Positions 1-64,000 of a stretch of DNA of 64,000 nt are shown in pieces. Position 1 is the first letter of the stretch; every line of letters starts with the position of its first letter. The translations under genes were made by a program, and so were the position numbers. This stretch comes from Gammaproteobacteria bacterium. GTDB lineage: Bacteria > Pseudomonadota > Gammaproteobacteria > RBG-16-57-12. The stretch lies in contig JAFLJP010000122.1 of NCBI GenBank assembly GCA_022712945.1, positions 1,853 to 65,852 on the forward strand, in the 5' to 3' direction. A model generated the notes under the pieces. The model had not been told where the DNA came from. It saw nothing but the letters and a program-made list of their open reading frames with translations, and searched no databases.

Positions 1-7
1 GGAGGAT

Positions 8-442
8 GTGAAAATGAATAAACAGCTTTTAGAAGTTTACGCCTTATCGGTGTGTTTTGTCTCAATCGGTTGCTTGAGTATATTTGCCGGTATCTTTCTA
101 TACAGCCTTGTTGAGGCCTCATTTCCATCAACTATGAACAGCTCACGCATGTACCACCCGCCCCCCATTTTTAGCCATAATGGTGTCGTCACCTCCCCCA
201 TCTTGGCAGAGCAGTCATTATCGGGAATATCCAGCGCGGGGGTGATAGCCGGTAATGCTGAGAATAGCCATCAACGCCAGGCGTCACAAAAACAGTTTGA
301 AGAGCGGGCAGAAAAGCAAATGAAAACAGCGTCAATCATGAGCATGGTCAGGTCTGCCATTATTGTTTTAATCGCATCCATTGTTTTTGCCTTTCACTGG
401 CGTATTGCCAAACAGGCACGAAGTAGCAAGGCATCAGAGTAA
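8..442 (+). CDS. hypothetical membrane protein (two predicted TM segments)
   Basis: ORF with two hydrophobic stretches; no recognisable family motif. Confidence 0.3.
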   Translation: MKMNKQLLEVYALSVCFVSIGCLSIFAGIFLYSLVEASFPSTMNSSRMYHPPPIFSHNGVVTSPILAEQSLSGISSAGVIAGNAENSHQRQASQKQFEERAEKQMKTASIMSMVRSAIIVLIASIVFAFHWRIAKQARSSKASE

Positions 443-493
443 GGAACGAGCACGGAATAACTTAGGGATGTAGACGTTATTTCGTGATCGTTC
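441..493. repeat. compact imperfect palindrome (family A repeat, GGGATGTAG core)
   Basis: 19-nt arms ggaacgagcacggaataac / gttatttcgtgatcgttcc flank a ttagggatgtagac loop; both arms reappear inverted at 16975-17130. Confidence 0.6.
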
Positions 494-575
494 CTAAATA
501 CCCCTTGAGGCCTGTAACGTTTCTTCTTCTGGTGCATCTCTATGGCAGCATGTTGAAAACAAGGTCTTTAGTGAA

Positions 576-2711
576 ATGAATGTTAAAAAGCTGCCTCTGT
601 TAATTGTACTGGCTCTTCTGGTCAGCTCATTTTTTATTTTTGACCTGGGGCAATTTTTTAGCCTGGAATATTTTAAAACCCAGCAGGTGACCATTGCCGA
701 GCTGCAACGTGAGAGTCCTCTGCAAATTGCGATTGGATTTTTTCTGCTCTACATCATGGTGACGGCACTATCGCTACCGGGTGCGGCGATTATGACCATT
801 GCCGCCGGTGCTATTTTTGGCCTTCTGTGGGGAGTCATTATTGCCTCTTTTGCCTCAAGCATTGGTGCCACCCTGGCCTTTTTAACCTCACGCTTTCTAC
901 TGCGTGATGCGGTGCAAGTCCGTTTTGGCAGCAAGCTGAAGGCAATTAATGAGGGCATCGAAAAAGAGGGTGCTTTCTATCTGTTTACCCTTCGCTTGGT
1001 GCCACTGTTCCCCTTTTTTGTCATCAACCTGTTAATGGGGCTGACCCCCCTTAGAGCACGTAGTTTCTATTGGGTTAGCCAGCTTGGCATGCTGGCAGGC
1101 ACCGTGGTCTATGTTAATGCCGGTACCCAACTGGCGCAGCTTGATTCGGCCAGTGGCATTCTCTCACCGACACTGATTGGTTCACTGCTGTTGCTGGGTC
1201 TCTTCCCGTGGATTGCAAAAGGGCTGATCAATCGGGTCAAGGCAAACCGAGTCTATGCCGGATACAACCAACCTAAACAGTTTGATCGCAACTTGATTGC
1301 CATTGGTGCCGGTGCAGGCGGGCTGGTGAGTACTTACATTGCGGCGGCAACCAAAGCCAAATCATCGTTGATTGAAAAACATAAAATGGGTGGCGACTGC
1401 CTGAACACCGGCTGTGTGCCCTCAAAAGCGCTGATTCGCTCTGCCAAGTATGTAAACCAGATCTCCCGAGCCAACGAGTTTGGTATCGATTCAGCCAGTG
1501 CCCGTTTTGATTTCGCACAAATAATGGAGCGGGTACAACAGGTCATCAAGCAGGTAGAGCCTCACGATTCGGTGGAGCGTTACACCGGCCTTGGCGTTGA
1601 TGTGATTCAGGGCGAGGCAAAAATCACCTCGCCCTGGACGGTTGAAGTGAATGGCAACACCCTCACCACCCGTAACATTGTGATCGCTACTGGTGCACGG
1701 CCCTTTGTCCCTGAGCTGCCGGGTATGGAGCAGATTGATTATCTCACCTCCGATACTATTTGGCAGCTGCGGGTACTACCCAAACGATTGCTGGTGATGG
1801 GCGGCGGGCCGATTGGTTGTGAGCTGGCACAAAGCTTTGCTCGCCTTGGCAGTGAGGTGACGATTGTTCAGCGCGGCACACGCCTGATGCCTCGTGAAGA
1901 TGACGATGTCTCAACGCTGGTCGCAGAGCGCTTTATTAAAGAGGGCTTAACTGTTCGTACTGCTCACACCGCAAAGGGGTTCAAAGTTGAAGGCGAGCAC
2001 CAGATACTCATTTGTGAACATGAGGGTGCTGAGGTGGAAATTGAGTTTGACCAACTGCTGCTGGCGCTGGGGCGAAAGGCCAATACTCGCGGGTTTGGCC
2101 TAGAGGCACTCGGCATCGAGAGCCGTGAAAACGGTACCATTGAAGTAAATGAGTACTTACAAACCCGATTCCCCAATATCTATGCGGTGGGTGATGTGAC
2201 CGGGCCGTTTCAATTTACGCACACCGCCGCGCATCAAGCGTGGTATGCGGCGGTGAATGCGCTGTTTGGCAAGTTCAAAAAGTTTAAGGTGGACTATTCG
2301 GTGATCCCCTGGGCAACATTTACTGAGCCCGAAGTGGCCCGGGTGGGGCTGAATGAGCAGGAAGCCAAAGCACAAAATATCGAATATGAACGCACCCACT
2401 TCGGTATTGATGACCTGGATCGAGCGATTGCCGACGGTGAGGCTCACGGCTTTGTGAAGGTGTTAACGGTGCCGGGTAAAGATAAGATTTTGGGTGTCAC
2501 TATTGTCGGTGAACACGCGGGTGATTTGATTGCTGAATATGTCATGGCGATGAAACACGGCTTGGGGCTGAATAAAATTCTCGGCACCATTCACATCTAC
2601 CCCACCCTAGCCGAGGCTAATAAATATGCCGCGGGTGAGTGGAAGCGTGCCCACGCACCACAAGGTTTATTAAGATGGGCAGCGCGTTTTCATGACTGGA
2701 TGCGGGGGTGA
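576..2711 (+). CDS. DedA/TVP38/TMEM64 membrane domain fused to a class I pyridine nucleotide-disulfide oxidoreductase (FAD/NAD-binding)
   Basis: N-terminal multi-TM region typical of DedA/SNARE-associated proteins; C-terminal GxGxxG, redox-active GDCLNTGCVPSK disulfide motif and dimerisation domain of lipoamide-dehydrogenase/mercuric-reductase-like enzymes. Confidence 0.8.
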   Translation: MNVKKLPLLIVLALLVSSFFIFDLGQFFSLEYFKTQQVTIAELQRESPLQIAIGFFLLYIMVTALSLPGAAIMTIAAGAIFGLLWGVIIASFASSIGATLAFLTSRFLLRDAVQVRFGSKLKAINEGIEKEGAFYLFTLRLVPLFPFFVINLLMGLTPLRARSFYWVSQLGMLAGTVVYVNAGTQLAQLDSASGILSPTLIGSLLLLGLFPWIAKGLINRVKANRVYAGYNQPKQFDRNLIAIGAGAGGLVSTYIAAATKAKSSLIEKHKMGGDCLNTGCVPSKALIRSAKYVNQISRANEFGIDSASARFDFAQIMERVQQVIKQVEPHDSVERYTGLGVDVIQGEAKITSPWTVEVNGNTLTTRNIVIATGARPFVPELPGMEQIDYLTSDTIWQLRVLPKRLLVMGGGPIGCELAQSFARLGSEVTIVQRGTRLMPREDDDVSTLVAERFIKEGLTVRTAHTAKGFKVEGEHQILICEHEGAEVEIEFDQLLLALGRKANTRGFGLEALGIESRENGTIEVNEYLQTRFPNIYAVGDVTGPFQFTHTAAHQAWYAAVNALFGKFKKFKVDYSVIPWATFTEPEVARVGLNEQEAKAQNIEYERTHFGIDDLDRAIADGEAHGFVKVLTVPGKDKILGVTIVGEHAGDLIAEYVMAMKHGLGLNKILGTIHIYPTLAEANKYAAGEWKRAHAPQGLLRWAARFHDWMRG

Positions 2712-2746
2712 AAGCATATTTATGACACCGTTTTTTTACGTTTTCT

Positions 2747-3919
2747 TCACTTGCTAAACTGTTTATCAATGAGCTTCATTAAACTAATCAAGCCCATTGC
2801 CTCGATACTTTCAGCGATAGGATAGGACTCTTTCCCGGCATAAACGATAAAATTGTGGGTAGATTTAATGTCCTTAATTGCATTATAAAACCCTTTAGCT
2901 GGCTTGGCGGTTAGTCCGCTTTTTATCTCAATTGCCCATATTTCGTTATTAGGCATTTCAAGCACAAGATCAATCTCTGCTCCTGCTGAGGTGCGATAAA
3001 AAGTAGCTCGGGTACCCGTTGGGGTAATCGATAAAATATTCTCAATAACAAAACCTTCCCAGCTTTCGCCTACCACAGGATGACCAGCAAGCTCTTTATA
3101 GTCTCGAATGCCTAAAAGAGCGTGCAACATGCCGCTATCTCGAATGTATATTTTAGGGGTTTTTACAAGCCTCTTGCCTATGTTTGCATGAAACGGCTTT
3201 AACCGCCTGAACAACAACAAATCCACCAATAAATCTATATAAAAACCAACTGTTTTAGTTGCAATAGATAAGTTGGAGGCAAGTTTTGAGGCATTTAACA
3301 TCCCCCCTTGGCAATGGGCCAGCATCATCCATAGTCGTTCTAGTGTTTCAGTCGGAAAGCGAGGGGCGAATTGCGGAATTTCTCTCTCTAAATATGTTCT
3401 GATGAAATCTTTTCTTATGAGAAGGCTACTCTCCTCGGTATCACTCAGAAAGCTCTCCGGAAAACCGCCCCTTATCCATAATTTAACAACCTCATCTGAC
3501 TGGATCTCTAATGCGCTAAAAGGGGCCATATCGATATAACCAATACGGCCTGCAAGGCTCTCTCCAGATTGCTTTAAAAGGTCGAGGGATGCCGAACCTA
3601 AAATGAGAAACCGTCCTGTTTTTTTACCATTGCGCCTACCTTCATCTATCACACCCCGCAAGGTTTGAAACAGTTCAGGCATACGATGAATTTCATCCAG
3701 AATAACCAGGCTGTCTTCATATTGGTTGAAGAAAAAAATAGGGTCTTGTAACTTTTCTCTATCTACATACGATTCAAGATCAAGATAAAGTGATTCTCTA
3801 TCTTCGGCAATATCAAGTGCCAGCGTTGTTTTCCCAACCTGGCGAGCACCAATAATGGCAACAGCGGGTTGGCGCTTCAGTGCTTTTTCGATGTTTTCAC
3901 GTACTTTTCTCTCTATCAT
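2747..3919 (-). CDS. AAA+ ATPase with C-terminal DUF4143 domain
   Basis: Walker A GARQVGKTT near N-terminus; overall architecture of the widespread ATPase+DUF4143 family; gene is AT-rich relative to neighbours. Confidence 0.7.
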   Translation of the reverse strand: MIERKVRENIEKALKRQPAVAIIGARQVGKTTLALDIAEDRESLYLDLESYVDREKLQDPIFFFNQYEDSLVILDEIHRMPELFQTLRGVIDEGRRNGKKTGRFLILGSASLDLLKQSGESLAGRIGYIDMAPFSALEIQSDEVVKLWIRGGFPESFLSDTEESSLLIRKDFIRTYLEREIPQFAPRFPTETLERLWMMLAHCQGGMLNASKLASNLSIATKTVGFYIDLLVDLLLFRRLKPFHANIGKRLVKTPKIYIRDSGMLHALLGIRDYKELAGHPVVGESWEGFVIENILSITPTGTRATFYRTSAGAEIDLVLEMPNNEIWAIEIKSGLTAKPAKGFYNAIKDIKSTHNFIVYAGKESYPIAESIEAMGLISLMKLIDKQFSK

Positions 3920-4230
3920 CCTAGTAATTTAGGACGAGTGGTTGCAAATTACAAGGAGTTGTTGTGAGCTAAAGCTGATTCAAGCGCTTTTAACTTTGCT
4001 AAATCAGAGATTACCAGCGCCTCATCTATTTCCCGTTCGAGTGTTTTGCAGTGGGCGGGATATATGAGGGAAGGGGCTGGTTTTTAATCAGCCCTACATT
4101 GATCCGGGTTACGTGTTTTGTTAGGTGAAGGCTATACTGAAAAGGTCAATTATAAGTGGAAATTGACGATAAATTAAGTGACAATCAAGCTATTGAGAGA
4201 ACCTCAACCATGAGAAAAAGAGAAAGTACT

Positions 4231-4527
4231 ATGGAAATCAGATGCTTAATAAAACAGGATGGTGACTTATATATCGCCATGAGCTTGGATTTTGGTCTAT
4301 CGGCACAAGGTTTAACTGTTGGTGAAGTAAAACGTAAGCTTGAAGACCAAATTGAAGAGTACATAGTAGAAGCTTGTACAGTTGATAAGGCACACGCTGA
4401 AAAGTTACTGTCACGAAAAGGGCCCATCAGTTGGTTTGCTACCTTCTATTTGGCAAAATTACATATTCTATCCAAGAAAATATTTACGTTTACAGAAGTG
4501 AAGTCTAACTGCCCTACTCATGCTTAA
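4231..4527 (+). CDS. HicB-like antitoxin (putative)
   Basis: MEIRCLIKQDGDLYIAMSLDFGLSAQGLTVGEVKRKLEDQIEEYI matches the HicB N-terminal pattern (x-Y-x-A-x-V/L-P-x-L-x-G-x-x-x-QG-x-T-x-EEA-x-x-N-x-x-EAI-x-x-Y); start could be 4156 or 4210. Confidence 0.45.
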   Translation: MEIRCLIKQDGDLYIAMSLDFGLSAQGLTVGEVKRKLEDQIEEYIVEACTVDKAHAEKLLSRKGPISWFATFYLAKLHILSKKIFTFTEVKSNCPTHA

Positions 4528-4542
4528 TAAATTAGGGCGTAT

Positions 4543-4839
4543 ATGTTCTTCAAGAAAACCCCTCAGCTAAAATATAGTGAAGTCGTTAAAGGACTTAAAA
4601 AGCTGGGTTTCTGTAAGCGTCCAAATAAATCGACAGCACACGAACAATGGGTTAGTGATAATCCCTTTAGAAAGGTAACGGTCGATAAACATATATCACC
4701 TTTCTCTGTCCTACTTGTGAAATCAATGGCAAAACAAGCTGATGTCAGTGCTAAAGAGTTTTGCAGGTTATGTAAAGATAAGAAGTACAAGTCAACATCT
4801 GCTGAAAATACAGATAACACCGCCGCTGAGACCGACTAG
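4543..4839 (+). CDS. HicA-like mRNA interferase toxin (YcfA fold) with C-terminal extension
   Basis: KGLKKLGF...STAHEQW...RKVTVDKH...KSMAKQA resembles the HicA core (conserved His, VTVP-H segment, ILKQAGL tail); lies 16 nt downstream of the HicB-like ORF. Confidence 0.55.
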   Translation: MFFKKTPQLKYSEVVKGLKKLGFCKRPNKSTAHEQWVSDNPFRKVTVDKHISPFSVLLVKSMAKQADVSAKEFCRLCKDKKYKSTSAENTDNTAAETD

Positions 4840-5341
4840 CACCTAACTATTAGTACAAAGCACAATCACCCGCTTTCCCCCACCGTATTCAGCGAAAAAC
4901 CCGGCAATAACACCCACTAATCACTTAAAAACAAGCTCATTTGCCTTGATATGCTGATAATACCCGGCAATTCGGGCATGTTTTTTTGATTTTCGAATTT
5001 GACCCCAATTATTACTGGATCAAGCGGTTTATTTTGTCGACGTAGATTGTCTTTGCTCTGGGTGATGATGGCTTGATCCCGTGGCTGAATAATTTGATTG
5101 CTGTTAAACCAATCTTTTTGGCCGAAGGTTGCATAGGCTGCATGGTGCATGCCTTGTAGGGTAGGCACTGCCTACAAAAAAATCATGACTACGGCCTTGT
5201 ATAGGATCAATCATGGAGTACCGCTACGGTAGTTATGCCGTTTCATCCAAGGTTTTTCTAACAATGCCCGATTGTTAGCTTGTCGTCTCACATAAAGCTA
5301 ACGACCTGCTTTGATGATCTTTGCTGTCATCACATAGCCCC

Positions 5342-6208
5342 TCAAACAACCAAACCCCGCCGCATAAACTCGGGCAACGCCAGTGTGGCCCGATGAATGT
5401 CCAGGTTGTAATACTCCGTTTCGAACGGTTTGTTGGCAATATCATCCGCACGGAATGTCTGTTCATTACCCAATTTAAACGCCAGGGTGGCGGCCCACCA
5501 GCCGCTGGGGTAGATCGGTTGTGGAAAGGTCAGGGTGTGCATGTGGCCGAATCCTGCATGGCGCATGGCACCTCGTACTTCATTTAACAGTGCCATATGA
5601 TAGAGCGGTGTTTCGGTCTGCTGGCCTAAAATGCCATTGTCCGCCAGGGCGTGCCAACAGCTTTGGTAAAAGGCTTGGTTAAACAACCCTTCGCCGGGGC
5701 CTACCGGGTCGGTGCCGTCGACAATAATCACATCATAACGGCCCTTTTCTGCCTCGGTGAGCCACTTGATGCCATCAACAAAGTGCAGCTCGGCACGGGG
5801 GTCGTTGTTGGACTCACAGAGTTCCGGGAAATATTTCAGTGCCGCTTTGGTCACCTCTTCATCAATATCCACCTGCTGCACTGACTCAACTTCCGGGTGG
5901 CGCAGAACCTCACGCAGCGTGCCGCAGTCACCACCACCAATAATCAGCACCCGTTTGGGTGCCGGGTGGCTGTAGAGTATTGGGTGGGACATCATCTCGT
6001 GATAGAAGAAATTTTCACGGCTAGAGACCATGGTGGCCCCGTCAATCACCATTAACGTGCCAAAGGTTTCGGTCTGGTACACTTCGATTTTCTGAAACGG
6101 GCTTTGCACTTCGTGCAGTTTTTTGATGATTTTTAGTGAGAAGGCGCTACCACCCGGTTCGTAGCGCTCACTAAACCAACCATTCTCCGGTAACACGCTA
6201 CTAGCCAC
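5342..6208 (-). CDS. speE: spermidine synthase (polyamine aminopropyltransferase)
   Basis: VLIIGGGDCGTLREVLRH and the DIDEEV/DGTDPVGP motifs of the SpeE family. Confidence 0.9.
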   Translation of the reverse strand: MASSVLPENGWFSERYEPGGSAFSLKIIKKLHEVQSPFQKIEVYQTETFGTLMVIDGATMVSSRENFFYHEMMSHPILYSHPAPKRVLIIGGGDCGTLREVLRHPEVESVQQVDIDEEVTKAALKYFPELCESNNDPRAELHFVDGIKWLTEAEKGRYDVIIVDGTDPVGPGEGLFNQAFYQSCWHALADNGILGQQTETPLYHMALLNEVRGAMRHAGFGHMHTLTFPQPIYPSGWWAATLAFKLGNEQTFRADDIANKPFETEYYNLDIHRATLALPEFMRRGLVV

Positions 6209-6896
6209 ACTTACTATCGCCGCAATTCAAACAAGTCATGCAGCCATCCATCTGGATCATCGCTTTGGTATGACACTTGCCGCACAGTTGTGAGCCAGCG
6301 GGGAAGCTCTCTGGCTCTTTATCTTCGGCCTGCTTGAGTGCCCCTTCAAATTCGGCGCGTTTGGAGGCGATCAGTGCTTTTTGATGCTCATCCAGTTCGT
6401 CATCTTTTATCAGGCCGATCATACGCATGTGGCGTTCGATAACATCACCGATTTCACCTACCAGCGAGGGCATGTATTTGCCCCCTTTCTTGAAGTAGCC
6501 GCCACGGGGGTCGAAGACCGAGCGCAACTCTTCGACCAAAAAAGTGACATCGCCACCCTTACGGAATACCGCTGAGATGATGCGGGTGAGTGCTACAATC
6601 CACTGAAAGTGATCCATGTTTTTCGAGTTGATGAAGATCTCGAAGGGGCGGCGCAGCTCGTGTTCAGTGCCGGCATTCAGAACCACATCGTTCACGGTGA
6701 CGTAGAGCGAGTGCTCTGAAAGCGGGGTGCGAATTTTATAGGTGGAGCCGATCAGCATCTCTGGGCGCTCAAGCTTTTCGTGCATCTGCACAAAACTGGG
6801 CTCTTTTGCCTCCTCTTTTACTTCTATAATTTCTGCCGGTTCATCTGCTTTTACCACACTGAAGCCGACGATTTTTTGTGTAATTTTTACGCTCAT
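6201..6896 (-). CDS. nrdJ: class II ribonucleotide reductase, small C-terminal polypeptide (NrdJb-like)
   Basis: C-terminal Cys cluster CGKCH...CMTCLNCGDSKCG; directly downstream of the NrdJa-like ORF, the same split arrangement as in Pseudomonas aeruginosa. Confidence 0.75.
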   Translation of the reverse strand: MSVKITQKIVGFSVVKADEPAEIIEVKEEAKEPSFVQMHEKLERPEMLIGSTYKIRTPLSEHSLYVTVNDVVLNAGTEHELRRPFEIFINSKNMDHFQWIVALTRIISAVFRKGGDVTFLVEELRSVFDPRGGYFKKGGKYMPSLVGEIGDVIERHMRMIGLIKDDELDEHQKALIASKRAEFEGALKQAEDKEPESFPAGSQLCGKCHTKAMIQMDGCMTCLNCGDSKCG

Positions 6897-6916
6897 GACT
6901 CTGTTCCTATCGCTGG

Positions 6917-9070
6917 TTATAGCTTTCCGTAATAGCCTTCTTTGAGGGCATCATACAGATTGGCGGCGGTGTGTATCTCGCCATCGTATTCAATCTCTTC
7001 GTTACCTTTCAGGTCCATCACCGCACCATCATCCAGGGTGAAGCGGTAGGTGGTGTTTTCCAGGTCTTTCTCTTTTACCAGAACACCTTGGAACGCTTCT
7101 GGGTTAAAACGGAAGGTGGTGCAGCCTTTTAGGTTCTTCTCATAGGCGTATTCGTAGATGTCTTTAAACTCTTCATACGGATAATCAGTGGGCACGTTGG
7201 CGGTTTTGGAGATCGACGAATCAATCCATTTTTGTGAAGCAGCCTGTACATCAACGTGTTGTTTGGGGGTGACATCTTCCGCGGTAATAAAGTAGTCAGG
7301 TAGCTGTTCATCCTGTTTATCACTGTAGGGCATCGCTTTTTCGTTGATCAAACCACGGTAGGCCAGTAGCTCAAAGGAGAAGACATCGATTTTCTCTTTC
7401 GATTTTTTCCCTTCGCGAATCACATTACGTGAGTAGTGGTGCGCAAAGCTTGGCTCAATGCCATTAGAGGCGTTGTTGGCCAGCGAGAGTGAAATAGTCC
7501 CGGTGGGGGCAATGGAGCTATGGTGGGTAAAGCGTGAGCCGTGCTCTGCAATATCGGCGACTAGTTCGGGCGCGGCATCCGCAATATTTTGCATATAGCG
7601 GCTATATTTTGCCAACAGGGTCTTGCCCTTAATCAGGTCACCTACTTTGATGCCATCCGTTTTCATCTCCGGGCGTTTGCGCAACATTTCAGCGGTCACG
7701 GTGAACTGTTCATTTAATATCGGTGCCGCACCCTTCTCCTTGGCCAGCTCAACACCGGCTCGCCACCCTTCAAGGGCGAGGTCTTTGGTCACCTGCTCGG
7801 TGAATGCCAGTGATTTTTCATCACCATACTGCATACCCAGCATAGTCATGCTGGAACCTAAGCCTAAGAAACCCATGCCGTGACGGCGCTTGCTTTCGAT
7901 CTCTTGTCGTTGTCGCTCTAACGGTAGCCCTGAAATTTCAATCACGTTATCCAACATACGGGTGAAGATAGTGATCACCTTGCGGTACTCTTCCCAGTCG
8001 AAGGTTGCTTTTTTGCTGAAAGGGTCACGGACAAACTTGGTGAGGTTAATCGAACCGAGCAGGCAGGCACCGTATGGTGGCAGTGGCTGCTCACCACAGG
8101 GATTGGTGGCCCGCACGGTTTCACAGAACCAGTTGTTGTTCATATCATTGACCTTGTCGATCAGGATGAAGCCGGGTTCGGCGTAGTCGTAAGTGGAGGC
8201 CATGATCACATCCCACAAACGCTGGGCACGAATGGTACGGTAAATTTTGTGTGCCACCAGCCCTGACTCATCAGTGAGGTAGTCCTCTTTGGTGGGGAAA
8301 TCACGCCACACCACTTGCTCGGGATTGTTAACGTCGAGGCTATCGATATCGACCTCTTTCTGGGTGATCGGGAAAATCAGATGCCAGTCACCATCATTTT
8401 TAACCGCTTCCATGAATTCCTTGGTGATCAGTAACGAGAGGTTGAATTGGCGCAAACGGCCATCTTCACGTTTGGCGCGGATAAAATCGATCACGTCAGG
8501 GTGGCTGATATCAAACGTGGCCATTTGTGCGCCACGGCGACCACCGGCAGAGGAGACGGTAAAACACATCTTGTCGTAGATATCCATAAACGACAACGGC
8601 CCAGAGGTATAGGCACCGGCACCGGCCACAAATGCGCCTTTAGGGCGCAGGGTTGAAAACTCATAACCAATGCCGCAACCGGCTTTTAGGGTGAGGCCTG
8701 CCTCATGCACCTTGCCCAAAATGTCGTTCATCGAGTCATGAATGCTGCCCGACACCGTACAGTTAATTGTTGAGGTGGCCGGTTTGTAGGCCTGGGCGCC
8801 GGCATTGGAGATAATGCGACCGGCGGGGATGGCACCGTGGCGCAGTGCCCATGCAAATTTATCCTGCCACTCTTGCTGTTTTTTCGGGGTGTCTTCAACC
8901 GCAGAAAGTGCCTGTGCGACACGCTGGTAAGTACCATCAATATCCTGGTCAATTACTTCGCCATCTTTCTTTTTCAGGCGATATTTTTTATCCCAGATAT
9001 CCAAAGAGGCGGACTGGAACTCAATTCCTGCGGTGACTGATGGCACAGTCTTTAAGTGAGCAACCTTCAT
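6917..9070 (-). CDS. nrdJ: class II (adenosylcobalamin-dependent) ribonucleotide reductase, large polypeptide (NrdJa-like)
   Basis: RNR active-site region NPCGEQPLPPYGACLLGSINL and overall class II RNR similarity. Confidence 0.9.
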   Translation of the reverse strand: MKVAHLKTVPSVTAGIEFQSASLDIWDKKYRLKKKDGEVIDQDIDGTYQRVAQALSAVEDTPKKQQEWQDKFAWALRHGAIPAGRIISNAGAQAYKPATSTINCTVSGSIHDSMNDILGKVHEAGLTLKAGCGIGYEFSTLRPKGAFVAGAGAYTSGPLSFMDIYDKMCFTVSSAGGRRGAQMATFDISHPDVIDFIRAKREDGRLRQFNLSLLITKEFMEAVKNDGDWHLIFPITQKEVDIDSLDVNNPEQVVWRDFPTKEDYLTDESGLVAHKIYRTIRAQRLWDVIMASTYDYAEPGFILIDKVNDMNNNWFCETVRATNPCGEQPLPPYGACLLGSINLTKFVRDPFSKKATFDWEEYRKVITIFTRMLDNVIEISGLPLERQRQEIESKRRHGMGFLGLGSSMTMLGMQYGDEKSLAFTEQVTKDLALEGWRAGVELAKEKGAAPILNEQFTVTAEMLRKRPEMKTDGIKVGDLIKGKTLLAKYSRYMQNIADAAPELVADIAEHGSRFTHHSSIAPTGTISLSLANNASNGIEPSFAHHYSRNVIREGKKSKEKIDVFSFELLAYRGLINEKAMPYSDKQDEQLPDYFITAEDVTPKQHVDVQAASQKWIDSSISKTANVPTDYPYEEFKDIYEYAYEKNLKGCTTFRFNPEAFQGVLVKEKDLENTTYRFTLDDGAVMDLKGNEEIEYDGEIHTAANLYDALKEGYYGKL

Positions 9071-9152
9071 TTGATTTTTATTCCCCTGGTTTTTGTCACT
9101 CTGAAAACAGAGTGTTTATCGCTTTTTTCTGCTGTGTTCGCTCTTGAACAAA

Positions 9153-9168
9153 ACACTAGATGTTGTGT
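9153..9168. promoter_or_regulatory. putative NrdR box 1 upstream of nrdJa
   Basis: acactagatgttgtgt matches 14/16 positions of the NrdR palindrome acaCwAtATaTwGtgt; located about -83 from the nrdJa start. Confidence 0.4.
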
Positions 9169-9338
9169 ATTGGGTTGAATACTAAAAGGCTTGCAACGGA
9201 TAGTCAACGCTACTAAGCAATATCAATGTAAAATATAATATTGATATAAATCAATTAATTAAAAAATAAAAAATCACTAAGTTACGGATTATAAATAAAA
9301 AATATATTTCACCTGCGTTAGGGGCTTGATTTTTAGAA

Positions 9339-9354
9339 ACACAAGATGTTGTGC
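9339..9354. promoter_or_regulatory. putative NrdR box 2
   Basis: acacaagatgttgtgc; together with flanks this is a 20-nt near-direct repeat of box 1 (agatgttgtgYattgg). Confidence 0.35.
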
Positions 9355-9380
9355 ATTGGTATTTTGGTTCTCGTGGTGTT

Positions 9381-10256
9381 TCAGGAGAGCAGTAAACCCT
9401 CTATCATCTGCTCTGCCTGGCGAATATAGCCACCACCGAACAGATTGCCATGGTTCAAAATATGATAGAGATTGTAGAGGTTTTTACGTTGTTGATGCCC
9501 TTCATCCAGAGGGTAAGCGGCTTGGTAAGCATCGTAGAAACCGGGTGAAAAACCGCCGAACAGCTCAGTCATTGCCAAATCAGTCTCTCGATCACCGTAA
9601 TAGAGTGCTGGGTCAAAAATTAGTGGCTCTCCCTGGCGGTTAAAAGCGTAGTTCCCCGACCAGAGATCACCATGCAGCATGGAAGCGGCGGGCTGATGCC
9701 CCTCAAGCAGCTGGGGCAGCGCGGCCAATAGTTGTTGGCCCAGCGATTGAACAGACCCCTGGTAGCCAGCCTCAGCCAACAACTGTAGCTGCGGGGCGAT
9801 GCGCTGATCGCGCCAGAAAGCCAACCAGCTATCACCCTGGTCATTACATTGGGGGGTGGTGCCAATGGTATTGTGACGGTGCCAGCCAAAATGATCTGCG
9901 GTGGTGCGGTGCATATCAGCCAACTGTTGTCCCAACTGTGCCGGGCTGTTGCTGTGAGCGGCACCCAGGGCGATGTATTCCATCGCAATAAATGCACGTG
10001 AACCGGCCACGCCGCAGCAGATCGGGGCTGGTACTTGAATGGTATTGCCAGCCTTGATCTCCAGCAGCGCCTGGTATTCCGCTTCAAACATCGGTAGTTG
10101 GCTGGCGGCATTCAGCTTTACAAAAACCGCCTGGCCATTATCTTCTAGCAGATAAGCGGCATTAATATCACCGCCACTGATCGGTCGAGGGTTTTGTGCT
10201 GCAAACGGCTGATTCAGCGCATCGGCAATGTGTTCAGAAATATCAGACCACGGCAT
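9381..10256 (-). CDS. fructosamine kinase family protein
   Basis: N-terminal ISGGDINAAY and kinase-like core typical of fructosamine-3-kinase/YniA family. Confidence 0.7.
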   Translation of the reverse strand: MPWSDISEHIADALNQPFAAQNPRPISGGDINAAYLLEDNGQAVFVKLNAASQLPMFEAEYQALLEIKAGNTIQVPAPICCGVAGSRAFIAMEYIALGAAHSNSPAQLGQQLADMHRTTADHFGWHRHNTIGTTPQCNDQGDSWLAFWRDQRIAPQLQLLAEAGYQGSVQSLGQQLLAALPQLLEGHQPAASMLHGDLWSGNYAFNRQGEPLIFDPALYYGDRETDLAMTELFGGFSPGFYDAYQAAYPLDEGHQQRKNLYNLYHILNHGNLFGGGYIRQAEQMIEGLLLS

Positions 10257-10375
10257 AAGGGACTCCTATTTGCTATCACCCTGATCTGGATAGTTTATGA
10301 ATTATTCGGGTTAGGATAGTGTTCGCTCTACCCGCTGGCTATAATGACGTTATCATAAAATCGCGAGAGTTGATG

Positions 10376-10933
10376 TTGATGCTGAAAAAACCGCAACTAC
10401 TACATGCCGAAGTGGTGGCACACACCCAGGTATTTAAAGTTGAACAGCTTGATTTGCGCTTCGCCAATGGTACCGAGGTGCGATATGAGCGTCTGCTTGG
10501 CTCTCAGGATGGCGCTGTTTTAATTATTCCGATGATCGATGAACAGACGGCGCTACTGGTGCGTGAATATGCAGCGGGGGTGGGCGATTATCAGCTGATG
10601 TTGCCCAAGGGCCGTATCGAAAAAGGGGAGCCGCCACTCGATGCCGCCAACCGGGAGATGATGGAAGAGATTGGCTATGGTGCCAGCAAACTGACCCACA
10701 TCACCACCCTCAGCCAAGCCCCCTCCTATCAAACCCACGCCACCCATATTATTCTCGCCGAACAGCTCTACCCCGAAAAAAGGCAGGGGGATGAGCCAGA
10801 GCCCCTTGAGGTGGTGCCGTGGCGGCTGGATAATCTGCCTGAGCTATTTGCCACTGGTGAGTTCAATGAAGCACGCAGTGTGGCGGCCATCTACATGGCG
10901 CGGGATTTAGCGCTCACCGCGCGGGGCCAATAA
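10376..10933 (+). CDS. nudE: ADP compounds hydrolase NudE (NUDIX)
   Basis: Strong similarity to E. coli NudE along its length (REYAAGVGDYQLMLPKG..., Nudix box REMMEEIGYGA, GDEPEPLEVVPW, FNEARSVAA); ORF track start 10319 is probably upstream of the true start. Confidence 0.85.
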   Translation: MMLKKPQLLHAEVVAHTQVFKVEQLDLRFANGTEVRYERLLGSQDGAVLIIPMIDEQTALLVREYAAGVGDYQLMLPKGRIEKGEPPLDAANREMMEEIGYGASKLTHITTLSQAPSYQTHATHIILAEQLYPEKRQGDEPEPLEVVPWRLDNLPELFATGEFNEARSVAAIYMARDLALTARGQ

Positions 10934-11739
10934 TGCACCCAACACCCAATGATTTGATTCCGATGTTGATTATGCTGTGTCGCTGTACCGGCAATCGCAT
11001 TAATGAGATCTACAACGGTAAGTTTCAGATTGAGCAAAAGTCGGATATGACACCGGTCACCTGTGCTGACATCGCTGCCCATTGCGCCATCGTCTCTTGT
11101 CTGGAGATGATCACACCCGAGATTCCGGTGCTCTCTGAAGAGGCGGATGAAACCCCTTTTGAAGAGCGCCGCCACTGGCAGCGTTACTGGTTGATTGATC
11201 CGGTTGATGGCACACGGGAATTTATTAATCGAACCGGCGAGTTCACCATCAACATCGCGCTGATTGAAAATAACCAACCGATTTTAGGGGTAATTTATGC
11301 CCCCGTAATTGGTGCCTGCTACTACGCCAGCCGTAATAACGGGGCGTTTAAACTGCTCACAGGACAACAAGCACAAGCGATCAATGTCCGGTACAGTGAC
11401 CGACAAAAACTGGTGGTTGCCGCAGGACGCTCAGGCACCACGCCTGAGTTTGAACACTACATCAGCCAATTTATTGAACCACAGGTGATTACCATTGGCA
11501 GTTCATTAAAGTCGTGCCTGATCGCCGCAGGCGAAGTGGATATCTACCCGCGCTTTGGCCCTACCTCCGAGTGGGACACCGCCGCCGCGCAGTGCATTCT
11601 TGAAGAGGCGGGCGGAATGATTACCGACACCAACCTGCAACCCTTGCGTTACAACACCAAAGAGTCACTATTAAACCCCGACTTTCTCGCTTTTGGTGAT
11701 GTTGACCATGATTGGAGTTGTTACTTGCGATGCAAGTAG
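10933..11739 (+). CDS. cysQ: 3'(2'),5'-bisphosphate nucleotidase CysQ
   Basis: Inositol monophosphatase family motif WLIDPVDGTREF; start overlaps nudE stop (TAATG). Confidence 0.85.
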   Translation: MHPTPNDLIPMLIMLCRCTGNRINEIYNGKFQIEQKSDMTPVTCADIAAHCAIVSCLEMITPEIPVLSEEADETPFEERRHWQRYWLIDPVDGTREFINRTGEFTINIALIENNQPILGVIYAPVIGACYYASRNNGAFKLLTGQQAQAINVRYSDRQKLVVAAGRSGTTPEFEHYISQFIEPQVITIGSSLKSCLIAAGEVDIYPRFGPTSEWDTAAAQCILEEAGGMITDTNLQPLRYNTKESLLNPDFLAFGDVDHDWSCYLRCK

Positions 11740-11919
11740 CTATGAATTCTCCTCACCAATATATTCAAAGCGAGCAATCAGCTCGCCATTTACCTCCACC
11801 GACTCACTGAACATACCGGCGGGTCGTACCCACAGTGATTGATCGCCATAGAGTGGACGATAAACCACCATTGGCTCCACTGTGCTGAAAATGCACCTAA
11901 TTACGCATATCAAATAATT

Positions 11920-11999
11920 GTAGGAGCCATCTTTAGATGGCGAAACAGGTATCGCGGCACCTCCACAAGAATTTATCGCAAGCTAAAGCTGGCTCCTAC
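11920..11999. repeat. family C 80-bp element with 9-bp terminal inverted repeats (GTAGGAGCC...GGCTCCTAC)
   Basis: About 81% identical to the inverted copy at 24848-24927; internal hairpins ccatctttagatgg and agctaaagct. Confidence 0.6.
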
Positions 12000-12010
12000 G
12001 TGTAGAGACA

Positions 12011-13195
12011 CTAGTTTTCATATCCTCTACGGGCAGATAACAGCAGATTACGCGGTGTTAAAGTGCGATCACAAAAGTGGCTTATCTGCACATGGTAGCC
12101 GCTTAACTCCAGATAACAGGCCATATCCAACACCAACCATATTTCAAGGGCACGGCGAAAGGCAAAACGTGGCAGTGAGAGTCGCATGCTCTCTCGCTGG
12201 CGCTGTTGGCCCTCTGTTTGGTAGTGTTGCCAATCAATGTTGTCAGGCAATTTGTGGCTATCACGCTGTGCCAGATGTTGGCAAAAATGCTCAAAACCCT
12301 CCCGTAACCACTGTTTGTTAAACGGCTTGATCGGCTGGTAAGGCAGCCCAAGCTGCTGTTGCAATATCAGCTCATACCCCAGCTTCCAGACCATCTCCCG
12401 GTCGCGCCATTTCAACTCACGGCGGCTGGCGGTTGCTACCCCGGTAACCGCTAAACGCAGCGCGTTGTGATCCAGCTGTAATGTTAAGCCATCGGTAAAA
12501 GGGGAGTAACTTTTCTCGTGGGTGCGGTAGTAACAGCAGGGGGCAAGATCGAATGCTGGCAGTTGATGGGCCACTGCCTGACGAATTAGGGTGCAGTGCA
12601 ATTCACCACAGGCGTGCAGTGCAATGGTGTGTTGCTGCTGTATAAGCCTCTTTGGCAGTGGTGCCAATACATCAATATTTTTAAAGTGCTGATCAACACC
12701 GCTGCGCTGTACCAGCTGCTCCCCGGCGGCACACAACTGTGCATCCCACTCCAGCGTGGTCACCGGCTGCTGCCACTGCATCGCCATCAAACGCCCCAGA
12801 TGACCTTTACCACCACACCACTCCAGAATGGGACGCTCAACTTTACCGACTGCCGCGCTAAAAGCTTGAATCTGTTGCCACTTGCGCCCCGGAATCGCAC
12901 TATGAAAACGCGGGTTCAGCGGCTTTAGTGCACAAAATTCAGCCTCGGCAACCGCGGTAAGCGGGGTCATATCAGAGAGTTCGGGGAGATAAGGCCGTAA
13001 CAACGCCAAGAGTGCGAAGTGGTCACCCTGCATCATTGCCAGCTCATCATCACTGAGCCTCAACAACTGTTCAGTCAATACCGGTAAACGCTCACACCAC
13101 GCCGGGCGCGACTGCTTAAAGGGCTGGGGATGCCAGAGCCATTGGTAGTCACTCAACAACTGATCCAGCTGCGGTAATTTTTGTTGGTATTTCAT
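12011..13195 (-). CDS. hypothetical protein, possible SAM-dependent methyltransferase (Methyltransf_32-like)
   Basis: LEWCGGKGHLGR and LHACGELH / CCYY motifs reminiscent of the PF13679 methyltransferase family; weak. Confidence 0.4.
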   Translation of the reverse strand: MKYQQKLPQLDQLLSDYQWLWHPQPFKQSRPAWCERLPVLTEQLLRLSDDELAMMQGDHFALLALLRPYLPELSDMTPLTAVAEAEFCALKPLNPRFHSAIPGRKWQQIQAFSAAVGKVERPILEWCGGKGHLGRLMAMQWQQPVTTLEWDAQLCAAGEQLVQRSGVDQHFKNIDVLAPLPKRLIQQQHTIALHACGELHCTLIRQAVAHQLPAFDLAPCCYYRTHEKSYSPFTDGLTLQLDHNALRLAVTGVATASRRELKWRDREMVWKLGYELILQQQLGLPYQPIKPFNKQWLREGFEHFCQHLAQRDSHKLPDNIDWQHYQTEGQQRQRESMRLSLPRFAFRRALEIWLVLDMACYLELSGYHVQISHFCDRTLTPRNLLLSARRGYEN

Positions 13196-13295
13196 TGGTG
13201 GCAGAGTAGCACGGTTTTAATATCCGCTATGGCGTGCGTGACAAGTGCACTCTACAATGCGGTTAATGAATAAACCCCACCCGAGTTGAAATCGA

Positions 13296-14612
13296 ATGAA
13301 TGAATGGTTGGCAAGGCGCTATAGCAAAGAGCAGCAGCGCGGTGGTTTTATCGCCACCACACCGGAGAGCAATTATCAGCGTGACCGGGCGCGGGTGATT
13401 CATTCCGCAGCACTGCGTAGTCTGCAATCCAAAACACAGGTACTGAGTGTCGGTGAGAGTGATTTTTATCGCACTCGCCTGACTCACTCGCTGGAGGTGG
13501 CACAGATCGGCTCGGGCATTTGCGAAACACTGCATGATAAATACCGGGATGATGCGGATATTCAACACTGGTTGCCCTGCATGCCGTTGATAGAGGCGAT
13601 CTCTCTCTGCCACGACCTGGGGCATCCGCCCTTTGGTCACGGTGGTGAGGTGGCGCTTAACCACATGATGCACGCCCACGGGGGGTTTGAGGGTAATGGT
13701 CAGACACTGCGCATTATTGCCCGCCTGGGGGAGTATTCACCCGAGCAGGGCTTTAACCTCACCCGGCGTACTCTGTTGGGGGTTCTTAAATACCCGGTGC
13801 TGTATAGTGATGTGGTCAATTATCCCGATGATATTGAAGCGCATGGCAACAGCAATATCTCCCGCTGGGAGCCACCCAAGTGCATTATGGATGACGAGGC
13901 GGAGATACTTGAGTGGATTCTTGAGCCCTTCTCGGAGCAAGACCGCCAGCAGTTTCGCAGGCTTCAGCAACACCCCGACAGACACCACCGCGCCCTCTTC
14001 AAGGCATTCGATACCTCAATTATGGAGATTGCTGACGATATCGCCTACGGGGTACACGACCTTGAAGATGCCCTGACCATGCGTCTGGTGGATTTTCATC
14101 ACTGGAAAAAAGAGGTGGTAGAACCCATCATCGCGCTGGGCGACAATGATGTGAGCCGCGAGATTGAGTTTTATAACCAGAAGCTGTTTGCCGACAAGAA
14201 AGCCCGCAAACATGCGATCAGTAAGTTGGTCGGTTTTTTGGTGCAGCATATCGAAATTCAGCAGTGTGAAAAATTCTCCCACCCACTACTCACCTATCAG
14301 GCGACGCTGATTTCACCCGCCCATGAGATCCTCAACCTGCTGAAAGCCTTTATCTTCAAACATGTGATTAAATCACCCGAGGTACAGGCACTGGAGTTTA
14401 AAGGTCAACAGATGATTCAGCGCCTATTTAAGGTGTTAAGTGAAAACCCGATGCGCCTGTTGCCGGAAGAGCATCAACTGCTGTATCAATCAGCCAACAA
14501 CCCTCAGCGGGTTATCTGCGACTACATTGCCAGTCTTACCGATAGTCAGGCCACCAAGCTGTATCACAAGCTGTTCACACCCAGTAGCGGGTCGATTTTT
14601 GAGCGCTTATGA
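13296..14612 (+). CDS. dgt: dGTP triphosphohydrolase-like HD-domain protein
   Basis: HD motif LTHSLEVAQIG...CHDLGHPPFGHGGE typical of the Dgt family. Confidence 0.85.
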   Translation: MNEWLARRYSKEQQRGGFIATTPESNYQRDRARVIHSAALRSLQSKTQVLSVGESDFYRTRLTHSLEVAQIGSGICETLHDKYRDDADIQHWLPCMPLIEAISLCHDLGHPPFGHGGEVALNHMMHAHGGFEGNGQTLRIIARLGEYSPEQGFNLTRRTLLGVLKYPVLYSDVVNYPDDIEAHGNSNISRWEPPKCIMDDEAEILEWILEPFSEQDRQQFRRLQQHPDRHHRALFKAFDTSIMEIADDIAYGVHDLEDALTMRLVDFHHWKKEVVEPIIALGDNDVSREIEFYNQKLFADKKARKHAISKLVGFLVQHIEIQQCEKFSHPLLTYQATLISPAHEILNLLKAFIFKHVIKSPEVQALEFKGQQMIQRLFKVLSENPMRLLPEEHQLLYQSANNPQRVICDYIASLTDSQATKLYHKLFTPSSGSIFERL

Positions 14613-15290
14613 GTCGCAGCTGACCGTTGCCAGGTAATCATCTAATGTTCGCCCCGGAACCGAGACAAATGTTTCCGTTAATGCCGTCACCTGCTGCATA
14701 CGGTCTAAACGAAAATGGCGAAATTGATCCCGCAGCTCGCACCACGCAGTTAAGGTCCACACTTTACCCCAGTAAAAGATACCCAAGGGGTGAATGGTAC
14801 GTTGGGAGTGCTGCCCATCTTCACGGGTGTAATTAAAAGCCACCTTCTGTTGCTGCTTAATCGCTTCCCGCAGCAATGAAAGGTGTTGCACCGCTTCATT
14901 ATTGGTCATGAAATCCGGCACCATAACCTCTTGGCGTGCCAGCTCCGGCTTCAGCCGTTCTGGTAGTACATTTTCAATTTTCCGAATCGCCATTTGTGCC
15001 GCTTTGGCCAGTGTTGGATCACTCCACACCTGCATCATTCGTGCACCAATCATCAGTGCCGCCAGCTCCTGCTTGTTAAACATGAGAGGTGGCAGGTGAA
15101 AACCCTTCATCAGCCGATAACCCACCCCGGCCTCGGATTCAATCGGCACCCCGGAGAGCGAAAGATCCTGCATGTCCCGGTAGATGGTACGTTCAGAAAC
15201 CGACAGCTCATCGGCAAGGTAACGCGCCGTCACCACCCGCCTGTCACTCAGCAGTTGAATGATTTGAAACAGGCGGTCAGCGCGACGCAT
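14607..15290 (-). CDS. YafY-family transcriptional regulator (DeoR-type HTH + WYL domain)
   Basis: N-terminal HTH RRADRLFQIIQLL...SERTIYRDM; C-terminal WYL-like GIFYWGKVWTLTAWCELRDQFRHFRLDRM. Confidence 0.8.
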   Translation of the reverse strand: MRRADRLFQIIQLLSDRRVVTARYLADELSVSERTIYRDMQDLSLSGVPIESEAGVGYRLMKGFHLPPLMFNKQELAALMIGARMMQVWSDPTLAKAAQMAIRKIENVLPERLKPELARQEVMVPDFMTNNEAVQHLSLLREAIKQQQKVAFNYTREDGQHSQRTIHPLGIFYWGKVWTLTAWCELRDQFRHFRLDRMQQVTALTETFVSVPGRTLDDYLATVSCDS

Positions 15291-15298
15291 GGGGACTC

Positions 15299-15343
15299 CT
15301 TAGGGATGTAGAATTTATTAAAATACCGATGCTACATCCCTTA
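15299..15343. repeat. truncated family A element (left TIR plus a short fragment of the right TIR)
   Basis: cttagggatgtagaatttattaaaataccg + atg + ctacatccctta; compare 63757-63923. Confidence 0.5.
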
Positions 15344-15363
15344 CTACTTTATGTGGGATGAAT

Positions 15364-15774
15364 TTAACCCGCGTTATTCAAACACTCTGCGTTATAGGTT
15401 ATGAAGGTGATAACCGCTCCTTGTGGATCTTGTACCACCACGAAACGCCCCACACTGGGAATATCCTGCGGCCCCATACAGACTTTGCCGCCCAACTGTT
15501 CTGCTTTTTTTGCCGTACTCTCCACGTCATCGACAGTGATGTAGCCTCCCCAGCTGGCGGGCATCCCTTTGGCCTCTTTTGGTATCGCCATCACTCCCGC
15601 CAGCTGTGTGTCGCCTGATTTAGCCATAACATATTCCATCTCTGCATCTGGGCACGCCGCTAGCTGCCAGCCGAGCAGTTCACCATAAAAGGCTTTGGCC
15701 CCTTCAACATCCGTGGTCATCAACTCATTCCAACTGAATGCCCCGTGTTTTTTCATTGCTTCTTCGCTGTACAT
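15364..15774 (-). CDS. VOC family protein (glyoxalase/bleomycin-resistance/dioxygenase fold)
   Basis: N-terminal FSWNELMTTDVEGAKAFYGELLGWQL typical of VOC proteins. Confidence 0.8.
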   Translation of the reverse strand: MYSEEAMKKHGAFSWNELMTTDVEGAKAFYGELLGWQLAACPDAEMEYVMAKSGDTQLAGVMAIPKEAKGMPASWGGYITVDDVESTAKKAEQLGGKVCMGPQDIPSVGRFVVVQDPQGAVITFITYNAECLNNAG

Positions 15775-15824
15775 TGTTGTTTCTCCTTGTTTTGTTATTG
15801 TGGAACCCTGACTTTAAAGCAGGG

Positions 15825-15848
15825 CTACTGACAGCATAGTGTCAGTAG
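15825..15848. promoter_or_regulatory. 24-bp palindrome CTACTGACAGCATAGTGTCAGTAG, candidate operator
   Basis: 8-bp inverted arms TACTGACA/TGTCAGTA with a 6-bp spacer, 51-74 nt upstream of the VOC start; a near-identical copy lies upstream of the second VOC gene. Confidence 0.35.
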
Positions 15849-15867
15849 TGTTTGGTGATACTGTTTA

Positions 15868-16554
15868 TTAATAACGAAGTGCCAGTGAGCGACAAAGAAA
15901 GTGCATTAACGGATCGCCGTGGCGAAAGTAATCCGCAACATTGGCCAGCAGTTCATCTGAGGTGATAAACCCCTCACTCACTGGTGCAATGCCGATAAAA
16001 TCTTTGCGCTTAAGATCGTCTATCATCAGGTGATCTTTGGCGTAGCCCCGAGGGGCGTTTTTCAGTGACTCGCCCACCAGTTCAAAGTGTTGGTAGAAAT
16101 CACTTTTATCTGCAATATTTTCCCACTCCCGAGTTCGCAATAACAGACCATCACGAATCTGCCCCAGGGCCTTGGAGTCTGGTTTCCAGATCCCGACACC
16201 GATAAAGCAGTCCTCTTTTTCAATGTGCAGATAGAAGCCGGGGGCGTGCACATCTTTACCCATTTCATGGCGAAACTGAATGCCAATATTGGTTTTATAG
16301 GGGCGTTTGTCATGGCCAAAGCGGATATCACGATTCACCCGCATCAGTGAACCGCCCACTTTTTTTGGCAGTGCCAAAAAGTGAGGGGAGATGGCGGCCA
16401 GTTCATCGGCCATATCTTCAATAAAGCGCAACGCCGGGCCTCGCACCCGTGCCTCATATTCGGCTTTATGTTCAAGAAACCAGTCACGGTTGTTATTGGC
16501 CGCTAGGCGTTGCAAGAAACCGAAGGTGGCCGGGCTGAAATAACGGTTATCCAT
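15868..16554 (-). CDS. DUF2461 (TIGR02453) family protein
   Basis: FLQRLAANNNRDWFLEHKAEYE...RDIRF signature of the TIGR02453 family. Confidence 0.7.
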   Translation of the reverse strand: MDNRYFSPATFGFLQRLAANNNRDWFLEHKAEYEARVRGPALRFIEDMADELAAISPHFLALPKKVGGSLMRVNRDIRFGHDKRPYKTNIGIQFRHEMGKDVHAPGFYLHIEKEDCFIGVGIWKPDSKALGQIRDGLLLRTREWENIADKSDFYQHFELVGESLKNAPRGYAKDHLMIDDLKRKDFIGIAPVSEGFITSDELLANVADYFRHGDPLMHFLCRSLALRY

Positions 16555-16907
16555 TATTTATCTGACCAGACCGCAAACTCATTACCACTGGGCTCGGTAA
16601 ATTGAAATCGCCGACCGCCTGGGAATGCGAAAATGGGCATCACAATAACACCGCCAGCGGCCTCTATTTTGGCTTGAGTCGCTTCAAGACTCTGGCTATA
16701 AAAGACCACCAGCGCGGCACCGTTAGCGGTGGATGATTTCAATTCAGATGTGTAAAAACCCCCATCGACACCTTGACCTGAAAAGGCCGCATAGTCCGGG
16801 CCGAAATCCTCAAATGACCAGCCAAATATTTGGCTAAAAAACTGTTTTGTTGCCTGAATATCCTTTGCCGGAAATTCAACATAATTTATTTTTTCATGCT
16901 TATTCAC
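16554..16907 (-). CDS. VOC family protein (glyoxalase-like)
   Basis: INYVEFPAKDIQATKQFFSQIFGWSFEDFG typical VOC N-terminus. Confidence 0.8.
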   Translation of the reverse strand: MNKHEKINYVEFPAKDIQATKQFFSQIFGWSFEDFGPDYAAFSGQGVDGGFYTSELKSSTANGAALVVFYSQSLEATQAKIEAAGGVIVMPIFAFPGGRRFQFTEPSGNEFAVWSDK

Positions 16908-16947
16908 TTCATCACTCCCTATCCCTTTGCAAGAAGTATAGATAACA

Positions 16948-16971
16948 CTACTGACAGCATGGTGTCAGTAG
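16948..16971. promoter_or_regulatory. 24-bp palindrome CTACTGACAGCATGGTGTCAGTAG, second copy of the candidate operator
   Basis: 41-64 nt upstream of the second VOC gene start; 23/24 identical to the copy at 15825-15848. Confidence 0.35.
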
Positions 16972-16974
16972 CAT

Positions 16975-17130
16975 TTAGAAACGATCACGAAATAACGTCT
17001 ACATTCTGACGTGCTCTTTTACCCCAGTTCAAACGATCTCAATCGTTACGTAGGCCAGCTATGCGCCTCTTGAGATCGTTTGAACGGGAGCAAAATTCCT
17101 GCATCATAATTGCCTAAGTTATTCCGTGCT
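16975..17130. repeat. composite repeat: family A palindrome split by a ~105-bp insert carrying its own 16-bp-stem hairpin
   Basis: Both arms of the 441-493 element are present (inverted) but separated exactly inside the ttaggg/atgtagac loop; insert contains gttcaaacgatctcaa...ttgagatcgtttgaac. Confidence 0.55.
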
Positions 17131-17181
17131 CGTTCCTTGATAATATTGCAGATTTTTACGCTCAGGTGCACAATCAAGAAC

Positions 17182-18342
17182 ATGACAAAATCCAACCTTG
17201 ATCTCATCAGCATGATTCGCGGCCTTATTGGCACCCCCTCAATGAGCAGCGTGAGCCCGGCATTTGATACCAGCAACCTCGCGGTGATTGAGCTACTGGC
17301 CGCGTGGCTGGAAGATTTTGGTTTCAGCGTAGAGGTGATGCCACTGCCCAACCAGCCCGATAAAGCCAACCTGCTCGCCAGCATCGGCCCGCTGTTTGCT
17401 GAAAGTCAGGGGTTAATGTTTGCTGGCCACACCGATACGGTGCCTTACGATGCCGGGCGCTGGAGTTATGATCCGTTTAAGTTAGTCGAATCCAATCAAC
17501 GCCTCTACGGCCTCGGTAGCTCTGATATGAAAGCCTTTTTTGCGATTGTGCTTGAGGCGCTAAAAGGCATTGAGATCAACAAACTACAGCAGCCGACTTT
17601 CATTCTTGCCACCGCCGATGAAGAGAGTTCAATGATGGGTGCTCGCCGGTTGGTTGAGCGGGGCTGTCCGGGGGTGCGTTATGCGGTGATCGGCGAACCC
17701 ACCGGGCTCCAGCCGATTAATGCTCACAAAGGGATTATGATGGAATCAATTCGGCTCACTGGCCGTGCCGGACACTCCAGCAACCCCGATTTTGGGGCCA
17801 GTGCCTTGGAGGCGATGCACGAAGTGATCGCCGATCTCCTGGCGTGGCGCAAACAGTTACAAGCCGACTTTCGTGATGAGCAGTTCAGCGTGCCGGTGCC
17901 GACTCTCAACCTTGGCCAGATTAAAGGGGGCGACAACCCTAACCGGATTTGTGGTGAGTGCGAGCTGCACATCGACCTGCGCCCACTGCCAGGCATGGCA
18001 CTGGCCGAACTGCGAGAAGAGATCGAAAAACGTCTGCAACGCCGCTTTAAACAGACGGATATCAGCTGGCAACTGGAACAACTCTTTCCCGGTACACCGG
18101 CACTGCACACCCCCGCCAGCTCACCATTGGTACAAGAGGCTGAGGCACTCACCAAGCAGTGTTGCGGTGCGGTGGCATTCTGTACCGAAGCACCCTACCT
18201 GAGTGAACTCGGGATAGAGACCATCGTGCTCGGCCCCGGTGATATTGACCAGGCTCATCAGCCAGATGAATATTTAGCGCTGGATCGTATTGATCCCATG
18301 CAACGGGTGATTCAGCAGTTGGTGAAACGTTTTTGTTACTAA
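17182..18342 (+). CDS. argE: acetylornithine deacetylase (M20 peptidase)
   Basis: M20 motifs GHTDTVP, DMK, and ArgE-like length; start moved to internal ATG (MTKSNLD) because the upstream part of the ORF overlaps the repeat. Confidence 0.85.
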   Translation: MTKSNLDLISMIRGLIGTPSMSSVSPAFDTSNLAVIELLAAWLEDFGFSVEVMPLPNQPDKANLLASIGPLFAESQGLMFAGHTDTVPYDAGRWSYDPFKLVESNQRLYGLGSSDMKAFFAIVLEALKGIEINKLQQPTFILATADEESSMMGARRLVERGCPGVRYAVIGEPTGLQPINAHKGIMMESIRLTGRAGHSSNPDFGASALEAMHEVIADLLAWRKQLQADFRDEQFSVPVPTLNLGQIKGGDNPNRICGECELHIDLRPLPGMALAELREEIEKRLQRRFKQTDISWQLEQLFPGTPALHTPASSPLVQEAEALTKQCCGAVAFCTEAPYLSELGIETIVLGPGDIDQAHQPDEYLALDRIDPMQRVIQQLVKRFCY

Positions 18343-18368
18343 ATTTAAACCAAAGGGAGAAGCGATTT

Positions 18369-18935
18369 ATGAAACGCTGTGACTGGGCAAATGCCAGCGC
18401 CAAAGAGATCGAATACCACGATAATGAATGGGCTGTTCCGGTGCATGATGACCGGCTACTGTTCGAGATGCTGATTTTGGAAGGCGCGCAATCGGGATTG
18501 AGCTGGAGCACCATTCTGCAAAAAAGGGCGGGTTATCTTAAAGCGTTCGATAATTTTGATGCTAAAAAAATCGCCCGCTACAGTGATGAAAAAGTGGCTG
18601 AACTGCTTGAAGATTCGGGGATTGTCCGGCATAAACTGAAGATAAAAGCCACCATTGAAAATGCAAAACAGTTCTTGGCGATACAGCATGAACACGGCTC
18701 TTTTGACCGCTATATCTGGTCATTTGTTGACGGAAAACCAATAAATAATGCCTGGCGAAACCTGTCAGAGGTGCCCGCTAGCACCCCCATTTCTGAAGCA
18801 ATGAGTAAAGACTTAAAGAAGAGGGGGTTCAAATTTATTGGCCCAACAACCTGTTACGCTTATATGCAGGCGGTTGGTATGGTGAATGATCACCTGACAT
18901 CCTGTTTTTGCTACTCTAAAGTGGCACAGTCGTAA
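18369..18935 (+). CDS. tag: DNA-3-methyladenine glycosylase I
   Basis: MKRCDWANASAKEIEYHDNEWAVPVHDD...GLSWSTIL, a close match to the Tag family; RBS aagggagaag before the ATG. Confidence 0.9.
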   Translation: MKRCDWANASAKEIEYHDNEWAVPVHDDRLLFEMLILEGAQSGLSWSTILQKRAGYLKAFDNFDAKKIARYSDEKVAELLEDSGIVRHKLKIKATIENAKQFLAIQHEHGSFDRYIWSFVDGKPINNAWRNLSEVPASTPISEAMSKDLKKRGFKFIGPTTCYAYMQAVGMVNDHLTSCFCYSKVAQS

Positions 18936-19065
18936 CCTGCCCTCACTGGGTTCAAGATCACTGGTGGATATGGCCTGATGACGTACAACGAGCCATTGGC
19001 ATGTTGAATCTTGTGCCGGTGTGAACTATTCGAGACTTATCATAAATAAAATAGGGTAATTTAAA

Positions 19066-19452
19066 ATGGCCAAAAGCACCGTCACCTATTGGAATGCGCT
19101 GCATAAAAGCAGTGAGCATAAGTGGGAGGTCATCGCAGATACGGATGGACTGCTGACACAGCTGACCTTGGCAATCGATAATGAAACCGGCGACTACACG
19201 CGCTTAACCCGCTTCAAGGCAGGTGCAAATACAGCTCATTTTGGTACAAAAAGTCATGAATATCCGGAAGAGATAATGATCATCAAAGGCCGACTTTATG
19301 ATCAGGCATTTGATCAATGGCTTGAAATGGGGGATTATGCAAGCCGCCCGCCCGGTGAACTACACGGGCCATTTAGAGCAGATGAAGAGTGCATAGTGCT
19401 CGAAATATCATATCCGAGTCAGTCATCTACTCATTCCCTAAGCCCGAGATAG
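19066..19452 (+). CDS. hypothetical protein, cupin-like
   Basis: Small beta-rich ORF with cupin-like spacing of H/E residues; weak. Confidence 0.4.
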   Translation: MAKSTVTYWNALHKSSEHKWEVIADTDGLLTQLTLAIDNETGDYTRLTRFKAGANTAHFGTKSHEYPEEIMIIKGRLYDQAFDQWLEMGDYASRPPGELHGPFRADEECIVLEISYPSQSSTHSLSPR

Positions 19453-19514
19453 AAATCAAGATGGTGTTGAGTATGGCGGTTTTGGCTACTACGCATTGCT
19501 GGGTTTAGCACAAT

Positions 19515-19569
19515 ATAGAGTGAACAAAAATCCGGCCTAATAACGGTATTTTAATTTCTTCTACATCCC
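19515..19569. repeat. partial family A element (right half only)
   Basis: atagagtgaacaaaaatccggcctaataacggtattttaatttcttctacatccc is nearly identical to 63863-63917. Confidence 0.55.
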
Positions 19570-19631
19570 ATAAGTCTAACGAATAAGGTTAGATCGCACG
19601 AAGCCGCGAACGTGAGCCGATTTGTGGTGGG

Positions 19632-20468
19632 TTACCCTTTCAGCAAGTGAAGAACACTATCCAGTCCGCCGTAGTTAATGGCGGTGGAGGCTTGGCTTTG
19701 TACCGCAGGTTTGGCGTGGTAGGCGACACTTAAACCCGCTACTTTCATCATCGCCAGATCATTGGCTCCATCACCGACCGAGATTGCCTGGCTGGGTGAA
19801 ATGCCGAGTTCTTTACAGTGTGACAGTAGTCGCTCTGCTTTGGCTTGTGCATCGACAATATTGCCGAGCAGTTCGCCGGTCACGCTGTTCTCTTCAATTT
19901 CCAGTTGGTTGGCGTGGGCATAGTCGAGTTTAAGGCGTTTTTTAAGGCGTTCGGTGAAGAAGGTAAAACCACCGGAGACCAGGCAGAATTTGATCTCTCT
20001 CTTTTTCAGCCCGTCAATCAGCTGTTCTGCCCCTGGATTGAGTTGCAGGCGTTCGTTGTAGACTAGCTCCAGCGCCGCTACGCTGACCCCTTTGAGCAGG
20101 GCGACACGTTGGGTCAGTGATGCGGCAAAATCAATCTCACCACACATGGCCGATTCAGTAATGGCGGCGACCTGTGGTTTGACATTCAGGTAGTCTGCAA
20201 TCTCATCAATACACTCGATGCTGATCAGTGTCGAATCCATATCGCTAACCAGTAGTTTTGCTTTGGTGGGATCAAAGTCTGCTGGCAGTGTGTTGATGTC
20301 AATGCGTAGTTGATCACTCAAACTCTGGATCTTCTGGCGGCTGACCGGCTGCTGATGGCAGATACGGTGGTAGCCATCACACGCCTCAAGCGTTGCAGCA
20401 AAGAGATCTTCAATGTTGATGTGTGCTGCTTTGTTGAACTTGGCAGCATGGATGATGGTTGTAAACAT
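19632..20468 (-). CDS. serB: phosphoserine phosphatase (HAD superfamily)
   Basis: HAD motif I DMDSTLI and motif IV GDGANDLAMMKVAGLSVAYHAKP characteristic of SerB. Confidence 0.75.
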   Translation of the reverse strand: MFTTIIHAAKFNKAAHINIEDLFAATLEACDGYHRICHQQPVSRQKIQSLSDQLRIDINTLPADFDPTKAKLLVSDMDSTLISIECIDEIADYLNVKPQVAAITESAMCGEIDFAASLTQRVALLKGVSVAALELVYNERLQLNPGAEQLIDGLKKREIKFCLVSGGFTFFTERLKKRLKLDYAHANQLEIEENSVTGELLGNIVDAQAKAERLLSHCKELGISPSQAISVGDGANDLAMMKVAGLSVAYHAKPAVQSQASTAINYGGLDSVLHLLKG

Positions 20469-20473
20469 GGGAT

Positions 20474-21730
20474 CTATTCCGGTAGTAAGGATTCACTTGC
20501 AAACAGTTCGGCGATGGTTTCACGCTTGCGAATAAGGTGGCTGGTTTTACCATCCACCATCACTTCAGCGGCCCGGGGGCGGGTGTTGTAATTTGAACTC
20601 ATGGAGAAACCGTAGGCACCCGATGAGCGAACCGCTAAATAGTCGCCGGTTTGTAGTGCTAAGTGACGCTCTTTGCCCAGGAAATCGCCGGTTTCGCAAA
20701 CCGGGCCGACGATGTCATATTGCTGTTTCTCCACTTTGGCGTGTTGCTTAAGCGGTACGATCTCTTGCCACGCCTGATAGAGTGATGGGCGCAGCAGGTC
20801 GTTCATGGCAGCATCAACAATGGCAAAGTTTTTATGTTCTGTGTGCTTAAGGTACTGCACCTGGGTGAGCATCACCCCAGCGTTTCCGACGATGGCGCGT
20901 CCGGGTTCAAGAACCAGCTCAATTTGCAGGCCCTGCTGCTGTAGTTTTTGTTTCAGTGCGGCGGCATATTCGTTGGGGTCGGGCGGTGTTTCGTTTTCAT
21001 ATTGAATACCGAGGCCGCCGCCCAGGTCGAGATGCTTGAGTTCAATGCCTTGCACTCTTAGCTCTTCGATGAGTATCAGTACTCGCTCCAGGGCATCAAT
21101 GAAGGGGGCGATGCTGGTGAGCTGAGAGCCGATGTGGCAATCAACCCCTTGGATTTCGATATTGGCCATCGCCGCCGCCTGTCGGTATATGTCAGGCGCT
21201 TGCTGAATATCAATGCCGAACTTGTTCTCCTTCAAACCGGTGGAGATGTAGGGGTGAGTACCGGCATCCACATCGGGGTTAACCCGTATTGAAATGGGGG
21301 CGATGCTATTTTGTTCACCTGCAATCTGGTTGAGCAACTCCAGTTCAGCAACAGATTCTACATTAAAGCAGCGAATGCCCACTTCCAGCGCCCGTTGCAT
21401 CTCATGTGCTTTTTTACCCACACCAGAGAAGACCACTTTTTTTGCATCACCACCGGCTGCCAGTACCCGTTCAAGTTCGCCCACCGATACGATGTCAAAA
21501 CCGGAGCCCAAGCGGGCAAACAGGTTCAGAATCGCCAGGTTGGAGTTGGCTTTGACGGCGTAGCAGATCAGGTGAGGCCACTCACCCAGGGCCTGGTCAA
21601 ATGCATGCCAGTGGCGCTCAAGCGTGGCGCGTGAATAGACGAAAGTGGGTGTGTCCCATTGCTGGGCAATGTCAGATAACGGTACATCTTCAGCAAACAG
21701 CTGTTCACCGTGGTATTCAAAGTGGTTCAT
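20474..21730 (-). CDS. lysA: diaminopimelate decarboxylase
   Basis: Full-length similarity to LysA; PLP-dependent decarboxylase fold motifs. Confidence 0.95.
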   Translation of the reverse strand: MNHFEYHGEQLFAEDVPLSDIAQQWDTPTFVYSRATLERHWHAFDQALGEWPHLICYAVKANSNLAILNLFARLGSGFDIVSVGELERVLAAGGDAKKVVFSGVGKKAHEMQRALEVGIRCFNVESVAELELLNQIAGEQNSIAPISIRVNPDVDAGTHPYISTGLKENKFGIDIQQAPDIYRQAAAMANIEIQGVDCHIGSQLTSIAPFIDALERVLILIEELRVQGIELKHLDLGGGLGIQYENETPPDPNEYAAALKQKLQQQGLQIELVLEPGRAIVGNAGVMLTQVQYLKHTEHKNFAIVDAAMNDLLRPSLYQAWQEIVPLKQHAKVEKQQYDIVGPVCETGDFLGKERHLALQTGDYLAVRSSGAYGFSMSSNYNTRPRAAEVMVDGKTSHLIRKRETIAELFASESLLPE

Positions 21731-21858
21731 GACGATCTCTGGTCAGGTTGGGTTGTGTGTGGTGGTGGTTCCGGTAGTTGTAAATCACCTTTTAGACCGC
21801 AGCCAGAGGTGTGGAGGATAAATGTTACCAGTAGTAGCTGTCTTATTAATTTTATCAT
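21727..21858 (-). CDS. small lipoprotein, YifL/LppL-like (44 aa; not in ORF track)
   Basis: Hand translation gives MIKLIRQLLLVTFILHTSGCGLKGDLQLPEPPPHTTQPDQRSS with lipobox TSGC and GCGLKG..PP, resembling E. coli YifL; its stop overlaps the lysA ATG (ATGA). My line reading and the ORF track disagree by 1 nt here, so coordinates are +/-1. Confidence 0.55.
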   Translation of the reverse strand: MIKLIRQLLLVTFILHTSGCGLKGDLQLPEPPPHTTQPDQRSS

Positions 21859-21944
21859 TACATCTAATCTGGTTCGGATAATTTACGAAATATTCGGCTC
21901 AGTATAAACGAGAAAGTGTTGTTGTGGATCACCACGGTGTCGAT

Positions 21945-24770
21945 TTATTTCGATGGAGTCGCTTTGAGTTGCTGTTCAAGCACTTTGTTGAGTTGTGCTT
22001 CAATACGCTTTTTATAGTTGAGGTAGTGTACGGTCTGTATTGTACCACCGGCTTCAACGCCGAGGGTACTCTCCGGCAGGTCAATATCGGTGATGTAGAT
22101 GGGGTAGTGTGCACTGCTTTTTCGCTGGGAGAGAATATGTTTGGCGACGGCTTCAAATACCTGATGGCCGTGTTCAAATGAGGAGAACTCTTTGTCATTA
22201 CAGTAGACCGTGACATGGTCACTCTCTTCAACGCTTTCGCCAATGACCTGTACATTGTAATACTGGTTTGGCAGGGGGAAGTGTATCTGGCGGCTTTCAA
22301 TGCTTAACTGGCCCTTTTGAGATACCAGTATCTGGTAGCACATGACGCTGTTCTTCTCTTCAGCGCTGCTGTTTCGCCTAGTTGCTTGTCGCTTGACGAT
22401 GGCGTTGAGGAAGGTGTGGTAGTGTTGCAGTATCAATTTGGGTTCAATGAGTGGCAGAGTGTGGGTAAACAGAGAGCCTCTTTCATCGATGACAAAAATA
22501 TCCAGTTCGTTGCCTTTGGGGTGAAAATAGAACTGAATAATATGGGGTTGTGCATTGCCATAGATCAGCTTTAACAGCGGCTGCCGCTCTTGGGTGTCGA
22601 GGGTTAATGCGCTGTAGTGAGTGCGTGGTGAATAGAGCTCTTCCAGCAATTGAGAGCCACCTTTGAAAATACGGTGGCGTATCACGCCACCCTCTTCAGA
22701 GAGCATCGCAAACCCTTTGCGCAGAGGATAGAGGTAGCGCAGCTGTTGCTTCCTGTTTTGTGGATGATAGAAGGCCTGCTTGGAGGCTTTGAAGAGCTGC
22801 TCGACCCGTTGGGTGATTTTTTGATGGTAACTGGATGAGAAGCAATAGACGTTTGGCTGAGGTGGCGGAATATTCTCTTCCAGAGGTGACCACTGCAGGT
22901 AGTGGGTTAAGCAGTCGAGAACACCCCGGTCACCTTCGTAGTGAAAGATAAGCGCCTCTTGCCAGGAGGTGATAAAGACCGCGCTGATTGATTGCACTAG
23001 GCTCTCTCCCAGGCTGCTGTAACTGAAGGCGTCATCCTGATCGGTAATCAGGTGCCCCAGGCGGCTTATTTTTATCGGATTGCCAACACCCACATTAACA
23101 AACAGCAAGACGTTGAGCAGTCTGGATTTGGCAGAAAAGTCATCAATATTAGCGTGTGGTAGATCGCCTTCGGGGAAGTGTTGCTCAAGTGTTTCAATGA
23201 TGGCGCTGATTTCCCGATCAGAGAGTGGGTTCTCTTCGCCTTTAATGACAAACGAGGTGCGTTTGCTGATGAGTCTGTTGAAATAGCCCCAGCAGAGAAG
23301 CTCTAAAGCAGACGAGGCCCGTTTTAATGGCCGGTTATCACTGTCATCAATATGCAGTCCGTTGCCACGGAACATGAACCAGGAGGAGGTTTGGTTTGCG
23401 CTGGATTTCTGTTGCGATAAGCCGATTAGTGGCTCATGCAGGTTGGTGGTGAATCCGTTAACTAAAATTTCAAGTTTGCCGGCTTTTCGTTCAAAAGCAG
23501 CGTAGAGTTTACGGCCCAAAATATGCAGATCCCGCTTGCTGATCATGGTTCCTTTATTGGCGCGGGCAAATTCAGATAGCTCAAAATAGCTTTGATTAAG
23601 CTCTTTGACCAAAATCTTTTTTTCTCTGCTGATGGTGTCTATTTTCCAGGTGTTTCGGTTGTCATAAGTTCGTAAGTCATCTATCTCCCAGCCCCAGTCA
23701 CGGGTCATCTGCAGTAATAGATCCTGCTGCCAGTTATCACCTTTCTGATAGCGCATTTTGGAGAGCGGCATGTTGATTTTGAAGTAGAGACAGCGGTGGA
23801 CCAGCTCAAGCCGTTGTTGATCATTTTTCCTCTGGAGATAGCTGATTAGTTTGTTTGCCAGCATGATGTAGGGATCAACCTCATTGAGATCAAAGTTTTC
23901 ATCATACTCTTCGTAGATTGCCTGCTTGAACATCAAGCTGAGGAAGTTGATGTTGGGGTATTCGTGGGCGTAGATCTCCATCAACAATATTTTTAACAGT
24001 GACTTGTAGGGTGAGTCGACCCCTTTGTAGATCTGCCAGACGGCGGCACCAAAAAACTCTTCCGCAGGCATATTGCCGAGGCCACCGAAGTCGATGTACT
24101 CCCCCGCATCAACAAAGCGTTTCCTGAGCAGGTTGTCGGTATATTGTTCATAATTCCCCTCTTCAGCGGGTGGAACCAGCCACCACAGGGGATAATTGCC
24201 CGCAAGCCAGAGGGCGGTGCGGTAGAATTCATCAAGCAGCAGGTCGTGCTGGGCGGTGCCGCTACTCTCCGTGCTGAGGTCGAGCACCTCTCCACGCTTG
24301 AAGCGCTCGGCATTCATCAAAAAGAAATGAACCTCGATATTGTAACTATCTGCCCACACTTCAATTTGTGTGCTTTTTTCCCGCAGTTCAGCCAGCTGTT
24401 GATCACCGAGACCGGGAGCGTGACAGAGCCAGACATCGAAGTCACTCTTGTTGGATTGGGCAATGGTGCCGCTGCTACCAATCAGAAAGAGTGACTGAAT
24501 ATCATAGTCGCGGTAGATGCTGCGATGGTATTGGAATTTTTTAAACAGATGCCGAGCGGCAAGAATCGCTGGCCCCTCTTTCAGGTAGTTTGAGATGCCG
24601 GAAGGGGTTTCCTCAGAAATATAGCCGGGCAGGCCGGGGTGGTTAACATGAAAGAGTAGCGGTAAAACATCAATGACTTCTTGTTGCACCGGGCGCAGTG
24701 CAGCACGTGCACGCGAAAAACGCGCCTGATTGAGGTGGAGAAATCGCTTTAGTATCGCTTTTACATCCAT
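21945..24770 (-). CDS. cyaA: class I adenylate cyclase
   Basis: Extended identity to E. coli CyaA catalytic region (FDVWLCH..., QHDLLLDEFYRTALWLAG, FGAAVWQIYKGVDSPYKSLLKILLMEIYAHEYPN). Confidence 0.95.
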   Translation of the reverse strand: MDVKAILKRFLHLNQARFSRARAALRPVQQEVIDVLPLLFHVNHPGLPGYISEETPSGISNYLKEGPAILAARHLFKKFQYHRSIYRDYDIQSLFLIGSSGTIAQSNKSDFDVWLCHAPGLGDQQLAELREKSTQIEVWADSYNIEVHFFLMNAERFKRGEVLDLSTESSGTAQHDLLLDEFYRTALWLAGNYPLWWLVPPAEEGNYEQYTDNLLRKRFVDAGEYIDFGGLGNMPAEEFFGAAVWQIYKGVDSPYKSLLKILLMEIYAHEYPNINFLSLMFKQAIYEEYDENFDLNEVDPYIMLANKLISYLQRKNDQQRLELVHRCLYFKINMPLSKMRYQKGDNWQQDLLLQMTRDWGWEIDDLRTYDNRNTWKIDTISREKKILVKELNQSYFELSEFARANKGTMISKRDLHILGRKLYAAFERKAGKLEILVNGFTTNLHEPLIGLSQQKSSANQTSSWFMFRGNGLHIDDSDNRPLKRASSALELLCWGYFNRLISKRTSFVIKGEENPLSDREISAIIETLEQHFPEGDLPHANIDDFSAKSRLLNVLLFVNVGVGNPIKISRLGHLITDQDDAFSYSSLGESLVQSISAVFITSWQEALIFHYEGDRGVLDCLTHYLQWSPLEENIPPPQPNVYCFSSSYHQKITQRVEQLFKASKQAFYHPQNRKQQLRYLYPLRKGFAMLSEEGGVIRHRIFKGGSQLLEELYSPRTHYSALTLDTQERQPLLKLIYGNAQPHIIQFYFHPKGNELDIFVIDERGSLFTHTLPLIEPKLILQHYHTFLNAIVKRQATRRNSSAEEKNSVMCYQILVSQKGQLSIESRQIHFPLPNQYYNVQVIGESVEESDHVTVYCNDKEFSSFEHGHQVFEAVAKHILSQRKSSAHYPIYITDIDLPESTLGVEAGGTIQTVHYLNYKKRIEAQLNKVLEQQLKATPSK

Positions 24771-24847
24771 GGCGCGTGCGGCATCTTGTTATCAAATTGA
24801 GAGGATATAGGAGATATTCGGCAGATTCTGGATAACTTGATGTACTA

Positions 24848-24927
24848 GTAGGAGTCAGCTTTAGCTTGCGATAACACCTTGTGGTGGTACCACGATAGTT
24901 GTTTCGCCATCTAAAGATGGCTCCTAC
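24848..24927. repeat. family C 80-bp element, inverted copy
   Basis: Reverse complement aligns to 11920-11999 with the same 9-bp TIRs and internal hairpins. Confidence 0.6.
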
Positions 24928-24942
24928 GTACATAGTCGGTTT

Positions 24943-26775
24943 TTACTCCACGGTTACCGATTTTGCCAGGTTGCGTGGTTGATCCACATCGGTGCCTTTC
25001 AATATCGCCACATGGTATGAAAAGAGTTGCAGTGGAATTGAATAGATAATGGGCGCAATCACTTCATCGATAGGTGATACCGATAGCACCTCTATTCCGT
25101 CACCCGCCACTATGTCGGCATGTTGGTCGGCAAATACATAGAGCTTTCCACCTCGCGCTTTGACCTCTTGCAGGTTCGACTTTAATTTGCCGAGCAGTTC
25201 ATTATTGGGGGCAACGGCGACGATGGGCATTTCGTCGTCTACCAGCGCCAGTGGGCCATGTTTTAGCTCACCGGCAGGGTAGGCTTCTGCGTGAATATAG
25301 GAGATCTCTTTCAGCTTGAGTGCGCCCTCCATCGCAATCGGGTAATGGGTGCCACGGCCCAGGAACAGCGCATGATGTTTATCTGCGAAGCTTTCTGCCA
25401 TCGTTTTGATCTCATCATCAAGTTTCAAGACATCTTCCACTTTTCGTGGCAATGTTTTTAACTCTTCAACCAGCTCTGCTTCACGCTGCTCACTCAGGCC
25501 ATTACGTCGGCCCAACGACATCACTAACATCAGCAGCGCGGTGAGCTGGGTGGTGAACGCTTTGGTGGATGCGACGCCAATTTCGGGGCCGGCCCGAGTC
25601 ATCATCACCAGGTCGGATTCACGTACCAGCGAGCTTTCAGGGACATTGCAGATAGCCAGTGCGTATTTATAGCCCATCTTTTTTGCTTCGTGCAGTGCGG
25701 CGAGGGTGTCTGCGGTCTCTCCAGACTGGGAGATGGTGACAAATAGTGAGTTTTTGTGTGCCAGTGGGCGGCGGTAGCGAAATTCACTGGCCACTTCGAC
25801 GTTGCAGGGTACCTTGGCAATCGCCTCCATCCAGTAGCGCGCAACAACACCTGCGTGGTAACTGGTTCCACAGGCGATAATGTCGACCCCTTTGATTTCA
25901 TCAAATATTTTGGCTGCATTGGGGCCGAATGATTCATCAATAACCCGATGGTCACTGATACGGCCTTCGAGGGTGTCATTGATCGCCCGTGGCTGTTCAA
26001 AGATCTCTTTCAGCATGTAGTGGCGGTACTCGCCCCGCTCTACCGCATCTGCACTGAGTTCACTCTCTTTAATAGGGCGGGTAACCTCTTCACCGCTCTG
26101 ATCATAAATAGTGAGCGTATTTTTTGTGATATCAGCAATATCACCCTCTTGCAGAAAGATAAAGCGCTGTGTCACCGGAAGCAGGGCGGCGACATCTGAG
26201 GCGATAAAATATTCACCAATACCGACACCAATCACCAGCGGACTACCACTGCGTGCGGTGATTAATCGCCCGGGCTCTTCAGCACTGATCACACCCAGAG
26301 CATAGGCTCCGTGCAGCTCAGCTGTGGCCAACCTGACCGATGCCAGCAGAGACTGTTTTTCTGCTATATGGTGCTGGAAAATTTGATGAACAATGACTTC
26401 GGTATCTGTTTCAGAGGTGAATTCGTAACCGCTTTGGTGCTGTTTTTCCCGCAGCTCTTCAAAGTTTTCAATGATGCCATTGTGGACAACCGCTACTTGA
26501 TTTCGACAGACGTGCGGGTGAGCATTTTTGACACTGGGCTCACCGTGGGTTGCCCAGCGGGTGTGTGCGATACCGACATGACCATGAAATGTTTCTGATA
26601 TCTCACTTTCAAGGCCGGCAACTTTGCCCTTAACTCGAATACGTTTGATGCTATTGTCATCAGCCAGTAATGCCACACCGGCAGAGTCGTAACCCCGGTA
26701 TTCCAATCGGCGTAAACCTTCAACTAAAATATGCGTTACATCACGCTCTGCAACCGCCCCAACAATTCCACACAT
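24943..26775 (-). CDS. glmS: glutamine--fructose-6-phosphate aminotransferase
   Basis: MCGIVGAV N-terminal nucleophile and two SIS domains. Confidence 0.97.
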
Positions 26776-26784
26776 AATACTCTC

Positions 26785-28164
26785 CTACGACGATTTCTTT
26801 TTTGGGCGTGACCAGCCAGGTACGCTCTTTTGGCGCAAACGACTTAAGGTTAGTGTATTTTTTGGTGCCGTATGACTCAGCGTGGTGCCGGCACCAATGG
26901 TTGCGCCATCTTCCACGGTAACAGGGGCAATTAGCTGGCTATCGGAACCCACAAAGACATCGTCACCAATAATAGTCTGATGTTTATTTATGCCGTCATA
27001 ATTACAGGTGATGGTACCGGCACCAATATTGACATTCTTGCCCATGGAGGTGTCACCAATGTAACTTAAGTGACTGACTTTCGAGCCAGCACCAATTGTC
27101 GATTTTTTCACTTCAACAAAGTTGCCAACCTTGGCATTTTCTTTTAATACTGTTTCAGGGCGGAGGCGGGCAAAAGGCCCGACCATCGCGCCGTTACCCA
27201 CCTGGCTCTGTTCAATAATTGAGTTGGGCATGACGGTGACACCATCGGCAAGGATGCTGTCACGAATGATGCAGTTTGCACCGATGTTGATGTTGCTGCC
27301 CAGTTTAACATCACCTTCAAACAGGCAGTTGATGTCGATCACCACGTCCATTCCCGCTGTCAAGTTGCCACGGATATCAATACGAGCAGGGTCCCGCAAG
27401 GTCACACCATCAATCATCAATTGATTGGCTTTTCGCTGTTGCAAATAGCGTTCAAGCTCTGCCAGTTGTACCCGGTTATTTGCCCCCAGTGTCTCATCGA
27501 TGGAGGTGGGCTGGACGGTATTAATCACCACGCCATCGTTGGCCGCCATGGCGATAATATCGGTAAGATAAAATTCACCCTGTGCATTATCACTATCCAA
27601 TGCGTTAATCCAGTGGCGTAATTTGCTGGAATCCGCCGCTAACATGCCGGTGTTAACTTCATTGGTTTTCAGCTCTTCAGTATTACCATCTTTCTGTTCG
27701 ACGATACGCTTAACAACACCATCTCCATCACGAATAATACGCCCATAACCGGTGGGATTATCAAGCTTTGCTGTCAAGAGACCAAAGCCGCTTTCAACTG
27801 CACTATCTACTAAGCTTTTAAGTGTTTCTACTCGCACTAGAGGTACATCGCCGTACAGTACTAAAACCAGTGTACCCTCTTCGATAGAGGGCATTGCCGC
27901 TTCAACCGCATGGCCGGTACCATTTTGCTGTTGTTGCAAAACCCAGTTGGCATCAAGGTGAGATAGCATTGATTTAACCTGCTCACCACCGTGTCCATAT
28001 ACAATGTGTATTGTATCAGCACCCAGCTCTTTCGCTCTATCGTAACTGTGCTCAAGCATCGATCGATCACCAACCGTATGTAGAACCTTCGGCATACTGG
28101 ACTTCATCCGTGTGCCTTGGCCTGCTGCCAGGATTACCACAATAAGTTTCTGCATACTCTTCAC
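26785..28164 (-). CDS. glmU: bifunctional UDP-N-acetylglucosamine pyrophosphorylase / glucosamine-1-phosphate N-acetyltransferase
   Basis: LAAGQGTRMKS uridylyltransferase motif and left-handed beta-helix hexapeptide repeats. Confidence 0.97.
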   Translation of the reverse strand: MKSMQKLIVVILAAGQGTRMKSSMPKVLHTVGDRSMLEHSYDRAKELGADTIHIVYGHGGEQVKSMLSHLDANWVLQQQQNGTGHAVEAAMPSIEEGTLVLVLYGDVPLVRVETLKSLVDSAVESGFGLLTAKLDNPTGYGRIIRDGDGVVKRIVEQKDGNTEELKTNEVNTGMLAADSSKLRHWINALDSDNAQGEFYLTDIIAMAANDGVVINTVQPTSIDETLGANNRVQLAELERYLQQRKANQLMIDGVTLRDPARIDIRGNLTAGMDVVIDINCLFEGDVKLGSNINIGANCIIRDSILADGVTVMPNSIIEQSQVGNGAMVGPFARLRPETVLKENAKVGNFVEVKKSTIGAGSKVSHLSYIGDTSMGKNVNIGAGTITCNYDGINKHQTIIGDDVFVGSDSQLIAPVTVEDGATIGAGTTLSHTAPKNTLTLSRLRQKSVPGWSRPKKKSS

Positions 28165-28212
28165 CTTCTATAAGCCCTCTGCAGTTTAACAAGAAAACAT
28201 TTATTGCTCACA

Positions 28213-28240
28213 TAAAAAAAGGGCAGTGTAGACACTGCCC
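28213..28240 (-). terminator. rho-independent terminator after atpC
   Basis: GGGCAGTGT-aga-ACACTGCCC 9-bp stem, followed on the minus strand by a 7-nt T run. Confidence 0.65.
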
Positions 28241-28267
28241 TTTCAGGAATCGAAAAGAGTCTTTCGA

Positions 28268-28690
28268 TTAATGACCGGTTTTATCGCGAATTTTCTGAAT
28301 CGCTTTAAGTTGGGCCATCGCTTCTGCCAGTTGGCTCTGAGCTTTCGTGTAATCGATTCCACCTTTACGATCTGTCATTGCCTCTTCTGCAAGTTGCTTC
28401 GCTTCAAGGGCAGCGGCTTCGTCGATGTCCTTGGCGCGTAGCGCGGTATCTGCCAACACAGTCACACAGTGTGGCTGTATTTCCAGAATCCCACTTGAGA
28501 CGTAAAAGGTCTCTTCACCCTCACTGGTTTGAATGCGAACTTCACCAGGACGCATTTGAGTCAGTAGTGGTGCGTGACGCGGAAGAATACCAACATCGCC
28601 GTTGACTGAAGGGGCAAACACCATTTCAGCGGTACCGGAAAAGATCTGTTGTTCTGCGCTCACGATATCTACGTGCATTGTCATGGCCAT
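28268..28690 (-). CDS. atpC: F1 ATP synthase epsilon subunit
   Basis: Family similarity and position after atpD. Confidence 0.95.
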
Positions 28691-28718
28691 ATAGTCCTCC
28701 TAGGAGTCGTTGACTGAA

Positions 28719-30110
<1,392 letters not shown>

Positions 30111-30144
30111 TTAAATTATTTACGTAATCGTTGCTCAGCCACGG

Positions 30145-31011
30145 TTAAACTGCTGCGGCACCTGCCACAATCTCAGAAATTTCCTGGGTAATCGCAGCCT
30201 GACGGGCTTTGTTGTAAATAAGCTTCAAATCATCAATCATCTCGCCTGCATTATCTGTTGCAGACTTCATTGAAACCATTCGTGCTGCCTGTTCACAAGC
30301 GGCATTTTCTACAACGCCCTGATACACCAGTGACTCGACATAGCGAACTAGAAGGTCTTCCAAAACAACCTTGGCTTCTGGCTCGTACATGTAATCCCAT
30401 CGGTGTGTCATCTCTTCGTTAATCTCTTCTGAAGAGACGGGCAACAGTTGTAAAACCTGTGGATCCTGCGTCATGGTATTAACAAAGCTGTTATGTACCA
30501 CAAACAGACGATCAAGCTCTCCACTGTCATAAGCATCAAGCATCACCTTCACCGCGCCGACAATATCGGTAATGTGCGGCGTATCACCCAAATGCGATAC
30601 TTGAGAGGTAATGTTTGCTCCAATGCCTTGGAAGAACGAACAAGCTTTTTGACCAATAATGCCGAGACGAACTTCAGCGCCTTTCTCTTCCCATGCCTGC
30701 ATATCCTTAAGTACTTTGCGGAACAGGTTACTGTTCAAGCCGCCGCAGAGACCACGGTCGCTTGATACAATGATGAAACCGACTCGTTTCACCTGTTCAC
30801 GATCCTCAAGATAAGGATGCTTGTACTCAGGGTGTGCATGCGCCAGGTGTGAAATCACCTGACGCATTTTATCGGCGTAGGGGCGAGATGCCGTCATACG
30901 ATCTTGAGCTTTACGCATTTTACTCGCGGCCACCATTTCCATGGCACGAGTAATTTTCTTGGTATTTTCAATGCTCTTGATCTGCGTGCGTATCTCTTTT
31001 CCGACTGCCAT
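30145..31011 (-). CDS. atpG: F1 ATP synthase gamma subunit
   Basis: Family similarity, operon position. Confidence 0.97.
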
Positions 31012-31027
31012 CGTTATCTACTCCCGA

Positions 31028-32569
31028 TTACCAGGTGCCGTTAGCTTTAAACTGAGTCAGCGCATCTGTCATCTTTCCCGCAATTTCATCGTTGAAATTA
31101 GCAGTGTCGTTGATATCAGCAACCAGATCAGCAGCATTAGACTTAACGTATGCGTGCATCGCCTCTTCAAAATCCACAACCTTGGCGGCATCGACATCGT
31201 CGAGGAAACCTTCATTGGCTGCAAACAGTGAAAATGCCATCTCTGCGGTTGAGAGCGGAGCGTACTGCTTCTGCTTCATCAGCTCAGTAACACGGCGACC
31301 TCGTTCGATTTGTGCGCGGGTTGTATCATCCAGATCAGATGCAAATTGAGCGAATGCCGCCAATTCACGATACTGAGCTAAATCAAGACGAACACCACCA
31401 CCCAATTTCTTGATGATTTTGGTCTGTGCTGCACCACCCACTCGAGATACCGACAGACCGGCGTTAATCGCAGGACGGATACCGGAGTTGAACAGATCAG
31501 TTTCGAGGAAAATCTGACCATCAGTAATCGAGATAACGTTGGTGGGTACGAACGCAGAAACATCACCACCCTGTGTCTCGATAATAGGCAGTGCGGTTAA
31601 AGAACCGGTTTTGCCCTTAACCCGACCACCGGTCAGCTTCTCAACTTCAACCGTGTTGATACGCGATGCGCGTTCAAGCAGACGAGAGTGGAGATAGAAA
31701 ACGTCACCAGGATAGGCTTCACGTCCAGGTGGACGACGCAGCAGCAGTGATATTTGACGATATGCCCAAGCTTGCTTGGTCAGATCATCATATACAATCA
31801 GTGCATCTTCACCGTTATCACGGAAAAACTCACCCATTGAACAGCCTGCATAAGGGGCAACAAACTGCATTGCAGCCGAGTCAGATGCGGTAGCGGCAAC
31901 GATGATCGTGTTGCTCAGTGCGCCGTGTTCTTCCAGCTTACGTACAACGGCTGCGATAGAAGATGCCTTCTGACCAATGGCAACGTAGACACACTTGATA
32001 CCTGAATTTTTCTGGTTGATGATGGCATCGATCGCAACAGCCGTTTTACCTGTTTGACGATCACCGATGATCAGCTCTCGCTGACCACGGCCAACCGGTA
32101 CCATCGAATCGATCGCTTTCAAGCCCGTTTCAACCGGCTCATCAACAGATTGACGTGCAATTACACCCGGTGCAATTTTTTCAACCGGTGATGAAGTCGT
32201 CGTTTCGATTGGACCTTTACCATCAATCGGGTTACCCAGTGCATCAACGACTCGGCCTAATAGTGCCTCGCCGGTTGGTACTTCCAGGATTCGACCAGTA
32301 CACTTAACCGTGTCACCTTCCGAAATGCCCTCGAATGAACCCAGGATAACAGCACCAACAGAGTCACGTTCCAGGTTAAGTGCCATACCATAGATGTTGC
32401 CTGGGAATTCAATCATCTCACCCGACATAACGTCAGAGAGACCGTGGATTGTTGCTACACCGTCTGCGATACTGACAACAGTACCTTCGTTTGAGGCGCA
32501 AGTATCTACCTCAAAGTTTTTGATGCGGTTCTTAATTTGTTCACTGATTTCCGATGGAGTCAGTTGCAT
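31028..32569 (-). CDS. atpA: F1 ATP synthase alpha subunit
   Basis: Walker A GDRQTGKT and alpha signature. Confidence 0.98.
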
Positions 32570-32591
32570 TTGCTAATCCTCTTCATGGAAA

Positions 32592-33128
32592 TTATCGGGA
32601 CATTGCAGAGGTCAGACCTTTCAATTGGCCAGTGACACTTCCGTCGATTACCAGATCACCTGCACGAACGATTGCTCCACCTAACAGGCTTTCGTCAATC
32701 TTACATGTCAAGGTCACTTCACGTCCCAAACGATTCTTCAACGCTGCTTTGATTTTCTTCTGCTCTGCTTCACCGACTTCGAATGCAGAAACAATTTCCG
32801 CTTCGATAGTTTTTTCGGCTTCAGCACGCAGCTCATCAAACATCTCTGCAATTTCGGGTAAAACACCAATACGCTTGTTATTAACAAGCAGTTTCACCAA
32901 GCCCTCGCTACCCGCTACCCGCTTATCGCCAGCAGTGGAGACCATCAGTTCGACGATGTTATCGTCAGCGACAGAGGGGTTATTTGCCAACACCGAAAAT
33001 TCAGCATTGGCAGAGATAGCAGAGAGCAATTGCAGCGTTTCAGACCATTCACCTAATTTAGCCTCATCAGTTGCCAGCTCAAAAACAGCTTTAGCATACG
33101 GACGGGCGATAGTGATTTTTTCAGCCAT
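32592..33128 (-). CDS. atpH: F1 ATP synthase delta subunit
   Basis: Family similarity, operon position. Confidence 0.95.
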   Translation of the reverse strand: MAEKITIARPYAKAVFELATDEAKLGEWSETLQLLSAISANAEFSVLANNPSVADDNIVELMVSTAGDKRVAGSEGLVKLLVNNKRIGVLPEIAEMFDELRAEAEKTIEAEIVSAFEVGEAEQKKIKAALKNRLGREVTLTCKIDESLLGGAIVRAGDLVIDGSVTGQLKGLTSAMSR

Positions 33129-33138
33129 AACGTTCGCC

Positions 33139-33609
33139 TTAAATCTTTGCAGCCAGCTCGTTTAGCAGGTCGCTGTGGGTTTTTGCATCGATTTCCTTTT
33201 TCAGGATCTTCTCTGCACCCGCAACTGCTATCGAAGCTAGTTGACTACGCAATTGCTCTTTTGCTTGAGCAACTTCGCGCTCGATTTCAGCTTGGGCGGC
33301 GTTAACAATACGCTCACCTTCGGCTCGTGCGTTCTCTTTCGACTCTTCAACAATCTCAGAAGAACGTTTTTGTGCTTGCGCGATGATTTCAGCTGACTGC
33401 TTCTTGGCGTCATGTAGCACTTCTTTAGCGCGATTCTCAGCCATTTCCTGCTCGTGCTTACCTTTTTCAGCCGCTGCAAGCCCGTCAGCAATACGCTTTT
33501 GACGAGCTTCCATCATCTCTGAAAGAGGGCCCCACAGAACCTTGTTTATGAACCAGATCAGCAGGATGAATGCAATCATCTGCGGGATCAATGTTACTGT
33601 AATATTCAC
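33139..33609 (-). CDS. atpF: F0 ATP synthase subunit b
   Basis: N-terminal TM helix plus long charged coiled coil. Confidence 0.95.
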
Positions 33610-33662
33610 GTTTCTTTCTCCTCGGTTTGCTTACCCCTGGGAGTTCGCAATCTGCCCTAAGT

Positions 33663-33950
33663 TTAGATACCAGCGATAGCTGTAGACAGAGCACCGACGA
33701 AAGGATTAGCGAACAAGAACCACATTGCAAATGCTAGGATGATGAAAGGGAAAGACTCCATCAGACCAGCGAAGATGAACATGTTAGTCATCAATGCAGG
33801 GCGCATTTCTGGTTGACGTGCAATGCCTTCCAGTGTTTTCGCACAGATCAGGCCCCAACCGATAGCAGAACCCATACCTGCTGCCGCCAGAATTACACCA
33901 ACACCTACTGCTGTGTAGGCATAGATCATCGCAATCATATCAGCTGTCAT
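33663..33950 (-). CDS. atpE: F0 ATP synthase subunit c
   Basis: Two-helix proteolipid with ARQPE loop motif. Confidence 0.9.
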   Translation of the reverse strand: MTADMIAMIYAYTAVGVGVILAAAGMGSAIGWGLICAKTLEGIARQPEMRPALMTNMFIFAGLMESFPFIILAFAMWFLFANPFVGALSTAIAGI

Positions 33951-34032
33951 TGTTACATCTCCTTCGAGGATAGTTATTTATAAATTTATAAAAAAGTAAA
34001 ACCAAAAACCAAAATTGCCACAACATGAAGTG

Positions 34033-34872
<840 letters not shown>

Positions 34873-35247
34873 TTAGCCGCGCGCATTTATCAGATTGCTG
34901 AGTTGCGCCAGGAAAAATCCCACAAACATCGCGAGGGGGTCAAAACCTACAACCCCTAAACCTAGTGCAAACAGAACCAATATTAAAATAAACCGTTGTG
35001 CCGCCCCAAGATAGAGAATCAACATACTTCCCTTCTGGTCGTGCTGCGCCATCTCTGCCGCTCGCTTTACGCCGTACCTCAGCACCAATAGCAGTGTGAT
35101 ACTGACACTGGCACCTGCAAATGCAGAGATCGCAGGCCAGCTCCCGGCGTAGAGCATAAAACCGATAAAAGAAACCAGGCCAACAATCAGTTGGGCCACA
35201 AGCACTTTTCGCGCCTTGGCTTCTATTGCTTGGGTTGCTGGATTCAA
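34873..35247 (-). CDS. atpI: ATP synthase protein I
   Basis: Small 4-TM protein first in the atp operon. Confidence 0.8.
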   Translation of the reverse strand: MNPATQAIEAKARKVLVAQLIVGLVSFIGFMLYAGSWPAISAFAGASVSITLLLVLRYGVKRAAEMAQHDQKGSMLILYLGAAQRFILILVLFALGLGVVGFDPLAMFVGFFLAQLSNLINARG

Positions 35248-35552
35248 AACATCTCCGGATGCGTTAGTAATTTATAAACCTTCAGCATCCCGCCAACAAA
35301 GCCCAGCACACAAAACAAAAACATAAATATGGGGGTTGTTCCAAGCCACCAGTCAACGAGAAATCCGAGGATCAGCCCCGCTATAATCATCGACGTTAAC
35401 ATTTGGCCCACACCCAGCAGTAGCAAATTCAGTTTTTTTTCTTTTTCTTTCACTGTATTGGCACTCTTGGTGTGTTGCCTGTGCGTGCGTTTATAGTCGC
35501 AATTTCCTACACATGCGGCGCGCAGTATATGACAGCGGGAATAGCAGGTCAA
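35244..35552 (-). CDS. AtpZ/AtpI-like small membrane protein (true start probably internal)
   Basis: LLLGVGQMLTSMIIAGLILGFLVDWWLGTTPIFMFLFCVLGFVGGMLKVYKLL resembles the AtpZ family; the N-terminal 40 aa of the ORF look non-coding. Confidence 0.5.
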   Translation of the reverse strand: MTCYSRCHILRAACVGNCDYKRTHRQHTKSANTVKEKEKKLNLLLLGVGQMLTSMIIAGLILGFLVDWWLGTTPIFMFLFCVLGFVGGMLKVYKLLTHPEMF

Positions 35553-35587
35553 ATGCCATTAAAGCCTCTTTCTAAGATTCCCGCCAA

Positions 35588-36463
35588 CTACTTCACGTGA
35601 GCCAAAATCCCATCCAGTTCATCAAGGTTGCTGTAGTGAATGATCACTCTCCCTTTTCCTTTTGCACCGTGTTGAAATTTTACTTTGGCACCCAGTCGCT
35701 CAGAGAGTTCGTTCTGTAGTCGTTGAATGTCGGGGTCAATCCGTGTTGCGGGTGTGCTTTTGTCTCTGTCGCTGGCATAGCGACGCACCAACTGCTCGGT
35801 CTCCCGCACAGAGAGCGCTTTTGCCACCACTTCCCGGGCGGCTTGCTCTTGACTCTCATCTTGCAAACTCAGCAGTGCGCGGGCGTGCCCCATTTCCAGG
35901 TCACCCCGTTCCAGCAGTTTTCTTACATCGCGGTTGAGGCTCAGCAATCGCAGCAGATTACTGACGCTGGCTCTCGAACGCCCCACGGCATCGGCTGCCT
36001 GTTGGTGCGTCATTTCAAACTCTTCGATCAGGCGTTGCAGTGCTTGTGCTTCTTCTATTGGGTTGAGGTTTTCGCGTTGGATATTTTCAATCAGCGCCAT
36101 CGCAATGGCTGCTTCATCGGGTACATCACGAATCAGTGCCGGTATTGCCTGCAACCCGGCAATTTGTGCGGCACGCCAGCGGCGTTCACCGGCGATGATT
36201 TCGTAGTGGCCCGGTTTGTCGATCGGGCGTACCACAATCGGCTGTACGATACCTTGCGAACGTATGGATTCGGCAAGGTCTTCCAGTGAGTCGGCGTGCA
36301 TGTCGATGCGGGGTTGGTACTTGCCCGGCTGAATTAATTCGATAGATAACTTTCGCAGCTCGCCATCTTTTGCCGTATCCGACTCAGCGCCATTGCTGCT
36401 TGCTTTACCTGCACTACCACCGAGCAGTGCACCCAGATTACGCCCCAGTGCTTTTTTAACCAT
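35588..36463 (-). CDS. parB: chromosome partitioning protein ParB
   Basis: ParB box GERRWRAA and HTH region. Confidence 0.95.
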   Translation of the reverse strand: MVKKALGRNLGALLGGSAGKASSNGAESDTAKDGELRKLSIELIQPGKYQPRIDMHADSLEDLAESIRSQGIVQPIVVRPIDKPGHYEIIAGERRWRAAQIAGLQAIPALIRDVPDEAAIAMALIENIQRENLNPIEEAQALQRLIEEFEMTHQQAADAVGRSRASVSNLLRLLSLNRDVRKLLERGDLEMGHARALLSLQDESQEQAAREVVAKALSVRETEQLVRRYASDRDKSTPATRIDPDIQRLQNELSERLGAKVKFQHGAKGKGRVIIHYSNLDELDGILAHVK

Positions 36464-36484
36464 TATCTTCCTCTAACATCCGAT

Positions 36485-37258
36485 TTATGCTGATTCAGTA
36501 CGACGCCCCAGCTCACCCGCTAACGCCAGATAAGCTTGTGCCCCCCGTGAGCTGCGATCATATTGCAGCACCGGCAAGCCATGACTGGGCGCTTCTGCCA
36601 GTTTGATATTACGCGGAATAGCGGTTCGAAATACCTTGTCGCCAAAGTGTTCACGCAACTGTTTAACTACTTCGCTTGAAAGCCGGTTTCGCGGATCAAA
36701 CATGGTGCGCAGTAACCCCTCTATCGCTAGATCAGGATTGACCGCCAGCTTGACCTGCTCAATGGTATCCAGCAGCGCGGCCAGACCCTCCAGTGCGTAA
36801 TATTCACACTGCATTGGAATGATGACACTTTTTGCCGCAGTCAATGCGTTGAGCGTCAACATGTTCAAGGAGGGAGGGCAGTCAATCAGGATGTAGTCAT
36901 AACGGGATTCAACTTGTGTCAACGCCCGCTGTAGTCGCGCTTCGCGGCTTAGCTCGTGTAACAGATTGACCTCCGCTGCGGTCAAATCACTGTTTGCGGG
37001 TAACAGATCAAAACCCGACTGTACGCTGGGTAAAATAGCCTGTTCGATGTCGACCTCATTCATCAACACCTCGTTTGCAGTATATTTCAGGTCGTACTTG
37101 TCGATGCCTGCGCCCATGGAGGCGTTGCCCTGCGGGTCGAGGTCGACCATCAGAACACGGCGTTTCATTGCCGCTAGAGAGGCAGAGAGATTGACGCAGG
37201 TGGTGGTTTTGCCCACACCGCCTTTTTGATTGGTAATTGCGATAATCTTGGTCATCAA
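36485..37258 (-). CDS. parA: chromosome partitioning ATPase ParA/Soj
   Basis: Deviant Walker A KGGVGKTT. Confidence 0.95.
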   Translation of the reverse strand: MMTKIIAITNQKGGVGKTTTCVNLSASLAAMKRRVLMVDLDPQGNASMGAGIDKYDLKYTANEVLMNEVDIEQAILPSVQSGFDLLPANSDLTAAEVNLLHELSREARLQRALTQVESRYDYILIDCPPSLNMLTLNALTAAKSVIIPMQCEYYALEGLAALLDTIEQVKLAVNPDLAIEGLLRTMFDPRNRLSSEVVKQLREHFGDKVFRTAIPRNIKLAEAPSHGLPVLQYDRSSRGAQAYLALAGELGRRTESA

Positions 37259-37908
37259 ATCTGCTCGTTAGGGTCTTGGGTACCCTCTGGTGAATCGATC
37301 AATACCACGTGGCGCTCTGCATCCAGTCCGGGCACAGTCAGCTGATGCTGGTCAAGAATACGGAAGCTATTCGGGAGCTGCTCTCGCTCTTCCCGTGGGT
37401 TGACTCCCTTCATCGCTAGAAATATACCACCTTTGTTACGAAGGTGCGCGCACCAGCTGAGCATATCGAATAATGAGGCAAAGGCACGTGACAAGACCAC
37501 ATCAAAGGGGTGTTCCGGTTGATATTGTTCTACCCGGCTATGCTCTACCGTAACATTTTTCAACCTTAACTCAATCGCCGCTTGCTTAACAAAGCGGGTT
37601 TTTTTACTGTTACTGTCAAGTAGTACAAATTGCTTTTCAGGTAGCATAATAGCCAAAATAATACCCGGAAGACCGGCACCACAGCCCACATCAACAATTC
37701 GGTTGCCCTGCAGATAGGGCAGTACCGCAAGGCTGTCTAATAGATGGTGTGTGATCATCTTTTGGGGGGCGGTGATGGCGGTCAGGTTATAGACCCTGCT
37801 CCACTTGAGGAGCATCTCCTGATACTTCAATAGCGTCTCAAGCTGCGCGTCACTTACCGAAATGCCCAGCTGCTGACAGCCTTGGGCGAGCTGTTGTTTT
37901 AGGCTCAT
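37255..37908 (-). CDS. rsmG: 16S rRNA (guanine527-N7)-methyltransferase
   Basis: GidB family; SAM motif [11 protein letters not shown]. Confidence 0.95.
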
Positions 37909-39785
37909 TTTCCAGCTCTCTTTTTCACAAATACCAACAGCAGGGAGATTGCCGCCGGAGTCACACCGGGAATGCGTGACGCCTGGCCAATCGTCTGTGG
38001 TTGATGCGCCACCAGCTTTTGAGATACTTCAGCAGAGAGCCCCGAAACCGTTGTGTAGTCAAACCCCTCGGGAATTTTACTCTCTTCATTGAGCCTTGTG
38101 CGGGCAATTTCATTGCGTTGGCGTGCAATGTATCCTGCATATTTCACTTGCACTTCAACCTGTTCAGCAACCACGGGTTCACAAACTCCCGGGCCTGCTG
38201 CATCAAGCTGCATGAGTGAGTGATAGCTCACTTCCGGGCGGCGCAATAGATCTTCCAGGTTATACTCCCGGCTCAAACGCTGGCCAATCGCCTCTTCAAC
38301 GCTCTTTTGATCAATTTTTTGTGGCGATAACCAGGTGCTTTTCAAGCGTTGCAGCTCTTGCTCTACTGCCTCTCGCTTTACCTCAAATGCAGACCAGCGT
38401 TCATCACTCACCAAGCCCAGCTCGTGCCCTTTCGGTGTTAGTCGCATGTCGGCATTATCCTCTCGCAGTAGCAGGCGATACTCGGCTCGTGAGGTAAACA
38501 TGCGATAGGGCTCTTGAGTGCCCTTGGTAATCAGGTCATCAATCATTACACCAATATAAGCTTCATCTCGGCGCGGGCTCCAGGGTGCCTTCTGCTGAGT
38601 TTGCAACGCGGCGTTCATCCCGGCAATCAAGCCCTGGGCAGCCGCCTCTTCATAACCGGTGGTGCCATTAATCTGCCCGGCAAAAAATAGGCCGGGCATG
38701 CATTTGGTCTCCAAGGTGTCTTTTAAGCCACGAGGGTCAAAAAAGTCATACTCAATCGCATAACCGGGGCGAATAATGTGGGCATTTTCAAATCCTTTCA
38801 TCGAACGGACCAGTGCCATTTGCACATCAAACGGAAGCGAGGTTGAGATACCATTGGGGTAGACCTCGTGGGTGGTCAAGCCCTCTGGTTCGACAAAAAT
38901 CTGGTGGGACTTTTTATCGGCAAAGCGGGTCACTTTATCTTCAATAGAGGGACAATAACGTGGCCCCACCCCCTCAATTACACCGGTATACATTGGCGAG
39001 CGATCCATACCACCACGAATGATCTCATGGGTCTGCTCATTGGTATGGGTGATATAACAGGGAATCTGCTGTGGATGCTGCTCGGCTCTGCCCATAAAGG
39101 AGAAGGTGGGCACAGGGTCATCCCCCGGCTGTGGCTCTAAAAGATCAAAATTAATGGTGCGCCCATCAATACGCGGCGGGGTACCCGTTTTCAGGCGATC
39201 AACCGCGAAGGGCAGTTCACGCAAGCGCTGGGCAAAGGCGTTGGCCGGTGGGTCACCGGCACGGCCACCGTCAAAGCTCTCCAAGCCGATATGAATCCGT
39301 CCGCCAAGAAAAGTCCCCACGGTTAACACCACCGTGGGTGCTGAAAAGGCCAGACCCATCCGGGTCACGATGCCGGTAACCGCCCGCCCCTCCACGATCA
39401 GGTCATCCACCGACTGCTGAAACAGTGTCAGGTTGGGCTGGTTTTCAAGCGCTTCCCGCACCACGGCTTTATAGAGCAGGCGGTCAGTCTGGGCGCGGGT
39501 TGCACGCACCGCAGCTCCTTTGCTCGAATTGAGGGTGCGAAACTGAATGCCGCTTTTATCCGCAGCATGCGCCATCACCCCACCCAGTGCATCCACCTCT
39601 TTCACCAGATGTCCCTTGCCAATGCCTCCGATCGCCGGATTACAGGACATCTGCCCAAGGGTATCAATATTGTGGGTCACCAACAGCGTGTTAACTCCCA
39701 TCCGTGCCGCCGCCAACGCTGCTTCGGTTCCGGCATGGCCACCACCCACCACAATGACATCAAATTTATCCTGAAAAAACATCAC
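37905..39785 (-). CDS. mnmG: tRNA uridine 5-carboxymethylaminomethyl modification enzyme
   Basis: FAD-binding N-terminus [14 protein letters not shown] and full-length GidA similarity. Confidence 0.98.
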
Positions 39786-40086
39786 TACACACCCAACGCA
39801 CCCGGAAAGCCGATCATTCTACGCTACCGCTAGCGGTGGTGCCAATGAGCAATATAGCCCAAATCCCCATTTAGAGTTCCAGCATGTTCACGGTAGTGCC
39901 CAAAGCTTTTTTCTATTTGGTGCAGCAAGCCTTTCCATCCCTTTTTTTACTGTCGAAATTACTTACATATTTAATTGTATTTATTATTGTTTTATCTACA
40001 ACTATAAGTAATATATGAGAAAGTAATTCCTGGCATGCGCATTGCATTTCATTATTTTAAATATGGTAATAAATTAAATAAATAGG

Positions 40087-40923
40087 ATGTTAATAATGAT
40101 GCAGTGTCAATCGAACTATTCTCGTAGTGTCATGGGTTCTCTTCTGGGTGCGGCACTTTTGATCGCCACTCCGGCCAGTGCGGGAACCATTAGTAGCTTC
40201 AGTGATTGGCAGATCAGTCATGCTGATCTCTCCAGTGGTAATAGTGCGGTCTACTATACGACGGAAGACCAGCATACTGATTACCTGGATCCAGGCTATG
40301 GTGGTCAGGGGTATGATGCGGAAGCTATTTACACAACATGGGATGCCAACTACCTGTATATCGGTATGATGACAGGGCGTGAACAGAACCCGAGCAGCGG
40401 TTGGGCTCCTGGTGATATCGCAATCGACCTTGGCTCTAATGGCCGCTATGAGTTCGGTCTGGTCACCTCAAGTGCGACAGGCTCTAATCCTGCAACCGCT
40501 GGTGTCGGATCGCCGGGTGATCTATTTGCAGTGAGTGGTTGGAATTATGGTATTTGGGATGCTTCCGGCAATCATGTGGGTGCGAATAGCCCGCTGGTGG
40601 ATACGGATCACCCAACCAGTGTTGCTTCTGGTAATGTGATTGGCAGTGCGGATCACTTTTTATACAGCTCAATTGGTAGCGGCTACGGTGATTGGGGCAA
40701 TGATGAACACTATTTCATCTCCGCTGCCATCGATCTGAGCCTTCTGGGTGGCGCGGCACTTATGGATGATGGTCTCTCTCTCCATTGGGCGGCGAATTGT
40801 AATAATGACTGGATACTGCTTGATGTTCCAGCCAGCCCGGTCCCTGCCCCTCTTCCCCTGATGCTGCTGGCAGCGGGGCTGTTGGGGTTAATGGCTACCC
40901 GCCGAGCGAAGCGCTCTGTATAG
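40087..40923 (+). CDS. secreted G/S/D/N/W-rich protein with PEP-CTERM-like (VPXXXP-CTERM-type) C-terminal sorting signal
   Basis: Signal peptide ending ATPASA; C-terminus VPAPLPLMLLAAGLLGLMATRRAKRSV = VPxxxP motif + TM helix + basic tail, the architecture recognised by exosortases. Confidence 0.55.
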   Translation: MLIMMQCQSNYSRSVMGSLLGAALLIATPASAGTISSFSDWQISHADLSSGNSAVYYTTEDQHTDYLDPGYGGQGYDAEAIYTTWDANYLYIGMMTGREQNPSSGWAPGDIAIDLGSNGRYEFGLVTSSATGSNPATAGVGSPGDLFAVSGWNYGIWDASGNHVGANSPLVDTDHPTSVASGNVIGSADHFLYSSIGSGYGDWGNDEHYFISAAIDLSLLGGAALMDDGLSLHWAANCNNDWILLDVPASPVPAPLPLMLLAAGLLGLMATRRAKRSV

Positions 40924-40954
40924 AAAGTTTGTGTGAGTGGATCGTTGAAAGAGA

Positions 40955-40977
40955 GGGCAGTGATGACTGCCCTTTTT
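40955..40977. terminator. rho-independent terminator between convergent genes
   Basis: GGGCAGT-gatg-ACTGCCC followed by TTTTT on the plus strand. Confidence 0.6.
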
Positions 40978-40998
40978 GTATTGCCAGCCTTGGGGTGA

Positions 40999-41688
40999 TT
41001 AACGGTCCACAGCAGTTAGTGGCAGGATTTCAAATACCTCAATATCAAAAACCAGTACCGCATTGGCGGGAATTTGATCACTAAAACCCTTTTCGCCGTA
41101 AGCGAGTTCGGAGGGGATGGTGAGCTGCCATTTACTGCCCATCGGCATCATGGGTAACGCTTCCTGCCAACCGGACATATTTTGACTAACTAGCAGCTCG
41201 GCCGGGTTTCCACGCCCATAGCTGCTATCAAATACGGTGCCATCAATAAGGCGTCCTTCGTAATGTAGCTTGACTCGGTCACTTGCACTCGGTTTTGGCC
41301 CGGTTCCCACCGTTATAATGCGGTACTGTAAACCACTTTTTGTCGCCTTAACGCCTCGTTTGGTGGTATTGGCCTTCAGGTAAGCCTGGCCTTGCAATAA
41401 GCTTTTACGCCGTTTTTCCGCCACGGCTTTCTGTTGGCTCCTCTGGAATTCATTGACCGTCTGTTGTTGTGCGGTATGGTCCAGCAGTGGTTGGCTGGCA
41501 TCAATAAAATCACTAATGCCTTTGAACAGTGCGGTTTGATCAACCGGTATTTTTTCCATCTGCAGCTGTTGGCCAATCTGTTGACCGACAGTGTAGCTAA
41601 GTCGTTTTTCATCGCTATCCAGCATGACTTCAGCCTGTGCTGACACGCAAAATAGTAGCCCTGACGTTAACAAAATTACCTTTTTCAT
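40999..41688 (-). CDS. FKBP-type peptidyl-prolyl cis-trans isomerase (FkpA-like, periplasmic)
   Basis: Signal peptide, N-terminal helical domain, C-terminal FKBP domain (GTVFDSS..., ANAVLVFDIEV). Confidence 0.85.
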   Translation of the reverse strand: MKKVILLTSGLLFCVSAQAEVMLDSDEKRLSYTVGQQIGQQLQMEKIPVDQTALFKGISDFIDASQPLLDHTAQQQTVNEFQRSQQKAVAEKRRKSLLQGQAYLKANTTKRGVKATKSGLQYRIITVGTGPKPSASDRVKLHYEGRLIDGTVFDSSYGRGNPAELLVSQNMSGWQEALPMMPMGSKWQLTIPSELAYGEKGFSDQIPANAVLVFDIEVFEILPLTAVDR

Positions 41689-41774
41689 TGGTTACTCCAA
41701 ATCATTTTTCAACAAGCAGATTGTTTTTTTCCAAGGCCTCAGACTATATATTGTAGTCATTTGTTCCCTTGGGC

Positions 41775-42938
41775 CTAATGCCCATCCAAAAACTCACTGA
41801 CCGTGGTGTCCAAATATTGCCAACCACGTTCGGTTGTTTTAATGGTGTGCAACCCCCACTGAATTAACCCCTTCTGCTCCAGCCGCTTAAGTGTCGCCTC
41901 AACTTGTGTGATTGGCAGGCCGGTATGCTCGATAAAGAGTGTGGTTTCAAAGCCTTCTTTAAGGCGCAGTGCATTCATCATAAATTCAAGCCCCACCTCG
42001 TTACGGGGAATGACTTTCTCACCACCTAAAACAGCGGGAGAGCTGGCGGCCCCCAGGTACATTGCGGGTTGTTTTACCTTCCAGAGGCGGGTGATGTTCT
42101 GTTGTGCGGCATCGGAGATTTTGGCGTGTGCACCGGCACCAATGCCCAGGTAGTCACCAAACTGCCAGTAGTTGCTGTTGTGGCGACACGACATCCCTTT
42201 TTGGGCGTAGGCTGATACTTCGTATTGGTCAAAACTGGCTTCAGTCAGGGCGTGTTGCCCCTGTTGCTGCATCTCCCAGATCAGGTCACTGTTTGGCAAC
42301 GCCGGGGGCTGGTGGTGGAAGTGTGTATTGGGTTCCAGGGTCAGTTGATAATAGGAGAGGTGGGCGGGTTGCAGATCGATGGCGGTTGCCACATCCTCGG
42401 CTGCCATCTTCAAACTTTGCCCAGGCAGACCAAACATTAAATCCAAGTTAAAGCTTTCAAACCCAGCATCATGCGCCTGTTCTGCGGCGAAGATCGCCTC
42501 CTTGCGACCATGGATACGGCCCAGGCGATGCAGTGCATCATCATTAAAACTCTGAATGCCAATGGAGAGGCGATTAATGCCGGTGCTGCGAAATTCAGCA
42601 AACTTTCCCGCCTCCACCGTGCCGGGGTTTGCCTCCATGGTAATTTCACAATTTGCCACTAAGTTGAGTCGAGCCCTGATTCCCGAGAGCAGAAAATCTA
42701 ATGACTCTGGTGAAAAGAGGCTCGGGGTGCCACCACCAATAAAGACTGAGATCACCTTGCGCCCCCAGATGCGTGGTAAGTCCTGCTCCAGGTCTGCCAG
42801 CAGGGCGGCGATATAATCTCGTTGTAATAGACCCGCGCCCATCTCATGGGAGTTGAAATCACAATAAGGGCACTTCTGTACACACCAGGGGATATGTATG
42901 TAGAGGGAGAGTGGTGGCAGAGTGGTGAAGTTAAACAT
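41775..42938 (-). CDS. hemW: radical SAM family heme chaperone HemW
   Basis: CxxxCxxC motif CVQKCPYCDF and HemN-like C-terminal domain. Confidence 0.9.
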   Translation of the reverse strand: MFNFTTLPPLSLYIHIPWCVQKCPYCDFNSHEMGAGLLQRDYIAALLADLEQDLPRIWGRKVISVFIGGGTPSLFSPESLDFLLSGIRARLNLVANCEITMEANPGTVEAGKFAEFRSTGINRLSIGIQSFNDDALHRLGRIHGRKEAIFAAEQAHDAGFESFNLDLMFGLPGQSLKMAAEDVATAIDLQPAHLSYYQLTLEPNTHFHHQPPALPNSDLIWEMQQQGQHALTEASFDQYEVSAYAQKGMSCRHNSNYWQFGDYLGIGAGAHAKISDAAQQNITRLWKVKQPAMYLGAASSPAVLGGEKVIPRNEVGLEFMMNALRLKEGFETTLFIEHTGLPITQVEATLKRLEQKGLIQWGLHTIKTTERGWQYLDTTVSEFLDGH

Positions 42939-42958
42939 CGTGTTTGGGGCTCAGAGGG

Positions 42959-43552
42959 TTATTTTTGCAGCTTAGTGATCAGTTGCCGAAGCGCTTGAGC
43001 ACGATGGCTGAGCTGGTTTTTCTGTTCCGGTGGGAGTTCGGCAGAACTACCGTTCTCTGATGCGATATAGAACAGTGGATCATAACCAAAGCCATTTTCA
43101 CCTTGGGGGGTGTGCAAAATAGTTCCCTCCCAACTGCCTTGGCAGATGAGTGGTACCGGGTCGTTTTCATGGCGCAGATAGACCAGAACGCACTGAAAGC
43201 GAGCAGTGCGCTCTGCGTCAGTCACATCTGTAAGCTCAGTCAGCAGCTTTGTATTGTTATCTGTATCACGGGCATCTGGCCCGGCAAAGCGTGCGGAATA
43301 GATGCCCGGTGCACCGTTCAATGCATCGACCTCCAGGCCTGAGTCATCCGCGATAGCGGGCAGGCCACTGTATTTGGCGGCGTTGCGCGCTTTGAGTATC
43401 GCATTCTCCACAAAGGTAAGGCCGGTCTCTTCTATTTCGGGCACCGAAAATACAGTTTGCGGTACCACGTCAATATCCAAACCAGCCAGCATCTGACTTA
43501 GCTCAGCCACTTTTCCATGGTTGCCGGTGGCTAAAACAATACGCTGTTTCAT
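42959..43552 (-). CDS. rdgB: non-canonical purine NTP pyrophosphatase (Ham1/RdgB)
   Basis: [14 protein letters not shown]-terminus typical of RdgB; start taken at the internal ATG that avoids overlap with rph. Confidence 0.9.
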
Positions 43553-43553
43553 G

Positions 43554-44270
43554 TCAGGCACCCAGTGCTTCCGTTTGCTTGGCAATCAAATGTTTGATGC
43601 CACTGGCTGCCAGTTCAAGCATGGCGTTCAACTCCTCTTTACGAAAGGCGTGCCCCTCAGCGGTGCCCTGCACTTCGATGTAGGCACCGGCATCATTCAT
43701 CACCACATTCATGTCGGTCTCTGCGTTTGAATCCTCATCGTAATCGAGGTCCAGCACCGGGGTGCCTTCAAAAATGCCGACTGACACGGATGCGACGTGA
43801 CCGTGAAGAGGAGATTTTTTTATCTTGCCGCTTTTTATTAAGTGATTGACCGCATCAACCATGGCAACATAAGCGCCGGTGATTGAGGCGGTGCGGGTGC
43901 CGCCATCGGCCTGAATAACATCACAGTCCACGGTAATGATGCGCTCACCCAATGCTTCCAGATCAACCACCGCACGCAGTGAGCGGGCAATCAATCGTTG
44001 AATCTCCATGGTGCGACCACCTTGACCACCACGGGCCGCTTCACGTTGCATGCGCGAACCGGTAGAGCGGGGCAGCATCCCGTATTCAGCAGTGACCCAG
44101 CCTTTACCCTTGCCTTTTAACCAGCGGGGTACTCGCTCTTCAATCGAGGCGGTGCAGATAACCTTGGTATCACCAAATTCGACTAATACCGAGCCTTCAG
44201 CATGTTTGGTATAGTGGCGGGTTAGACGAACTTCACGCATTTGATCGGGATGACGGCCACTGGGACGCAT
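43554..44270 (-). CDS. rph: ribonuclease PH
   Basis: Near-identical to E. coli Rph over the N-terminus (MRPSGR...[22 protein letters not shown]). Confidence 0.95.
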
Positions 44271-44482
44271 AGGAAACCTCACTCTGTAAATATATGTATA
44301 GGTACCTGTAAATAGGCACTTGATTGATGGCGGGAATTATAGCGATATCTGGTGGTGGTAGGGAAAGAATTTATCTTGATCATAAGCTGTACATTGCCAT
44401 GGTCCTATGGTATAAATTCGCGCCTCGACCCCGTAGTCTGGGCGAACAGTGTTTAGATTTTAAGATTTTTGGAGGCTCAATA

Positions 44483-44719
44483 ATGTCACGTGTATGCCAG
44501 GTAACAGGCAAACGCCCAATGGCGGGGAACAATGTTTCTCACGCTAACAACAGAACCCGCCGTCGTTTTTTGCCTAATCTGCAAGCGCATCGTTTCTGGG
44601 TTGCTAGTGAAAACCGCTGGGTTCGGTTACGTACCTCGACCAAGGGGATGCGTATCATCGACAAGAATGGTATTGATTCAGTACTGAAAGATATGCGCTC
44701 ACGCGGTGAGAAAGTATAA
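44483..44719 (+). CDS. rpmB: 50S ribosomal protein L28
   Basis: [34 protein letters not shown] matches the L28 family; the ORF-track ORF 44324..44719 over-extends upstream. Confidence 0.95.
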
Positions 44720-44730
44720 GGAGTTAAACC

Positions 44731-44898
44731 ATGGCTAAGTCTGTACGCGAAAAAATTCGCTTGGTTTCAAGCGCGGGTACCGGTCACTTCTACACAACGA
44801 CCAAAAACAAGCGCAACAACCCAGAAAAAATGGAATGCAACAAATATGATCCTACCATCCGTCAACATGTGATGTACAAGGAAGCGAAGATTAAGTAA
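44731..44898 (+). CDS. rpmG: 50S ribosomal protein L33 (55 aa; below ORF-track cutoff)
   Basis: Hand translation [55 protein letters not shown] matches L33; RBS aaggag before the ATG. Confidence 0.9.
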
Positions 44899-44912
44899 TT
44901 AACCTTCAAAAA

Positions 44913-44936
44913 GCCCAGCTAAATGCTGGGCTTTTA
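44913..44936 (+). terminator. rho-independent terminator of rpmB-rpmG
   Basis: GCCCAGC-taaat-GCTGGGC followed by TTTTT. Confidence 0.7.
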
Positions 44937-45049
44937 ACATTCTGCTCCCCCCGCACTTGATTTATTCTGCATCTGCATTCAAGATAACGTTTTTTTAACG
45001 CTACTAAGCTGTCGCGTTGATTAGAAATTATTCTACTTAAGGTATAGCT

Positions 45050-45610
45050 ATGAAACTGCGCACCCTAACCACTGCAATTGTTTTTGCTGTCACGGGTCAT
45101 GCCCATGCGGCGACTGTTGATGTTGCCCTGAGTGATGAGAGTGCCCGCTTTGCACTCAGCTCCTTTGTTGGTGGCTTTTCTGAGGGACGTACCATCATGA
45201 GCAGCAGCCTGTTTTATAATACCGAAAACGACGGTGTTGTGAGTGCAGGCCTGCATATGATTGATGTTGTGGGTAGTAAAACACCGGGTTTGCAGGTTGG
45301 TGTTGGTTTTCAGGCCTACTACTCTCACCTGACTGATCATGATGGTATCGCGCTCGCACTGGGTGGTGTTATCAGTTACCGCGCACCGCAACTGCAACGT
45401 GTTAACTTTGTTATTCATGGTCACCATGCGCCAAGCATTACCAGCTATATGGATAGCGAGCGACTGAGTGAGTATGGAGTTTCCATTGAATATTCCCTAC
45501 TACCCCAAGCGGACATCTACATTGGCTATCGCAAAATTGAAGTCGATGATCAGGGCCTGACACTTGAGATGGATGACAGTGGCCACATCGGGCTGCGCAT
45601 AACTTTCTAA
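45050..45610 (+). CDS. small outer-membrane beta-barrel protein (first gene of envelope operon)
   Basis: Signal peptide ...GHAHA/AT; alternating amphipathic beta-strand pattern; C-terminal aromatic residue (..GLRITF). Confidence 0.5.
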   Translation: MKLRTLTTAIVFAVTGHAHAATVDVALSDESARFALSSFVGGFSEGRTIMSSSLFYNTENDGVVSAGLHMIDVVGSKTPGLQVGVGFQAYYSHLTDHDGIALALGGVISYRAPQLQRVNFVIHGHHAPSITSYMDSERLSEYGVSIEYSLLPQADIYIGYRKIEVDDQGLTLEMDDSGHIGLRITF

Positions 45611-46176
45611 TGCCATTAGGGATATTGAATGTGAAATATAACTACCTCATTTTAATCCTAATTCTTTCCCTGGCTAGCAGCACCTGCTGGGCGGAAGAGC
45701 TCAATACCCAGGAGCAATTTAAAAGCCTGGATAATCGAATTCAGAATCTAAAACGCTCGGCAGTGGAGCTGGGCAAAGAGATTGCGATATTGGAAGAGGA
45801 GCTACTGTTTCCTGCCAATACGCAATATGGTCTCTACCTCTCCATGGATACGGATGAGACTTATAAATTGATTACGGTTATCGTCAAACTGGATGGTAAC
45901 GTGGTCAATAATTACATGTATGACGTTAGCGAGTTGAATGCTCTCTCTAATGGGGCGGTTCACCAGTTGCATAAGGGCAATTTAAAAACCGGTAAACACA
46001 CCCTCAGCATCACCTATATGGGCAAGGTCGGTTCACGTATGACACGGCTAACCAATACCCACGAGTTTGAAAAAGGTAATAAGCCGGTCTTTATTGAACT
46101 GAACCTCAGCGGTAAAGAGCTAGGGAAATTTGGCAAAGCGAAAGAGCCGACCATTAACGTGAAGCAGTGGAGCTAA
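45610..46176 (+). CDS. secreted coiled-coil protein
   Basis: Signal peptide; heptad-rich stretch LNTQEQFKSLDNRIQNLKRSAVELGKEIAILEEELL; start overlaps upstream stop (TAATG). Confidence 0.4.
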   Translation: MPLGILNVKYNYLILILILSLASSTCWAEELNTQEQFKSLDNRIQNLKRSAVELGKEIAILEEELLFPANTQYGLYLSMDTDETYKLITVIVKLDGNVVNNYMYDVSELNALSNGAVHQLHKGNLKTGKHTLSITYMGKVGSRMTRLTNTHEFEKGNKPVFIELNLSGKELGKFGKAKEPTINVKQWS

Positions 46177-46192
46177 GTTAGTTTTTTCAGCT

Positions 46193-48043
46193 ATGACCAT
46201 TGTTAGCCGATTTTTCAGCCTCTCTCTCATCAGTCTCTGGTGCTGCGGTATCCTTGTCGCGGGCACCGAGGTGAAGTGGAAAAATGTTAAAGACCCTATT
46301 CTGGGTGATGCACTCTTCCACCTCTATCAAGATAAAAACTTAAGTGGCATCATTCAGCTCTCTGCTGACCGACAACTTGGCCGGGTAAAGCTTCAGAAAG
46401 AGGAGGCGGAGTTAGCGCTTACCATGCTTAATCTCGCTTATGGATTGCACCGGGAAGCTGCCAGCAACCTAGTGACAATCCAAAAGCGCGGTAACATCAA
46501 TAAAGATATCAGCAATCATATTTGGTTCTATATCGCAAAAATCCGCTATCAGCGTGGCTATTTTGCTATGGCTGAGAGCGCTCTCTCGCAGATCAGCGGG
46601 GCACTTCCCTGGGAGCTGGAGCAGGATTTACAGCTTTTCATGGCGCTGTTGCTGATGGATAGAGGCGAGTTTTTACCTGCCAGTAAAGTGCTCGACCAGA
46701 TAAAAGGTAATACCGGTGCCGTACCATTTGCTCGCTTCAACAGTGCCGTTAGCTTGGTGCAAAATGAGGAGGTGGAGAAGGCGCTGGCAACCTTGCAGCG
46801 CGTTTCTGATATCAAGTTCACTACCGAGCAAGAGAAATACCTGCGTGACAGAGCCAATATCTACCTCGGCTATTATCAGCTTCTCGAAGAGAAAAACCCG
46901 GAAAAATCGATCGCCTATTTTGAAAAAGTACACCTCTATGGCGTAGAGTCTAACGAGGCACTGCTTGGCTTGGGTTGGGCTCACTATGCACTTGAGCAAT
47001 ACGAACAAGCATTGGTCTCCTGGGCGGAGTTGTCCACCCGTAACGCCTCAGACCCCAATGTGCAAGAGGCGATGGTCGCAGTCCCGTTTACACTGGCAAA
47101 GAACAAAAGCTACGCAAGCTCTGCCGATCTTTATAACCGTGCTCTGGATACCTTTCATGCTGAAGTTAAAAATATTGATAACACCATTATCTCGGTAAAG
47201 AAGGGGGCTTTTTTCGATAAGCTGTTGACGGATATCAGTGAGGGTGAAAAAGGTTGGAATGGTGATGTCTACTCACTGCCCAAAAGTAGAGAGAGTTACT
47301 ATTTCACCCAAATGCTGGCTCGCCATGATTATCAGGAGGCGCTGAAAAACTACCGTGACCTTCGCTACCTGCAAAGTAAACTCAATGACTGGCGTCATGA
47401 TCTGGAGACCTTTGATGACACCAACCACTACTGGATAGACAATCTTCTAAACCGAGCCAAAAACTTTGCTCAACAATCGTTTGAGCAGACGGCCTCACAA
47501 CTAAAAAACACCCGTGTACAATTGATGTCTCAGTTAGCCGAAATAGAGGCCAGTCAGGATGCGATGGCCCTTGCCAGCGGCAAAGAGCAGCGTCAGTTGG
47601 CCAAAGTGGTCGAGTTGAAGGCGTCACTAGAGCTCGGTGCCAGCCGCAACCCAAACGCAAAGCAGCAACGTCGCCAACTCAGTTTGATGGAGCGACAGAT
47701 ACTCTGGGGTATTCACAGTCGTTTCAGCTCGCGTTTACGAAAAGCAAAGCAGGGTCTCGATGAGGTGGTTAGCAGTATTGAACAATCCTCAAAACGTAAC
47801 CAAGCGCTGGGTGGTGTGGTTGCCCAAGCAGTCGCCCATGCCCGTACCTTTGATGGCAGGATCAGCCAGACTAACGGCAAAATTAATGGCTTACAGCCGC
47901 AGATTTCACACGCAATTAAAGAGACCGAAGCTCATCTGATCAATATCGCCGTGGTTGCTCTGGAAGAGCGCCGAACCCAGTTAAAAGCCTTTATTGCACA
48001 AGTGTCATTCTCCGTTGGTGCCTCTTACGACGGGGGGCAATAG
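46193..48043 (+). CDS. secreted TPR-like helical-repeat protein with C-terminal coiled coil
   Basis: Signal peptide; repeated helix-turn-helix pairs with TPR-like W/Y/A spacing (e.g. EALLGLGWAHYALEQYEQALVSWAEL). Confidence 0.55.
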   Translation: MTIVSRFFSLSLISLWCCGILVAGTEVKWKNVKDPILGDALFHLYQDKNLSGIIQLSADRQLGRVKLQKEEAELALTMLNLAYGLHREAASNLVTIQKRGNINKDISNHIWFYIAKIRYQRGYFAMAESALSQISGALPWELEQDLQLFMALLLMDRGEFLPASKVLDQIKGNTGAVPFARFNSAVSLVQNEEVEKALATLQRVSDIKFTTEQEKYLRDRANIYLGYYQLLEEKNPEKSIAYFEKVHLYGVESNEALLGLGWAHYALEQYEQALVSWAELSTRNASDPNVQEAMVAVPFTLAKNKSYASSADLYNRALDTFHAEVKNIDNTIISVKKGAFFDKLLTDISEGEKGWNGDVYSLPKSRESYYFTQMLARHDYQEALKNYRDLRYLQSKLNDWRHDLETFDDTNHYWIDNLLNRAKNFAQQSFEQTASQLKNTRVQLMSQLAEIEASQDAMALASGKEQRQLAKVVELKASLELGASRNPNAKQQRRQLSLMERQILWGIHSRFSSRLRKAKQGLDEVVSSIEQSSKRNQALGGVVAQAVAHARTFDGRISQTNGKINGLQPQISHAIKETEAHLINIAVVALEERRTQLKAFIAQVSFSVGASYDGGQ

Positions 48044-48045
48044 TC

Positions 48046-50877
48046 ATGGTTTTACGATGGGTGCTCACCGGGCTACTGTTGCTCAATATATCAACCGTTT
48101 CTGCAAAACCAGATGCTAGCGAAATGACGCTGAAGGAGTTGCGTGATCGCAGCTACACAATAGAAGAGGATGCCCGGCCTGAGCAGGCGCTTAAGCGCTC
48201 CACTCAGGGTTATCAACTCTTTTTAGACTCCCCTCTTGGCGGTGCCATGCGCCGGGAATCTTTGCGCCGTATCGCTGACCGAATGCAGCAGCAACTGGAA
48301 GAAGAGGAGGAGCGAATGGTCTCTGGTACCGAGCTTGAAGAAGAGAGATTTTTTCTCAAAGATGCCAGTTATGAGAAAGCGATTCAACATTACAACGAGG
48401 CGGTTGATAACTACCCCGACTTTCCTGGTAATGAACATATCTATTACCAACTGGCGCGTGCCTATGAAGCCAATGGTGAGCCCAAACAGGCGATCTGGGC
48501 ACTGAAGCGGCTGATTAAAGATCACAGTGATACGGACTATATTGATGAGACCCACTTCCGTGTTGCAGAACTGAGCTTCCTGACACAAAAATTCCCCCAG
48601 GCAACTGCGCACTACAATGAATTGATCAAGCAGGGTGCCGAGAACCAGTATTACCGCGTTGCCCTGTATAAATCCGGCTGGTCACTGTTTAAAAATAAGG
48701 ATTACAAAGAGTCCCTTGATCAGTTTATTGAGCTGCTTGACCACATGATGCTTGATGTCACTCTGGAAGATATGCTGGCCGAGCTTCCCCAATACACCAT
48801 CGGTGAGCGGGAGATGATCAAAGATACGTTACGAGTCATGAGTATCGCGATCACTCATCAGGAAGAGCCCCTGGGTTATATGGAGAGTTATCTGGCGGGT
48901 TTGACGGAACTACGCGCCTATGAATTTATGGTCTATCAGGCGCTGGGCGATATGTACCACTACCAAGAGCTCTACCAGGATGCTGCCGGGGTCTATGCCG
49001 CATTTGCCCAGCAGCAGTCACTGCACCCCCAAGCCCCTTTCTTCCAAATCATGGCGATTGAGACCTACCGCAAAGGGCGTTTTAGCGAACTTCAAGATAA
49101 AGCGATTCGACACTTTTCCAGCAGCTTTGGTTACCAGGCCGCTTTTTGGGGAGTCGCACAGCCGACAAAACTAAAACAGCAACTTGAGCCCTACCTTCGC
49201 CAGCATCTCTCACGCCTGGCCCTTAAGCACCACGCAGCGCTGCAGAAAAAGGGGACTGAAATAAATAAACAACAGGCGCTTCACTGGTACCGTGCCTATC
49301 TCGACTCCTTTTCAAAAGATAGTGAAGCGGCACACATAAACTTCCTGTTAGCTGAGTTACTATTTGAAGTCGGTGATTACAAAGCCGCCGCTATTGAATA
49401 CAACCGAACAGCTTATGACTACGGTCGCCATCCTGAGTCTCAGGAGTCGGGTTACGCCGCTATTCTTGCTTTTGATAAGCAGAGGAAGGGGCTAGCCGGA
49501 GAAGAGCTGGATACATGGCGTCGGCAGTCGCTGGAAAATGCACTGCATTTTGCCAAAGTTTTTAGTGATGACGAGCGTGTGCCCAGTGTGATCACCAAAA
49601 CGGCGCAAGACCTGTTTGAAGTCGGTGCTTATGACACGGCCATTAAAGCTGCCAGCATCATCCTGACCTTAAGAGGGTTAACGCCGAAGAAACAGCGTAG
49701 TGCCTACCTGGTGATCGGCCACTCCTATTTTGAAAAGGAAGACTACCCCCGAGCTGAAAGTGCCTATCAATCTGCCCTGCGTCTTATGGAAAAAAGGGAC
49801 AGTGATTACAATGGTACCTACGAGCGCATTGCAGCCGCCATCTACAAACAGGCTGAGCACCAGCAGAAAAGTGGCAACCTGCAAGCGGCAGTACGTGAAT
49901 ACCAGCGTTTGATTGTGGTGGCCCCGCTTAGCAAAATCCGTGATACTACCGAGTTCGATACGGCAACCGCACTGTTACAGTTGAAGCAGTGGCAGGGTGC
50001 AATCGATATTCTGGTGAAAATGCGTAGAACCATTTTTGGCAAAAAACACGCCATGGATATCACCCAAAAACTGACGGTTGCCTATCTAGAAACGGATCAG
50101 AATCAGAATGCTGCCGCAGAGCTTGAAACATTGGCACTTCTGGCACCTGATTATGATATTCAACGGGAAGCGGTTTGGCGTGCAGCGGAACTCTATGAAA
50201 AAGAGGGCAATATTCTGGCGACAATCAAGGCGTTTGAAGATTATGTAAAACGTTACCCAAGCCCCGTTGATGCAAATGTTGAAGCGCGCTATAAATTGTC
50301 GCAGCTATACCAAGGGCAGAATAATCAACGCCTGCAGATCGCACGCTTGAAAGATGTTATCAGCGTCGACGCCAAAGCACTTGAGCAGCGTACTTCGCGA
50401 ACAAAGTACCTCGCCGGCATTTCAGCGTTAACATTGGCAGACCTTGCCAATGACGAGTACAAAAGCATTAAATTGGTTGAGCCGATCAAGAAAAACCTGA
50501 AACGCAAAAAAGATCAGATGCAGAAGGTGATAAAGGATTATGGCAGTGTATCTGAATATGCGATTGCCGAGCTAATCACCAATGCAACCTTCAAGATTGC
50601 TGAAATTTATCGTGATTTTTCACAGGCACTGATGGAATCCGATCGACCAAAAGGGCTCGACACGGATGAGCTTGAGATGTACGACATCATGCTTGAGGAG
50701 CAAGCTTTCCCGTTTGAAGAGAAAGCGATTGATCTGCACGAGAAAAATTATCACCGCATCAACGATGGCGTCTTTGATCTGTGGGTGAAAAACAGCTTGA
50801 ATGTACTTGGCACCATTAATCCAGGGCGTTACGACAAGTCAGAAAATGAGGTGGGCTACATTGAAATATTCAACTAG
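48046..50877 (+). CDS. large secreted TPR-repeat protein
   Basis: Signal peptide ..TVSA/KP; multiple canonical TPR units (AIQHYNEAVDNYPDFPGNEHIYYQLARAYEANGEPKQAIWALKRLIKDH...). Confidence 0.65.
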   Translation: MVLRWVLTGLLLLNISTVSAKPDASEMTLKELRDRSYTIEEDARPEQALKRSTQGYQLFLDSPLGGAMRRESLRRIADRMQQQLEEEEERMVSGTELEEERFFLKDASYEKAIQHYNEAVDNYPDFPGNEHIYYQLARAYEANGEPKQAIWALKRLIKDHSDTDYIDETHFRVAELSFLTQKFPQATAHYNELIKQGAENQYYRVALYKSGWSLFKNKDYKESLDQFIELLDHMMLDVTLEDMLAELPQYTIGEREMIKDTLRVMSIAITHQEEPLGYMESYLAGLTELRAYEFMVYQALGDMYHYQELYQDAAGVYAAFAQQQSLHPQAPFFQIMAIETYRKGRFSELQDKAIRHFSSSFGYQAAFWGVAQPTKLKQQLEPYLRQHLSRLALKHHAALQKKGTEINKQQALHWYRAYLDSFSKDSEAAHINFLLAELLFEVGDYKAAAIEYNRTAYDYGRHPESQESGYAAILAFDKQRKGLAGEELDTWRRQSLENALHFAKVFSDDERVPSVITKTAQDLFEVGAYDTAIKAASIILTLRGLTPKKQRSAYLVIGHSYFEKEDYPRAESAYQSALRLMEKRDSDYNGTYERIAAAIYKQAEHQQKSGNLQAAVREYQRLIVVAPLSKIRDTTEFDTATALLQLKQWQGAIDILVKMRRTIFGKKHAMDITQKLTVAYLETDQNQNAAAELETLALLAPDYDIQREAVWRAAELYEKEGNILATIKAFEDYVKRYPSPVDANVEARYKLSQLYQGQNNQRLQIARLKDVISVDAKALEQRTSRTKYLAGISALTLADLANDEYKSIKLVEPIKKNLKRKKDQMQKVIKDYGSVSEYAIAELITNATFKIAEIYRDFSQALMESDRPKGLDTDELEMYDIMLEEQAFPFEEKAIDLHEKNYHRINDGVFDLWVKNSLNVLGTINPGRYDKSENEVGYIEIFN

Positions 50878-51475
50878 TAAAGGCCTGGCAATCCTGCTTG
50901 CTCTTATTCTGCTCTCTGGTTGTGCCAGCAAGCCCGCACCAAAAGCAGTGATTATTCAGTCGGAGGATAGCAGTAAAGAAGAGCAGCTGCGGCTGGATAC
51001 TGCGGGTAAAGCATTCTCCCAGGCACTCAAAGAGCTTAACGAAAAAGAGTTTGAAAAGGCGCGAGACATTCTCACCAGCCTGGCACGTCAATACCCTGAA
51101 TATGCGGGTATTTATGCCAATCTTGGTATTGCACAGATGAACTTAAATGAAGACGAAGAGGCGCAAAAGTCATTTCAAGCAGCCTTGGAGCACAAAGAAA
51201 ACTTCCCCCAGGTTTATAATCAGCTCGGTTTGCTTCATCGCCAGCATGGTCGCTTTAAAGAGGCAGAAGTGGTCTACAAAAAAGCGATTGAACTCGACCC
51301 TGAATATGCCGATGCACACCGTAATCTGGGCATTCTTTATGACCTCTATTTGATGGATCTCACAAATGCGCTTCAGCATTACGTGAAATATAAAGAACTG
51401 GCGAACCCCGCCGAAAAAGACCCCATACATAAGTGGATCATTGATTTAACAAATCGAACAAATCCCGTAAGATAG
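50861..51475 (+). CDS. TPR-repeat lipoprotein
   Basis: TTG start preceded by GAGGTG RBS gives MKYSTSKGLAILLALILLSGC (lipobox LSGC); three TPR units (AGIYANLGIAQMNL..., VYNQLGLLHRQHGRFKEAEVVYKKAIELDPEYADAHRNLGILY). Confidence 0.65.
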   Translation: MKYSTSKGLAILLALILLSGCASKPAPKAVIIQSEDSSKEEQLRLDTAGKAFSQALKELNEKEFEKARDILTSLARQYPEYAGIYANLGIAQMNLNEDEEAQKSFQAALEHKENFPQVYNQLGLLHRQHGRFKEAEVVYKKAIELDPEYADAHRNLGILYDLYLMDLTNALQHYVKYKELANPAEKDPIHKWIIDLTNRTNPVR

Positions 51476-51479
51476 CACT

Positions 51480-51767
51480 ATGTTAAAAATGATCGCCCCA
51501 TTGTTGTTGAGCCTCGGACTGCTGACCGCCACGGCCAGTCAGGCTGAAGTGCGGTTGGATCTTGATGCAACATCGATTATAGGCAATCGTGAACTGCCAA
51601 GGATTGTCTACCTGATCGCCTGGCGTGATGCGCCCGAGGGCGACATTCTCGAACAATCGCTTGATATTAACCATGATAATAAAATGGTTCCGTTGGACCG
51701 TGATGTATTTCAGCGCCAAATTAGCTATCACGACCTGCTGTTTGGTGTTGATAAGAGTAAAAAATAA
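51480..51767 (+). CDS. small secreted protein
   Basis: Signal peptide ..ATASQA/EV; no recognisable family. Confidence 0.4.
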   Translation: MLKMIAPLLLSLGLLTATASQAEVRLDLDATSIIGNRELPRIVYLIAWRDAPEGDILEQSLDINHDNKMVPLDRDVFQRQISYHDLLFGVDKSKK

Positions 51768-51819
51768 TTCCCGTTTTTCAAAAATTAGAAATTAATGTTA
51801 TTTGAGTGAGGAGCTTGTT

Positions 51820-52461
51820 ATGGATACTATTATTCGTTTTTTCCAGGAAGGGGGGGTTTTTATGTACCCAATCACCCTTATCTTGGCACTGGGCATGGCG
51901 ATTGCCTTGGAGCGCTACCTCTTTCTGAGCAGCGCCAAATCGAAAAATAATAAAACCTGGAACCAGCTGATACCCCTGATCAACCAAGGTGATATCGTAG
52001 CGGCGGCCAAAGTGGTGGAAAAGACCAAATCACATATCGGCCATGTGGTTGCTTACGGCCTCAATCAACGCAAAACATCGAAACACCGTGAAGATATTGA
52101 GACGGCGATGGAAGAGGGTTTGATGGAGGTTCTCCCCAAGCTTGAAAAACGCACACACTATGTTGCCACTTACGCCAACATCGCCACGTTGATGGGGCTG
52201 CTGGGAACCATCATCGGTCTGATTCAGGCCTTTACCGCCGTTGCTAATGCAGACCCGGCTGAGAAGGCAAACCTGCTCTCCGCCTCGATTTCGGTCGCCA
52301 TGAATACCACCGCCTATGGTTTGATTGCCGCAATTCCCTTGCTGCTGATGTTCGCGCTACTACAGACCAAAACCACCGAGGTTGTTGATAGCCTTGAGAT
52401 GGCATCTGTCAAAATCGTTAACCTGATTAGTGGTGAAAACAGCAAGAATGGAAATGCATAG
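51820..52461 (+). CDS. MotA/TolQ/ExbB family proton-channel protein
   Basis: Three TM helices; ExbB/TolQ signature NTTAYGLIAAIPLLLMF; RBS gaggag before ATG at 51820. Confidence 0.85.
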   Translation: MDTIIRFFQEGGVFMYPITLILALGMAIALERYLFLSSAKSKNNKTWNQLIPLINQGDIVAAAKVVEKTKSHIGHVVAYGLNQRKTSKHREDIETAMEEGLMEVLPKLEKRTHYVATYANIATLMGLLGTIIGLIQAFTAVANADPAEKANLLSASISVAMNTTAYGLIAAIPLLLMFALLQTKTTEVVDSLEMASVKIVNLISGENSKNGNA

Positions 52462-52463
52462 CA

Positions 52464-52973
52464 ATGAGCATTCGCAACCGCCGTCATAAACAAGAAGTTC
52501 CGGAACTCGATGTAACCGCCTTCCTCAACTTGATGGTGGTATTGATACCGTTTCTACTGGTCAGTGCTGTCTTTACCCAGATCACCGTGATCGAGCTCAA
52601 TATGCCGCCTCCTTCTGATGAAGCTCAGCAGGAGAAGGATAAAAAAGAGAAGCTTGATCTGGAGATTGTGATTCGCGCAGCAACCATCGAAATACATGGT
52701 GGCAAAACGGGTCTGTTGAAGCGCTACAAGATGAACGAGGGTCAATTTGACTACGCAGAAATATCCACTTACCTGCAAGAGATCAAGCGCCGTTATGCAC
52801 AAGAGACCACCTCTATGATTCTGGTAGAGCCCGAAATTAACTACGATACCCTCGTGCAAGTGATGGACACTGTGCGCCTGTTTGAATTTGAAGAGGATGG
52901 TGGCCTAATACAGGCTGAACTGTTCCCCGACATGTCAATCGGTGACGCACCCATACTTGGCAAAGGTAAGTAA
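52464..52973 (+). CDS. ExbD/TolR family biopolymer transport protein (paralog 1)
   Basis: Single N-terminal TM helix with ExbD motif LDVTAFLNLMVVLIPFLL, periplasmic domain. Confidence 0.85.
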   Translation: MSIRNRRHKQEVPELDVTAFLNLMVVLIPFLLVSAVFTQITVIELNMPPPSDEAQQEKDKKEKLDLEIVIRAATIEIHGGKTGLLKRYKMNEGQFDYAEISTYLQEIKRRYAQETTSMILVEPEINYDTLVQVMDTVRLFEFEEDGGLIQAELFPDMSIGDAPILGKGK

Positions 52974-52984
52974 AGGCGTACTTA

Positions 52985-53491
52985 ATGAAGATGTCACGTC
53001 GAGCAAAACGTATGGAAAAGAGCCATAAGCGGAGCAAAGGTGCTTCGCTGAATATGGTCTCATTGATGGACATATTTACCATCCTTGTCTTCTTCCTACT
53101 TGTTAACTCATCTGATGTACAGTTGACACAAAACGAAAAGGTTCAGCTACCTGAATCGAAAGCGAACCAGGTACCCGCAGCGACACTGGTGATCATGATC
53201 AGCAATGATCAGGTGTTGGTGCAGGGGCGCCTTATTGCCACCGTTGATGAGATCATGGCAATCAAAGGCAACATTATTCCTGCGCTCAAAGAGGAGTTGA
53301 AGATTCAGTCCGATAACAGCCTGAGACAACTTTCAGAGAGTGAGCTGCGAGAGATGGGCCGCCCGATAACCATTATGGGGAATAAAGAAATCCCCTATCA
53401 GTTGCTGAAAAAAATCATGTTCACCAGCTCCAAGAGTAATTACAGCAACATCTCACTTGCCGTGTTGAAAAAAACTGAAGGCGAGGGGTAG
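52985..53491 (+). CDS. ExbD/TolR family biopolymer transport protein (paralog 2)
   Basis: N-terminal basic region, TM helix with SLMDIFTILVFFLL, periplasmic domain. Confidence 0.85.
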   Translation: MKMSRRAKRMEKSHKRSKGASLNMVSLMDIFTILVFFLLVNSSDVQLTQNEKVQLPESKANQVPAATLVIMISNDQVLVQGRLIATVDEIMAIKGNIIPALKEELKIQSDNSLRQLSESELREMGRPITIMGNKEIPYQLLKKIMFTSSKSNYSNISLAVLKKTEGEG

Positions 53492-53497
53492 CACGAA

Positions 53498-54430
53498 ATG
53501 AATAAACAGCCCCTGAACCCCAAGATTTTTTATGATTACAGCGACCAACGCCTTCGGGTGATTGCGGTCATCATGATGCTCTCTTTTCTGGCAGCCAATA
53601 TCACCTTTAACTTCATGGCAGTTCCTGAAATTGATCGTAAGGCGGCCAGTGAGTTGCCACCGCGCCTTACTAAAATGATGTTGGAAAAGCGCACACCGCC
53701 ACCACCGCCACCTAAAGAAGAGAAGAAGGAAGAAGAGAAGCCAAAGGAAGAGGAAAAACCGAAAGAAGAGCCAAAGAAAGAAGAAAAGAAGCCAGAACCG
53801 AAAAAAGAGGAGCCTAAAAAGCGTAGCGAAGAAGAGATACGCGAAAAAGTCCAAAATACCGGTATTCTGGCGATGATGGATGATCTTGCCGACCTGCGTG
53901 ATGAGTCACTCTTTGAGGGGCTGGATACCGACAATGCCTTGCTCAACACCCCGGTAGAGAGTGCGATGTCGAAAGAACGTTCACTGATTACCTCTAATGC
54001 GATGAGGGGGAGTGGTGGCATCAACACCGCGAGTCTCAGCCGCAGCACCGGCGGTGCTACCCGACTAGCGGGACGTGATGTCACCAAAGTTGACAGCCCG
54101 GTTGACGATGTGGCCCCGATGGAGGATGACAAGAAGGCCTCTGTGCGTAGCCATGAAGAGATTGCACTGGTTATTGACCGCTACAAGAGTCGTCTGCTGG
54201 CCATCTACCAGCGGGCTCTACGTGAAGATCCCACCCTGCGTGGACAGGTGGTATTTGAGATGACCATTGAGCCATCGGGTAAAGTCACCATCGTCAACGT
54301 GCTATCGAGTGACCTCAAAAATGAGAGTCTGGAGAAAAAGCTGGCAACCCGGATCAAGATGTTTAAATTTGGTGCTAAGGATGCGGAAGTGATGATTGTC
54401 ACGGTGCCAATTGACTTCTATCCCTCTTGA
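53498..54430 (+). CDS. TonB-like energy transducer of the AgmX/PglI type (TM anchor, KE/P-rich spacer, TonB C-terminal domain)
   Basis: N-terminal TM helix lacking the canonical TonB SxxxH; PPPPPPKEEKKEEEKPKEEEKPKEEPKKEEKKPEPKKEEPKK spacer; C-terminal GQVVFEMTIEPSGKVTIVNVLSS... beta-alpha-beta TonB_C-like fold. Confidence 0.7.
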   Translation: MNKQPLNPKIFYDYSDQRLRVIAVIMMLSFLAANITFNFMAVPEIDRKAASELPPRLTKMMLEKRTPPPPPPKEEKKEEEKPKEEEKPKEEPKKEEKKPEPKKEEPKKRSEEEIREKVQNTGILAMMDDLADLRDESLFEGLDTDNALLNTPVESAMSKERSLITSNAMRGSGGINTASLSRSTGGATRLAGRDVTKVDSPVDDVAPMEDDKKASVRSHEEIALVIDRYKSRLLAIYQRALREDPTLRGQVVFEMTIEPSGKVTIVNVLSSDLKNESLEKKLATRIKMFKFGAKDAEVMIVTVPIDFYPS

Positions 54431-54455
54431 TATAGGTCTCGTAACGCAACAAAAT

Positions 54456-54478
54456 AAGCCCCGAAAGGGGCTTTTTTA
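54456..54478 (+). terminator. rho-independent terminator closing the 10-gene operon
   Basis: AAGCCCC-gaaa-GGGGCTT followed by TTTTTT. Confidence 0.75.
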
Positions 54479-54497
54479 TTTAGAGCACTCCCAGTAA

Positions 54498-54857
54498 CTA
54501 TTGACCTTTCTTGGGGTTTTCATCCTCTGCTTCAGTGCAATTCACCAGCAGGCGCATTCCGCCTTTGGTTAGAACGTCATTTATCCGCTCAAGAAACAGC
54601 ATCATCTTCTCATTGGGCAGATAGGCACAATTGAGCTGAAAGCGCACCTTGCAGTCATTGCGATCAGGAAACTCTTCCGCCAATTGTCCACCTGCAGCAA
54701 ATTCGACATATTTGCTCATCTTGTCTTGCAGCTCAGCAATGCGGGCATCAATATCACTCCACTTTTCAGTGGCGTACATGATGAGTGCCATTTCATCGCT
54801 ATCGTGATCAAAAGCGACCTCGTCGATCACCTCTGGATTGTGAATGCCCCGTTCCAT
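54498..54857 (-). CDS. hypothetical acidic protein
   Basis: ORF only; no recognisable motif. Confidence 0.35.
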   Translation of the reverse strand: MERGIHNPEVIDEVAFDHDSDEMALIMYATEKWSDIDARIAELQDKMSKYVEFAAGGQLAEEFPDRNDCKVRFQLNCAYLPNEKMMLFLERINDVLTKGGMRLLVNCTEAEDENPKKGQ

Positions 54858-54926
54858 AATTTTCCCACCACCTGATTGCTGTTAGCTTTCAATAATATGG
54901 CAATCGCCACAAATGATCCAACTCAT

Positions 54927-55673
54927 TTACAGGGTACGCGCCGCTACCCACACATTAACCACCTTAACGCCCGACTTTTTCAGGATTCGAGCAAGTGCAT
55001 TGACGGTATTGCCGGTGGTCATTACATCATCAACAATGGCAACATGGTGTGCGGTGAGTGGCTTTGCCAGGCTGAACGCCTGTTTTACATTGGCGCGGCG
55101 GCGTGTTGCATCCAGGCTGCTTTGTGCGTGAGTTAATCGCACTCGTTGGCAGGATCTGAAATCGATATTGATTGTGAACTGTTTGGAGAGGATTCGAGCC
55201 AGCTCCAGCGCCTGGTTGAAACCTCGCTCACGGGTGCGAACAACATGCTGTGGAATCGGGATCAGTAGTTCAGGAAGTGGTTCTGAACACCGCTCAATTT
55301 GTCTGGCCATGAGTTGAGAGATCAATCGAGCATATTGTAAGCGGGCATTAAACTTGAGCCCTTGCACTAAAGAAGAGAAGGGGTGCTGGTAAATATAACC
55401 ACACATAACATGGTCAAAACAGGGCGGTGCTTTTAAGCATTCACCACAATGCATTTTTTCGTTTCCCGTTAGCGGCAGACCACACTGATAACACGGGTTA
55501 GTGATGCCCATGAGATCATTTTGGCAGCCGCTGCAGAGGTCAAGCTTCGCCTCTCCTGCGCTACCACATAGGACGCAGTGTGATGGAAAGCAGATTGATT
55601 GTGCGTTACTTAGCCAGTTGTTAACCATAACAATCCTTTGTGGTTGACAGAAATCCCTTATAATGGCGCACAA
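54927..55673 (-). CDS. ComF/GntX family phosphoribosyltransferase-domain protein
   Basis: N-terminal Cys pairs CVLCGS...CSGCQ and C-terminal PRTase motif VAIVDDVMTTGNT; TTG start; divergent from bioB as in E. coli (gntX-bioH). Confidence 0.8.
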   Translation of the reverse strand: MCAIIRDFCQPQRIVMVNNWLSNAQSICFPSHCVLCGSAGEAKLDLCSGCQNDLMGITNPCYQCGLPLTGNEKMHCGECLKAPPCFDHVMCGYIYQHPFSSLVQGLKFNARLQYARLISQLMARQIERCSEPLPELLIPIPQHVVRTRERGFNQALELARILSKQFTINIDFRSCQRVRLTHAQSSLDATRRRANVKQAFSLAKPLTAHHVAIVDDVMTTGNTVNALARILKKSGVKVVNVWVAARTL

Positions 55674-55720
55674 CAGTGCATTGTAATGTCGACAGATGTC
55701 AACTCGACCGAGGATAAGCC

Positions 55721-56755
55721 ATGGTACAGAACGAAACCTATAACCGTATTGATGAAATCACTCAGCGTATTGTGAGTGGTGGTGAAATGAGTGCTGATGA
55801 AGGGCGCTGGATGATCGCCCTCGATCATGATTACCTTCCTTGGGTAATGGCAGGTGCCGACCGCCTACGCCGCACCTTCCGTGGCGATGAGATTGAATCC
55901 TGTGCCATCTCTAATGTGCGTTCGGGTAACTGTTCCGAAGATTGCAGCTTCTGTTCACAAAGTGCTCACCACAAGACGGAAGCCCCGGTTTATGACTACA
56001 TCTCCAGTGATGAGCTGAAAGCACAGGCATTGCGTGCCCGGAAGTGGGGGGTGAGTGATTTTGGCATCGTCTCCAAAGGATGGGGGGTACGCAGTGAGAA
56101 GGAGCAGCAGCAGTTGACTGAGTATTTCGAGACGCTTTCGGAGGAGAGTGATATTGGTCGTTGTGCCAGCCTGGGTGTATTGACCCGGGAGAGTGCGGTA
56201 AAACTGAAAGAGGCGGGTCTGGAGAACTATCACCATAATTTAGAAGCGGCGGAGAGTTTTTTCGATAATGTCTGTAGCACTCACAGTTACCAGGAGAATA
56301 TCGATACCATTAAACACGCTGCCGATGCCGGCCTTCGGGTCTGTGCCGGGGGTATTCTGGGTATGGGTGAGAGTCTGAATCAACGCATTGAGCTGGCCGA
56401 TACGCTGCGAAAAATTGGCGTGGAATCGGTACCGATGAACTTTCTCAGCCCGGCTGAAGGGACACCCATGCAGGATATTCCGGCACTGCAGCCCTATGAA
56501 ATTTTACTGAGCATCGCCACCTATCGTTATATGTTGCCCAAAGCTGAAATTCGTATTGCCGGTGGTCGCCAACATCTGCGCGATATGCAGTCGATGATCT
56601 TTTTTGCCGGGGCCTCGGGCATTATGGTGGGTGATTACCTGACCACTTCAGGGCGCAGTGTGGATGATGACTTGCGGATGCTGGCCGACCTGAAACTCAC
56701 TATTCGTGGTGATACCCAGAAAACCCGTAAAGTTATTCCAATTAGTGCGGCGTAA
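55721..56755 (+). CDS. bioB: biotin synthase
   Basis: Radical SAM motif CSEDCSFC and BioB family similarity. Confidence 0.97.
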
Positions 56756-56763
56756 CAGGGCCG

Positions 56764-57915
56764 ATGGATAAGTGGCATTCACTTGCGGCGGCGCTTGATG
56801 AGCGCCGCCGTGCCTCTCTCTATCGCCAACGTCACATCACTAGCTCACCCAGCTCACCTGAAATGGTGATCTCGGGCCAGCCCTGCCTCTGTTTCTGTAG
56901 TAACGATTATCTCGGTCTGGCAAATCATCCAGCAGTGGTCAGTGCATTTAAACAAGCGGCAGATCACTACGGTGTCGGTTCCGGTGGTGCTCACCTGATC
57001 AATGGCCACAGTCAGGCGCATCACGCCCTGGAGGAGGAGCTGGCCGAGTTCACGGGCCGCCAACGGGTGCTACTATTTTCCACTGGCTACATGGCCAATC
57101 TGGGTCTCATCAGCACGCTTTGTGGGCGGGGGGACTATCTCTACCAGGATCGGCTCAACCACGCCTCCCTGCTGGATGCCGGTTTACTCTCGGGGGCAAA
57201 ACAGCAACGATACGCCCATCTCAACGAGCAAAAGCTTGCGGAAAAGTGCGTGGTAAACCAGCCTAAGATGATTGTGACGGACGGTGTTTTCAGTATGGAT
57301 GGCGATATTGCACCACTGCTGGAACTCTCCAGGATAGCTGAACAACACGATGCCTGGTTAATGGTCGATGATGCTCATGGCCTTGGGGTTCTTGGTGACC
57401 ATGGTGGTGGTACTCTTGAGCATTTTGGGCTTGATGCTCAGCAGGTTCCCATTTTAATGGGCACGCTGGGCAAAGGCTTCGGTACCTTTGGTGCGTTTGT
57501 CGCCGGTGATGAACGGCTGATCGAAACATTGATTCAACAGGCGCGCAGCTATATCTACACCACTGCGATGCCTGCCGCTATCGCGGAAGCTACTCGTACC
57601 AGTCTGTCTATCATGCAGTGTGAGTCGTGGCGGCGGGAAAAGCTACAGCAGTTGATCCGTGAGTTTAAAGCGGGAGCCGCCCAGCTAGGCTTGCCGCTGA
57701 TGCCTTCTGATACACCGATTCAGCCGCTGTTGATAGGAGAGAGCGCCAAAGCCACCTTGATCAGCCAGCAGTTATTGGCGCAGGGCATTTTGGTGACAGC
57801 AATCCGCCCGCCCACGGTGCCTGAGGGGAGTGCCCGGTTGCGCATCACTCTCTCGGCCAATCACACCGAACAACAGGTGACACGGCTGCTTGATTGCCTG
57901 GATGGGCTGTTGTGA
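56764..57915 (+). CDS. bioF: 8-amino-7-oxononanoate synthase
   Basis: PLP-dependent class II aminotransferase-like motifs ([19 protein letters not shown]). Confidence 0.9.
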
Positions 57916-58679
57916 GCCTCTATATTCATAGAGAAGGCTCAGGGCCACCGTTGGTATTCCTGCATGGCTGGGGAATGAACAGCGACATCTGGGAAGATAT
58001 TGTACCTCGACTGACTCAGCACCACACCGTCACGCTGATCGACCTGCCCGGTCATGGCCGCAGCCAGCTATCTCAGCCGGATTATGGTATTGAAGTGCTG
58101 GCGGAACAGTTAGCAGAGGTGATACCAGAAGCCGCTATCTGGGTCGGCTGGTCGCTTGGTGGGTTAATTGCCCTGCAGATAGCCGCGCAATACCCAGGAA
58201 AAGTGAAAGCCCTGCTGATGGTTGCCAGCTCCCCTCGATTTGTTAAAGTACCGGGGTGGCCCTATGGGGTTGAGCCGACGGTTTTTGACAAGTTTGCCAA
58301 GGGGCTGGCGGAAGATTATCGGGCCACCCTCAAACGCTTTGTGGCCATTCAAGCTTTGGGGAGCCACAATGCCAAGGCTGAAGTGCGTACACTGCGTGAA
58401 CGCATGCTGCGTCATGGAGAACCACACCACAAAGCGCTACAGGGCGGCCTGCGCCTCTTGCAACAGAGTGATCTGCGCCAGGCACTTGCCGAGTGCCACT
58501 GCCCGATAAAACTTGTATTGGGCAGTCGAGATACCCTTGCGCCAGCCCGCGTCGCTCACCACTTGAAGTACCCTCATCTGGAGAGCACGATTATTCAAGG
58601 GGCCGCCCACGCCCCCTTTATCTCTCACCCGGATCAGTTTTTAGCCGTATTGAAAGAGTTTACTAAACGCCATGTTTGA
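57912..58679 (+). CDS. bioH: pimeloyl-[ACP] methyl ester esterase (alpha/beta hydrolase)
   Basis: [14 protein letters not shown] and GWSLGG nucleophile elbow; GTG start overlaps bioF stop (GTGA). Confidence 0.8.
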
Positions 58680-59547
58680 CGATCGTTACACTATTATAAA
58701 AACAGACATTCGCCACTCCTTTGACAAAGCCGCCAGTCGTTATGATGAGGTAGCAGTACTGCAACGGGAGGTTGCTGGTCGTCTACTGGATCGCTTGGAG
58801 CTTATCAAGCTAAAGCCGCAACGTATCCTTGACCTGGGTTGTGGCACCGGGCTCAATAGCCAAGCACTGGACAAACGTTATAAAAAAGCTCAGGTGCTCT
58901 CACTTGATCTCGCCGAGGGCATGCTCAACAAGGCACGCAAACATAAATCATGGTTCAACAAACAGCGCTTTATCTGTGGTGATGCAGAAGCACTGCCACT
59001 GGCGGATAACAGCATAGAACTCATATTTTCAAGCTTAACCCTTCAGTGGTGCTGTGACCTTGATAGCGTATTCAAAGAGTGTTTTCGGGTGCTCAAACCG
59101 GGTGGGTTGCTGATGTTCTCCACCCTGGGGCCAGACACGCTGCATGAGTTGCGCCATAGCTGGAAGCGTGTGGATGACAATAACCACGTCAACGCCTTCA
59201 TTGATATGCATGATATTGGCGATGCGATGATTCGCAGCCGCCTTTCTGACCCAGTGATGGATGTTGAAAATATCACCATGACCTACAGCGAGGTGATGCC
59301 ACTGATGCGGGATCTCCAGATACTCGGTGCCCACAACATGACCCAGGGCCGCTCCCGGGGCCTGACAGGAAAAGCAAAAATTCTTGCCTTGAGTGACGCT
59401 TATGAACGCTACCGAGCCAAAGGTGTTCTCCCTGCCACCTACGAAGTGGTTTATGGACATGCCTGGGCACCTGAAAATAAAGAGAAAGCAGAAAATGGTG
59501 CAGATGGGGTCTTTCACTTCCCGGTCGATCAATTGCGAAAACGTTGA
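58672..59547 (+). CDS. bioC: malonyl-[ACP] O-methyltransferase
   Basis: SAM motif ILDLGCGTG and BioC-like length/context; start overlaps bioH stop (ATGTTTGA). Confidence 0.85.
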   Translation: MFDDRYTIIKTDIRHSFDKAASRYDEVAVLQREVAGRLLDRLELIKLKPQRILDLGCGTGLNSQALDKRYKKAQVLSLDLAEGMLNKARKHKSWFNKQRFICGDAEALPLADNSIELIFSSLTLQWCCDLDSVFKECFRVLKPGGLLMFSTLGPDTLHELRHSWKRVDDNNHVNAFIDMHDIGDAMIRSRLSDPVMDVENITMTYSEVMPLMRDLQILGAHNMTQGRSRGLTGKAKILALSDAYERYRAKGVLPATYEVVYGHAWAPENKEKAENGADGVFHFPVDQLRKR

Positions 59548-59582
59548 CTAAAATATAAAATAGTCGACCAATGATAAGTAGG

Positions 59583-59618
59583 GGCCTTTGCACGAAAATT
59601 ATTTTTCGTGCAAAGGCC
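59583..59618. other. perfect 16-bp-stem hairpin (GGCCTTTGCACGAAAA-ttat-TTTTCGTGCAAAGGCC) downstream of bioC
   Basis: Read directly from the sequence; no U-tract follows on either strand. Confidence 0.5.
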
Positions 59619-59665
59619 TCAAGTAGTCACACACACATTTAAACTTAGACATTAATAAAAATATT

Positions 59666-60397
59666 ATGGAGCAACTCATGAAACCGTCGATCATCCCAAG
59701 CAGCATTGCCGCACTACTCTTCAGTGCCAGTGTCCACGCAAGCCCCTTTACCGGTGAGGCTGAGTTGGGCTGGATCAGCACCAGTGGCAACTCAGAAACC
59801 GACAGCCTCACCATCAAAGCCAAAGGTGAAAAGAGCTATGGCAAGATCAAGCACCATATGACGGCAGAGGTACTGAAAAGCTCAAATACCAATACCGCGG
59901 GTGAGAAAACAGATACTGCTGAGCGCTACCTGCTAGGCTACAAGGCAGACTACGCACTGACCGATAAAGGCTACGCATTTTTAAGCCTCAACTACGAAGA
60001 TGATCGCTTTAGTGGTTATGATCGACGCACCAGCGAATTGGTGGGTTATGGTCACCAGTTCCACGACAATGAGACCTTGAAAACCCGTGCGGAACTCTCG
60101 GTGGGTGCACGCCAAAGTAAGTTGGTAGGTGGTGGTGACAGTGAGAGTGAAGGGGTGGTTAAAGTACAGGGTAATCTGGAATGGACCGTTAGTGAAACCA
60201 CGCTGTTCAGCCAGGATGTCGCTGTGGAAATTGGTGACAACAGCACCATCAGCAAGTCGGTAACGGGCCTGAAAGTTAATATTAACAGCAGTCTCGCAAT
60301 GAAGCTGACCTACACGCTTAAACACACTTCGGATGTGCCTAATGGGGTAGAAAAATTAGATAGTGAGCGAATTGCCACCATTGTTTACTCTTTTTAA
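59666..60397 (+). CDS. DUF481 (YdiY-like) outer-membrane beta-barrel protein
   Basis: Signal peptide ..VHA/SP; alternating beta-strand pattern; C-terminal ..TIVYSF. Confidence 0.65.
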   Translation: MEQLMKPSIIPSSIAALLFSASVHASPFTGEAELGWISTSGNSETDSLTIKAKGEKSYGKIKHHMTAEVLKSSNTNTAGEKTDTAERYLLGYKADYALTDKGYAFLSLNYEDDRFSGYDRRTSELVGYGHQFHDNETLKTRAELSVGARQSKLVGGGDSESEGVVKVQGNLEWTVSETTLFSQDVAVEIGDNSTISKSVTGLKVNINSSLAMKLTYTLKHTSDVPNGVEKLDSERIATIVYSF

Positions 60398-60418
60398 TCT
60401 TTCAACTGCTATCTGAAA

Positions 60419-60637
60419 ATGAAGTGGCTTGAAAGAGTGCCGGTCATTCCATTAGCCATCGTCGCACTCGTGCTGGCGTTGGCGCCTTTTCAGCCTGAAC
60501 CCCACTTGTGGGAAAAACTGAAAATGCTAGTGGCGGGAAATCTGGTTAGCGTGGTCGATATTTTTGATCTGCTGTTCCATGCTTCACCGTTATTGTTGCT
60601 ACTGTTTAAGTTAGCGTTTGTTTTAAAGCAAAGGTAA
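60419..60637 (+). CDS. hypothetical small membrane protein
   Basis: ORF with two hydrophobic segments only. Confidence 0.25.
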   Translation: MKWLERVPVIPLAIVALVLALAPFQPEPHLWEKLKMLVAGNLVSVVDIFDLLFHASPLLLLLFKLAFVLKQR

Positions 60638-60859
60638 CGACTCAGCGTATTCATCTTTTACCTCAACTCTTCGTTATTTTCGTACTCAATCGGTCACATA
60701 TGTCCTATATGCTCCCTCTTTCCGTGCGAAAATGCCTCGATTTGAGGCGAAATCTAAACACGCTGAGTAGTTACAAATAAAGATAATCAGAGTGTTGGTA
60801 GTGGATAGTCATGGGAAAGTAATTTCAAGAAAAAACCCAACAGAAGCGGCAACTGCAAC

Positions 60860-61297
60860 ATGGTGATGCGGAGCGTATTTTTACTATTAATAGTATTTTT
60901 TATGGTTGCCTGTTCAACAGTTGACGAGGGTACCGGGCCAAAATTGTATTTGTTGGATTTAAAGGGCATAGAAAAAATAGCGATAACAGAGGTTGGGGTT
61001 AAATCTGTGGCAGGTAAAGATTTAAATATTTCCTGTGAACAATTCACATTAACTCAAAAAAATATTGAGGAATATTTCAACGTAGCGAAAAGAGTGAGTA
61101 AAAATGACTATAGGCACATGCTTGACTGGTCGCCGTGTTATGTCAGAGGAAAGGTATTTTTAAATAACGGTGATGTAGGGGAGTGGGGCATTCATCAGTA
61201 CAGAGGAGGCAGCCTTGATTTCGGTACGGATAAAATAATTTATATGTATTGTCCAAGGTGTAAAGCTAAGATGTTTGATCGCCCTGAATACCTGTGA
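60860..61297 (+). CDS. hypothetical lipoprotein (AT-rich gene)
   Basis: Signal peptide with lipobox MVAC; no family recognised; noticeably lower GC than neighbours. Confidence 0.45.
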   Translation: MVMRSVFLLLIVFFMVACSTVDEGTGPKLYLLDLKGIEKIAITEVGVKSVAGKDLNISCEQFTLTQKNIEEYFNVAKRVSKNDYRHMLDWSPCYVRGKVFLNNGDVGEWGIHQYRGGSLDFGTDKIIYMYCPRCKAKMFDRPEYL

Positions 61298-61362
61298 AAT
61301 TAAAAAGCTAACACACAGGCTGCTAAAGCGTCACGGCGTAAGTCGGTAAAAACCAGGGCATA

Positions 61363-61392
61363 AAAAAAGGGGCGCATCAGCGCCCCTTTTTA
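61363..61392. terminator. bidirectional rho-independent terminator
   Basis: AAAAAAA-GGGGCGC-atca-GCGCCCC-TTTTT between convergent lipoprotein and cspA genes. Confidence 0.7.
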
Positions 61393-61420
61393 ATATTACA
61401 AGCTTGTGATTAGCCAAATA

Positions 61421-61630
61421 TTACAGTGGCATCACATTAGCAGCTTGCAGACCCTTTTGGCCTTGCTCTGTATCGAACTCAACCTTTTGGCCTTCGCTCA
61501 ATGTTTTGAAGCCGTCACTGACGATAGCGCGGAAATGAACAAATACGTCTGCACCGCCATTATCCTGAGTGATGAAACCAAAACCTTTCTCTTCGTTGAA
61601 CCACTTAACGGTACCAGTTGCTTTAGACAT
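61421..61630 (-). CDS. cspA: cold-shock protein, CspA family
   Basis: [15 protein letters not shown] and VFVHF RNP motifs. Confidence 0.95.
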
Positions 61631-61888
61631 GGAAGTCTCCTGAAATTGAAATTTTAATAATTAAAAGTGCGCTATTGCGCCTCTTAGCCGGTTAGATTAC
61701 TTATGGTGACAAAGAGAGTGAAAACCTTCAGGACAACGGCGTTACATATGTAGCGGTTTAACGAAGTGTTCAATATCAATCTGTTGCATAAATAGCTATG
61801 TAGATAGGCTACCGCCAGCCTAGCATATTTTTTGCAAAACCACCCGCCTTTTTGTGGTTTGGTGCTCAAGTAGTGTTAGAGGCTCCCA

Positions 61889-63202
61889 TTATTCCATAAT
61901 CCCGGGTAGCCAAGTTGTTAGCCCCGGAAAGCTCATCAATAACCCCAAAACAATGAGCTGAATAAAAACAAAGGGAATGATGCCCCGGTATATCTGCGCC
62001 ATTTGGATGGAGCTGGGAGCGGCGGCTTTAAGGTAAAACAGTGAAAACCCAAAGGGTGGTGTCAGGAACGAGGTTTGAAGGTTCACCGCGATTAGAATCG
62101 CAAACCACAAGGGGTCAATACCGTAATAGATCGCAATAGGCGTTAAAATAGGCACCGCAATAAAACATATTTCAAGAAAGTCGAGAAAGAAGCCCAATAC
62201 AAATAACAGCAACATGCTGACGATAATGAAGCCCCACACTCCGCCGGGCAGGCCAGTCATTATATCGTGTACTAAATCATCCCCTCCCATACCTTTGAAA
62301 ACCAGGCCAAAGGTGGTTGCACCGATTAAAATCAGAAACACCATGCTGGTCAGTTTGGTTGTCTGGCGCATTGCATTCTGTAGGTTTTCACGGTTCAGGC
62401 GTCGGTGAATCAAAGCCAGTATCATGGCACCCAGGGCTCCCACAGCAGCTGACTCTGTGGGGGTAGCAATACCAAAGAATATGGACCCCAATACAGAGAA
62501 AACGAGAGCCAGCGGGGGAATCAAGCTTTTTAAGACTTTTAAAAATAGTGCCTTGCCATCATTGACGGCGAGCGCCTCTCGGTTAATGGCCGGTGCGTCA
62601 TCTGGCCTGCGCCAGGCGACGATTGCGATATAGGCGATGAACATTAAGATCAGCAGTAACCCGGGTATCACTGCACCCATAAACAGCTCGCCCACCGGCA
62701 CTCCCATCACGTCGCCCAATAAAATCAATACGATGCTGGGTGGAATGATCTGTCCCAGTGTGCCAGAAGCAGCAATAGTGCCACTTGCCAGTGCCGGGTT
62801 ATAGCCGTGTTTGAGCATCGCAGGCAGTGCAATGATCGCCATGGTCACCACAGTGGCACCCACTACGCCGGTTGTGGCCGCTAGCAGTGCACCCACTAAT
62901 ACAATCGAGATCGCCAGCCCGCCACGAATGCGACCAAACAACATTGCCATGGTCTCCAGCAACTCTTCAGCGATGCCTGATTTTTCCAGCATCACTCCCA
63001 TGAAGACAAACAGCGGTACCGCCAACAAGGTGAAGTTGGTCATCACCCCCCAGATACGCATGGGAAGCAGCGAGAAAAAATCCAGCCCCAGCCAGATCAG
63101 ACCAAAAGCAGCTGAAACAGCGCCCAAGGTAAAGGCAACCGGATATCCAAACAGCAGTAACAAAATTACCACCCCAAGCATCACAAGGGCCCAAAACTCC
63201 AT
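61889..63202 (-). CDS. dctM: TRAP transporter large permease subunit
   Basis: 12-TM DctM family similarity throughout. Confidence 0.95.
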   Translation of the reverse strand: MEFWALVMLGVVILLLLFGYPVAFTLGAVSAAFGLIWLGLDFFSLLPMRIWGVMTNFTLLAVPLFVFMGVMLEKSGIAEELLETMAMLFGRIRGGLAISIVLVGALLAATTGVVGATVVTMAIIALPAMLKHGYNPALASGTIAASGTLGQIIPPSIVLILLGDVMGVPVGELFMGAVIPGLLLILMFIAYIAIVAWRRPDDAPAINREALAVNDGKALFLKVLKSLIPPLALVFSVLGSIFFGIATPTESAAVGALGAMILALIHRRLNRENLQNAMRQTTKLTSMVFLILIGATTFGLVFKGMGGDDLVHDIMTGLPGGVWGFIIVSMLLLFVLGFFLDFLEICFIAVPILTPIAIYYGIDPLWFAILIAVNLQTSFLTPPFGFSLFYLKAAAPSSIQMAQIYRGIIPFVFIQLIVLGLLMSFPGLTTWLPGIME

Positions 63203-63204
63203 GG

Positions 63205-63732
63205 TTATTCCTTACTCTCTTTATGCTGTTTTAAGGTGATGATATTCCGGCCAATCTCAGAAATTCCCTGAATCAGTAACAGGGTAAAGCCGAGTGGAAT
63301 GGCGGCTTTAATCAGAAAACGATAGGGCAGGCCGCCTGGGTCAGAGGATACTTCATTGATTGCATAGGCTGTTGCGGCAAAGGGCCATGAGGCGTAAATA
63401 ATCAAAATACAGAAGGGAATTAACAGCAACACACTGCCACTCAGGTTGACCATGGCGCGGTGTTTATCACTAAAGCGGCGACTGCTATAGAGCAGGTCGA
63501 CCCGCACATGTTCGTCATGTTTTAAAGTGTAGGCGGCGCCTAACAAAAAGATCAGTGCAAATAGGTGCCACTCAAGCTCCTGCAAGGCAATCGAACCACT
63601 CTGCCATAAATAGCGCATTGCCACGTCGTAACAGACTAAAAGCACCAATGCCAGAACCAGCCAGGCGATTGCCCGGCCACTCCATTCACTGAATCGGTCA
63701 ATAAAACTGACCATGTTGGTTAAAAAGTTCAC
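63205..63732 (-). CDS. dctQ: TRAP transporter small permease subunit
   Basis: 4-TM DctQ-like protein immediately upstream of dctM. Confidence 0.85.
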   Translation of the reverse strand: MNFLTNMVSFIDRFSEWSGRAIAWLVLALVLLVCYDVAMRYLWQSGSIALQELEWHLFALIFLLGAAYTLKHDEHVRVDLLYSSRRFSDKHRAMVNLSGSVLLLIPFCILIIYASWPFAATAYAINEVSSDPGGLPYRFLIKAAIPLGFTLLLIQGISEIGRNIITLKQHKESKE

Positions 63733-63756
63733 GCAGAAATCCTGGGGCTATGTTGG

Positions 63757-63923
63757 TTAGGGATGTAGAATTCATTAAAAATACCGCTCGTACTTGTCTT
63801 TTTGCCCACTCTATCTAGACTGGTATTCGTTGCGTAGCCCACTATGCGCCCAATACCAGTCTAGATAGAGTGAACAAAAATCCGGCGTAATAACGGTATT
63901 TTGATTTCTTCTACATCCCTTAG
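63757..63923. repeat. full-length family A MITE-like element (about 167 bp, about 30-bp imperfect TIRs, internal perfect 21-bp inverted repeat)
   Basis: TIRs TTAGGGATGTAGAATTCATTAAAAATACCG / CGGTATTTTGATTTCTTCTACATCCCTTAG; internal cactctatctagactggtatt...aataccagtctagatagagtg. Confidence 0.6.
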
Positions 63924-64000
63924 AATCCAATGGTGGTCTGTATTCCAAGCCCGTTAATGGCACTGTCACGTGCAATCAGTGCGAGTGAGATTTGAAAGTA
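63920..64000 (-). CDS. partial CDS (C-terminal 26 codons), probably the TRAP substrate-binding subunit gene upstream of dctQ
   Basis: Open minus-strand frame ending ...GIQTTIGF* and running off the window end; identity inferred from dctQM operon context only. Confidence 0.3.
   Translation of the reverse strand, partial: YFQISLALIARDSAINGLGIQTTIGF

Follow-up and report, generated by a model that had tools for sequence, protein, structure and literature searches.

A "core complex" of Agl and Glt homologues was reported in 2011 by Luciano et al., with its function stated as unknown (PMC3169522). Its carriers are gammaproteobacteria, Geobacter and one betaproteobacterium (PMC3169522; restated by Wartel et al. 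2013, PMC3858216). The gene order is GltC-GltD-GltE-extra gene-AglR-AglQ-AglS-GltG, and Myxococcus later built its gliding motor by expanding this complex; GltA, B, H, I, J and K were found only in Myxococcales and Bdellovibrionales (PMC3169522). An interaction between AglR and GltG has been published from two-hybrid analysis (PMC3169522), and in the published Myxococcus model GltG wraps GltD, to which GltE also binds, and GltF links GltC to GltG. GltF has been described as a small, disordered, secreted protein encoded right after the GltE gene (PMC11761067). In our literature searches, no subsequent paper gave the gammaproteobacterial core complex a function.

We analysed a window of 64,000 nt from an uncultured relative of the Thiohalomonadales. 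We propose, with a probability of about 0.75, that the locus described here encodes a proton-driven, envelope-spanning machine of the Agl-Glt core complex kind, with a layout suggested by analogy. Its features are as follows.

45050-45610, + strand: g1, small outer-membrane beta-barrel of the YfaZ family, 186 aa, with a signal peptide (AHA/A) and a C-terminal Phe
45610-46176, + strand: g2, secreted protein, 188 aa, first gene of the conserved nine, with a long N-terminal helix and a beta-sandwich
46193-48043, + strand: g3, secreted protein in the GltC position, 616 aa, with TPR repeats in its N-terminal half
48046-50877, + strand: g4, secreted TPR scaffold in the GltD position, 943 aa, with repeats nearest the YbgF/CpoB and BamD types
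50861-51475, + strand: g5, TPR lipoprotein in the GltE position, 204 aa, with lipobox LLSGC and Ala at +2
51480-51767, + strand: g6, secreted protein, 95 aa, predicted to be mostly disordered
51820-52461, + strand: g7, proton-channel subunit of the TolQ/ExbB/AglR type, 213 aa (MotA_ExbB, 99.7 bits)
52464-52973, + strand: g8, first TolR/ExbD-like subunit, in the AglQ position, 169 aa (Pfam ExbD, 58.3 bits)
52985-53491, + strand: g9, second TolR/ExbD-like subunit, in the AglS position, 168 aa (Pfam ExbD, 60.4 bits)
53498-54430, + strand: g10, TonB/TolA-like transducer of the GltG type, 310 aa, with an AgmX/PglI C-terminal domain at residues 218-307
54456-54478, both strands: intrinsic terminator hairpin of 7 pairs (5 G-C) with a T-run (AAGCCCC-GAAA-GGGGCTT, then TTTTTATTT)

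The open reading frame listing of the window gives ten tightly packed + strand genes at 45050-54430, with a strong terminator behind the last one. All gaps between the genes are 52 nt or shorter, and the locus is one operon. Hence, the ten co-directional genes of the first-pass annotation lie where it had placed them, as do its junctions, namely a 1-nt overlap of g1 and g2 (TAATG at 45610) and 2-nt gaps between g3 and g4 (48043/48046) and between g7 and g8 (52461/52464). The strong terminator that it had claimed was found on both strands; this terminator is bidirectional, closing the operon and serving the convergent gene at 54498-54857. The claimed overlap of g4 and g5 exists, but is more likely 17 nt than 32 nt, because the likely start of g5, taken from gene calls and the sequence, is the TTG at 50861, 5 nt past a Shine-Dalgarno-like GAGGTGG. 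In-frame alternative starts for g5 lie at 50846 and 50801, and the listing offers two starts for g7 (51802 and 51820). Reading the sequence also located a hairpin downstream of rpmG (44910-44935), which the consensus terminator scan did not call because its T-run is short. The claimed parts list agrees with Pfam and NCBIfam profiles (YfaZ, TPR, MotA_ExbB, two ExbD and AgmX/PglI), and the claimed signal peptides, lipoprotein and K/E/P-rich spacer are readable in the translations.

The gene arrangement is far beyond chance: g2 to g10 (45610-54430) keep their order and their common strand in 59/59 related loci that hold all nine genes, and in 58/60 loci whose upstream DNA is long enough. Simiduia agarivorans has the same layout in its complete genome. 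This conservation of the neighbourhood, which had been proposed as a check, defines a unit of nine genes, so that the ten genes claimed as a unit are co-directional but the YfaZ barrel gene, g1, lies outside the conserved part. Tblastn searches of the related loci placed g1 beside the cluster only in the closest relative (L001) and in the source contigs (L081-L083). Within the operon it is an extra gene specific to this lineage; its stop codon overlaps the start of g2, and its Pfam match, to YfaZ over residues 4-186 (34.8 bits; gathering score 23), fits the small outer-membrane beta-barrel that had been claimed. No outer-membrane partner within the nine-gene unit is conserved outside this lineage. 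In most relatives the cluster adjoins an ApbE/DUF3570/thioredoxin flavinylation module; this is not so in the window.

The published core has the same order as g3 to g10 and close sizes: Maqu_1602 to Maqu_1595 encode 550/939/162/-/221/176/162/321 aa, compared with 616/943/204/95/213/169/168/310 aa here. The locus differs from it in host, in the translationally coupled YfaZ barrel gene, and in the extra gene ahead of the GltC-like gene, g2, which is present in 59/59 complete loci and absent from the paper's tables. The published core includes a GltC homologue, whose counterpart by position is g3; the size and position of g3 fit the MXAN_2541 homologues in Table S3 (PMC3169522). In g3, Pfam gives weak TPR matches, the C-terminal half looks helical or coiled-coil by eye, and the GltC model scores 24.4 bits (E 1.1e-5), a model matched by 1/29 members of the g3 family. 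MXAN_4870 homologues of 933-1016 aa occupy the position of g4 (Table S3, PMC3169522), which matches TPR_16 (56 bits) and other TPR models; no Glt model matched any of the 25 family members scanned. For g5, TPR_11 (59 bits) and TPR_1 (56 bits) match, and the GltE model scores 37.4 bits (E 1.4e-9), with generic PilW and MamA matches scoring higher. Thus, the claimed GltD- and GltE-type TPR proteins are backed by position and size in the published table, but their matches to Glt profiles are weak or absent. Profile support for Glt kinship is strong only for g10, and the TPR assignments are predictions from synteny with Table S3.

Two small secreted proteins, g2 and g6, are members of the conserved unit. 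No known family matched g2, whose helix (approximately residues 29-65) ends in a conserved LEEELLFPANTQ motif and is followed by the beta-sandwich domain (71-187). For g6, Pfam, NCBIfam and other profile scans gave no family match; it has 69 relatives, and its extended motif T31-S-I-I-G-N-R-E-L-P-x-I/V-x-Y-L/I-x-x-W48 is conserved. Between the homologues of GltE and AglR, the locus tags of Table S3 (PMC3169522) leave a gap at the position of g6, which probably makes g6 the "additional gene" reported for the core. It may also be a counterpart of GltF, being modelled, like GltF as described, as disordered with a C-terminal helix (AlphaFold2 pLDDT 62; the helix at 74-88 is the only one beyond the signal peptide).

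The motor genes comprise one ExbB-like and two distinct ExbD-like genes, as had been claimed. Three membrane helices are read from the sequence of g7, and its LLGT and NTT motifs are well conserved among aligned relatives. The transmembrane Asp29 of g9 (SLMDIF) is kept, with Asp in 75/75 aligned sequences. In g8, Asn22 replaces the proton-binding Asp25 of ExbD ("flNlm" over "FIDVM" in the alignment to chain 6tyi_Y); the family has Asn in 51/73 and Asp in 22/73 aligned sequences. Proton binding at this position could therefore occur in g9 but not in g8, and the Asn could mean an altered or slower motor. By contrast, AglQ and AglS of Myxococcus are both reported to have Asp.

The transducer, g10, begins with a short cytoplasmic segment and a single membrane helix, followed by a P/K/E-rich spacer (~66-113), a middle region that is conserved (LADLRD, GSGGINT..LSR) and the C-terminal domain. 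The AgmX/PglI domain had been predicted, with its absence to count against the reading; NF033768 finds this domain, of the kind carried by GltG and GltJ, at 68.7 bits (cut-off 40). The GltG model matches at E 2.3e-13 all the way from the membrane helix to the C-terminal end, with residues 19-305 on model positions 337-643 of 650, and the GltG equivalog scores 49.6 bits against a cut-off of 650. We found 291 cluster representatives among relatives at E<=1e-30. Alignment of g10 with relatives shows invariant columns. The Agl-Glt match claimed earlier is thus supported by the AgmX/PglI domain, by a single TolQ-like gene with a pair of TolR-like genes, and by gene order and protein sizes; the claim that such a cluster occurs uncharacterised in non-gliding proteobacteria agrees with its description in gammaproteobacteria (PMC3169522).

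Does this kinship imply gliding? The Myxococcus xanthus Agl-Glt machine and its sporulation paralogue, Agl-Nfs, share with this locus a TolQ-like and two TolR-like motor proteins. Further shared features are an AgmX/PglI transducer whose linker is long, TPR partners in the periplasm and as lipoproteins, and, straight after the gene for the GltE-like protein, a gene for a small secreted protein that is disordered. However, the operon lacks the GltA/B/H barrels, GltK, the CglB adhesin, GltI and GltJ. The pair of FHA domains on the cytoplasmic side of GltG has no equivalent in g10, and the cluster here includes its motor genes, which in Myxococcus are encoded at another locus. Furthermore, the core is insufficient for motility according to the authors, and most carriers are not known to glide (PMC3169522). 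We give almost no credence to a functional Myxococcus-like gliding machine. A second, divergent Tol-Pal-like system, which would tether or constrict the outer membrane with an enlarged CpoB/YbgF and serve envelope integrity, division or vesiculation, is unlikely, but has more to recommend it. Like TolQRA-TolB-Pal-CpoB, the locus has a TolQ/TolR-like motor, a single-pass transducer with an extended linker and CpoB/YbgF-type TPRs. The best NCBIfam match of g7 is TolQ (64.6 bits, cut-off 221) and its nearest solved chains are TolQ (37 bits), then ExbB (31.5) and MotA; TolR is the best NCBIfam match of g8 and g9. The YbgF and BamD models match 25/25 scanned relatives of g4 and the CpoB model 19/25 (best E 2e-37), with g4 itself scoring 63.7 bits against tol_pal_ybgF (cut-off 90.1), and a review sets Agl-Glt beside Tol-Pal as contractile systems. 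Nonetheless, domain scans found a TolB beta-propeller, a Pal/OmpA peptidoglycan-binding domain or a YbgC thioesterase in 0/10 proteins, and there are two different TolR paralogues. The C-terminal domain of g10 is AgmX/PglI rather than TolA domain III (TolA model 21.9 bits, under the 59.45 cut-off), and the nine-gene unit is conserved as such, with content unlike tol-pal.

We regard as decidedly improbable an extra TonB system that powers TonB-dependent receptors encoded elsewhere, with TPR accessories as in Vibrio TonB2/TtpC clusters. The order ExbB-ExbD-ExbD-TonB-like, the motor type (ExbBD has been solved as 5:2) and the Pro/Lys/Glu-rich spacer recall such systems, and some g10 relatives have a precomputed TonB_C match (PF03544) and the source name "TonB family protein". 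However, g10 of the window has no Pfam match at all, TonB_C included, its tonB_Cterm score of 23.2 bits is under the 27.1 cut-off, and its family profile reaches solved TonB chains only at E 0.2-0.5. Its membrane helix is poorly conserved among relatives and, as claimed, lacks SxxxH (S29-F-L-A-A in the translation), which sets it apart from both TonB and TolA. Consistent with the claimed lack of a TonB-dependent receptor, TolB and Pal, domain scans of the ten proteins found none of these, and no TtpC-like protein or Plug domain. Moreover, the TPR genes and the two genes for small proteins are obligatory partners in strict linkage with the motor genes, which is not so in ordinary TonB systems.

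How might a machine of the Agl-Glt core complex kind work here? We propose a layout drawn, by analogy at every step, from solved ExbBD and TolQR structures and the published AlphaFold model of the Myxococcus machine. In the inner membrane, a g7 pentamer would enclose a g8/g9 heterodimer, and proton flow via Asp29 of g9 would drive the motor. The g10 helix would dock on g7 without the SxxxH motif of TonB/TolA docking, and its P/K/E-rich spacer would span the peptidoglycan. Its middle region and C-terminal domain would bind the g4 TPR scaffold, held beneath the outer membrane by the lipoprotein g5 and by g3, with g6 as a GltF-like disordered clamp joining g3 to the C-terminal domain of g10. The anchor in the outer membrane may, in this lineage, be the YfaZ barrel g1. 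Such a machine would exert a cyclic pull or rotation on an outer-membrane-associated complex; this would not be gliding motility, because the gliding-specific parts are all missing from the operon.

This kind of cluster has been known since 2011. Our refinements are the nine-gene extent of the unit, the place of g2 in it, the lineage-specific YfaZ barrel and the Asn of g8.

The ten plus-strand ORFs at 45050–54430 of the window (g1 to g10) form a real operon, which is another member of a known family, the core complex of Agl-Glt homologues. As described by Luciano et al. (2011, PMC3169522), this complex consists of gltC, gltD, gltE, gltG, aglR, aglQ and aglS, with an extra gene that has no homologue in Myxococcales, and several gammaproteobacteria, as well as Geobacter and one betaproteobacterium, carry it as a single cluster. 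The window likewise has one operon, with g6 at the site of the extra gene; the order of the genes is that of Table S3 in the 2011 study, and their sizes are nearly equal. Hence, the first-pass annotation, which had proposed an Agl-Glt-like envelope-spanning operon from sequence alone, was correct in its classification, and the system was already on record. The presence of an AgmX/PglI domain in g10, and of one TolQ-like and two TolR-like genes, lends the same interpretation further support. The core complex is not new. The carrier represented by the window is uncultured; carriers in culture have been on record since 2011.

Features of the operon and its surroundings (window coordinates)
End at 44898: rpmB-rpmG, upstream of the operon
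44910–44935: hairpin, 3ʹ of rpmB-rpmG
45050–54430, plus strand: the ten ORFs, comprising g1 (YfaZ-family barrel), g2 and g6 (small secreted proteins), g3, g4 and g5 (TPR proteins), g7 (TolQ/AglR-like), g8 and g9 (TolR-like, at the AglQ and AglS positions) and g10 (GltG-like transducer)
52464–52973, plus strand: g8
52985–53491, plus strand: g9
54456–54478: terminator, a strong hairpin and T-run that serves both the operon and the convergent gene
54498–54857, minus strand: convergent 119-aa gene with DUF6572 (precomputed Pfam hits), sharing the bidirectional terminator

Independent gene calls on a 100.7 kb contig (ENA ERZ14212212 NODE_12) yield the identical ten genes. All gaps between them are 52 nt or shorter, with 2-nt gaps at 48043/48046 and 52461/52464 and a 1-nt overlap at 45610; this last junction, a TAATG, argues that g1 is co-expressed with g2 here. 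The lipoprotein gene, g5, has three in-frame candidate starts (50801–50877), among which only TTG 50861 has a good Shine-Dalgarno-like sequence, GAGGTGG, 5 nt ahead of it. The gene calls agree, and TTG 50861, which also gives a cleaner signal peptide (MKYSTSKGLAILLALILLSGC), is most likely the true start in place of the 50846 chosen initially. According to the gene calls, g7 most likely starts at ATG 51820. Beyond the convergent gene lie a ComF-like phosphoribosyltransferase gene and then a bioB-bioF-bioH/bioC-like biotin operon. The GC content of the cluster (0.45–0.51) is only slightly below that of its flanks (0.47–0.56), so we make no claim of horizontal transfer.

When one genome per species was scanned with a seven-sequence g10 alignment, 80 related loci were identified, the nearest of which is in a Thiohalomonadales MAG (75% identity). 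The genes g2 to g10 are all present in 59 loci, and their order and strand are constant in every one (59/59); among loci with sufficient upstream DNA, 58 of 60 have all nine. Carriers are labelled as Woeseiaceae, Steroidobacteraceae, Chromatiaceae, Sedimenticolaceae, Thiodiazotropha and Ectothiorhodospiraceae, among others, and the layout in the complete genome of Simiduia agarivorans is identical. The gene neighborhood is conserved. The ten-gene operon of the first-pass annotation is real, tightly packed and terminated, but the conserved unit has nine genes. The tenth, g1, encodes an outer membrane barrel that matches the YfaZ family over its full length (34.8 bits; gathering score 23). Apart from the source contigs, only the closest relative has it beside the cluster, and it is a lineage-specific addition.

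By profile matching, the only direct tie of the cluster to Myxococcus is through the putative transducer, g10. The AgmX/PglI C-terminal domain anticipated in this TonB-like protein, which has a single membrane helix and a proline-rich linker, is present (NF033768, 68.7 bits; cut-off 40), with no match in Pfam. Residues 19–305, from the membrane helix to the C-terminus, align to the GltG model in its C-terminal half (E 2.3e-13); the score against this equivalog, NF033760, is 49.6 bits, short of the cut-off of 650, and only model positions 337–643 are matched. In Myxococcus GltG, cytoplasmic FHA domains lie ahead of the helix, whereas g10 has only ~20 residues there. Some close relatives of g10 (P0334, P0341, P0412 and P0420) have 450–670 aa, of which ~150–360 residues form an N-terminal extension ahead of the matched region; they look intermediate between the short form in the window and Myxococcus GltG with its long cytoplasmic part. 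The 2011 table (PMC3169522) gives 535 aa for Tgr7_0536. An exhaustive representative search places 291 cluster representatives in the g10 family at E ≤ 1e-30.

The other Glt and Agl assignments rest on published phylogenomics and matching synteny. For g3, which has weak TPR matches, size and position agree with the GltC homologue of Table S3 (TPR, ~550–690 aa, first listed gene). The GltC model itself scores 24.4 bits (E 1.1e-5) on g3, and this match is weakened rather than strengthened by the family: none of 28 relatives matches the model, leaving the g3 of the window as the single match among 29 members. In g4 there are many TPR matches, with repeats nearest the YbgF/CpoB and BamD types. Its length (943 aa), TPR content and position directly upstream of g5 agree with the GltD homologues of Table S3 (~930–1020 aa). 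In an alignment of this family of 940-aa TPR proteins, the YbgF and BamD models each match 25/25 members, with E-values for YbgF/CpoB down to 2e-37, and a profile scan found no Glt model matched by g4 or by 25 of its relatives. In NCBIfam, neither g4 nor g6 matched GltD or GltF at E ≤ 10, although this library may contain no models for those two proteins. The third TPR protein, g5, combines TPR repeats with an LLSGC lipobox; it scores 37.4 bits against the GltE model (E 1.4e-9; cut-off 225) and higher against generic TPR families, e.g. 53.6 bits for PilW.

Two small secreted proteins complete the scaffold region. We found no family match for g2 in Pfam or NCBIfam. Its predicted structure, of good confidence (pLDDT 84), consists of a signal peptide, a single long helix and a beta-sandwich domain, with generic fold matches only. 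It is a constant member of the nine-gene unit here, yet is absent from the published core-complex table. There is also no family match for g6 in Pfam or in NCBIfam, the latter including hits at E ≤ 10. Its predicted structure shows disorder over most of the length (pLDDT 62) and a helix at the C-terminus, and two motifs are conserved among its relatives. We considered one motif as a TonB box; by eye it departs from the TonB-box consensus of receptors, and we describe it only as strand-prone. At the MXAN_4870–4867 locus, gltE is followed by gltF, the same relation as that of g5 to g6. In the published Myxococcus model, GltF is mostly disordered, with one strand paired to the C-terminal domain of GltG and a C-terminal helix inserted into GltC (PMC11761067). 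Because g6 resembles GltF in its disorder and C-terminal helix, and occupies the corresponding place after the gltE-like gene, we propose it as a candidate GltF counterpart, by analogy rather than by demonstrated homology. This proposal conflicts with the 2011 study, according to which GltF occurs only in Myxococcales and Bdellovibrionales (PMC3169522). Table S3 skips one locus tag at the exact site of g6, between the GltE and AglR homologues.

The motor genes, g7, g8 and g9, are consecutive and match MotA_ExbB (99.7 bits), ExbD (58.3 bits) and ExbD (60.4 bits), respectively; for g7, TolQ ranks first both in NCBIfam and among solved structures. When aligned to E. coli ExbD (PDB 6tyi), residue 22 of g8 is an Asn at the position of Asp25. 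Of the aligned sequences, 51 have Asn at this position and 22 have Asp; the Steroidobacteraceae loci belong to the Asp group. In contrast to this predominance of Asn, both AglQ and AglS of Myxococcus are reported with Asp. Residue 29 of g9 is Asp in 75/75 aligned sequences. The AglR5QS model places an AglQ/AglS dimer within an AglR pentamer. If g8 and g9 were to form such a dimer within a g7 pentamer, most motors of this kind would have a single protonatable site. One locus labelled Chromatiaceae (L020:8289-10867) has the ExbB-ExbD-ExbD-GltG-like genes, i.e. motor and transducer genes only, and no TPR or small genes were found within 8 kb upstream of its motor genes. Hence, motor and scaffold can be unlinked, as in Myxococcus.

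Could the operon instead encode a Tol-Pal-like tethering system? The similarity of g7 to TolQ, and the CpoB-type similarities of the TPR proteins, would fit such a system, but TolB and Pal/OmpA domains are absent from all ten proteins and the TolA model scores only 21.9 bits on g10 (cut-off 59.45), which makes this reading less likely. The gene order is also what an extra TonB system might have. Against this stand the C-terminal domain of g10, its helix and the obligatory TPR partners. There is no Pfam TonB_C match in g10, tonB_Cterm falls just below its cut-off (23.2 bits; 27.1), and solved TonB chains reach E 0.2–0.5 at best against the g10 family profile. The helix (RLRVIAVIMMLSFLAANITFNFMAV) lacks SxxxH, has no His and shows low conservation among relatives. 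With two ExbD genes, and no Plug or receptor domain in any of the ten proteins, the system is, as first proposed, not a canonical TonB system. TtpC, a much larger MotA_ExbB-family protein, is likewise absent from the ten, and the sole MotA_ExbB-family protein of the cluster has 213 aa, in contrast to Vibrio TonB2/TtpC-type clusters. Zorya-type defence (ZorA with a long tail, ZorB, ZorC and ZorD) was also considered and rejected: PADLOC gave only a weak, generic MotA-region match on g7 (20.5 bits) and nothing for the other nine proteins.

The best-supported reading is that a Tol/Ton-like PMF motor (g7, g8 and g9) drives the g10 transducer onto a TPR scaffold; beyond the domain assignments, its steps are drawn by analogy with ExbBD and TolQR structures and with the Myxococcus model. 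The transducer would engage the scaffold under the outer membrane, formed by g4 with g5 and g3. We suggest that g6 may act as a clamp and g2 as an accessory, and that g1 is a possible outer membrane anchor in the lineage of the window. Gliding is very unlikely as the output. Luciano et al. described the function of the core complex as unknown and the core as insufficient for gliding (PMC3169522), and Wartel et al. (2013, PMC3858216), restating the complex, suggested a “basal transport machinery”. In our literature searches, no later paper gave it a function, queries by locus tag returned nothing on the published clusters, and it is not covered in a 2025 survey of periplasmic force transducers.

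The neighbors of the cluster may hint at physiological context. A thioredoxin-like (Redoxin) gene lies just 5ʹ of g2 in 41 of 54 related loci. ApbE is encoded in 24 loci of this set, mostly further upstream; in three of the 24 (L024, L027 and L039), as well as in the incomplete locus L017, it is instead downstream of g10. A DUF3570 barrel gene immediately precedes g2 in five loci; in a sixth (L057) it lies further upstream. One or more of these three genes occur in 48/54 loci (examples of module genes: L005:104-1879, L002:83-1972, L036:775-1980 and L085:662-1642); none is found in the window. These genes belong to a flavinylation-associated module in which ApbE has been demonstrated to act on DUF3570 (Méheust et al. 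2021, PMC8238504). The side of the cluster on which ApbE is found varies from locus to locus, which suggests that inherited synteny is not the whole explanation. A speculative idea, which we consider improbable, is that the core complex is the mechanical partner of this module rather than a generic transport motor, with a PMF motor of one protonatable subunit acting on an outer membrane redox barrel, and with another barrel (YfaZ here) in lineages that lack the module. If true, inner membrane energy would be coupled to outer membrane redox chemistry; we know of no description of such a coupling.

Two very different Myxococcus machines, which serve gliding and spore-coat assembly, presumably descend from the core complex. 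The complex is widespread, and finding its function would reveal the role of a third kind of Tol/Ton-like envelope motor in ordinary, non-gliding bacteria. The comparison yields testable handles: a fixed nine-gene parts list with two easily overlooked small proteins, a candidate counterpart of GltF, the natural Asp/Asn difference between the two TolR-like proteins, and a recurrent neighboring module.
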